Shown here one piece after another: positions 1-36,206 of a DNA stretch of 36,206 nucleotides; the first letter of the stretch is position 1; each line of letters starts with the position of its first letter. The notes below the pieces were generated by a model. It ran no database searches, had not been told where the DNA came from, and saw nothing but the letters and a program-made list of their open reading frames with translations. The translations under genes and the position numbers were made by a program. Location of the stretch: positions 1-36,206 of IMG/VR virus record IMGVR_UViG_3300017702_000289; one strand, written 5' to 3'. This DNA comes from a virus (lineage: Duplodnaviria; Caudoviricetes).

Positions 1-5
1 AATAC

Positions 6-377
6 ATGGCACACTTTGCAGAATTAGACGAAAATAATATCGTACTACGAGTGATCAGGGTTTATGACGAACACGAGGCTGATGGCGAAAACTGGTGCCG
101 TAACTTTGCCGGTGGCCGGTGGAAACAAACCAGCTATAACACATCCGCCAACAAGCATGGCACGGGAAAATCCCCTCTGCGTAAAAACTATGCTGGGGTC
201 GGCTTTCGTTACGACACCCAGCTGGACGCCTTTATTCCGCCAAAGCCATATGACTCTTGGTCACTGGACGAAGGCACCTGCCGCTGGGAGGCACCTGTGC
301 CTTATCCAGAGGATGCGGACCCCACAATTTGTTATATGTGGGACGAGGACAATATACAGTGGGTCAGGGCAGGTTAG
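6..377 (+). CDS. conserved small phage protein, tail-fibre associated (MAHFAELDENN family)
   Basis: N-terminus MAHFAELDENNIVLRV plus WKQTSYN, RKNYAG.G..YD...DAFIPPKPY.SW and WEAPVPYP motifs, recognised from aquatic phage proteins that follow tail-fibre genes. Confidence 0.7.
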   Translation: MAHFAELDENNIVLRVIRVYDEHEADGENWCRNFAGGRWKQTSYNTSANKHGTGKSPLRKNYAGVGFRYDTQLDAFIPPKPYDSWSLDEGTCRWEAPVPYPEDADPTICYMWDEDNIQWVRAG

Positions 378-382
378 CCGCG

Positions 383-547
383 ATGACCGAGCCAAAGCAC
401 GCGGCCGATGCAGTCGCTGGCATCACTGGTGTAGGCGCGTGGCTTGAGGTTGTGCCGCTGCCGGAACTGGCGGCACTGGCGACGCTTTGCTGGTACGGAG
501 CGCGCTTCGCGAGCTGGGCAATCAAGCGATGGCGCGAGCGCTCCTAA
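383..547 (+). CDS. small membrane protein, holin-like (54 aa)
   Basis: ATG at 383 in the frame of track ORF 257..547; hydrophobic core and basic C-terminus (IKRWRERS); lies in the lysis cluster. Confidence 0.5.
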   Translation: MTEPKHAADAVAGITGVGAWLEVVPLPELAALATLCWYGARFASWAIKRWRERS

Positions 548-840
548 TCTTCGTAATCGCCGCCATCATGGCGGCATTTGTGTTCGCGCAGTTCGACGTG
601 CTTGGTCAAGCAGCCTGTGGGGAATACAAGGCGGTGCGAGACAGGTTGGAAACGAAATATGACGAGCGTGTCACCGGGCGCGGTCTAGACGGCATGGGCC
701 GCATGGTTGAATTGCTAACCGGGCCAGCAGGATGGACGCTTTTGTTGATAACGCCGAATGGGATGGCCTGCGTCGCGGCGACCGGCGAAAAGGGTACGCA
801 GTGGGAAGTTTTGGCCCCCGGCAACGCTGTCAATAAATAA
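529..840 (+). CDS. secreted/periplasmic protein with signal peptide and two Cys
   Basis: MARALLIFVIAAIMAAFVFA signal-like segment; C...L..KY.E...G.G....VEL.....WTLL.T.P.G.AC pattern resembles a conserved alphaproteobacterial hypothetical family. Confidence 0.6.
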   Translation: MARALLIFVIAAIMAAFVFAQFDVLGQAACGEYKAVRDRLETKYDERVTGRGLDGMGRMVELLTGPAGWTLLLITPNGMACVAATGEKGTQWEVLAPGNAVNK

Positions 841-852
841 ACAGGATGACTG

Positions 853-1158
853 ATGGAACAGGACCTATTCTTTAATCTCGTTACCGACTGGCGGTTCGTC
901 GCCGCGATCGTTGGTGTTGCTGTGGCGATCGGGGAGGCGCGTGTGCGCCTCCAAAGACTGATCGAGATACACAAGCCGGAAGTCATGATAGCGGAAGCGG
1001 AGGATCGCGGCCGAGTTCGTGCTGACTTTATAACAGCACAGCAAGACATTATCCGACTGGAGAAGTCCTATCAGACCCTTGAGAAAAAGACACGAACAGA
1101 TCTGAAAGAGATCCACGCAAAAATCGAAAGGAACTTAGGTGATGGAACAGGCAATTGA
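853..1158 (+). CDS. single-TM protein with C-terminal coiled coil
   Basis: AGGA RBS; FVAAIVGVAVAIG transmembrane segment followed by a heptad-rich tail. Confidence 0.6.
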   Translation: MEQDLFFNLVTDWRFVAAIVGVAVAIGEARVRLQRLIEIHKPEVMIAEAEDRGRVRADFITAQQDIIRLEKSYQTLEKKTRTDLKEIHAKIERNLGDGTGN

Positions 1159-1249
1159 GATTATCGCTGGCATCGTTATCGTCGGCGCTGGCGGCTGGTT
1201 CTGCTACAAATTTATATGGCCCAGCCTGAAGAAAAGGATCGATCGATGA
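1142..1249 (+). CDS. 35-aa single-TM peptide (not in ORF track)
   Basis: MEQAIEIIAGIVIVGAGGWFCYKFIWPSLKKRIDR; its TGA overlaps the holin ATG (ATGA at 1246-1249). Confidence 0.6.
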   Translation: MEQAIEIIAGIVIVGAGGWFCYKFIWPSLKKRIDR

Positions 1250-1668
1250 TTGGCGCTATCCTTAGTGCGCTCTCACCTGTCGCTACATCCTTAATCGATA
1301 ATCTGTTCGAGACAGAGGAAGAGAAAGCAGCAGCTCGAGCGAAGCTGATGAAGGCAGAGAGCGACGGCAAGCTAAAGGAAATAGAAGTTCACATGTCGGC
1401 GATCTTGGCCGAGGCCAAGGCGAATGACCCGTGGACCTCGCGGGCCAGGCCGACGTTTCTTTACGTTCTCTATGTCATGATCGTGTCGTCGATCCCGATG
1501 GGGTTTCTGTTCGCGTTCCAACCTGAGACGGCGCAGGCTGTCACTTTGGGTATGAGGGACTGGTTGGCTGCAATACCCGAACCGATGTGGGCACTGTTCG
1601 GTGCTGGCTACCTTGGGTATTCCGCTGCCCGATCTTGGGATAAGGCTAAAGCGCCTCGAATGCAATGA
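1246..1668 (+). CDS. holin of 3TM / GTA-release type (DUF3154-like)
   Basis: AEAKANDPWTSRARP and terminal LFGAGYLGYSAARSWDK motifs; start moved to 1246 because of the ATGA coupling. Confidence 0.85.
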   Translation: MIGAILSALSPVATSLIDNLFETEEEKAAARAKLMKAESDGKLKEIEVHMSAILAEAKANDPWTSRARPTFLYVLYVMIVSSIPMGFLFAFQPETAQAVTLGMRDWLAAIPEPMWALFGAGYLGYSAARSWDKAKAPRMQ

Positions 1669-1701
1669 GCGAAACAGCCACCACCTCGACAAGAGCAAAT
1701 T

Positions 1702-1887
1702 TCATTGGATCAACACCTTCCCGCTGAACACCTTTTTTCGGTTTAACAAATCGCCATAGGCTTCAGCTTCCGCCCGGCTGGCGAACGGCCCGAAATGGAC
1801 CGTTAGAAGACAAGCTTCGGTATCGGTTAACTCGCCGATTTCCATCCAATACGACCGGCCACCGGTGCCGCCTCCATCGTTATTCAT
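1702..1887 (-). CDS. small hypothetical protein (SPOR-like GPF.SR.EA motif)
   Basis: MNNDGG...HFGPFASRAEAEAYG; last gene of the leftward arm. Confidence 0.45.
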   Translation of the reverse strand: MNNDGGGTGGRSYWMEIGELTDTEACLLTVHFGPFASRAEAEAYGDLLNRKKVFSGKVLIQ

Positions 1888-1913
1888 TGGTCTTTTTTTC
1901 GAAGCCAATCTAC

Positions 1914-2093
1914 TCAACCTATTTTGCACTTGGGTTGTAAACCCAGGTTTTTGACGTGGCCTTGGAGCCAGTCTTCAAAATATTTTTTTACATCTTGGCG
2001 CACTGCATGGAAATCGGCTTGGGGGTGCAGTCCGTGTTTCGCTATCCAGGCGTCTTTGTCGATTTCGACGATTTGTGTGATTTTAACGATCAT
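1914..2093 (-). CDS. hypothetical protein, 59 aa (not in ORF track)
   Basis: MIVKITQIVEIDKDAWIAKHG...; purine-rich AAAGGGGA RBS; fills the gap between neighbouring genes. Confidence 0.6.
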   Translation of the reverse strand: MIVKITQIVEIDKDAWIAKHGLHPQADFHAVRQDVKKYFEDWLQGHVKNLGLQPKCKIG

Positions 2094-2136
2094 TTTTTCC
2101 CCTTTCTTTAGCTTCGCCCAGGATTGCGCTTACGGG

Positions 2137-2391
2137 CTACGCCTTTCGTCGCCACGTGAATCTCCACCGATCCGTGCTTTGATCGAAAAGCACTGCCGCC
2201 TCGACAAAGCTTTCGAACGGCATGTTGATGCGACCATGCTTCGCACACGTTGCGTTTGTGTGGCGCACGCACGGCATCATGTCGTATATTTTCACCGATT
2301 CATCGGGTTTCACGAATCGCCCGCAATCCGGGCACACGCGGATGAAACACGCGTCGCCGTACAGGGTTCGCGGGCTTTCGTCGTAATCCAT
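2137..2391 (-). CDS. small Zn-finger-like protein
   Basis: CPDCG and C..HG motifs; tightly packed with neighbours. Confidence 0.55.
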   Translation of the reverse strand: MDYDESPRTLYGDACFIRVCPDCGRFVKPDESVKIYDMMPCVRHTNATCAKHGRINMPFESFVEAAVLFDQSTDRWRFTWRRKA

Positions 2392-2392
2392 C

Positions 2393-2575
2393 TCACTCTC
2401 CTATCTGGCCGCCCTTTTTTATTGGGTCGGGTCGGGCCTCGAGGCGTTCGTTCGATTTGGGAGAAATCGGCTCGATCTGCCCGCGTGCGATCAGCGCGCG
2501 ATGGAATGTTACCAATCGCATCGTAATCGCTGAATCGACGCGGGGGGCGAGTAGCCGCCAGATCCAATTCATCAT
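2393..2575 (-). CDS. hypothetical protein
   Basis: 60-aa ORF with 1-3 nt gaps to neighbours. Confidence 0.45.
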   Translation of the reverse strand: MMNWIWRLLAPRVDSAITMRLVTFHRALIARGQIEPISPKSNERLEARPDPIKKGGQIGE

Positions 2576-2578
2576 GGG

Positions 2579-2776
2579 CTAATCGCCAATATCATCGATC
2601 CCCGCTGTTTTCATGGTCCGACGGTGCGCCTCGTAGACGGCCCCCTTAGCGGCCCCCCAAATAGTGCCTGTCCATAGCGCCAACAGCGCCTCCCGCAGCC
2701 GGTCTATCTCGCGCTGTTGTGCTTCGATGAGGAAAAGCGAATCGCGCAAGGCGTTCGTGGTTTCATAGTCACTCAT
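2579..2776 (-). CDS. hypothetical coiled-coil protein
   Basis: EAQQREIDRLREAL heptads; AAGGT RBS upstream. Confidence 0.6.
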   Translation of the reverse strand: MSDYETTNALRDSLFLIEAQQREIDRLREALLALWTGTIWGAAKGAVYEAHRRTMKTAGIDDIGD

Positions 2777-2792
2777 TGGATTAACACCTTAC

Positions 2793-2951
2793 CTAATCGA
2801 TTTTGGCCCATTTCCGCCGCATGCGGTCGAGCGATTTTTTAAACGCCGCCACTTGCGGCTTCGGTACCCAGACACACACCTTCTGATGGGTCTGCTTCTT
2901 CTTAATATGATACCGAGCTTGGTTGTCTGCGTGGTTTGGTTGGCGTGCCAT
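2793..2951 (-). CDS. 52-aa basic protein, possibly DNA-binding (not in ORF track)
   Basis: MARQPNHADNQARYHIKKKQTHQKVCVWVPKPQVAAFKKSLDRMRRKWAKID; GAGGAGGAG RBS; overlaps the end of the upstream gene. Confidence 0.6.
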   Translation of the reverse strand: MARQPNHADNQARYHIKKKQTHQKVCVWVPKPQVAAFKKSLDRMRRKWAKID

Positions 2952-3225
2952 CCCGTTTCTCCTCCTCATCATTGATCATACAAATCACACGCGCGTATCC
3001 TGCTATATCAAGCGCGCTGTCAAAATGGTCCGGCGTTTCGCACAGACGGGCCATCTTGCACGCCATCATCTCCAGCGCATGCCGCACCCCGTTATGGGGG
3101 CAGGAACTCATCGCCTTCTTCATGGTGTCGATGGTCGCGAAGTGATCGAGCGGGTTGCCGTACACCTTTCCACGATCCCGCGTCACCAGCCTGATTTGCC
3201 GGTCGAAGTTCATGGCCCTAGACAT
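2902..3225 (-). CDS. DUF6378-like protein
   Basis: RG..YG.P...F..I, M...KMAR and H.DS..DIAGYA motifs. Confidence 0.75.
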   Translation of the reverse strand: MSRAMNFDRQIRLVTRDRGKVYGNPLDHFATIDTMKKAMSSCPHNGVRHALEMMACKMARLCETPDHFDSALDIAGYARVICMINDEEEKRDGTPTKPRRQPSSVSY

Positions 3226-3505
3226 CTAGCTCTCCCTGAAGAGGGTAGCAAGAGGCCGCAACTACTCGTTGGTTCCGGCCAGAGTAACCGGGGCGACGCC
3301 GGCCCGTGTCTACGATCACGCCTTTATCCAACAATTTGCTGTAGCGTGCCGTGACACTAGAGTAAGCGAGGGCTGGGTGCTTATCCCTAACCTCGTCACT
3401 GATGCAGCCGTCGCTTCCAAAACCGTAGATGGTCTTGTAGACGAGCGCCTCTAGCCGCGTTGTATCGATGCTGTCGTATGCTTCTTGAGACGTATCGCTT
3501 ACCAT
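3218..3505 (-). CDS. winged-helix DNA-binding protein
   Basis: TS.EAY start, SSVTARYSKLLDKGVIVDTGRRR..SGRNQ.V helix and wing; AGGAG RBS supports the start at 3505. Confidence 0.7.
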   Translation of the reverse strand: MVSDTSQEAYDSIDTTRLEALVYKTIYGFGSDGCISDEVRDKHPALAYSSVTARYSKLLDKGVIVDTGRRRPGYSGRNQRVVAASCYPLQGELDV

Positions 3506-3515
3506 AATTTTTCTC

Positions 3516-5327
3516 CTATCCAAGTTCGGCCCAGTTCGGACCAATGCCGCCCTCGACAAGATTGTCGACAGGCGCGTCGGGGAACATGTCGAGGTATCCC
3601 TTGACCATGTCCTGTTCCATGATGGCGAGGCACCGCTTCGTGTCTTTAACGGCGGCCTCGTCGATCAGAGCATCGTGGATGGTGGACAGCATGCGGGTCA
3701 TCCGCTGCCTGCCCCTAGCCCGCTCGACATCGAGCGAGTTCTTATGCCGGGTGATGGCGCGTGCCATGATCGACAGCGCCGCCCGTTGTACCGGGTAGTT
3801 GGCGCACTTCGGCATGTCCGGCCTCTTGCCCATATAGATGGTGCCGCCGTCGATCATCCTGATGTTCTTCGTTTTGGCGACCTCGTCCATGATGTCGTAT
3901 CGAAACTTGAACGCGTTGCTGTACCGCTGCTCCCAAAAATCGATGTACCCCTGCGCCGTGTCTATCGAGCAGCGCATGGTCGCGGACAGGCCGGTCGCTG
4001 CTGACCCATAGATTATGCCAAACGACACGCCCTTGGCCGCCTGACGCGCCTCCTTGCCGGCCTTGGTCGCCTTGTCGATCTTGTGGCCGGCGATAACGGC
4101 GGCGACCTCTGAATGGACGTCTCCCCCGACCATGTCCTGCAGGAGCTGCTCGTCGCCGGACAGGAGCGCCAGCACGCGCAGCTCGATGCCAGAGTAGTCG
4201 AGGGAGACTAGCCGCCGGCCCATGCCCGCAACAAACGACCGGCGGACCGATGTCGCCTCCCCTAACAATTCCCGGTCGCGCGGTATCTGTTGCAGGTTGG
4301 GGCCGGAGCATGAGAACCGGCACGTCTTGGCTGCGCCGATGTTGAACCTCGCGCGGACCCGCTTGTCCCTCGATAGGACCGCCTTGGCGAGGAGAAGATC
4401 TCCGAAACTGGAGAGATATTTGCTGATCGTTTTATATTCGCAGAGCGTGTCGAGGAACACGACCAGTGGGTTCGACCCGTTGACCGCCATGGCACCGGCG
4501 AGTCTCTTGAGGGTGTCGTTCGCCATGGACAGCTGCCCGGTCTTCTCGGTCCGAGGCCACGCATCCAGCACGTGGTCCGGCATGTTCAGAGCGAAGTAAT
4601 CGGACCATTGGCTGCCGGAGTTTATGTTGGCGACCTCGTCTGGCCCGACCATCTCTCTGATGCTCTTGACGCGGTCGGCCTTCTGCTTGGTCCACAGGTC
4701 GATCAGCTTCTTATGATGAACGGGATCGAGCAACATGCCGGCCTGTTCCATCTCGGCGACGGCGGGGACCATGTCGTTGAGCATTTTAAACCCCATCCAG
4801 CGACCGGGATCGGCCTGCTCCGCCCAATATTTCCAGAGCGCCCACGTCCAGTGCGCGTCGCTGTAGGCGTAGTCGAGCTGCTTCTTGGAAAGTCTCTTGG
4901 CACCCCAGTCGCTGACCTGCTCCTCTTTGTCCATCTGGTGATCCAAGTCCCACGCCAGCACCTGCTTGAGCGAGTAGCCGCCGCCGCCGAGGATGGCGCG
5001 GCGCAGGTTGCCGACATCGAGGCAATTGATATTGACGCCAGCGTCGGCGAAGAACGAGTTCTCGAATGAGGCGTTGAACACGACCCACTGGCCGTCTTTG
5101 AATAAATGGGCAACCCGCCGGAAGCCTCCGGGGAACTTGTCGAAGTCAATCAGGTAGCGGCATTTGTCGTTGCACAGGGTGACCAGACGGGCGCGGCACT
5201 CCTTGGCAACGAGGCCGGTCGTCTCGAAGTCCAGCGCGGTCAGCCCTGTCTTGATGCACCGCTTGATGGCGCGCTCCATGGAGGCCTCTGTTGACACTCT
5301 GGTGTATTTCAATGAAGATGGTTCCAT
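3516..5327 (-). CDS. family A DNA polymerase with 3'-5' exonuclease
   Basis: Exo I LDFETTG, Exo III YAYSDA, PNLQQIPR, motif A DYSGIELR, motif B RQAAKGVSFGIIYG, motif C TIHDA. Confidence 0.95.
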   Translation of the reverse strand: MEPSSLKYTRVSTEASMERAIKRCIKTGLTALDFETTGLVAKECRARLVTLCNDKCRYLIDFDKFPGGFRRVAHLFKDGQWVVFNASFENSFFADAGVNINCLDVGNLRRAILGGGGYSLKQVLAWDLDHQMDKEEQVSDWGAKRLSKKQLDYAYSDAHWTWALWKYWAEQADPGRWMGFKMLNDMVPAVAEMEQAGMLLDPVHHKKLIDLWTKQKADRVKSIREMVGPDEVANINSGSQWSDYFALNMPDHVLDAWPRTEKTGQLSMANDTLKRLAGAMAVNGSNPLVVFLDTLCEYKTISKYLSSFGDLLLAKAVLSRDKRVRARFNIGAAKTCRFSCSGPNLQQIPRDRELLGEATSVRRSFVAGMGRRLVSLDYSGIELRVLALLSGDEQLLQDMVGGDVHSEVAAVIAGHKIDKATKAGKEARQAAKGVSFGIIYGSAATGLSATMRCSIDTAQGYIDFWEQRYSNAFKFRYDIMDEVAKTKNIRMIDGGTIYMGKRPDMPKCANYPVQRAALSIMARAITRHKNSLDVERARGRQRMTRMLSTIHDALIDEAAVKDTKRCLAIMEQDMVKGYLDMFPDAPVDNLVEGGIGPNWAELG

Positions 5328-5385
5328 AGCTTCAGATTAACCTCCTGTGGCTAACGAAAATGCAACGTCCTCAAGCAGCTAAATC

Positions 5386-5415
5386 TAGGCCCGGCCCCGC
5401 AAGGAGCCGGGCCTA
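5386..5415 (-). terminator. stem-loop after the SSB-like gene (terminator or processing site)
   Basis: TAGGCCCGGC...GCCGGGCCTA perfect 10-bp inverted repeat with an extendable inner stem; only a short T tract follows. Confidence 0.65.
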
Positions 5416-5423
5416 AACTTTAG

Positions 5424-6137
5424 CTATTTGCGCTTCTTCTTCGCAGCTGCTTTTTTGCGCTTCTTCTTCGGCGTGTGACCATCGATCAGGTCTGCCTTGG
5501 ACATCTCACCGGCCAAGAACGCCGCTGCGCTTTCGCGGCTGACCCATGCCTCGACGTCTAGTAGAGGCTTGTAGTTCTTGTTTCCCTGCGCTTCGAACTC
5601 GGTCGCCCCGAAATAAATCATCGGCATGTCGGGTTCCTCCGCCGCTGACCGGACACCGATCGCCTTCATCAGATCGCCGATCGAGTTCCGGCCCGACTTC
5701 GACGTCGAGCTGAACTTGACCTGCGCGAACGCATTGTCGCAGGTGAGCAGACCGAAGCCGAGGAGCTGCTGCCAGCCCTCGCCGCTGCTCTCGCGGTATG
5801 GCCCGTGGTCCTCTAGGCTGTCTTTGTGGACCGATTGCTCGGCACGCCGGAGGACCGACCACTCGATACGCGCGATCGGTTTGCTGTTCTTCCAGCAAAG
5901 CCAGCCCTCGATGAACGAGTGCGGCTCGACCAGATAGAGCTGATCAGGATCAATACCGGACTGGTCTCGACCGAGGCTGTACTCCCCGCTTTTGCCGGAG
6001 AACGACAAGTAATCGACGCTGCTGGCCCCCCCAGTCGTCGCCTCGTCGGCGGCCTCGTTGAGGGCGTTGGCCAACGCGTTGCCGTCAACCGCCGGCAGGT
6101 TGGCGTTGTCCAGATACGATGTTAAAGATTTTGCCAT
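5424..6137 (-). CDS. putative single-stranded DNA-binding protein
   Basis: YLSF.GK.G.Y..G, SF..GW.CW and Y.P.L.V..W motifs; lies between nuclease and polymerase where these phages usually carry an SSB. Confidence 0.55.
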   Translation of the reverse strand: MAKSLTSYLDNANLPAVDGNALANALNEAADEATTGGASSVDYLSFSGKSGEYSLGRDQSGIDPDQLYLVEPHSFIEGWLCWKNSKPIARIEWSVLRRAEQSVHKDSLEDHGPYRESSGEGWQQLLGFGLLTCDNAFAQVKFSSTSKSGRNSIGDLMKAIGVRSAAEEPDMPMIYFGATEFEAQGNKNYKPLLDVEAWVSRESAAAFLAGEMSKADLIDGHTPKKKRKKAAAKKKRK

Positions 6138-6176
6138 CTCACTATTTCCTCATTTTGTCACGTTGCAATGTGGGCG

Positions 6177-7163
6177 CTACGCCCGATCAACCAACAACCG
6201 CTCTGACGGGTTGCCGGTTGTCTCAAATGGCGACAGGTCAATGCCTGCCGCCTTCACGGCCTTCCTGTCGAGGGAGGCGCGTCCCTTGGTGACCGACAGC
6301 GTCACGTTGATGCCGCCGACGACCGCCTTATTCGTTCCTCGCTGTCTGAGGCCGCGCTTGATGTCCTCGGACAGACCGGCCTTTTCTGTTTTGATGGCGT
6401 CCTCCAAATCCTTCAGCTCCATGTAGCGGAGGGCAGCGACGTCGAAATTGCTGCTTCGGTTGGCCCGCTTCGGTTGGCCCGCTTCTAGATGCACGCCGCA
6501 CGTCTCCCTGAAGGGGCACATTTTGCACTCGTTGCCGCCGTCTCGCCTGCCTTCTCGGTCGAGATTGCGCACGTCTTTCGTGCGTAGGATTTTAGACGAG
6601 CGCCGCGCCATTTTATCGAGGATCGCTCGGTTGCGCGGCACGGGCACCTCGATCAGATCGTGATAGTTCGACGCGTCCATGTAGATCAGCACGCCGGAGA
6701 GGCCGACGCCGTCGGGGCGGTCGATGTGCTGGTCGATCATCTCCATGGCGATCTCCAACTGCGCGACGTGGCCTACCCTCGGCAAGTTCGACTTGTTGGT
6801 GCGGGGGTCGATGGTCTTGAACTCCGGCACGATCCACTCGTCGTCGTACTCGATGACGCCGTCGGGCGTCGAGCTGATCTTGCGCTTCTCATCTTGTAGG
6901 CTGAGCTGGTACTTTCCGGTGTAGCGCAGCGGCACGTTGGCGGCCAGCAGACTGTCGACGAGGAACTTCTCACCGTGCGTGCCGCGCCGGGCGAAGCCCC
7001 AGTCCTGCGGCTCCTCCTTAGCTCCATGCTTCTGATACCACTGGCGGCGTATGCAGCTCAATGCCTCAGACGAGTTGAGGTATTTGTTGCGTTTCCTCGG
7101 GTCGAAGCGTCCAGCGTCGTTGGTGTCTGATCCGATGATCAGTTTCTCCGTAAGAGTTCTCAT
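6177..7163 (-). CDS. Cas4-like PD-(D/E)XK exonuclease
   Basis: N-terminal C.RR.WY, TPDG...EFKT, Q-x3 motif, C-terminal CKMCPF...C (4-Cys Fe-S staple); GAGGAGGAGG RBS gives the start at 7163. Confidence 0.85.
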   Translation of the reverse strand: MRTLTEKLIIGSDTNDAGRFDPRKRNKYLNSSEALSCIRRQWYQKHGAKEEPQDWGFARRGTHGEKFLVDSLLAANVPLRYTGKYQLSLQDEKRKISSTPDGVIEYDDEWIVPEFKTIDPRTNKSNLPRVGHVAQLEIAMEMIDQHIDRPDGVGLSGVLIYMDASNYHDLIEVPVPRNRAILDKMARRSSKILRTKDVRNLDREGRRDGGNECKMCPFRETCGVHLEAGQPKRANRSSNFDVAALRYMELKDLEDAIKTEKAGLSEDIKRGLRQRGTNKAVVGGINVTLSVTKGRASLDRKAVKAAGIDLSPFETTGNPSERLLVDRA

Positions 7164-7342
7164 CGATTCCTCCTCCTCGCGTTGGTTAGGCCCTGTTGCA
7201 GATGGTCGACTAAAATCTGGAGGTACTCGACGTCGAGCGGTCGATCCTCCGTTGCCATGCTCATCATCACCAGCACGCGGCGGAGAGCACGGTCCATCTC
7301 CGAAGGCGGGGTCGTGTCCCAGCGGAACGTCGGGATACTCAC
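7160..7342 (-). CDS. hypothetical protein
   Basis: GTGA overlap with the upstream stop and ATGA overlap with the nuclease start. Confidence 0.55.
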   Translation of the reverse strand: MSIPTFRWDTTPPSEMDRALRRVLVMMSMATEDRPLDVEYLQILVDHLQQGLTNARRRNR

Positions 7343-7668
7343 AGGGAATAATCCTGCCGCCAGCACAAGCGCCAGAAGAGAGGCCGGTATTCTTTGTGCA
7401 CAACCTCGACGGCCTCGTTGATGCAGTTATCGAGGTGCTGGCTGTCGAGAGGGGTCAGCATGACCGGCGGGCTGGCCTGTCGTTCCATGCACTGGCCGAG
7501 GAGCCTCTTGAGCCGGCCGATGGCGCATTGCGGGCACACGCTGCTGGCTGCCTCGGCGTCTCCCTTCACCACCATACGCCTATGCCCGTCTGGGCACGTT
7601 ACCAGCCAGACATCGACCAGCCCGCCCTCTAAGCTATCGTCGGCTTTTGTTGTTCTAATCATTTTCAT
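7339..7668 (-). CDS. hypothetical protein with Cys/His motifs
   Basis: CPDGH and CPQC; AAGGT RBS. Confidence 0.5.
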   Translation of the reverse strand: MKMIRTTKADDSLEGGLVDVWLVTCPDGHRRMVVKGDAEAASSVCPQCAIGRLKRLLGQCMERQASPPVMLTPLDSQHLDNCINEAVEVVHKEYRPLFWRLCWRQDYSL

Positions 7669-7697
7669 GCACCTTCGTAATATTAAGCCAAAAAAGC

Positions 7698-8339
7698 TCA
7701 GCCGCCGTCTAATGGCAACCGTATTTGGCTTGGCGAATCGAGCGCAAGATTTGAAGGCTGACGACGAGTTTCAACTGAGCCACCATCAAATAGTCCCTCC
7801 TGATTGCCCCAAGTGTCCCAGCCCTCTCGCGTCTCGCGCGCAAAAAGTTCTATGTACGGCCCTTCTGCAAGGCGCTCTATTCGATTGTACACCTCAACGG
7901 GCTTACGACTGTGCTCCCGGCGTCGATCGATCAATAATCGCCTAACATCACGCGCCAAGCGTTTGGGCTTCCCCTTGGTCGCCAAAAGACACTGTTCTAC
8001 GTTTGCTCTGGTCCAATAGCCTAGGCCGCAGAAAAAGTCCTTCTCGGAAAGGGAATCAACGTCGACATTCTTATTTGTTTTTGCCCAATAAAACCCAACA
8101 GTCTTATAACTAAATCCCCACGCTTTTATCACATCAATTGCAGACGGCAACAATGGATCTGTCGCCCATAGAAATAATATACAATCTTTATCCGCAATTT
8201 CATTTACAGGAAGATTACATATTGCTTCAATCGTCATGCAATCATAGTGCGAAACTGCATTTCTACCCTCCCCCTTCTTGCTGAAATTCTTAAAGTACCA
8301 AGGGGGATCGGCATAAATCACCGAGTATTTTTTACTCAT
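7698..8339 (-). CDS. MT-A70 family N6-adenine methyltransferase
   Basis: IYADPPW, LFLWAT, WGF.YKT, G.GYWTR.N.E, HSRKP, IELFAR, GWD.WGNQ. Confidence 0.95.
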   Translation of the reverse strand: MSKKYSVIYADPPWYFKNFSKKGEGRNAVSHYDCMTIEAICNLPVNEIADKDCILFLWATDPLLPSAIDVIKAWGFSYKTVGFYWAKTNKNVDVDSLSEKDFFCGLGYWTRANVEQCLLATKGKPKRLARDVRRLLIDRRREHSRKPVEVYNRIERLAEGPYIELFARETREGWDTWGNQEGLFDGGSVETRRQPSNLALDSPSQIRLPLDGG

Positions 8340-9686
8340 TTACTGCTCCATCATTGTGGCGTGGCCGCGTGCCTTGGTCGCGAGGATGCGGCGGACGGCC
8401 TTTTCTAATTTTGTGTCGGCCTCGAAGACGTCGACGTGGACGTGATCCTTCTGTCCAAGCCTATGGCACCGGGCGTAGAATTGATCCTGCTCCGCCGGGC
8501 TGAAAGTCGTCTCCACGCAGATGATGTGGCTGCCGCCTTGTAGGTTGAGGCTGACGCCCATGGCCTGAATCTGACCGACGAGTATGTCGATGGTGCCAGC
8601 GTTGAAGGCCGAGACGGCGGCTGAACGTCTCGGTGCAGAGGTGCGCCCATCGATGACGGCGACGTTGATGTCTTTGTCGCGCAGCGTCTCGACCAGCAGG
8701 TCGATGGTGTCGTGATGGATGGCACCAACGAGCAGTGGCCTGACACCGGCCTCGACACGGTCGACGATCTCAGAGACTGAGTGCTTGACCTTGGCGACGC
8801 CGATCTTCCGGCGCATGGTAGAGATGTGCTCCTCTTTCTTGCCGATGGCTTCTTGTATTTGGGACAGCGTCTGCTTCTCCATCTCCTTCAGCATCAGGCG
8901 CAACTCAGGGTCGGTGTCGAGCTGCACTCGCAGATGGTTGATGGTGAGCGGAGGCATATTCTCGAACACCTCTCTAAGCTCACGGCGGACGGCGAGTGCA
9001 GCTCGATATTTGCCGCCGTCGAACATCCACTCATTCAGTTCTTCGAGGTTCCGGTTGCCGACGACGACCTCGATGGGAAACCGTTGGCGGGCGGAAAATC
9101 TCTTCCTCTGAGTGATGCAATAGCGCAGGCGGAAACGGCTCATGTCGACCTTGCCGACGCGCTCCTTCATACCGGCGGTGTCGGCGCGGCACAGGAATGT
9201 GAAGAGGTCGTCGGAGTATCTGGTCGACGGCGTACCGGTCAGCAGCCATGTGTGGCCGACACTTTCGCAAAGCCCTCCACGTCCGATGATCGCTTTGGTG
9301 CGCTTGGCCGACGTTGACTTGAGGGCATGGCTCTCGTCGCAGATGAGAACCCTCGCGCCCAGAGCCTTCAGCTCGTCCCGGCGCTTGGTCGCAATCTGGT
9401 AAGACATGATGTAAGCAGTGACGTCGAGATCGAGAGGAGTTTTACCCGCTCTCAAAATCTGTGCCCTGCCGCCTATCCAGCCTTCGTATTCCTCTTTCCA
9501 CATGGACAGGGAAATGGGCGGGCCTACGATAATGGTAATGTCATCGACACCAAAGCTATGGACTAGCTTCACGGCTTCGAGGGCGGTGAGGGTCTTGCCG
9601 CTGCCCATGCCGGAGAAGTTCCCGGCGAAGCGGCGGGCTGCCAGAAAGGCGGCGTCCTCGATTTGATGGGGAAGCAGCTGCTTCAT
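8340..9686 (-). CDS. SNF2-like superfamily 2 helicase
   Basis: GMGSGKT, ICDESH, LLTGTP, GVSLNLQ, Q..ARCHRLGQ. Confidence 0.92.
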   Translation of the reverse strand: MKQLLPHQIEDAAFLAARRFAGNFSGMGSGKTLTALEAVKLVHSFGVDDITIIVGPPISLSMWKEEYEGWIGGRAQILRAGKTPLDLDVTAYIMSYQIATKRRDELKALGARVLICDESHALKSTSAKRTKAIIGRGGLCESVGHTWLLTGTPSTRYSDDLFTFLCRADTAGMKERVGKVDMSRFRLRYCITQRKRFSARQRFPIEVVVGNRNLEELNEWMFDGGKYRAALAVRRELREVFENMPPLTINHLRVQLDTDPELRLMLKEMEKQTLSQIQEAIGKKEEHISTMRRKIGVAKVKHSVSEIVDRVEAGVRPLLVGAIHHDTIDLLVETLRDKDINVAVIDGRTSAPRRSAAVSAFNAGTIDILVGQIQAMGVSLNLQGGSHIICVETTFSPAEQDQFYARCHRLGQKDHVHVDVFEADTKLEKAVRRILATKARGHATMMEQ

Positions 9687-9715
9687 GATTCAACCTCCTG
9701 ATGATGTTCTGATAA

Positions 9716-9907
9716 CTAACCGATCTGCTCGGCGCTGTCAACCTCGTCGCCGGATGGCCCCAAAAGTCGCTTGGCGACACGGGCGTACATCCCATGGCTC
9801 TGCAAGAAGTCGAAGGCTCGCTGCCACGTCATGTGGCCGTCGGCGATGTTCTTCTTCAGGTCGCGGATGAGGGGGGTCTCTGGGAATTTGATTACATTGT
9901 CGTTCAT
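9716..9907 (-). CDS. hypothetical protein, 63 aa
   Basis: MNDNVIKFP start, AAGGAG RBS, ATGA overlap with the upstream gene. Confidence 0.65.
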   Translation of the reverse strand: MNDNVIKFPETPLIRDLKKNIADGHMTWQRAFDFLQSHGMYARVAKRLLGPSGDEVDSAEQIG

Positions 9908-10434
9908 TTTATTTCTCCTTGCTTGCAGATGTAGTGGAGCCGACCGTCGGCATATTTCCTGACTGCCCACCAAGGGCGACCGGCGGCGTCGAACGTCAAG
10001 GCGTCGTCCTCGACGGCGAGCACGTTGTCGAGGACGATGCCCCGCCATGGGGACGACCATGTCCGCATCTCGATGGATACGATCTCGTCGATGTCGACCC
10101 GCTCTTGGCACGCGTACCAGCCTGACGTGTCGCGCTGACCCATGATGCCGGCGTGTCGGATGAGCAGGGTGCGGGTCAGCTCTCCCCAGCCGGCAGCGTC
10201 TGCCTGCTCGATCCACGGCAGGAAGAGGCCGACCTTGAGGCCGATGCGCACATGCGGCACGCTTTTGTGCCGCCCGTCGCTACAGATGCCGGTCGTGCGG
10301 TCCCCACGGGCGTCGCTGGTAGCCCAGACGAAGTCCTTGGGCCAATCCTCGCTCTGAGGGATGGTCGGCACCAGCGCGCCCTCCAGCAGGATGTACGGCA
10401 GGTGCGCGAGGCTTGTGTGGTGATAGAGGATCAT
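9904..10434 (-). CDS. putative ADP-ribosyltransferase-fold protein
   Basis: LYHHTS..HLP.IL..G.L start and FVWATS strand match the H-type ART pattern of DarT/Tpt1-like proteins. Confidence 0.5.
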   Translation of the reverse strand: MILYHHTSLAHLPYILLEGALVPTIPQSEDWPKDFVWATSDARGDRTTGICSDGRHKSVPHVRIGLKVGLFLPWIEQADAAGWGELTRTLLIRHAGIMGQRDTSGWYACQERVDIDEIVSIEMRTWSSPWRGIVLDNVLAVEDDALTFDAAGRPWWAVRKYADGRLHYICKQGEIK

Positions 10435-11297
10435 GCCGCCTGCTCCATCGCCGCCGCCGGCTGGAGGCCGTCGGTGAAGTCGACGGCTTTCTGGGCGTCC
10501 CGCGCTGCGCGGAAGATGGCTTTTTTATCGGCCTTGATGATGCGCAGCCAGCTGGCGAGGTACTGGGCGTGATCCTCGCGGACCTCGCTCTCGATGCCGA
10601 GCTTGGCGCATGTGATCGAGGCATAGATTTCCGCGACCAACTCCTCTTCGCCGTAGCTCAACTTAGAGCGGTCGATGGTGTCTGTCGCGCCCTTCGTCCA
10701 GTGGCCGACCTCATGCAGGGCGGTGCCATAGTACGAAACCGCGCTGTCGAACTGCTCGAAGGTCGGGAGCTGAATGCGGTGCTGGAGCGGAACATAGTAT
10801 GCTCTATCTCCGCCGTGCTCGATCTTCGCGCCGGTCGCCTTGATGTAGGCGTCGGCGTCGGCACAGCGTGCATCAGTATTCATGGCGTCGGGATCGATGA
10901 CCGGAAAATATTTCTCCGGCAGGCCGTCGATCTGCTCTGCGTTGAAGACGGTGTAGGCGCGCATCAGCGGGATCATCTTATCCTCGCCGGAGACCTTGTC
11001 CTTGATCTTGAGGGGCTTGAAGAAGACGACCGTCGTGCCCTTCTCCCCGCCGCGAACCTGACCGCCGACCGACTTGGCCTGCTTGTAGGTCATCCAGTTC
11101 ACGTTGCTGCGGCCCTGCATGGCGAGGATGATGAGGTTGATACCTTTGTAGTGCTGGCCGGTGGCGCGGGTCGGCAGGCCGCCGCCGAGGGAGGCCCAGC
11201 TCTTCTTCCACGCGCCGGTTCCGGCTTCGAGCTGCGCGATGAGCTGGTCGGTTACGAGCTGCTCAACGTCGATCTTTTTCTTGGTACGTTTTGCCAT
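10431..11297 (-). CDS. ardC: ArdC-like antirestriction protein (ssDNA-binding domain plus zincin metallopeptidase)
   Basis: YKGINL, WMTYKQA...GG.VR.GEKG, Y.VFN..Q, AYY.P..H.IQLP, LHEVGHWT, Y..EELVAE, YL.SW. Confidence 0.92.
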   Translation of the reverse strand: MAKRTKKKIDVEQLVTDQLIAQLEAGTGAWKKSWASLGGGLPTRATGQHYKGINLIILAMQGRSNVNWMTYKQAKSVGGQVRGGEKGTTVVFFKPLKIKDKVSGEDKMIPLMRAYTVFNAEQIDGLPEKYFPVIDPDAMNTDARCADADAYIKATGAKIEHGGDRAYYVPLQHRIQLPTFEQFDSAVSYYGTALHEVGHWTKGATDTIDRSKLSYGEEELVAEIYASITCAKLGIESEVREDHAQYLASWLRIIKADKKAIFRAARDAQKAVDFTDGLQPAAAMEQAA

Positions 11298-11299
11298 AA

Positions 11300-11512
11300 T
11301 TAACTTCCCTTCTTTGGGGTGTGGTGCTCGATCCGGCGAACCAGCTCGGCTGCTTCGTCGTCGACATACTTATCAAGGAGGATACGGGCGTCCGACAAAA
11401 TGTCGGCGATGCTGTAAAGTGCCCTCGCCTCTTCCGTTGCCGCCGGGAGAGACTGCGCGATGTAGCGCAGTGTCCCGATGGAGGAAGACTTGTTGCGTAA
11501 GGTGAGGGCCAT
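11300..11512 (-). CDS. hypothetical early protein
   Basis: TAATG coupling with the upstream gene; 70 aa. Confidence 0.6.
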   Translation of the reverse strand: MALTLRNKSSSIGTLRYIAQSLPAATEEARALYSIADILSDARILLDKYVDDEAAELVRRIEHHTPKKGS

Positions 11513-11793
11513 TACGCGATGCGATGCACATGGTTGTCGCTGACGCGCAGCGACACGCTGGTCGAGGTTTTGGAGTACCGCGCGGCGACCTCCGGCAGCT
11601 CGGCCCTGAACGCCTTGCTGTCGATCGTGTTACGGATCGCCTCGACGACGAGGACGCCGACGCCTTCGGTGCCGGGGATGAACGTGCCGACCGGGCGGCT
11701 GGCGAGCAACTTGGCGCGCAGCGCGTTGCGGGACTTGGTCAGCTCTTTGATCTGGACATCTAGATCAAGGAATTGGTCGACTGTCTTTTTCAT
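11512..11793 (-). CDS. early protein resembling the C-terminal domain of YqaJ/Cas4-like phage nucleases
   Basis: AGGAGG RBS sets the start at 11793 (MKKTVDQF); coiled helix then R.TIDSKAFRAELPEV..RY.K. Confidence 0.65.
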   Translation of the reverse strand: MKKTVDQFLDLDVQIKELTKSRNALRAKLLASRPVGTFIPGTEGVGVLVVEAIRNTIDSKAFRAELPEVAARYSKTSTSVSLRVSDNHVHRIA

Positions 11794-11822
11794 AATTAAC
11801 CTCCTGTTGAGTTGATGTAAGA

Positions 11823-11851
11823 ATTGTATCAGATACTGATCGATATGTCTA
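11823..11851 (-). promoter_or_regulatory. sigma70-like leftward early promoter with a palindromic site in the spacer
   Basis: TAGACA-N17-TACAAT on the minus strand; ATCAG-ATA-CTGAT at 11828-11840. Confidence 0.7.
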
Positions 11852-11865
11852 AATCTCATTTCGCG

Positions 11866-11889
11866 AGGGTGCCCGTTTCTGGCACCCCT
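11866..11889 (-). terminator. GC-rich hairpin between the leader ORF and the second early promoter
   Basis: AGGGTGCC...GGCACCCC inverted repeat; no U tract. Confidence 0.4.
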
Positions 11890-11915
11890 AGATGTAAGGA
11901 AAGCGTTGGGGGTTC

Positions 11916-11987
11916 TCAGGCTCGACCTTCTACCAAGCCAGCGATCACGCTCAAAAACCGGTCTATTGTTTGGCAGTCGATGGTCAT
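11916..11987 (-). CDS. possible 23-aa leader peptide
   Basis: GAGGGAG RBS then MTIDCQTIDRFLSVIAGLVEGRA; first ORF after the leftmost-reading promoter. Confidence 0.35.
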   Translation of the reverse strand: MTIDCQTIDRFLSVIAGLVEGRA

Positions 11988-12038
11988 TTGTTTCGTCTCC
12001 CTCGTTGTGTTGATTGTCGTCTGTTCCGTCTCGATACT

Positions 12039-12084
12039 CATATAAGCAGTCAGCAGCTGATTGCAAGAGAGATCAGCATCTGAT
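12039..12084 (-). promoter_or_regulatory. leftward promoter with two palindromic operator-like sites
   Basis: TTGCAA-N16-TATATG on the minus strand; GTCAG-CAG-CTGAT at 12049-12061 and ATCAG-CAT-CTGAT at 12072-12084. Confidence 0.6.
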
Positions 12085-12099
12085 TTGAAAATAATTTTC

Positions 12100-12129
12100 T
12101 TGCCCCTCGGACCGGTCAAGGCCTATCCT
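12100..12129 (+). promoter_or_regulatory. possible rightward promoter for the primase gene
   Basis: TTGCCC-N18-TATCCT upstream of an AGGAGG RBS. Confidence 0.4.
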
Positions 12130-12158
12130 GACGGCCCTGATCCACAGGAGGTTGAATC

Positions 12159-14354
12159 ATGAAAGCCATCGTTAAGGCCGCGCTACGCGTAGCCGAGCAC
12201 TACCCAGTATTCCCCACGAACGACAAAGTCCCGTGCTGGTCGAACGCCGACCTTGGGGTTGGTCGAGGGGAGGGCGGCTACAAAATTGCCAGCCAAAACC
12301 ACGACCGAGTTGTCGAATTATTCAAGCATTCCAGAGCATTAGAGATCGCCGTCCCGATGGGCGCGATGTCGGGGCTGATCGCCGTCGACGTCGACAGCTA
12401 CAAAAACACGCCCGGCATCACCGAATGGGTCGAGGCCAACCGCGAGGTACTGTACGCCACGCGGTCGCACTCGACGCGGTCTGGCGGCACCCATTTCATA
12501 TTCCTGCACCCCGGCGACGACGTCCGGTTCCCGTCGACATTGCGTGAGGGCGTCGACCTCAAGGCCGGCGGCACCGGCTACATCTGCTGGCCCTGCACCA
12601 GGGGGTACCATGTGCTGCACGATAATCCGATCCAGCCGTTCCCGATGGAGCTGTTGCGGGCGGCGATGATCGCCAAGGGCGGCACCGGTTCGATGTCGTC
12701 ATCTCTCGGTAGCTTCAACTCCGCGACCGACGACGAGCTGATCAAGCAGATCGAGGAGGCGACCGAGATATACCCGGCGCTCCGATCACTGGCATGGCGT
12801 ATGCCGGGCAGGCGGCGTGCCAACGGCACCTATATGACCGAGACCGAGATGGTCAATGTGCTGGAGCTGGTAATGGACACCAGCGTCGCGGCTGACGAGG
12901 GTCATCCAAGGCACGATGACTGGCTCGACCGGCGTGGGAAAATTCCTGAGCTGGTCAGCACGGCGAAGGAGAAAGAGGAAGGGGGTGTCGGTCTGACCGA
13001 TGCCGAGATCGCGGCCGTCAGCCGGGGGGAGAGCTTTATGCAGACGACGCAGGAGATAATAGCTGCATCCTCGCGCCCTATAGGCCCTCAGCGCCAACCG
13101 ACGACAGCAGACGTCGAGAAGCGCATCGAGGAAATGAGGGCCTCCAGAAACTCTACGCCGAAGAGCGGGAGGATCGATACCAACGACGCAAGCGACTTCG
13201 TAAGCCTAAACGTAGGCGGGCTAAGAGAGAGCCGTCTGCCCGCTATTGAATACGTTATCCCCCAGATGCTGAGCGTGGGAGGAGTGTGCTCCCTCGCCGG
13301 CGTGTCGAACGTGGGCAAGACGCGCTACATGGCGGCGCTCGTCGTCGCGTTGGCTGTCGGGGACACCGCACGGCTCCGCCTGCCCCAATGCACTGGCAGG
13401 CACAGTACGCTGTACGTCGCGAACGAGGAACACCTCGCAGATATGGCGCGGCGGTTCAAGGCTGTCGCACTGCAGCACGGCGACGAGAACAGCGCCAACA
13501 TCGTCGTACGAGGGAAGGCGGCCGGCACGTTCAGGCTGGTCGTGCCCAACGAGGCCGGCAAGCCTGAGATCGATCTCGACGCCATCGCCGTCCTCGCCGA
13601 CGAGATCAGGGAGGAGGGTGTCACGGTGCTGGCCCTCGACCCCTACGTCACACTGTCCAGCGGCGGCGACGAGAACAGCGCGGACACCGCCTCGATCGTG
13701 AACAGCGCATTCCTAATGCTGATCAAGATGACCGGCGTCTCGGTCATATTCCCGCACCACACGCCCAAGGATCGATCGCGGGATCCCGACGCCTTTCGTG
13801 GATCAGCCGACGCGTGGCGCGGATCAGGCGCGATCTATTCGGGCCTCGATTATGGCTTTACTCTCTGCAACTGGTATCCTCGCAACAAGGATCAACGTAA
13901 GGCGTGGAAAGCTCAATACCTATCAGCCAATTTGTCGAGGTTCGTCGTGTTGGACTGTGGCAAGATCCGGGAAGGCGAGGCCCCCCCTGAGATCATCATG
14001 GAACTGGTGCCACAGGATATGGACGAGGGCGAGGGTGAGGCGATCGGCGTCGTTCGTGTCATCGACGAGGCCACGGCGATGAACACGCTGCTCGACGGCA
14101 CGATTGACGTAATGATCAACAACGAGCTGGCGCTGTCGATGATCAACACCATCGGCGAGGGCACGCATACGAATATGACGCGGCTGCACGGCATGATGAA
14201 GGGCCATCACCTGTGGCCAGACAGCTCGAAGCTGGAGGGAAAACAACGGCTCCTCGACATGTTTGGCGAGGTTTATCGTACGACGAGTGGCAGCGTGCAT
14301 GTGCTGCGAGACGCGAAAGGAAAGTGGCGCGTGATCATAGAGGAAAACGGCTAA
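12159..14354 (+). CDS. primase-polymerase fused to RepA/AAA_25-like helicase
   Basis: Prim-Pol motifs PVFP, IAVDVD, T.SGG.H, GVDLKA.G.GYI; Walker A GVSNVGKT, Walker B LALDP, PHHT.K, WRGSGA. Confidence 0.9.
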   Translation: MKAIVKAALRVAEHYPVFPTNDKVPCWSNADLGVGRGEGGYKIASQNHDRVVELFKHSRALEIAVPMGAMSGLIAVDVDSYKNTPGITEWVEANREVLYATRSHSTRSGGTHFIFLHPGDDVRFPSTLREGVDLKAGGTGYICWPCTRGYHVLHDNPIQPFPMELLRAAMIAKGGTGSMSSSLGSFNSATDDELIKQIEEATEIYPALRSLAWRMPGRRRANGTYMTETEMVNVLELVMDTSVAADEGHPRHDDWLDRRGKIPELVSTAKEKEEGGVGLTDAEIAAVSRGESFMQTTQEIIAASSRPIGPQRQPTTADVEKRIEEMRASRNSTPKSGRIDTNDASDFVSLNVGGLRESRLPAIEYVIPQMLSVGGVCSLAGVSNVGKTRYMAALVVALAVGDTARLRLPQCTGRHSTLYVANEEHLADMARRFKAVALQHGDENSANIVVRGKAAGTFRLVVPNEAGKPEIDLDAIAVLADEIREEGVTVLALDPYVTLSSGGDENSADTASIVNSAFLMLIKMTGVSVIFPHHTPKDRSRDPDAFRGSADAWRGSGAIYSGLDYGFTLCNWYPRNKDQRKAWKAQYLSANLSRFVVLDCGKIREGEAPPEIIMELVPQDMDEGEGEAIGVVRVIDEATAMNTLLDGTIDVMINNELALSMINTIGEGTHTNMTRLHGMMKGHHLWPDSSKLEGKQRLLDMFGEVYRTTSGSVHVLRDAKGKWRVIIEENG

Positions 14355-14429
14355 TGGCGGGACGGCCCGAAATAGACAATAATCTGGCCGTGAGCGGGGC
14401 CGCGTTCCGAGCGTTTCTGCCGTTTTTGG

Positions 14430-14636
14430 CCCGGCTACTAGAAAACGAGGTAGAAAATGAAAATGTTAAACACGCTACGTCAAATTGTCCTTTGTTATCA
14501 AGGGCTACGTCCTACCAGACGCTACTTTGAGGTAGCCTCTGGTAGGAGGGCAATTCTATCAATGTTATCAATGGTTTACCCCTACTACTACGGCTACCCC
14601 CTATTACATAGGGGGCGGTAGCCCCCATGTGTAGGG
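14430..14636. repeat. origin-like non-coding region with CTAC/GTAG repeats and two hairpins
   Basis: About a dozen CTAC/GTAG units; inverted repeats at 14511-14546 and 14592-14623; two TGTTATCAA copies; directly after the primase-helicase. Confidence 0.6.
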
Positions 14637-14640
14637 TCAA

Positions 14641-14928
14641 ATGGAGGTTAGAAAAATGAGAGATGAACGGAAGGCGTTGGCGCATCTTTTGGCGCGCGCG
14701 GAGATTGATCGAGAGAACCTGCTGGCGTCTGTCGAGGCGAATGGTAGGTTCGATACTGCGATCGAGGCACTGGCGGTGTTTTTCTCCTATGTGCTGGCGG
14801 AGTATGATGATGCCGGGGAGGCCGGCCCCTCCGAGCCTAGCGGGTTCCGAGTTGTTTCGGACCCCGACGAGATGTTGCTGCTTTTACTCCAGCAGTGGGA
14901 GCCGTCAGATGGTTGTACTAGGCATTGA
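14641..14928 (+). CDS. hypothetical protein
   Basis: ORF overlapping the resolvase start; GGAGG RBS favours a start at 14656. Confidence 0.5.
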   Translation: MEVRKMRDERKALAHLLARAEIDRENLLASVEANGRFDTAIEALAVFFSYVLAEYDDAGEAGPSEPSGFRVVSDPDEMLLLLLQQWEPSDGCTRH

Positions 14929-15391
14929 CCCCGGCGCGACCGGCGGGTTGGCGGTTGTCAGCACTGATCCCGACCGGCTGCCCATGGTGGAGGAGGCCAT
15001 GCTGATGCCGATGTGCAAGCGAGGCAATAAGAACATCGTCGACGCCGAGACGCTGCACAGGTGGCTACTGGCGTGGTCCATCGATCAGGTCGTGATCGAG
15101 CAGGTCACCGCATTCGGGATGGGTCTGGCCACCGCATTCGCATTTGGCAGGAGCTGCGGATCGGTGGAGACGGTGGCGCAGCTCATATGTCCGCGCATCG
15201 AGTGGGTCACGCCGAATGTTTGGAAGAAACATTTCCAGCTCCCCGGCGGTAAAAGAAACAAGCAGGCCAGCCTCGATCTGGCCAAGCGCAAGTTCGGCGA
15301 GATGCCGGCATGGTCGCTGAAAAAGAACGACGGCATCGCCGAGGCCGCGCTGATGTGCCAGTGGTTCCTCGACAGGAACGCCAGAATGTGA
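14909..15391 (+). CDS. RuvC-like Holliday junction resolvase
   Basis: LGIDPG.TGG, VVIEQV, F.FG...G, VTP..WKK, DG.AEA.L. Confidence 0.9.
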   Translation: MVVLGIDPGATGGLAVVSTDPDRLPMVEEAMLMPMCKRGNKNIVDAETLHRWLLAWSIDQVVIEQVTAFGMGLATAFAFGRSCGSVETVAQLICPRIEWVTPNVWKKHFQLPGGKRNKQASLDLAKRKFGEMPAWSLKKNDGIAEAALMCQWFLDRNARM

Positions 15392-15404
15392 TAAGGCCCA
15401 CGGC

Positions 15405-16160
15405 ATGGCAAAGCATCACTATGTCTATGCTCTAACCGATCCGACCAAGCTCGGTGCGCCCTTCTATATCGGGAAGGGCAGCGGCGATCGGAAGGTTCAG
15501 CATTTTCGCTCAGTCTCCAAGGAGATGGCCGGGGCGGAGACCAGTGCCAAATTCAAACTGATCAAGAGCATCCGCGACAAAGGTTTGCAGCCGGGTGCCA
15601 TCGTCCTGTCGCACCATGACGACGAGGAGGCCGCGCTCAAGGAGGAGCGTAAGGTCATAAAGAGGATTGGCGTCGAGAACCTTGCCAACAAATCAGCCGG
15701 TGGCGAGGGCGTAAAGACCAAGAAGAAACGCAAGGACGATAAGAAGCTGACTGCCAAGCAGGCACATTTCTGCCTACTAGTTGCGGGCGGCACGACCGGA
15801 TCGGTGTCTGACTGTTACCGCGCAGCGTACCCCGGCGGCAAAGCTTCTAAGAAGACAGTCAACGAGGCATCATCGAGGTTGATGGGAAATTGCAAGATTG
15901 CTGCAAGGATTGCTGAGCTGAGAGCGCCCGCCGTCAAGCAAACTCAGTATGATCTGGCATGGTGTCTGCAGCGACAGCGTGACGCAGTGGATTTGGCTGA
16001 GGAGACTGGGAACGCCGGAGCGATGAGCGGCGCGACGCGGGAGATCGGCAAGCTCGGCGGCATCTACCCATCGGAGAAGCAGGAGCTGACCATCAGGGCG
16101 GACGACCTGGCGGTGCGGCTGCAACAGGGCCGAGCACGGTTGGCGGAGGACAAACGATGA
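15405..16160 (+). CDS. GIY-YIG (LEM-3-like) nuclease fused to terminase small subunit
   Basis: N-half YVY.L.DP, FYIGKG..R..QH, E and L.N...GG; C-half LT.KQ..FC, Y..AY, ASSRLM.N.KI.ARI.EL, GKL.G.Y; upstream of TerL. Confidence 0.8.
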   Translation: MAKHHYVYALTDPTKLGAPFYIGKGSGDRKVQHFRSVSKEMAGAETSAKFKLIKSIRDKGLQPGAIVLSHHDDEEAALKEERKVIKRIGVENLANKSAGGEGVKTKKKRKDDKKLTAKQAHFCLLVAGGTTGSVSDCYRAAYPGGKASKKTVNEASSRLMGNCKIAARIAELRAPAVKQTQYDLAWCLQRQRDAVDLAEETGNAGAMSGATREIGKLGGIYPSEKQELTIRADDLAVRLQQGRARLAEDKR

Positions 16161-16366
16161 GGATGGAGCAGAACGAGGGCGTGGGGCCGGGAGAGGCGTC
16201 ACGATCTAACAATCACCGCTGGGGCAACCCCCCGCCGGGCAGCGGCACGATGCAGGTCTGCACCCAGTGCGGCGAGAAAAAGACGGCGTACACCGATCGG
16301 GCTGAGTGCGTCGGCAGGCCGGCGACGGGGCTGGCCGAGACGCTGCACGACTACGAGCCGATATAG
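16157..16366 (+). CDS. small Zn-binding protein
   Basis: GGAGG RBS, ATGA overlap; H.W...CTQC...C motif. Confidence 0.6.
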   Translation: MRMEQNEGVGPGEASRSNNHRWGNPPPGSGTMQVCTQCGEKKTAYTDRAECVGRPATGLAETLHDYEPI

Positions 16367-17862
16367 TGAGCAGCGTCGCCGACGACCCCGAAGGGGAGTT
16401 GGTCGACGCGATGGCCGGCTTCTACGCCGACCCGCTGGGGCATGTCCTGTTCTCGTATCCTTGGGGCGGCGCGGGCACCGAGCTGGAGGGCCGCACTGGG
16501 CCAGACGACTGGCAGCGGGAGTTCCTGATCGAGCTGGGCAACGAGGTCACCAAGCGGCGCTTCGATGGCGTCAACGCCGTCAACCCGATCCAGTTCAGCA
16601 CTGCCAGCGGGCACGGCATCGGGAAATCCTGCCTGTCCGCGTGGATCATACGGTGGATAGCCGACACGCGGCCCGGCAGCGCCGGCACCATCACCGCGAA
16701 CACCGCCGAGCAGCTCCGCACCAAGACCTTCGCCGAGCTGGCCAAGTGGCACAACATGGGGATCACCAAGCACTGGTACGTCCTAAATGCCGGCACCGCT
16801 GGCAGTCTGAATATGTACCACAAGTCGAACCCGAAGCGATGGCGGTGCGACGGCCAGACCTGCAAGGAGGAGAACAGCGAGGCGTTCGCCGGGCAGCACC
16901 GAGACACCTCGACGTCGTACTATCTGTTCGACGAGGCCGGCGGCATACCAGAGAAGATATTCGAGGTGCGCGACGGCGGCCTGACCGACGGCGAGCCGAT
17001 GACGTTCGACTTTGGCAACCCGACACGGAACACCGGGCGCTTCCATGCCAACATGCTAGGAAAGAACCGCAACCGTTTCATCAAGCGGTTCATTGACAGC
17101 AGGTCAGTGGCCATCACCAACAAGGCGTACCTGCAGCGCATGATCGACGACTATGGGGTCGACAGCGACGTCGTGAAGGTCCGCGTGCTCGGGCAGTTCC
17201 CAAGCGCGTCGACGTATCAGTTCATCAGCACCGACGACGTCGACGCTGCGATGCTGAGAGAGATGACATCGAGCGAATACAATTTCGCGCCGGCCATCAT
17301 AGGCGTCGACCCGGCGTGGACGGGAGAAGATGATTTTGTAATCCAGCTCAGACAGGGAAACAACTCGAAGACGTTGGGCGTTTACGCCCGCAACGACAAC
17401 GACGTGCAGATGGCGCAGCTGATCGCGCAGTTCGAGGACGACTACAAAGCCGACGCTGTGTTCGTCGACGGCGGGTTTGGCACCGGCATCATCAGCGTCG
17501 GGCACACGATGGGCCGACACAAGTGGCAGATCGTATGGTTCAGTGACAAGAGCATGGATCCCGGATGCACGAATAAGCGGGCTGAGATGTGGGAGCAGAT
17601 GCGTGTCTGGTTGAAGGAGGGCGGCTGCCTCGAAGAGGACGAGATCATGCGCAGCGACCTGACCGGTGTCGAGCTGACGCCTCGCCTCGACGGCAAGAAG
17701 CAGCTCGAAAGCAAGGAGCACATGAGGAGCCGGGGGTTGGCATCGCCCAACAAGGCCGACGCTCTGGCGCTCACGTTTGCGTTCCCAGTCGTGGCGACGC
17801 GGGTGCCGTACAACCCGCACCAAGAGGCGGTGATGCAGCACGACTACGACCCGATGCCCTAG
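16366..17862 (+). CDS. terL: terminase large subunit
   Basis: ASGHGIGKS, YYLFDEAG, FGNPTR.TG.F, IGVDPA..G.D, SPNKADAL; GTG start overlapping the upstream TAG. Confidence 0.95.
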   Translation: MSSVADDPEGELVDAMAGFYADPLGHVLFSYPWGGAGTELEGRTGPDDWQREFLIELGNEVTKRRFDGVNAVNPIQFSTASGHGIGKSCLSAWIIRWIADTRPGSAGTITANTAEQLRTKTFAELAKWHNMGITKHWYVLNAGTAGSLNMYHKSNPKRWRCDGQTCKEENSEAFAGQHRDTSTSYYLFDEAGGIPEKIFEVRDGGLTDGEPMTFDFGNPTRNTGRFHANMLGKNRNRFIKRFIDSRSVAITNKAYLQRMIDDYGVDSDVVKVRVLGQFPSASTYQFISTDDVDAAMLREMTSSEYNFAPAIIGVDPAWTGEDDFVIQLRQGNNSKTLGVYARNDNDVQMAQLIAQFEDDYKADAVFVDGGFGTGIISVGHTMGRHKWQIVWFSDKSMDPGCTNKRAEMWEQMRVWLKEGGCLEEDEIMRSDLTGVELTPRLDGKKQLESKEHMRSRGLASPNKADALALTFAFPVVATRVPYNPHQEAVMQHDYDPMP

Positions 17863-17897
17863 ACTGCGTGTCTAAAGTGTGTTAAGGCGGTAAATCC

Positions 17898-18503
17898 ATG
17901 GATGCTATAATTATATTCAGCCGTGTGAACGGTCATCCGCTGGGGTTCCTTTTGAACAAAAAACGCCGGCACGTCTGGTGCGCCATCAGGGGCGAGCAGT
18001 TCTGGACCGTCTACGATTGGCACGTCGGAATACCGGTGATCTCTGTCGCCGACAGGGACATCGACCTTGCCGCTTTCTACACCGGCAAGGGCTGCGAGGT
18101 CATCGAGATCGAGCGCGGCACCGAGGCCTGTCATGGGCCGTGGATGTGCAACAACTGCGTCGGGCACACCATGGTCATGGCGGCGATCCGCGCACACCTG
18201 ATCTTCACGCCACAGCAGCTGTGGAACCATCTCACGGGGAATAGCATGCGATACCGCGCCAAAAACTTCTTCCGCCGCGCCTGCTACATGCCGGGGTTTG
18301 GCAGCAAGACGCAGGCCGCGCCTCTGCCGCCCCCGCCGGTGCGGGCACCCAAGTCGGAGACGACTATCGCGGCGGATAAGAAACTGGCTGCCGATGAAGT
18401 CGCCCGTCTGGCAGCGCGCAAGAAGTCCGCAGGCGGGGCCACGGCATCGGAGGGAACCCTCCTCGATGATGACGACACAATAGGAGCGGGAGCATTAAAA
18501 TGA
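17898..18503 (+). CDS. permuted papain-like (His before Cys) domain fused to a Pro-rich small virion protein
   Basis: RHVW...YD...NNCV...TP.QL in the N-part; C-part (possible internal ATG at 18246) resembles the next ORF. Confidence 0.55.
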   Translation: MDAIIIFSRVNGHPLGFLLNKKRRHVWCAIRGEQFWTVYDWHVGIPVISVADRDIDLAAFYTGKGCEVIEIERGTEACHGPWMCNNCVGHTMVMAAIRAHLIFTPQQLWNHLTGNSMRYRAKNFFRRACYMPGFGSKTQAAPLPPPPVRAPKSETTIAADKKLAADEVARLAARKKSAGGATASEGTLLDDDDTIGAGALK

Positions 18504-18742
18504 TCACCGACCTCAAGCGACTGCTATACGCCCCCGGTTTCGGCGGCTCGTCACCGCCACCGCCGCCACCGCCTCCGGCCGCGCCTCCGCCTCCGCCGAA
18601 GAAGCCGGACGTGGCAGTGCAAAAAGCACGGGCCGACGAGATCAAGCGGTCGAAGCTGGCGGCTGGCCAAGCCGGAACCAACAAAACGGGCGGCGTGCTG
18701 ACCGAAGAGGCCAGCACCATCAACCGCACGCTGTTGACATAG
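18500..18742 (+). CDS. small Pro-rich virion protein upstream of the portal
   Basis: AGGAG RBS; GFGGSS, poly-Pro, terminal RTLLT typical of these pre-portal proteins. Confidence 0.7.
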   Translation: MITDLKRLLYAPGFGGSSPPPPPPPPAAPPPPPKKPDVAVQKARADEIKRSKLAAGQAGTNKTGGVLTEEASTINRTLLT

Positions 18743-18744
18743 CC

Positions 18745-18882
18745 ATGGTGAACCTCGCACGCAAACCCAGCTCGGGAGGTGGCACGCTCATCGGCGGCGA
18801 CACTGATCGTGTCGATTACCCGACGGTGTTTCTCACAGATGAGCAGGTCGACGACACGGTCCTGTGGGATGCGGCAGCATAA
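18745..18882 (+). CDS. 45-aa protein (not in ORF track)
   Basis: MVNLARKPSSGGGTLIGGDTDRVDYPTVFLTDEQVDDTVLWDAAA; TAATG coupling to the portal. Confidence 0.55.
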   Translation: MVNLARKPSSGGGTLIGGDTDRVDYPTVFLTDEQVDDTVLWDAAA

Positions 18883-20618
18883 TGCCTATCATCAACCCCG
18901 GTAACCTCGGAGAGAACATCCCGCCGCACGGCAAGAAGTCGACGGTGCTGCGCCGGTACGTCAAGCTGGAGAACGACCGCACGTCGTGGCGCAACCATTG
19001 GATGGAACTCAGCGACTACCTCCTGCCGAGGCGCGGTAGGTTCCTGTACACGTCACAGAACGATCGAGGCAAGAAGCGCCACAACAAGATCATCGACAGC
19101 ACCGGCACGCAGGCGATCAGAACGATGGCTGCCGGCATGATGTCTGGCATGACCAGCCCGGCGCGGCCATGGTTCCGGTTCACGACCGGAGACGAGGCCA
19201 CGATGGACAACCATCAGGTCAAGGTCTGGCTGGCGGAGGTCGAGCGTATCTGCCGCACCATCCTGCACAAGTCGAACTTCTACAACGTCTCCTTCACCGT
19301 CTACTCCGAGCTGGGAGCGTTTGGCACGGCACCGCTGTATCGACAGAAGAGCTTTGACAGCGTCATCAGGTTCCGGCCCTTCACGGCTGGCGAGTACGTC
19401 ATCGCCGAGAACGACCAAGGCGTCATCGACACGCTGGGCCGGTCGTTCACCATGACCGTGTCGCAGGTCATCGAGAAGTTTGTCATCAAGTCGCAGCACG
19501 GTGTCGACGACTGGACCGGTGTCAGCCGCGCGACACGCAACCTGTGGAACAACAAGAGCTACGACGAGCTGGTGCCTGTCATACATATGATCGAGCCGCG
19601 CCGCAAAGCCGAGCGCGATCCCAAGAGCTTCAGCAACGTGCATATGCCGTTCAAGTCGGTCTACATGGAGCAGGGCAGCGACAACGATGCAGTCCTATTC
19701 GAGGGCGGCTTCAACCGCTTCCCGGCGTACATCCCCCGCTGGGATGTGCTGCAAGGCGACGTGTACGGTCGATCGCCCGGCATGGACAGCCTCGGCGACA
19801 TCAAGCAGCTGCAGCAGCAACAGAAGCGCAAGGCGCAGGCCATCGACAAGATGGTCAACCCGCCGATGACCGCGCCGACTTCGCTGCGCGGCAAGCCTTC
19901 AAGTGTGCTGCCGGGCGGTACGACATACGTTGATCCGCTGCAAGGCGGCCAAGGGTTCGCGCCGGCCTATCTGGTGCAGCCGCGCCTCGGTGAGATGCAG
20001 CAGGACATCCAAGAAGTCCAAGAGCGCATCCAGCGAGGTTTCTATGCTGACCTCTTCGCCATGATGATCAACTCCGATCGCCGTAACATCACGGCGACAG
20101 AGGTCATCGAGCGGCAAGAGGAGAAGCTCGTACTGCTGGGTCCAGTTCTACAGCGCCTCAATGTAGAGCTGCTCGATCCGCTGCTCGATGACGTCTTTCA
20201 GTTTGCGCTGGAGGCCGACCTCCTCCCTGAGTCTCCAGAGGAATTGCAGGGCGTCGATCTGCGCGTAGAGTACGTCAGCTTGCTGGCGCAGGCCCAGCAG
20301 GCTGTCGCCGCCAGCGCGCTCGAACGAACCTTGGGGTTCGCCGGCAACCTCGCCGCTGTCTTCCCAGAAGTCTCCGATAACATCGACGCCGACGCGGGCC
20401 TCCGGCAGTACGCCGAAATCCTTGGAAACTCGCCGGACCTTCTCCGCGACAGCGGGCAGGTTGAGCAGCTGCGTGCCGATCGCGCGCAGGCGCAGCAGCA
20501 GCAAGAGGCAGCAGCGATGGCCGGCCAAGCGGCGCAGGGCGCGAAGGTCTTGAGCGAGACCGACACGCAGCACCCAAACGCGCTGACCGATCTGTTGGGT
20601 AGAGGAGGGAGCGTCTGA
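18882..20618 (+). CDS. portal / head-tail connector protein
   Basis: MSGMTSPARPWF, L..SNFY, YGRSPGM..LGD, TATEV.ER.EEK...LGPV. Confidence 0.95.
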   Translation: MPIINPGNLGENIPPHGKKSTVLRRYVKLENDRTSWRNHWMELSDYLLPRRGRFLYTSQNDRGKKRHNKIIDSTGTQAIRTMAAGMMSGMTSPARPWFRFTTGDEATMDNHQVKVWLAEVERICRTILHKSNFYNVSFTVYSELGAFGTAPLYRQKSFDSVIRFRPFTAGEYVIAENDQGVIDTLGRSFTMTVSQVIEKFVIKSQHGVDDWTGVSRATRNLWNNKSYDELVPVIHMIEPRRKAERDPKSFSNVHMPFKSVYMEQGSDNDAVLFEGGFNRFPAYIPRWDVLQGDVYGRSPGMDSLGDIKQLQQQQKRKAQAIDKMVNPPMTAPTSLRGKPSSVLPGGTTYVDPLQGGQGFAPAYLVQPRLGEMQQDIQEVQERIQRGFYADLFAMMINSDRRNITATEVIERQEEKLVLLGPVLQRLNVELLDPLLDDVFQFALEADLLPESPEELQGVDLRVEYVSLLAQAQQAVAASALERTLGFAGNLAAVFPEVSDNIDADAGLRQYAEILGNSPDLLRDSGQVEQLRADRAQAQQQQEAAAMAGQAAQGAKVLSETDTQHPNALTDLLGRGGSV

Positions 20619-20926
20619 TGGTCAAGAGGCTCTCCGTATATGACAGCAGCAACCCTGAGCACGTCGCCGCTGCCCAGAAGGATATGCAGGATCGCGACAA
20701 GGACATCGTCTTCATCATGGCGCAGCCGCGTGGCCGCCGCTGGGTGTACGACTTGATCTGGGGCAAATGCCACAAGGATGGCATCAGCCATGTGCCGATC
20801 GACAAAGAGAGCACGTCATTCAATGAGGGGGCGCGGAGTGTCGGTTCTGCGTTGGAGGTCGTTCTTCGAGCTGAGACGCCGAAGATGTATATGAAAATGC
20901 TGGAGGAGAACCATTTCAATGGCTGA
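20618..20926 (+). CDS. Bbp19-like conserved phage protein
   Basis: M....GRRW and FNEG.R.VG motifs; position between portal and scaffold. Confidence 0.75.
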   Translation: MVKRLSVYDSSNPEHVAAAQKDMQDRDKDIVFIMAQPRGRRWVYDLIWGKCHKDGISHVPIDKESTSFNEGARSVGSALEVVLRAETPKMYMKMLEENHFNG

Positions 20927-21638
20927 ATTAGCTGAAAGCACCGAAGAGGTAACCGAAGAAGTAACCGAGGATGTAGCCCCGGTCGCTGAGGAAACCGTAT
21001 CGGAAGAGACGACGTCCGAGGCCAAGGCCGAGGACGCAACGGGCGACGCTGGAGACAGTGACGCCGAGGACACCGGAACTCTGCTGTCGGACGACGAGAG
21101 TGATGGAGCCGAGGGTGTACCCGACAAGTACGAGTTCACCCTTCCAGAGGGCGTTGAGGTGGAAATCACCGACCGCGTCCAATCGCAGCTTGATGCTTTC
21201 CACGCAGACGCAAAAGACATTGGCCTGTCTCAGGCTCAAGTCGATCGTCTGGTGGCGGGCGAGTTCAAGCGGGGTCAGGAGGCACTGCAACAAGGTGCCA
21301 ATGGCTATCAGCAGCGTGTATCGGACTGGGCAACTGAAACGAAAGCGGACAAGGAGCTGGGCGGGGACGACCTCGCCAAGAACCTGAGCGTCGCCAAGTT
21401 AGGCATGGAAACATTCGGGACACCGGAACTGAAGCAGCTTTTCGATAAGCCTTCGCCGGAGAACCCTAATGGTCTGGGCATCGGCAACCATCCCGAAATT
21501 ATACGTCTGCTCCATCGCGCTGGGTTACAGGTACGGGAAGATGGCGATCTTGTCGGCGGAGACGGCGGCAAGGCCGAGAGTGATGCTTCCCTGCGCCGCA
21601 TGTACCCCAGCATGTTCAAAGACGAAGCAGCAGCCTAA
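20919..21638 (+). CDS. capsid scaffolding protein
   Basis: Acidic N-terminus, P.KYEF..PEG, GLSQ.Q, D.ELGG, G.GNHPE, C-terminal MYP.M. Confidence 0.85.
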   Translation: MAELAESTEEVTEEVTEDVAPVAEETVSEETTSEAKAEDATGDAGDSDAEDTGTLLSDDESDGAEGVPDKYEFTLPEGVEVEITDRVQSQLDAFHADAKDIGLSQAQVDRLVAGEFKRGQEALQQGANGYQQRVSDWATETKADKELGGDDLAKNLSVAKLGMETFGTPELKQLFDKPSPENPNGLGIGNHPEIIRLLHRAGLQVREDGDLVGGDGGKAESDASLRRMYPSMFKDEAAA

Positions 21639-21649
21639 GGAGATATTCA

Positions 21650-22648
21650 ATGGCTACTCTAAGCGTTGTAAACCCGACCCTCACCGATCTGGCGAAGGTC
21701 ACCGACCCCGACGGCTCCATTGCCGATGTGGTCGAAATTCTGAACGCGACAAACGAAATCCTCACGGATATGTCGTGGATGGAAGGTAACCTGACGACCG
21801 GTCACCGTTCATCGATCCGTTCCGGTCTGCCCACTCCGACGTGGCGTAAACTGTACGGTGGTGTGCAACCAACTAAAAGTAGAGCGGTGCAGATCACCGA
21901 CAACTGTGGGATGCTGGAAGATTATGCTGAAGTCGATGCCGCCCTTGTTGGGATGGCCGGCGATCCGGCGGCTTTCCGCCTGCAAGAGGATCGGCCTCAC
22001 ATCGAGGGAATGAACCAAGAGTTTGCTTCCACTCTCTTCTACGGAGATGAAAGTACAGCACCGGAAGAGTACACTGGACTTTCCCCGCGCTACAACTCGA
22101 CGACCGCTGCCAACGGGGACAACATCATCTCCGGCGGAGGGTCCGGTTCAGACAATGCCTCGATCTGGCTCATCTGCTGGTCGCCGCAAACGGTCCACGG
22201 GATCATCCCCAAAGGATCGAAAGCGGGTATCCAGCAGCGTGATCTTGGCGAAGTCACCATCGAAGACGCCGACGGCTCGAATGGCCGCATGCAAGCGTTC
22301 CGCACTCATTATCGTTGGGATGTGGGCCTCACCGTCCGCGACTGGCGCTTTGCAGTGCGCATCGCGAACATCGATCGTTCGGCCTTGCTGGTCACCGCCG
22401 CGACTGGCGCTGATCTCAATGACCTCATGCACCAAGCGTGGACCGAGTTGCCGAGCACGACAGCGGGTCGCTGTTCTTGGTACATGGACAAGAGCATCTT
22501 GTCGATGTTGCGGCGTCAGACGGCCAACGCGGTGTCCAGTTCGACACTGTCGGTCGACATGGTCGGCGGTACGATGCAGACGAGCTGGGGCGGTATTCCG
22601 ATCCGTCGCTGCGACGCACTGCGCCCTGATGAAGCTACGGTCTCCTAG
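21650..22648 (+). CDS. major capsid protein (BPP-1/epsilon15-like)
   Basis: TL.D.AK..DP, R.GLP..TWR.LY.GV.P.KS, F.YGD, W..GL.VRDWR, GIPIRRCDAL. Confidence 0.95.
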   Translation: MATLSVVNPTLTDLAKVTDPDGSIADVVEILNATNEILTDMSWMEGNLTTGHRSSIRSGLPTPTWRKLYGGVQPTKSRAVQITDNCGMLEDYAEVDAALVGMAGDPAAFRLQEDRPHIEGMNQEFASTLFYGDESTAPEEYTGLSPRYNSTTAANGDNIISGGGSGSDNASIWLICWSPQTVHGIIPKGSKAGIQQRDLGEVTIEDADGSNGRMQAFRTHYRWDVGLTVRDWRFAVRIANIDRSALLVTAATGADLNDLMHQAWTELPSTTAGRCSWYMDKSILSMLRRQTANAVSSSTLSVDMVGGTMQTSWGGIPIRRCDALRPDEATVS

Positions 22649-22693
22649 TAAGACCGTACCCACTAAACACCCATATAGAAGGAGACATTCAAA

Positions 22694-23182
22694 ATGGGTA
22701 TTCTCGACGAACGCGGCGAGTTCTGCGACAATGTTGACGTCTCGGCATCTGCCGGCACGGCTCTTGTCGGAGACGTAATCGATCTGGGTGCGGCGGGCGA
22801 AGACATTGGTAACGGGCAACCGGTTTACCTCGTCATCCGCACGGGCAGCACCGAGATCATCACTGGTGGTTCGGCTGGGACTTTGCAGTTCAAGCTGGCC
22901 TCCGATGCAGCGGCTGCCATCAGCACTTCGACCTCCACGATCCATGTGGTAACGGAGGCCCATGTGACTGATGGCACCGACGCGAACGCGGCGGAAATGA
23001 AGGCGGGTGCGATCATCTATCAAGCGCCCCTGCCTGTCGGAACCTCCGGCAACTACGAGCGGTATCTTGGCATCCTCGCCGTCACGGCGACGACCACGAC
23101 CACGGCGGGCACGATCAACGCCTTCCTGACGCTCGATCCGCACATGGCTGCAGGGAAGTCTTATCCCGACGCCATAAACTAG
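22694..23182 (+). CDS. capsid cement/decoration protein (Bbp16-like)
   Basis: ILD....F, VIDLG, D.G.G, YERYL, TAG.I.AFLT.D; follows the capsid gene. Confidence 0.85.
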   Translation: MGILDERGEFCDNVDVSASAGTALVGDVIDLGAAGEDIGNGQPVYLVIRTGSTEIITGGSAGTLQFKLASDAAAAISTSTSTIHVVTEAHVTDGTDANAAEMKAGAIIYQAPLPVGTSGNYERYLGILAVTATTTTTAGTINAFLTLDPHMAAGKSYPDAIN

Positions 23183-23196
23183 ATAAGGCTTGCGGG

Positions 23197-23224
23197 ATGG
23201 CCGGGTCTGAACAGGCCCGGCCAT
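23197..23224 (+). terminator. hairpin after the capsid/cement genes
   Basis: ATGGCCGGGTCTG-AA-CAGGCCCGGCCAT. Confidence 0.65.
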
Positions 23225-23253
23225 TGCCTTCCACTTATTGAAGGAACAATACA

Positions 23254-24051
23254 ATGGCTTCATTCACAGCAGTAGGCGACACGGTAGAACTCCAGACGTA
23301 TGACCGGGGCGACACCGTTGCCGTCGCCTTGTCCGGCACATATAACATGACCATCACGCTGCAGGTTGAGGCGGGTTCGCCCGGCTCAGGATCATGGTCG
23401 ACGTTGCAGACGGTGTCCGGCGCGGCTGACGCCACCGTCGCCATCGACTACACGACCAAGTCGTTCGGTGAGAAGCTCCGGCTTCTGGTCACCGCCGACA
23501 CCTCCGGCACTTGCGTGGCGACCCTGACCAATACGTCCAACCAGACGGTTAAGGCGTTCAAGGATCGGGTCGGCAATGCGTTGATGACCATCACCCAGAA
23601 GTTCACCCAAGTTCACGGGGGTCTGGTCCGGTCCAGCGGTGCTGTCGTTAATACGACCGCTGCGCTGACGCTGACCGAGAAGGCTCACGCGGGCCGCATC
23701 GTTACCGTCAACTCGACGACTGGCCGGGCCATCACCCTGCCGGAAGCGACCGGGACCGGTAACGTCTATACGGTCTACATCGGCACGACGGTGTCGTCTG
23801 GCAGTCACACGATTGTCGCGCCGTCGTCCTCTACATCGTTTGCGGGCGGCGTCGGTATTTCCACCGACATCGGCGGCGTGACGATTATCTGTAACACGGC
23901 TGATGACACCGTCACGATGTCCGGTTCGACGACCGGTGGCGTGGTTGGTTCTCATGTGGTCTTCACGGACGTGGCCTCTGGCAAGTTTATGGTCAGCGGC
24001 TTCTTATGCTCAACAGGCTCCGAAGCTGATCCGTTCAGCGCCGGGGTATAA
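23254..24051 (+). CDS. Thr/Gly-rich beta-structured virion protein (two domains; decoration or fibre)
   Basis: Composition; C-domain LT...HAGR...ITLP.ATG.G..Y and T.S.ADPF end seen in phage structural proteins. Confidence 0.6.
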   Translation: MASFTAVGDTVELQTYDRGDTVAVALSGTYNMTITLQVEAGSPGSGSWSTLQTVSGAADATVAIDYTTKSFGEKLRLLVTADTSGTCVATLTNTSNQTVKAFKDRVGNALMTITQKFTQVHGGLVRSSGAVVNTTAALTLTEKAHAGRIVTVNSTTGRAITLPEATGTGNVYTVYIGTTVSSGSHTIVAPSSSTSFAGGVGISTDIGGVTIICNTADDTVTMSGSTTGGVVGSHVVFTDVASGKFMVSGFLCSTGSEADPFSAGV

Positions 24052-24056
24052 TTTCA

Positions 24057-24096
24057 TCGGAGGGAGGCGCTTGCGTCTCCCCTCACCGAACTTTTT
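24057..24096 (+). terminator. intrinsic terminator-like hairpin
   Basis: GGGAGGCGC-TT-GCGTCTCCC with outer TCGG/CCGA pair and a T5 tract. Confidence 0.6.
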
Positions 24097-24111
24097 GAAG
24101 GAGAAAAGCAG

Positions 24112-24429
24112 ATGCCTAGTATGGATGTCCAGTTCCGAAGCCCGTTTTATCATAACCAGCTCGGTCTGCTTGGCGGTGCCGGCGATGAAGACACGATCTA
24201 CATCCTGCCCGACACCGAGGTTCTGCCGCGAACCGCCGTCGTCCTCGAAGGCGTCAGTAAGGATCGCAAGAATAACGAAAGCCAAGGCAAGGCAGCCGAT
24301 CGAGCTGCGCGTCTCGCACCGGAGGTTGACGAAGACGAGGACTTCGAGGAGCCGGAGCCGCCGCGTCGTGTCCGGCCACTGGAAGGCAAAGCTAAGGGCG
24401 ATAGTGTCCCGAGGAAGCGTAAACGATAG
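24112..24429 (+). CDS. hypothetical protein
   Basis: AAGGAG RBS; charged low-complexity C-terminus. Confidence 0.65.
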   Translation: MPSMDVQFRSPFYHNQLGLLGGAGDEDTIYILPDTEVLPRTAVVLEGVSKDRKNNESQGKAADRAARLAPEVDEDEDFEEPEPPRRVRPLEGKAKGDSVPRKRKR

Positions 24430-24438
24430 GAGTAGCCG

Positions 24439-25029
24439 ATGGCGTCTGAGACACAGATTGGCAAGCTCGCCTTGCAGCATATCGGGGATAGATATGACAT
24501 CACCGACTTGACCGAAGAGAGCGTCGAGGCGGAACAGCTCAATCTGATCTTTGATGATACGCGCGACTGGTTGTTGCGGCAGTTCCCGTGGAACTTCGCG
24601 ACGGCCTACACGACGCCGGCTTCACTGACCGGCACCGTGCCCAACAACTTTGACTACATGTACACCTACATGACCGACGCGGTCAGGGTGCTCCTTGTCG
24701 TCGACCCGTTAGGGTTGGATACGGAAATACAATACGAGGTGGCGAGGAACTCGTCGGACGTTAAGGTGATCCTGACTGATCAGGCGGACGCCGAGTTCCG
24801 GTACACGAAGAGGATCACCGACACGGCCCAGTTCGACAGCGAGTTCACGATGGGACTGTCCTACGCCCTCGCTGCCAAGCTGGCCATGCCGCTAACCGGC
24901 GAGCGGCAGATCATGGGTGACATGCAGAACCTATCGCGCAGCGTCATCAGCAGCGCGTGGGCCACGAATGCCAACGAGGGCAACCCGGAGGAGATACCAG
25001 ACGCGGACTGGATCGCGGCGAGGGCGTAG
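24439..25029 (+). CDS. tail tubular protein A / adaptor
   Basis: I...AL..IG, L...PWNFA, FD..F...L...LA..LA..LTG, WI.AR. Confidence 0.9.
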   Translation: MASETQIGKLALQHIGDRYDITDLTEESVEAEQLNLIFDDTRDWLLRQFPWNFATAYTTPASLTGTVPNNFDYMYTYMTDAVRVLLVVDPLGLDTEIQYEVARNSSDVKVILTDQADAEFRYTKRITDTAQFDSEFTMGLSYALAAKLAMPLTGERQIMGDMQNLSRSVISSAWATNANEGNPEEIPDADWIAARA

Positions 25030-25032
25030 TGC

Positions 25033-27813
25033 ATGACCAAAACCATTCAATCGAGTATGTCTGGCGGGGAAGTGTCCCCCGCCATTGGTGCTCGCGTCGA
25101 CATCGCGAAGTACAAGTCTAGCCTTGAGACGTGTGAAAACGCATTCGTTCAGGTTCATGGCGGCGTCTCTAATCGCCCCGGACTTGAGTACATCGCAGAG
25201 TGCGTCAGCGGGACGTTGGCGACACGGCTGATCCCGTTCGAGTTCAACACCGAGCAGACATACATCCTTGAGTTTGGAAACCTGTACATGCGCGTCGTCA
25301 AGGATGGCGAGCAGGTTCTGACCGGGACTGCTAAAACCATAACAGGTGTAACCGCTGCCGACCCCGGCGTCGTCACTGCAGCCAGCCACGGGTTCAGCGA
25401 CGGCGACGACGTTTACATAACCGGTGTGCTCGGCATGACCGAGCTGAACGGGCGAACCCTGCGCGTCGCGAACAAGGCGACAAACACGTTCGAGCTGAAC
25501 GACTACGATGGGAACAACATCGACACGTCCAGCTCCACCGCCTACAGCAGCGCGGGCACCGCCGAGGCGGTCTACGAGGTCGTCACGCCATACACCACTG
25601 CGCAGGTCTTCGACATCAAGTTCACCCAGTCGGCTGACGTGCTGACGATTACGCACCCCTCCCATGAGCCGGCGGAGCTGACGCGGACAGGCGACGCCGC
25701 CTTCACGCTGACCGACATCACGTTCACCCCGGAGCAGACGTTCCCGACCGGCGTGACCGTCGGCGCGAATACCACAGGTTCCGTGACTGAGCGATATGTC
25801 GTCACTGCCGTGAACGAGGACGATGCCGAGGAAAGCCTGATAGGCATCGCCGCCGGCACCTCCATCACCGCTATCACGTCGGCCACGCCGCCGGTCGTGA
25901 CGGCAGCGTCGCACGGCCTGACCAACCTCGACGAGATCGAGATACAGGGCGTCACCGGCATGACCGAGGTCAACAACCTACGCTTCAAAGTCGCAAGCAA
26001 GACCACGAACACCTTCGAACTGCAGAGTTTGAGCCGGGTCGATATCGTCGGCGCAAGTTACACCGCCTATAGTGCCAATGGCACCGTCTACCCATGCTAC
26101 GACAAGATCACGAACGGCGCGGCGACCAAAGACAATACCATCACATGGACCGCCGCCACCGGGGCGATCAGCTACAACATCTACCGTGAGAAGGACGGTA
26201 TCTTTGGCTTTGTCGGGCGCAGCGAGATCGACAGCTTCACCGACAATAACATCGACGCTGACCTCGAAGACACGCCGCCCAAGTTCCGCAACCCGTTCAC
26301 CGGCACCGATAACTTCCCGTCGGTCGTCAGTTATTTCCAACAGCGCAGGGTGTTTGCCAACAGCAACAATTACAAACAGCGGATATGGCTGACGCAAACC
26401 GCGAACCACAACAACCTCGGCGTCTCCTCTCCGACCAAGGACGACGACGCCATCACCGTGACCATCGCCAGCCTGCAGGTCAACGAGATCAGGCACGTTG
26501 TGCAGCTCCGCGAGCTGATCGTGTTGACGTCCGGCGGTGAGTGGCTCGCCCAAGGTGTCGACGGTGTCGTGACGCCGACCACCTTCCAGATCGAGCCGCA
26601 GACGTACTATGGCGTCGAGCAGCTCCCCCCGATCACGGCAGGCGATGTCGTCATCTACATGCAGCCGGGTTGGACCGTCCGAGATTTGGGCTACAAGTTC
26701 GAGACCGACAGTTACAACGGCAACGACATCTCGATCCTCGCCCGGCACATGTTCGACGACTACACCTTCGCGGACTGGGCCTACGCGCAAGCTCCGCACT
26801 CGATCATCTGGGCCGTGCGCAGCGACGGTGTCGCCCTATCCTTGACGTATGTCAGAGAGCAGGAAATCTTCGCGTGGAGCCGTCATGTAACCGACGGCGA
26901 TTTCAAGAGTGTCGCCTCTGTGCGGGAGGACGACGATGACTTCATGTACGCCATCGTCCAGCGCAAGATCGGCACGCGCACCCGTCAGTACATCGAGCGG
27001 CTACACGATCACGACTTCACCAATGTCCAAGACGCGTTCTTCGTCGATAGCGGTCTATCTCTCGATGTTCCGATCACGATCACCGGCTACACTCAGGCCA
27101 ACCCCGTCGTCATAACGGCGGCCGCCCACGGCCTCAGCAACGCCGATACCATCGACATCAATGGTATCTACGCCGTGGACACCGGGGTTGATCAGGGCCG
27201 GTCTCCGTCGACCGAGGTCGATGGCATCGGCTACACCGTCGCAAACAAAACTACGAACACCTTCGAGCTGCAGCTCAACGGCGTGGACGTGGACGGCAGT
27301 TCCTTCATGGCATACGACAGCGGGGGCGTCGTTCGTAAGGCGGTGACCTCGGTCGGCGGCCTCTGGCATCTGGAAGGGAAGTCGGTCGTCGGTCTGGCCA
27401 ACGGGTACGTCACCGGGGCGCTGACCGTCACCAACGGAACAGTGACGCTGCCCAACGCAGCCAGCCGCGTTCACATCGGTCTCAATTACACCGCGACCAT
27501 CAAGACGCTGCGACCGGACAACGCCAACCCGATCGACACCGTGCAGGCCAGAAACAAGAAGCCGACCCGGCTGACTTTGCGCCTTGAGGACACCATGGGG
27601 CTGCACCATGGGCCTGACCTGACGCACCTCAGAGCGGCTAAATTCGGGCTTCCTCTCTTGTACGGGCAGGAGCTGTCCATGGTCACCGGCGATAAGAACG
27701 TCACCCTGTCTCCGAGCTGGAACAAGAACGGCCAGATCGTCATCCAGCAACAAGACCCGCTGCCGATGACACTGCTCAGCATCATCTCCGACGTTCTGGT
27801 TGGGGGCAACTGA
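25033..27813 (+). CDS. tail tubular protein B / nozzle with three FCCH-like inserted domains
   Basis: S..GGE.SP, GG..NRPG, RLIPFEF, Q.AD, F.QR..F, AWSRH.T.G, HIGL.Y, Q..PLP.T. Confidence 0.9.
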   Translation: MTKTIQSSMSGGEVSPAIGARVDIAKYKSSLETCENAFVQVHGGVSNRPGLEYIAECVSGTLATRLIPFEFNTEQTYILEFGNLYMRVVKDGEQVLTGTAKTITGVTAADPGVVTAASHGFSDGDDVYITGVLGMTELNGRTLRVANKATNTFELNDYDGNNIDTSSSTAYSSAGTAEAVYEVVTPYTTAQVFDIKFTQSADVLTITHPSHEPAELTRTGDAAFTLTDITFTPEQTFPTGVTVGANTTGSVTERYVVTAVNEDDAEESLIGIAAGTSITAITSATPPVVTAASHGLTNLDEIEIQGVTGMTEVNNLRFKVASKTTNTFELQSLSRVDIVGASYTAYSANGTVYPCYDKITNGAATKDNTITWTAATGAISYNIYREKDGIFGFVGRSEIDSFTDNNIDADLEDTPPKFRNPFTGTDNFPSVVSYFQQRRVFANSNNYKQRIWLTQTANHNNLGVSSPTKDDDAITVTIASLQVNEIRHVVQLRELIVLTSGGEWLAQGVDGVVTPTTFQIEPQTYYGVEQLPPITAGDVVIYMQPGWTVRDLGYKFETDSYNGNDISILARHMFDDYTFADWAYAQAPHSIIWAVRSDGVALSLTYVREQEIFAWSRHVTDGDFKSVASVREDDDDFMYAIVQRKIGTRTRQYIERLHDHDFTNVQDAFFVDSGLSLDVPITITGYTQANPVVITAAAHGLSNADTIDINGIYAVDTGVDQGRSPSTEVDGIGYTVANKTTNTFELQLNGVDVDGSSFMAYDSGGVVRKAVTSVGGLWHLEGKSVVGLANGYVTGALTVTNGTVTLPNAASRVHIGLNYTATIKTLRPDNANPIDTVQARNKKPTRLTLRLEDTMGLHHGPDLTHLRAAKFGLPLLYGQELSMVTGDKNVTLSPSWNKNGQIVIQQQDPLPMTLLSIISDVLVGGN

Positions 27814-28259
27814 TGGTTAGAGACCTGCATATAGCCGACACCCCCCGCCTTCTTGAGATCGCGGAGCTGATGCACGGCGAGAGCGTGTACAAGGCGTATC
27901 CGCTGAACCTGCACAGGACGAAGTTTATCCTCGAAGACCTGATCCATAACGAGGGCGTCTACTCAGTAGGCGTCACCGTCGGAGGGGAGCTGGTCGGGGT
28001 GTTTCTCGGCGAGGTCTCCACCGATCTGTGGGCGGACGTGCAGGTAGCGCGGGATATAGTCCTGTATTTGGTTCCAGAGCACCGAGGCGGCGGGCATGGC
28101 GTCCGTCTGTTAAAAGGCTTTAAGAAGTGGGCCGAACCGATCTCGAACGTCGTGGTTATTTCGGTCTTCGCCGGCATCGACAATGAGAAGATGGCGGCCC
28201 TGCTGGGCAGGATGGGCTATAGCGACGCAGGGTCGCTGCATATACGGAGGGCTGCATAA
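27813..28259 (+). CDS. GNAT acetyltransferase-like protein
   Basis: LYLVPEHRGGGHG.RL acetyl-CoA loop and RMGY; position equivalent to T7 gp13. Confidence 0.85.
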   Translation: MVRDLHIADTPRLLEIAELMHGESVYKAYPLNLHRTKFILEDLIHNEGVYSVGVTVGGELVGVFLGEVSTDLWADVQVARDIVLYLVPEHRGGGHGVRLLKGFKKWAEPISNVVVISVFAGIDNEKMAALLGRMGYSDAGSLHIRRAA

Positions 28260-28792
28260 TGTGTACCGGTATCGGTATCTCGATTGCGGCCTCCGCCGCC
28301 AGCGGGCTGATGGCGGCGGTGTCCGCAATGCAGCAGTCGCAGGCGCGGCAGGCTCAGGCCAACTACCAAGCGGCGGTCGCCCGCAATAATGCCATTACAG
28401 CGCGGCAGACGGCTGACGCGATCGTCGCGCGGGGTAAGATCGCCGAGCAGGATCATCGCCGGAAGATCAAGCAAGCCAAGGGCACGGCTAAGGTGTTCCA
28501 AGCCGCCAACGGTTTCCTCGTCGATGACAGTACGGACAGCACCAACGTGCAGCTCGTCGCTGACATCGCGGAGCTGGGCGAGCTGGACATTCTACGAATA
28601 CGAGATAACGTGGCGCTGGAGGAGCGCCGGTCGTTGATCCAAGGTGTAAACTTCCAAGCGCAGGCTGGCCTGTTCGACGCGAAGGCGGGCGACGAGAACC
28701 CCTTACTCGCCGGAGCTGGCTCGCTGCTATCGGGTGCGGCGTCCACCTTCACCACGGCCAAGACGCTCGGCTTCAAGTTCAGCACCGAATAA
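28259..28792 (+). CDS. internal virion (ejection) protein, gp14-like
   Basis: MC start, Ala/Gly hydrophobic N-terminus, YQA.VA.NNA, AANG..VD. Confidence 0.8.
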   Translation: MCTGIGISIAASAASGLMAAVSAMQQSQARQAQANYQAAVARNNAITARQTADAIVARGKIAEQDHRRKIKQAKGTAKVFQAANGFLVDDSTDSTNVQLVADIAELGELDILRIRDNVALEERRSLIQGVNFQAQAGLFDAKAGDENPLLAGAGSLLSGAASTFTTAKTLGFKFSTE

Positions 28793-28802
28793 AGGACATG
28801 CC

Positions 28803-30929
28803 ATGCCAAGAGTGCCGACGACAGCAGAACAGAGTGGGCGTAACCAGATAGGGGGCGTCGGCGTCGCCACAAATGTGTCCACGCCATTCCAGAACCTGCA
28901 GGCACCGCTCCTCGATGGATCAGCGCGGACGCTCGGCCAGCTGGCCAAGTCCGTCCAGCAGGTAAGCACCGCCGTCGCCGACTTCCAACTGGCAGAAAGT
29001 AAGCGCGACCTCACAAGGTTTGACGCCGCCGCCACTGTTCTGCGCAGCCGGTATGAGGAGCAGGTAAAAGAGGCCAAGGGGCAAGCTCGCCTCGACCTCA
29101 TACGAGGGGGCGCTCCGATCGACGCAGCCGACGAGGCACTACCGCTGCAGGATCAATACACCGCCGACCTCGAACGGTTGCGCCAGCAATTCGCGGGCAG
29201 GTTCTCAGCTGATGATGAACTGGCCGTCGATATGTTTTCTCTGAAGTCCCGGCAGCAGTTCCAAGTGTTTCAGAACTCACAGGGGAACACGGCGCAGGAT
29301 GTAGTCGACGCGCAGATGATGGACGCGAAGATCGCCACGGCGTCCAAGATGGCTGTCGACAGCCTGCAATACATCTGGGAGCTTGGGGGTGAGAGTGTTA
29401 AGCGGCGGAACGCGGCGTACAACTCCGCCGACGCTGCAGTTTTGGACGGTGACATCGGACAAGCAGTCAAGCGGGGCCTCGACCCTAATTCGAGCGACCC
29501 ACAGATTAAGGCTATCGTCGAAGGCTTGGTTCAAAAACAGCGGGGCGTTGTCACAGCCGCGATGGTCGACAGCCTTCTTGCGGAGGGGAAAGAGCGGAAG
29601 GCTTCCGATCTGATCGCGTTCGAGACCGGGCCAGACGGCCACATAACGGACCCTGCCGTCATCAGCCAGCTGACCGCCAAGCTGCTGCCGTATCGTGAGG
29701 ATATGCAGGCGCAGAAAAACTACGCCGCGTTGGTAAAAGCCACGCCGCCGGGGCCGTCTGGTACGCCGTCTCTCGCCAGCATGGCAAGGGCAATTGCCGC
29801 CGAGCCAGATCGCCGCAAGCGCGCCGGCCTGGAGAGCCAGCACGCTAAGTACAAGGCAGTCATCTCCGCTGAGCGGAACGAGAAGATCGCCGTCGAGACG
29901 CAATTGGCGCTGCAGGCGGTCGCTGCGCAGCAGCGTATAACGCCGCAAATGATACCGACGATCTGGCTGGACAACCCCATCTTTGCCAAGATGCTCACCG
30001 AGGGCGGGGGGTTCGCTAATCCACAGACGAGCGTCGACGCCGCCAGCCAAGCCAACTGGGAGGCACCCGGCAGCGGGGGAGGCAGGACGTTCAATCGCAG
30101 TGTCGATATCATGATGACCAACCTGCAGCAGTCCAACCCATCGGAGTGGCTGGCCGTCGTTGAAAAGGGAAGCTTGAAGGGCTTGATCAACTTGGCGCAG
30201 GACACCGGCTACAGAAGGCAGGTCGCGGCGACCCGCATGAAGGTTGACAATGTGCGGTCTGAACAGCGGGTCAATCTGAACCAGATATTGACCGACATAG
30301 GGGTTACGCAGAAGCTCGCTCGAACGCAGACCATAACCACATTCGGCGCTACTCTGTCCGCTGCTGTGAACAGCGTCAGGACACCCGCTCTCAATGCCGG
30401 CACCAAGCCCGCCTACAACGACATAAAAGCAGCTGTTGCCCGCGAACTTATAAAAGTGCGCACCGATGTGGGGATTTTCGCCGACACCTATAATCATGCA
30501 GCCTCGACCGAGGTCGCCGCGCTGGGTGGCGATCCTTTCGACATGCGCCTAGACGACACGATGGAGAACGCCGAGTATATTGCCTCCGCCCTTGGCGTCG
30601 ACACGCCAGTGGCCGCGCAGGCCATGGCTTCCGTAATAGCGGAGGATCGCACGCTCAAGGGCATCGCAAAGCATTTGAATAAGGCGCTGCCGGCTGACCC
30701 CGCGTCCGAGGTGATCCAATTTGATAACACTCTCCACACGCTGGCCGTCGAGCAGGGCCTGCCTTCTGGCTTCATCGAGTTCCTTCTGCACAGCGGCAAG
30801 AAGTCGGATGGCAGTCGGTACAAGCGGACGCCTGCCGACCTCATTAGCGTTATGCAAGGCTGGGAGAAGCGGCTCCCAAAAGGCCTTACCAAGGATGCGG
30901 TGATGCAGATATGGATGAGGTCGAGGTAG
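28803..30929 (+). CDS. internal virion (ejection) protein, gp15-like
   Basis: AAGGA RBS, MPRVPT start, helical Ala/Gln-rich composition, synteny. Confidence 0.7.
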   Translation: MPRVPTTAEQSGRNQIGGVGVATNVSTPFQNLQAPLLDGSARTLGQLAKSVQQVSTAVADFQLAESKRDLTRFDAAATVLRSRYEEQVKEAKGQARLDLIRGGAPIDAADEALPLQDQYTADLERLRQQFAGRFSADDELAVDMFSLKSRQQFQVFQNSQGNTAQDVVDAQMMDAKIATASKMAVDSLQYIWELGGESVKRRNAAYNSADAAVLDGDIGQAVKRGLDPNSSDPQIKAIVEGLVQKQRGVVTAAMVDSLLAEGKERKASDLIAFETGPDGHITDPAVISQLTAKLLPYREDMQAQKNYAALVKATPPGPSGTPSLASMARAIAAEPDRRKRAGLESQHAKYKAVISAERNEKIAVETQLALQAVAAQQRITPQMIPTIWLDNPIFAKMLTEGGGFANPQTSVDAASQANWEAPGSGGGRTFNRSVDIMMTNLQQSNPSEWLAVVEKGSLKGLINLAQDTGYRRQVAATRMKVDNVRSEQRVNLNQILTDIGVTQKLARTQTITTFGATLSAAVNSVRTPALNAGTKPAYNDIKAAVARELIKVRTDVGIFADTYNHAASTEVAALGGDPFDMRLDDTMENAEYIASALGVDTPVAAQAMASVIAEDRTLKGIAKHLNKALPADPASEVIQFDNTLHTLAVEQGLPSGFIEFLLHSGKKSDGSRYKRTPADLISVMQGWEKRLPKGLTKDAVMQIWMRSR

Positions 30930-33900
30930 ATGGCCGACGGATTTGATTTTGGCACGGCCCCGGAGACGCCGGAAGCGTTGTCTGTAGCACCGGATACGGC
31001 ATCCGACGCCGGGGTCTCTCAGTTCGACCCGCTGCTGCCGCCCGAGATATCCAAGCATCTCAAGAGTTTTGGTTCCGGGGTCGGCAACGACCTTGAAACC
31101 AAAACCCTTGAGATGGCTCCGGCAGCTACGGACGAGCTGCCCGACATCGAGACGGCTACGTTCGACTTCGACGCGCCCCCGCTGCCACCGATAGACCCAG
31201 TGGCGCAACTCAGAGCGAGCCAACAGCTCCAGACACCACAGTTTGACGCCGAGGGCGTACCCGTGCCCGGCAGTATCGCCGAGGAGCGGGGGCTAAAGCA
31301 GGCGGCGGAGAGCCGCGCGGTGATGCAGAACTTCGATCTGACTGCAGACATCGATGGCAATTTGCTGGCGCTCAGCAGGCACGTCGCCGACACCGTTGGC
31401 GGCTTCACCATGGTCGAAGACGAGAACGGTAATCTGGTTAAGCGGTATCTCAGAATGACGCCTGAGATGGTGCAGACCATGCACCCGTCTCAGCTCAAGG
31501 TGATGCTGGAGCGTCAGGACGTCCAGCTCGCGTTGAAGGTCGACAGCGTTGTGCGTAAGCGGCTGGCTGAAGACGCCGAGATGATGGCGATCTTCCGGGG
31601 GGAAATCCCTATCCTGCTGGCAGCCGAGGGGGCGATGGCCACCAGCCAGCGCCTCAAGGGACTAGGCCCCAAAGGGGAGCGGTCGCAGACGCCTTTCCAA
31701 GAGGTCACGGGCCTCGTCGTGGACGACACGATGGGCGTCATCGCGGGTATAGGCAACGCCATCAAGCGCGGCAATCTAATGCAGGGCGCGGCCAAAGACG
31801 TCGCCGACGCATTCACCTTCTTGGAGCTGGGCGAAACCGAAGACGCCGTCCAGCAGCTCATGGAGGCTGCTGCAGCCATGAAGACGGCGGGCGGGCTGAA
31901 GCGGTCCGATCTGGCGAACGAGATGCTCGATCTGATCAAGAAGCTGGACAAGCTGGAGTTCGGTGAGGGCCTCGCTGAGCTGACGGTGATGATCAAGGAG
32001 AACCCCGCCGAGGCCGCTGTTCTGATCAACGAGGTTATGGCAGAGCAAATTCAACCCCTGCTGCTGTCCGCCGCCGCGACTGCAGTTGGAACCCCAGTTG
32101 CCGGCGTCGCTGTCAACATGGCGACGACGTTCGCCCAAGAGCAGTTCGCTTTCTCCGACGAGGCGCTCAAGAACATCAAGGACAAGCACGGCTACGATCT
32201 AAATACAGAGAAAGGTATCCGGGACTTTGTCGCCGACGAGGCGGCGAAGCAAGACTTTCTGGCGTTCGGCGTCAAGCGCGCCATCCCGATCACGGCTGCG
32301 CAGGCGGCCAGCTTCGGGCTGCTGCGTGTGCTGGCCCGCGCCAACGTCGCCCGCACCGTCAAGGTAGCGACGGCGCTGGCCGGCGAGGTCGCCACTGAAG
32401 GTTCCGCTGAATGGCTCGCGCAGATGTGGTCGAAAGGTCACTACCTGCTGAGCGATGTGGTTCTCGAAGCCATGGCGAGCGGTCACCCTGTCACCGTGGG
32501 CCTCGAAGCATATGTGTCCGGCGCGGCTGACCTCAACGACTTCCGGCAGGCGAAGGCGGTCAAGGTCTGGCTGGAGAGCGGCAAGGCCACGTCGGAAGAG
32601 ATCAAAGGCATCCCGACCGAGAAGCTGTCGGCGGCGGCGGACGTGCTGGCCGATAAGCTTAGGGCGGAGGGCATCGAGCGCGTCTTCATACCCGCTGACC
32701 AGCTCGTAGGCTTCGATCAGGACGGCAGTGTCACCGAGACACTCGGCCTGACCAGCGAGGCCGTCAGGCAGGCAGCAGCGGCGGGGCAGGACGTCTCCAT
32801 AGACGCCGCCACCTACATCCGTCACATCCTCGGCGCGGACGGCTTCGATGCACTGCAGCGCCATACCCGGTTCGACGAGGCCGGCATGACCGCCGCCGAG
32901 GCGGAAGCCTACGAAGCCGACGACGTTGGCGGCCAAATTCAAGAGCAGATGCGCCAGCTGGCACTGCAGCGGGTTGGGGTCGGCGTCCATATCGACGAGG
33001 CGTCGCTCACCCAGCTCAACGAGGACAGCGAAAGCATCCGGGGGCAGGTCAGGGACGCGCTGGAGGCGACCGGCGTCTACACCGGTGCCAAGGCCGATCT
33101 ATTCGCCCAGATCACCGCCCAGCGGTACGCGACGCGCGCTGTGCGCCATACTGAGGCCACAGGGCAGCCCGTGGACGCGATGTCGCTGTTCTTGGCTGAC
33201 AATCTACAGGTACAGGGTGACGCCGCTGTGCAGGCCGCTCAGGGCTTCGAGCAGTTTGACCAAGACAACGAAGGACGGGCAGAGGGGGACTTCTCTCCTG
33301 AGCACGTCGATCTCCTTGAGAGCCTAGAGGATGTATCTGTCGATGACGCCTTCTTCAACTTCGACGAGGATTTCGAGGACAAGGCTTTTTGGATCACGCC
33401 GGGGGGTAAGATAGTCGCTGCTGAACGCCCCGGTGTTCACGCGCATCTGGTTCGAGAGATCGCACCTGAGTTGGTCAGGGGTGCATCACAAGACCAGATA
33501 GCTGACAACTTTATGAACGACACAGGGGCCATCCGCTTTGTAGCACTGAATGATGACAGCGGTGCTCCGGCAGAGCTGTTCTTGAAGATGCACGATAAGA
33601 AGTTAACACAGGAGCAACGCCGCACCATAGGGAAGATGGTAAACCAAAGCGCGGATGGCGTGCAGGTTATAGCGGAACGGTTCGATGTGGACAACGGCAC
33701 CGTGGTTTTGTCCGAGCAGTTGAGCGGCAGGGACGCTAAAGGTGCCCTACACGCAGGGAGACGAGGCGAAGGCGCAGTATTTAATCAAGACGCGGAGCAC
33801 AGTCTGGCATCCGCCCAGCGGCTCTTGAAGGACGACATCGCCGCCCTTGGACTGACCGAGGAGCAAGCCGCCAAGATCAGCCCGATCTACCGGCCAGAGG

Positions 33901-36206
33901 TTGTGCCGACCGAGCGGATGGCGAGCAACCAAGATGCCGCCCTGTGGCTGGAGGATCAGTTCGAGGGCGAAGCTATAACCGATCACACGACGGTGCTGAC
34001 GACCGAGCAGGTCGAGGAGATTTCCACGATCATGGCGGCGGAGGCGCAGCTCGCTCTTGAGAGCACGGGGAGCGCGCTCGACTGGTATTCCGGTGCCTTG
34101 ACCCGTGCGCTCAATGTCGCGCAAGTGAAGTACCCGATGCTGGCCGACGACAGCTCCGCAAAACAAGCCGGGTTTGGGACTGCCTCCAACGCTCGGTTCG
34201 CCTTCACCTACATTATGGCAGTCACATCGCAGAACCTCGATGTCGCCGCCAACTCGGTCGCGACCGATAAGGCGTTTGAGCAGATGGTCGACCGCGTCCA
34301 GAACGGCGTGCATAGCATGGACCGCGCGTGGGGGACCGGCGACAAACAAGAAGCCATGGGCGACAACTTCGATAAGTTCGGACCCATGATCGAGGCGATG
34401 CCCGGCGAGAGCTTCCCCGACAAACTGGAGGCCCTCGACGCGCTGTTCCGGCAGAAGAAGACCGTCGGCGAGTGGGTCAAGGACATGAAAGCCGCCGGTG
34501 TTCCGTACAATGCGCCGGGGCAAACGAACAAGGACGCCATCGTCTATGGCTCCTCGGCCCTCGGCCCGAAGATCGGCAACGGCTTCTGGCAGAACTTGAA
34601 CGGCAACTTCGAGCCGATGACCATCGATTTGTGGATGCGCCGTACATGGGGGCGCTATGTCGGCGCAAGTATCGGGAACCCCGGTGCGCTGCCGGGCCAG
34701 CGGGCGCGGCTGAAGGAAGCACTGAAGCGCAGCAGGTCGAAGCAGCAGGGCGACCCGGATCATATTGCCGAGGCGAAGAGCCACGTCGAGTTCCTGCAGG
34801 ATTATCTGGCCACGGTGGAGAAGAAGCCGATTGCCGAGTTCGGCACCAAGAAGGCGCGGACTGCAGAGGTTAAGCGGCTCAAGGCTCAGATCAAGGTGGG
34901 TATAGAGGTCGTCGCCGATCTGGAGAACATCAAAGCCCCGGAAAGTTACAAGGCGGCATACGACAATGATAACGTGGCGCTGGTCGCCTACAGCAAGCGC
35001 ATACTGACCGTCTGGGAAAAAGAGTACGCCCGGCTCAGCAAGAAGACCAAGGGCAAGGTCGCCAGCACGCTGACGCCGACGTGGGCGCGGGCGGCCAAGA
35101 CGGTGATCACCAACTTGGCCAAGCCCCTCGATCAGGTGGCAAACGGGGCGCAGCGCAAGCAGATCGAAGCGGTTGGCGCGCGCGCTCTTGAGAAGCTGTC
35201 GGCGCGCGGCATCGACGTCACGACCGCCGATTTGCAGGCCTTGCTCTGGTATCCTGAGAAGGATTTGTGGGGTGCGCTGACGAAAGAATTAGAGACAGAT
35301 ACTGATAATATTGCTATAATTCCACCTAACCCTTTGAACGAGAGTTACGACACTGCGTTCGGACGCATACTGAGGAGCCAAGGACATGACGTCCAAGGAG
35401 CTGAAGGAGATACAGGCGGAGGAGCTGGAGGCGGAACCGTCTCTGGACAAGATGCTCGACCTCAAGAACCCACAGGTTCTGAAGGGGCTGGGCAAGCTGG
35501 CCGCGCAGGCGCTGAAGGAGCAGCAGAAGACGTAGGCTTCGAGCAGGCGTCTACTTTAGCCGTTGACGAGCAGGGTACGCCTCTAGTCGGGTTCCACGGC
35601 ACCGCCGCAGATATCCAGTCATTTAAACCTAGCTTAAATGGTAACCTCGGACCGGGATTTTACGTCACGCTCGACGCGGAAGCCGCTAACTTGTTTGCAG
35701 AACGAGCGGCGCTGAGGGACGACGCCGACACAGGTGCCAACGTATTACCGCTGAATATCGCCGCGTCCAACATCCTCGACACAGGCAATCTGTCAGCCGA
35801 AGACATCGCTGCATTACAGGCTGCTATACCGGACAGCCTACAGGGATGGCGGGATCAGTATCCCAGTTATGCCGCCTTCGAGGACGGAAAGTTCGAGGAC
35901 AGTGGTATCGAGGGAGACCTTGAACGGTTCCATGAAGACTTGTCCAAAGGGGGGTTCAACCCCGGCAGGCTGGCCATATTCCTTGGCCTAGAGGGTCTGG
36001 ACGAGAGCGTGACCATCATGGGAGAGGTGCTTAATGCTGCTGGCTACGACGGCGTATCCAGACGCAGTGATGCTTTGAGAGGAAAGCCAGCATTTACAGA
36101 GATTGCCGTCTATAAGGCATCGCAATTAAAATCTGCCTTCAACAACGCACCTACCACGACAAGCGACAACATCTTAGAGCAAACCGGGCCAGCCGCCCAG
36201 CCGCGC
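30930..36206 (+). CDS. large polyvalent internal virion protein (more than 1759 aa, 3' end outside window)
   Basis: ATG at 30930 directly after the upstream TAG; translated by hand with no stop to 36206; helical/hydrophobic N-half followed by effector-like modules. Confidence 0.9.
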   Translation, partial: MADGFDFGTAPETPEALSVAPDTASDAGVSQFDPLLPPEISKHLKSFGSGVGNDLETKTLEMAPAATDELPDIETATFDFDAPPLPPIDPVAQLRASQQLQTPQFDAEGVPVPGSIAEERGLKQAAESRAVMQNFDLTADIDGNLLALSRHVADTVGGFTMVEDENGNLVKRYLRMTPEMVQTMHPSQLKVMLERQDVQLALKVDSVVRKRLAEDAEMMAIFRGEIPILLAAEGAMATSQRLKGLGPKGERSQTPFQEVTGLVVDDTMGVIAGIGNAIKRGNLMQGAAKDVADAFTFLELGETEDAVQQLMEAAAAMKTAGGLKRSDLANEMLDLIKKLDKLEFGEGLAELTVMIKENPAEAAVLINEVMAEQIQPLLLSAAATAVGTPVAGVAVNMATTFAQEQFAFSDEALKNIKDKHGYDLNTEKGIRDFVADEAAKQDFLAFGVKRAIPITAAQAASFGLLRVLARANVARTVKVATALAGEVATEGSAEWLAQMWSKGHYLLSDVVLEAMASGHPVTVGLEAYVSGAADLNDFRQAKAVKVWLESGKATSEEIKGIPTEKLSAAADVLADKLRAEGIERVFIPADQLVGFDQDGSVTETLGLTSEAVRQAAAAGQDVSIDAATYIRHILGADGFDALQRHTRFDEAGMTAAEAEAYEADDVGGQIQEQMRQLALQRVGVGVHIDEASLTQLNEDSESIRGQVRDALEATGVYTGAKADLFAQITAQRYATRAVRHTEATGQPVDAMSLFLADNLQVQGDAAVQAAQGFEQFDQDNEGRAEGDFSPEHVDLLESLEDVSVDDAFFNFDEDFEDKAFWITPGGKIVAAERPGVHAHLVREIAPELVRGASQDQIADNFMNDTGAIRFVALNDDSGAPAELFLKMHDKKLTQEQRRTIGKMVNQSADGVQVIAERFDVDNGTVVLSEQLSGRDAKGALHAGRRGEGAVFNQDAEHSLASAQRLLKDDIAALGLTEEQAAKISPIYRPEVVPTERMASNQDAALWLEDQFEGEAITDHTTVLTTEQVEEISTIMAAEAQLALESTGSALDWYSGALTRALNVAQVKYPMLADDSSAKQAGFGTASNARFAFTYIMAVTSQNLDVAANSVATDKAFEQMVDRVQNGVHSMDRAWGTGDKQEAMGDNFDKFGPMIEAMPGESFPDKLEALDALFRQKKTVGEWVKDMKAAGVPYNAPGQTNKDAIVYGSSALGPKIGNGFWQNLNGNFEPMTIDLWMRRTWGRYVGASIGNPGALPGQRARLKEALKRSRSKQQGDPDHIAEAKSHVEFLQDYLATVEKKPIAEFGTKKARTAEVKRLKAQIKVGIEVVADLENIKAPESYKAAYDNDNVALVAYSKRILTVWEKEYARLSKKTKGKVASTLTPTWARAAKTVITNLAKPLDQVANGAQRKQIEAVGARALEKLSARGIDVTTADLQALLWYPEKDLWGALTKELETDTDNIAIIPPNPLNESYDTAFGRILRSQGHDVQGAEGDTGGGAGGGTVSGQDARPQEPTGSEGAGQAGRAGAEGAAEDVGFEQASTLAVDEQGTPLVGFHGTAADIQSFKPSLNGNLGPGFYVTLDAEAANLFAERAALRDDADTGANVLPLNIAASNILDTGNLSAEDIAALQAAIPDSLQGWRDQYPSYAAFEDGKFEDSGIEGDLERFHEDLSKGGFNPGRLAIFLGLEGLDESVTIMGEVLNAAGYDGVSRRSDALRGKPAFTEIAVYKASQLKSAFNNAPTTTSDNILEQTGPAAQPR
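33990..35280 (+). other. HhH-GPD glycosylase-like domain within the large virion protein
   Basis: A.DWY, AVTSQN..V..N, GPKIGNGFWQNLNGNFEPMTIDLWMRR, ADLQALLWYPEK. Confidence 0.55.
35292..35320 (+). promoter_or_regulatory. intragenic sigma70-like promoter with operator-like site
   Basis: GAGACA-N17-TATAAT with extended TGn; AT-rich patch; GACAG-ATA-CTGAT at 35294-35306. Confidence 0.65.
35386..35535 (+). CDS. nested +1-frame 49-aa ORF inside the large virion gene
   Basis: GAGGAG..AAGGA RBS; MTSKELKEIQAEELEAEPSLDKMLDLKNPQVLKGLGKLAAQALKEQQKT; GC3-rich codons in this frame while the host frame reads as a Gly-rich linker. Confidence 0.7.
   Translation: MTSKELKEIQAEELEAEPSLDKMLDLKNPQVLKGLGKLAAQALKEQQKT
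35562..36182 (+). other. ART-PolyVal-like ADP-ribosyltransferase domain within the large virion protein
   Basis: VDEQGTPLVGFHGT, LGPGFYVT, GANVLPL.I, AGYDGV, EIAVY...QLKS. Confidence 0.8.

Follow-up and report, generated by a model that had tools for sequence, protein, structure and literature searches.

Organization of the locus

The window (the whole 36,206-nt stretch of virus record IMGVR_UViG_3300017702_000289) ended in a giant gene, the final gene of the internal-virion module, which was preceded by nozzle, GNAT and gp14-like genes. Its product was a large protein of disparate modules encoded within the virion module, including the polyvalent-type domain ART-PolyVal (47.9 bits against a cut-off of 31.2), which is the make-up of a polyvalent protein. 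LPD22, LPD38, InPase and Kinase-PolyVal domains were found in relatives of this host protein, and an ArdC/MPTase gene was present in the same genome. Judging from the position of its gene, the host protein would be packaged and injected. A glycosylase-like domain, a small gene nested in the +1 frame and the ART-PolyVal domain followed one another in the gene's distal part (Table 1). The nested gene was unannotated in all three GenBank records containing the domain.

Table 1. Features of the nested locus and of the early region of the window
Feature	Position	Strand	Details
Host gene	30930..36206	+	Giant polyvalent protein, predicted ejection protein; 1759+ aa, open at contig end
HhH-GPD glycosylase-like domain	33834..35384	+	Host aa 969-1485; K1214 at 34569, D1233 at 34626
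Sigma-70-like promoter, TG extension	35292..35320	+	GAGACA 35292-35297, 17 nt, TGC, TATAAT 35315-35320; this lineage only
Imperfect copy of early-region palindrome ATCAG-N3-CTGAT	35294..35306	+	Over -35 box, possible operator; post hoc, moderate
Ribosome-binding site	35372..35384	+	GAGGAG 35372-35377, AAGGA 35380-35384
Nested +1-frame gene, 49 aa	35386..35535	+	ATG 35386, 49 codons, TAG 35533-35535 immediately before GFEQ codons; acidic N-half, EPSL motif, amphipathic C-terminal helix
ART-PolyVal domain	35565..36155	+	Next module after peptide; unlinked to peptide
Intergenic promoter-like site	11823..11851	-	xAGACA-17-TGn-TAnAAT; perfect palindrome at 11828-11840
Two more palindrome copies	12049..12084		Divergent control region; 12049-12061 one mismatch, 12072-12084 perfect

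Conservation of the nested frame

The first-pass annotation had described a promoter, a ribosome-binding site and a 49-codon +1-frame ORF inside the host gene, and each of these was recovered exactly at its place. The nested frame was also said to use the genome's usual G/C-ending codons, in agreement with its GC3 of 0.90 and codon log-odds of +0.45 (genome GC3 0.76); the host frame across the same bases had a GC3 of 0.27 and log-odds of -0.26. Among the eight alternative-frame ATG ORFs of at least 30 codons in the host gene, only the nested ORF combined a strong Shine-Dalgarno sequence (SD, -8.4) with high GC3. Its stop coincided exactly with the GFEQ junction in the window, as had been claimed, but the coincidence was loose in relatives, whose peptides were 49-97 aa long. 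In Limnohabitans phage DC33 (PQ492659.1), a cultured phage, the nested ORF occupied 27781-27566 of the minus strand and encoded 71 aa.

Homologous loci (194) were reduced, after dropping two without an anchor and ten that were too short, to 100 that were non-redundant at 85% identity; these share kinship and are not independent samples. A +1 ORF of at least 30 codons was present in 97 of the 100, of which at least two (L049 and L173) are chance frames, compared with 24-39 at seven control positions inside the domain scored by the same rule. An ORF together with an SD was found in 86 loci, compared with 11-18 at the seven control positions. Stops in the +1 frame of homologues had been named beforehand as evidence against the gene; at offsets 60-69 behind the anchor none was seen among 1000 codons, and upstream in the domain their frequency was 3.5-6.9% per 10-codon bin. 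In a separate set taken from genome contigs, the ORF was present in 27 of 30, 23 of them with an SD. An SD of -4 kcal or stronger was retained in all 21 close loci and was weak in the IEPHE clade; a +1 stop often lay just four codons 5' of the nested ATG.

Among the 12 of the 21 close loci that were colinear and gap-free, dN/dS was 0.20 in the nested frame and 2.32 in the host linker, bearing out the earlier proposal that selection acts on the nested frame. Further clades agreed: pN/pS in two others was 0.48-0.51 for the nested frame versus 1.64-1.69 for the host frame, and the nested value was 0.51 where the host gene had already ended. In the SAQ clade pN/pS was 0.80, with 3 of 13 rows misaligned. 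On this comparative evidence the nested frame is a real gene under purifying selection, with its own SD and start, and its translation is predicted.

The glycosylase-like domain

The upstream domain spanned 517 aa, a long helical insertion included, and its model was confident on its own (pLDDT 95.9). Every one of the top eight VIA matches was either a glycosylase of the HhH fold or the queuine-salvage hydrolase, which is related to them (176-225 residues aligned at an rmsd of about 4, with Z 8.8-10.0), in keeping with the HhH-GPD-like assignment of the first-pass annotation. A two-domain helical HhH-GPD fold is therefore predicted, although a Z of 9-10 is middling for a helical protein. Foldseek of the model against the PDB was blank, and the domain sequence gave nothing useful against PDB, PHROGs, NCBIfam and PADLOC, with no match to any solved enzyme.

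A Lys and an Asp 19 residues apart were found in 118 of 118 homologues covering the region. The pair was likewise present in 100 of 100 loci, where the Lys belonged to the DNA search pattern and the Asp did not. The same 19-residue spacing separates K249 and D268 of OGG1 (PMC9638937), so that by spacing and conservation, rather than by superposition, the pair may be equivalent to the known catalytic residues. DUF7178 (PF23802) matched 31 of 100 homologues weakly (best E 1e-5) and was carried by atlas neighbours of the domain. Its profile had no match in the window's own domain, and the matches with scores (22 and 20 bits) both lay under the 27-bit cut-off for membership; the domain is probably a distant relative of DUF7178, a name absent from the literature searched. 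The domain ended within 130 aa of the protein end in 31 of 117 homologues and was internal in the window's protein. No MuF domain was detected, and the layout was not that of a MuF-type C-terminal toxin.

The domain and peptide as a cassette

The domain was present in each of the nine viral contigs in which the peptide was found. The pair occurred as stand-alone genes as well as within ejection proteins and behind portal fusions (PF06381), upholding the claim of a single cassette, and the position of the peptide was constant across domains just 22-35% identical. A small ORF directly behind an enzyme domain and inherited with it is the layout of toxin-immunity pairs; physical linkage alone is sufficient to account for the co-inheritance. 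What followed the pair varied, with 33 clusters of next module among 77 loci and an ART-like module in 2 of 93, and other modules came next even in close relatives whose peptides were 60-80% identical. The likely partner of the peptide was thereby narrowed to the glycosylase-like domain, not ART.

The nested form was not the only one. At L079 and L151 the peptide was encoded by an ATGA-coupled +2 gene, and at L173 domain and peptide were fused in frame (E 4e-4; a score reached by 0 of 1000 shuffles). L049, L155 and L183 lacked a recognisable peptide and retained Lys and Asp, indicating that the peptide is not always required. L219 also lacked it, and at L183 and L219 a helical-looking host-frame segment, undetected by the peptide profiles, stood at the place of the +1 gene.

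The peptide itself had no match in Pfam, PHROG or the atlas, and its best VIA Z was 4.0; its eight relatives in the protein database were all short proteins of its own family. The model (pLDDT 85, pTM 0.44) comprised three short helices that formed no core by themselves. Specific residues were conserved across relatives, and the peptides split into six or more groups that were weakly related to one another, with the active site of the domain invariant. Of 90 peptides 70% were net acidic (D/E 17.7%, K/R 13.3%), a mild acidity that would be weak for a DNA mimic.

The internal promoter and the palindrome

The AT-rich patch described in the first-pass annotation proved to be the second richest 30-mer of the whole window. 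A plain promoter scan returned five sites in 18 kb, compared with 4.7 expected. When the TG extension was scored, just two sites in 36 kb reached 11 points, the internal promoter and the intergenic site on the minus strand (11851-11823), and no 11-point site arose when the host gene was shuffled synonymously 300 times. None of 20 close relatives kept the promoter, their best scores being 5-9 versus 11. As a family trait the proposed internal transcription unit was therefore not supported, nor was the promoter part of the pattern expected in homologues, whose ORF and ribosome-binding site were retained; what stood was an above-chance consensus site in this lineage, at best a lineage-specific gain. 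Because the promoter was absent from the 20 relatives, expression independent of late transcription is possible for this lineage only. Across the family, the 135 nt before the start had a mean promoter score of 7.05 versus 6.72 in shuffles, with 5 of 85 loci individually high, a weak signal, and in nine related contigs no repeated phage-specific motif 5' of the nested gene rose above background.

The imperfect palindrome over the -35 box shared an exact 11-mer with the early palindrome, and 6 of 892 control windows matched equally well. By a matrix built from the three early sites, the candidate operator ranked 7th (core) or 10th (with flanks). The palindrome occurred in 1 of 11 related records. 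The match was found post hoc, and the operator-like reading is at most suggestive.

Two other readings of the region were rejected. A Fur box in the AT-rich patch gave 13 of 19 matches to the consensus, which four other sites equalled. TAT in 90 of 99 cases against 41 expected suggested that the W-Y-P codons conceal a promoter throughout the family, but context-matched tyrosines gave TAT in 20 of 25. The palindrome GGTACC was depleted (26 versus 221 and 140), and the TAT excess was mostly due to restriction-site avoidance, as the depletion and the tyrosine context show.

Discussion

The explanation we favor, and hold with as much doubt as confidence, is that the peptide is a cognate inhibitor that binds the glycosylase-like domain and is made from late mRNA. 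The ribosome would start internally on that mRNA, so that the enzyme, proposed as a DNA glycosylase/AP-lyase, and its partner would be produced together. By wrapping itself around the domain, the peptide would hold it off DNA during synthesis of the giant protein; freed after packaging and ejection, the enzyme would act on DNA of the host or of a rival phage by cutting a base that is modified or damaged. The pair likely started as an ordinary two-gene cassette, and modules later fused behind the domain would have turned the coding sequence of the partner into a "linker". The promoter seems to have arisen in this lineage alone and would permit expression of the peptide apart from late transcription.

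An accessory subunit (a folding chaperone, an activator or a specificity piece) accounts for the in-frame fusion at L173 no less well than an inhibitor does. The coreless peptide model and the host-frame segments that replace the +1 gene at L183 and L219 point the same way, but the domain is predicted to fold confidently alone, the peptide is wholly lost at L049 and L155, and it has diverged into its several groups beside an invariant active site. Immunity proteins tend to diverge. We consider an accessory subunit unlikely. The stop near a junction motif would fit a small gene acting on the synthesis or assembly of the giant protein (translation control, junction processing or packaging) with the active site untouched; this is improbable, as specific peptide residues are conserved and the gene is kept where the domain stands alone or ends the protein, with no giant protein to process. 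An independent small gene, directed for example against a host protein and here early or repressor-controlled through its own promoter, could hitchhike with the module. The early control region has sites like its promoter and palindrome, and the peptide is dispensable at a few loci, but in the nine viral contigs that have the peptide it was never seen without the domain, its position is constant beside very divergent domains and 20 relatives lack the promoter, making this decidedly improbable.

Ribosomal frameshifting into the +1 frame, giving an alternative C-terminus and a shortened domain-peptide fusion, would account for the natural fusion at L173 and the weak SD of the IEPHE clade. There is only a slim chance of this, given the SD and ATG kept in every close locus, the +1 stop so often ahead of the ATG, the coupled +2 form at L079 and L151 and the lack of a common slippery site on inspection by eye. 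A role for the peptide as immunity protein to ART-PolyVal, which it directly precedes in the window, is largely refuted and almost certainly wrong, since ART so rarely comes next and closely related peptides precede other modules. It is just as hard to credit that no gene exists and that the frame is a by-product of a Gly/Ala/Arg-rich linker; GC-rich DNA does contain long alternative frames, as the controls demonstrate, but the dN/dS pattern, the conserved SD and a nested frame still conserved after the host frame has ended speak against this.

The inhibitor reading finds its closest parallel in MuF toxins, where an enzyme-bearing protein of a phage virion module is followed by a small ORF in which no domain is known; such an ORF lies directly after 89.4% of 191 MuF toxin genes (PMC5576092). 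Here no MuF domain is present, the enzyme is usually internal, its partner gene lies in the +1 frame within the same gene, and the pairing as toxin and immunity would be by analogy. The host protein resembles phage polyvalent proteins (Iyer et al. 2017, PMC5512222) in its giant size, its many modules and its ART-PolyVal domain; the main text of that paper does not contain the words "glycosylase", "overlap" or "linker" and describes neither the domain as a glycosylase nor nested partners. The domain shares with OGG1, OGG2/Tm1821, AGOG, EndoIII and Dag the predicted fold, the HhH lysine, the Asp 19 residues on and an invariant Gln/Trp of the C-terminal helix (PMC9638937; bioRxiv 10.1101/2025.10.29.685425). 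It differs from HhH-GPD glycosylases in its length and long helical insertion, in being phage-borne and fused into virion proteins, in its dedicated small partner and in its lack of a sequence match to solved enzymes. A second frame encoding another protein within a gene is familiar from phage lambda, where Rz1 is nested in Rz and partners its host gene's product. In phiX174, E is nested in D (PMC8227390). Unlike in these phages, the host frame here is degenerate and the pair also occurs un-nested, partly overlapped and fused. No published description of the domain-peptide pair was found in literature searches.

A wider reading is tentative and on balance doubtful. On it, the domain would belong to an HhH family not yet described and would be injected as a DNA glycosylase that attacks modified bases, with its inhibitor gene hidden out of frame in the next linker and the cassette insertable in the middle of a polyvalent protein. 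Linkers would then be the shadow of immunity genes, and the lineage's promoter and operator would have evolved within the coding sequence at the cost of conserved residues, bringing the inhibitor under the circuit that controls the early region.

Polyvalent ejection proteins occur widely, and each is read as a single ORF whose linkers are floppy; on the comparative evidence one such linker is a second gene, which belongs to the preceding enzyme. The cultured phage DC33 makes the inhibitor question testable. If the peptide is an inhibitor, it would explain why the production of a DNA-cutting module leaves the phage's own genome unharmed and would offer a route to cloning and assaying such modules. 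Dag glycosylases are antiphage (bioRxiv 10.1101/2025.10.29.685425); glycosylases, so far described as host defences, would then also serve as phage-side weapons.

Coding signal and conservation of the nested gene

All elements of the nested unit were found where the first-pass annotation had placed them. GC3 in the nested +1 frame (35386-35532) was 0.90 and the codon log-odds +0.45, versus 0.27 and -0.26 in the host frame over the same interval, bearing out the claim that the nested frame uses the genome's usual codons. The +1 frame scored as coding at this ORF and nowhere else in the host gene, and a strong Shine-Dalgarno (SD) sequence preceded only this one of the eight off-frame ATG ORFs (≥30 codons) there. 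Homologues of the upstream glycosylase-like domain were gathered from viral and metagenome contigs (194 loci including the window), reduced to 100 after removal of 12 unusable loci and near-duplicates, and anchored for frame counts on the QAxxWYPE motif of the domain. No +1 stop occurred in 1000 codons at offsets 60-69 from the anchor, versus 3.5-6.9% upstream, and the +2 frame had no comparable stop-free gap. A +1 ORF of at least 30 codons spanned the nested-gene position in 97 of the 100 loci (86 with an SD), under a rule that takes in some chance frames (loci L049 and L173). The identical rule applied inside the domain returned ORFs in 24-39 loci and an SD in 11-18; in the +2 frame at the nested position it returned 4 and 1. 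Genome contigs carried the ORF in 27 of 30 cases (SD in 23), and an SD was present in all 21 close loci. Three GenBank records contain the domain, including cultured Limnohabitans phage DC33; the ORF is present and unannotated in all three. In GenBank, DC33 (PQ492659.1) is classified under Inoviridae, although the phage shown in the available part of its paper (PMC12195039) is tailed and icosahedral.

Across the 12 close loci that were colinear, the nested frame had a dN/dS of 0.20 and the host frame one of 2.32; the domain upstream showed the reverse (0.09 in the host frame, 1.85 in +1). Other clades gave nested versus host pN/pS of 0.48 versus 1.69 and 0.51 versus 1.64, and seven loci whose host gene had ended earlier retained a nested pN/pS of 0.51. 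One clade gave 0.80 versus 1.26, with 3 of its 13 rows misaligned. Selection thus acts on the nested rather than the host frame, as had been proposed, and the Gly-rich linker is therefore the shadow of the peptide gene. The 49-codon +1 ORF is a real, conserved gene.

Coordinates of features in the window and in homologous loci
Feature	Position	Remark
MT-A70 methyltransferase gene	7698-8339	minus strand
ArdC-N + MPTase-PolyVal gene	10431-11297	minus strand
Early control region, divergent	11823-11851 + 12049-12084	strong promoter-like site + three palindrome copies
Second site scoring 11	11851-11823	intergenic, same build as the candidate internal promoter
Promoter-like TGCTATAAT	17883-17913	where the structural module begins
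Host gene	start 30930	1759 codons up to window end, runs off
SAQ-type AFGF/AFGG/AFGA loci	L194: 7109-7324	also L061, L094, L152, L161, L170, L211-L213, L217
Broken stand-alone domain gene (Mesorhizobium sp. SP-1A)	L222: 5773-7432	break just upstream of last helix; peptide gene intact

Host gene and architectures of the pair

The window is a complete virus record of 36,206 bases. The phage is short-tailed, and its morphogenesis module is BPP-1/T7-like (portal, Bbp19- and Bbp16-like, GP7 capsid, nozzle, GNAT, a gp14-like internal protein, then a protein of 708 aa and the host gene). The sole Pfam match of the host protein was ART-PolyVal (aa 1546-1742), and it is therefore a polyvalent protein; its gene position suggests that it is ejected. 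F/L-E/N-Q motifs mark its module junctions at 33246, 33780, 35538 and 36174, possibly as processing or recombination marks. A module of ~180 aa at 33246-33780, flanked by GFEQ and VFNQ junctions, had lower GC3 and no Pfam or PHROG match. The MT-A70 gene was found in none of 9 related, mostly partial contigs.

As the cassette claim anticipated, the pair occurred inside giant proteins, at their C-termini, behind portal fusions (PF06381) and as stand-alone genes (e.g., Pararhizobium sp. BT-229, Mesorhizobium sp. SP-1A). At C-termini the small gene overlaps the host stop, which lay before or inside it in 11 of 100 loci; in one portal-fusion locus (L151) the peptide is an ATGA-coupled +2 gene. The broken gene in the table reflects either a real break or a sequencing error. 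Rhizobial stand-alone domain genes (L203, L222, L136, L143) had common neighbours (RNA-ligase-like and DprA-like, judged by eye), which hints at a large mobile element or a replicon of phage-like type.

The domain and its tie to the peptide

The AlphaFold2 model of the domain (100 sequences) had a pLDDT of 95.9. Foldseek matched it to relatives in viral polyvalent proteins only, with no match in the PDB. The best eight rows of the VIA structure comparison were Tm1821 Ogg, two queuine-salvage hydrolases, ROS1, MagIII, MIG, NTHL1 and MutYX; these scores were middling (Z 8.8-10.0), yet one fold ran throughout, consistent with the HhH-GPD-like fold first proposed for the domain. K246 (LGPKIG) and D265 (TIDLW) were present in all 118 homologues covering the region, and their spacing of 19 is identical to that of OGG1 K249/D268 in the available text of PMC9638937. 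Q468 and W472 were also invariant and may be equivalent to Q315/F319 in the OGG1 pocket, a pair mentioned in the title of a work cited there. DUF7178 is a distant relative, with matches below the cut-off. The peptide model has three helices and no core (pTM 0.44).

The HhH-like and ART domains had both been raised as possible partners of the peptide. The former tie held, with the domain present in 9 of 9 contigs found with the peptide; the latter did not: of 93 loci, 2 had an ART-like next module, and among 77 loci the next modules formed 33 clusters. At least six peptide groups were recognized (EPSL, IEPHE, YAPW, SAQ, HSP, PYQ), several joined by profile matches, with a common plan: a motif that contains Pro or Ala, acidic residues, and then an amphipathic helix. 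Many SAQ peptides have a second conserved C-terminal motif ending AFGF/AFGG/AFGA. Peptide clusters track the domain tree, for which linkage alone is a sufficient explanation. The conserved nested gene is tied to the glycosylase-like domain.

Candidate internal promoter and operator

The proposed internal promoter scored 11, as did only one other site in the genome; when the host gene was shuffled synonymously 300 times, no such site arose. It coincides with lost host residues: where DTDNIA stands here, the relatives have DEDGxP, with the Gly kept in 19 of 20 and the Pro in 18. A near-identical phage differed at 14 positions within 35199-35384, none within 35242-35361. Conservation of the TATAAT promoter was not borne out, with 0 of 20 close loci having it. 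On balance we lean slightly towards 35292-35320 being a working promoter, young and lineage-confined. The palindrome of the early control region is ATCAG-N3-CTGAT. A copy with two mismatches at 35294-35306 shares an exact 11-mer with the copy in the early promoter; an equally good match occurred in 6 of 892 control windows, the matrix rank was 7th to 10th, and no regulator gene was identified in the contig. An operator here is a tentative reading, somewhat less likely than not. The palindromes GGTACC and TCCGGA are strongly avoided in these phages (100 loci).

Predicted role of the pair

The peptide probably binds the domain, and inhibition is its likeliest predicted role, at about even chances. 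The domain-peptide layout is the same as in MuF toxin-immunity pairs, as described in the available part of PMC5576092. Points against an inhibitor are modest acidity, occasional peptide loss with the active site intact (absent from L049, L155, L183 and L219, with catalytic residues kept in the first three) and an in-frame fusion of a peptide homologue to the domain in L173 (E 4e-4; 15.9 bits, all 1000 shuffles ≤5.4 bits).

Literature searches, judged by listings, returned no paper on such a pair. It is not described in the available parts of the jumbo-phage review PMC7824862, of PMC8227390 or of the DC33 paper; the available main text of Iyer et al. 2017 (PMC5512222) lacks 'glycosylase', 'overlap' and 'linker', and its supplements may name the domain otherwise. 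HhH glycosylases serve hosts as weapons against modified DNA, according to the available part of bioRxiv 10.1101/2025.10.29.685425. The nested gene is real, and the pair belongs with enzyme-partner cassettes. Internal initiation on the late mRNA would make enzyme and partner together, and the partner would keep the phage DNA safe during replication, up to the packaging and delivery of the enzyme.
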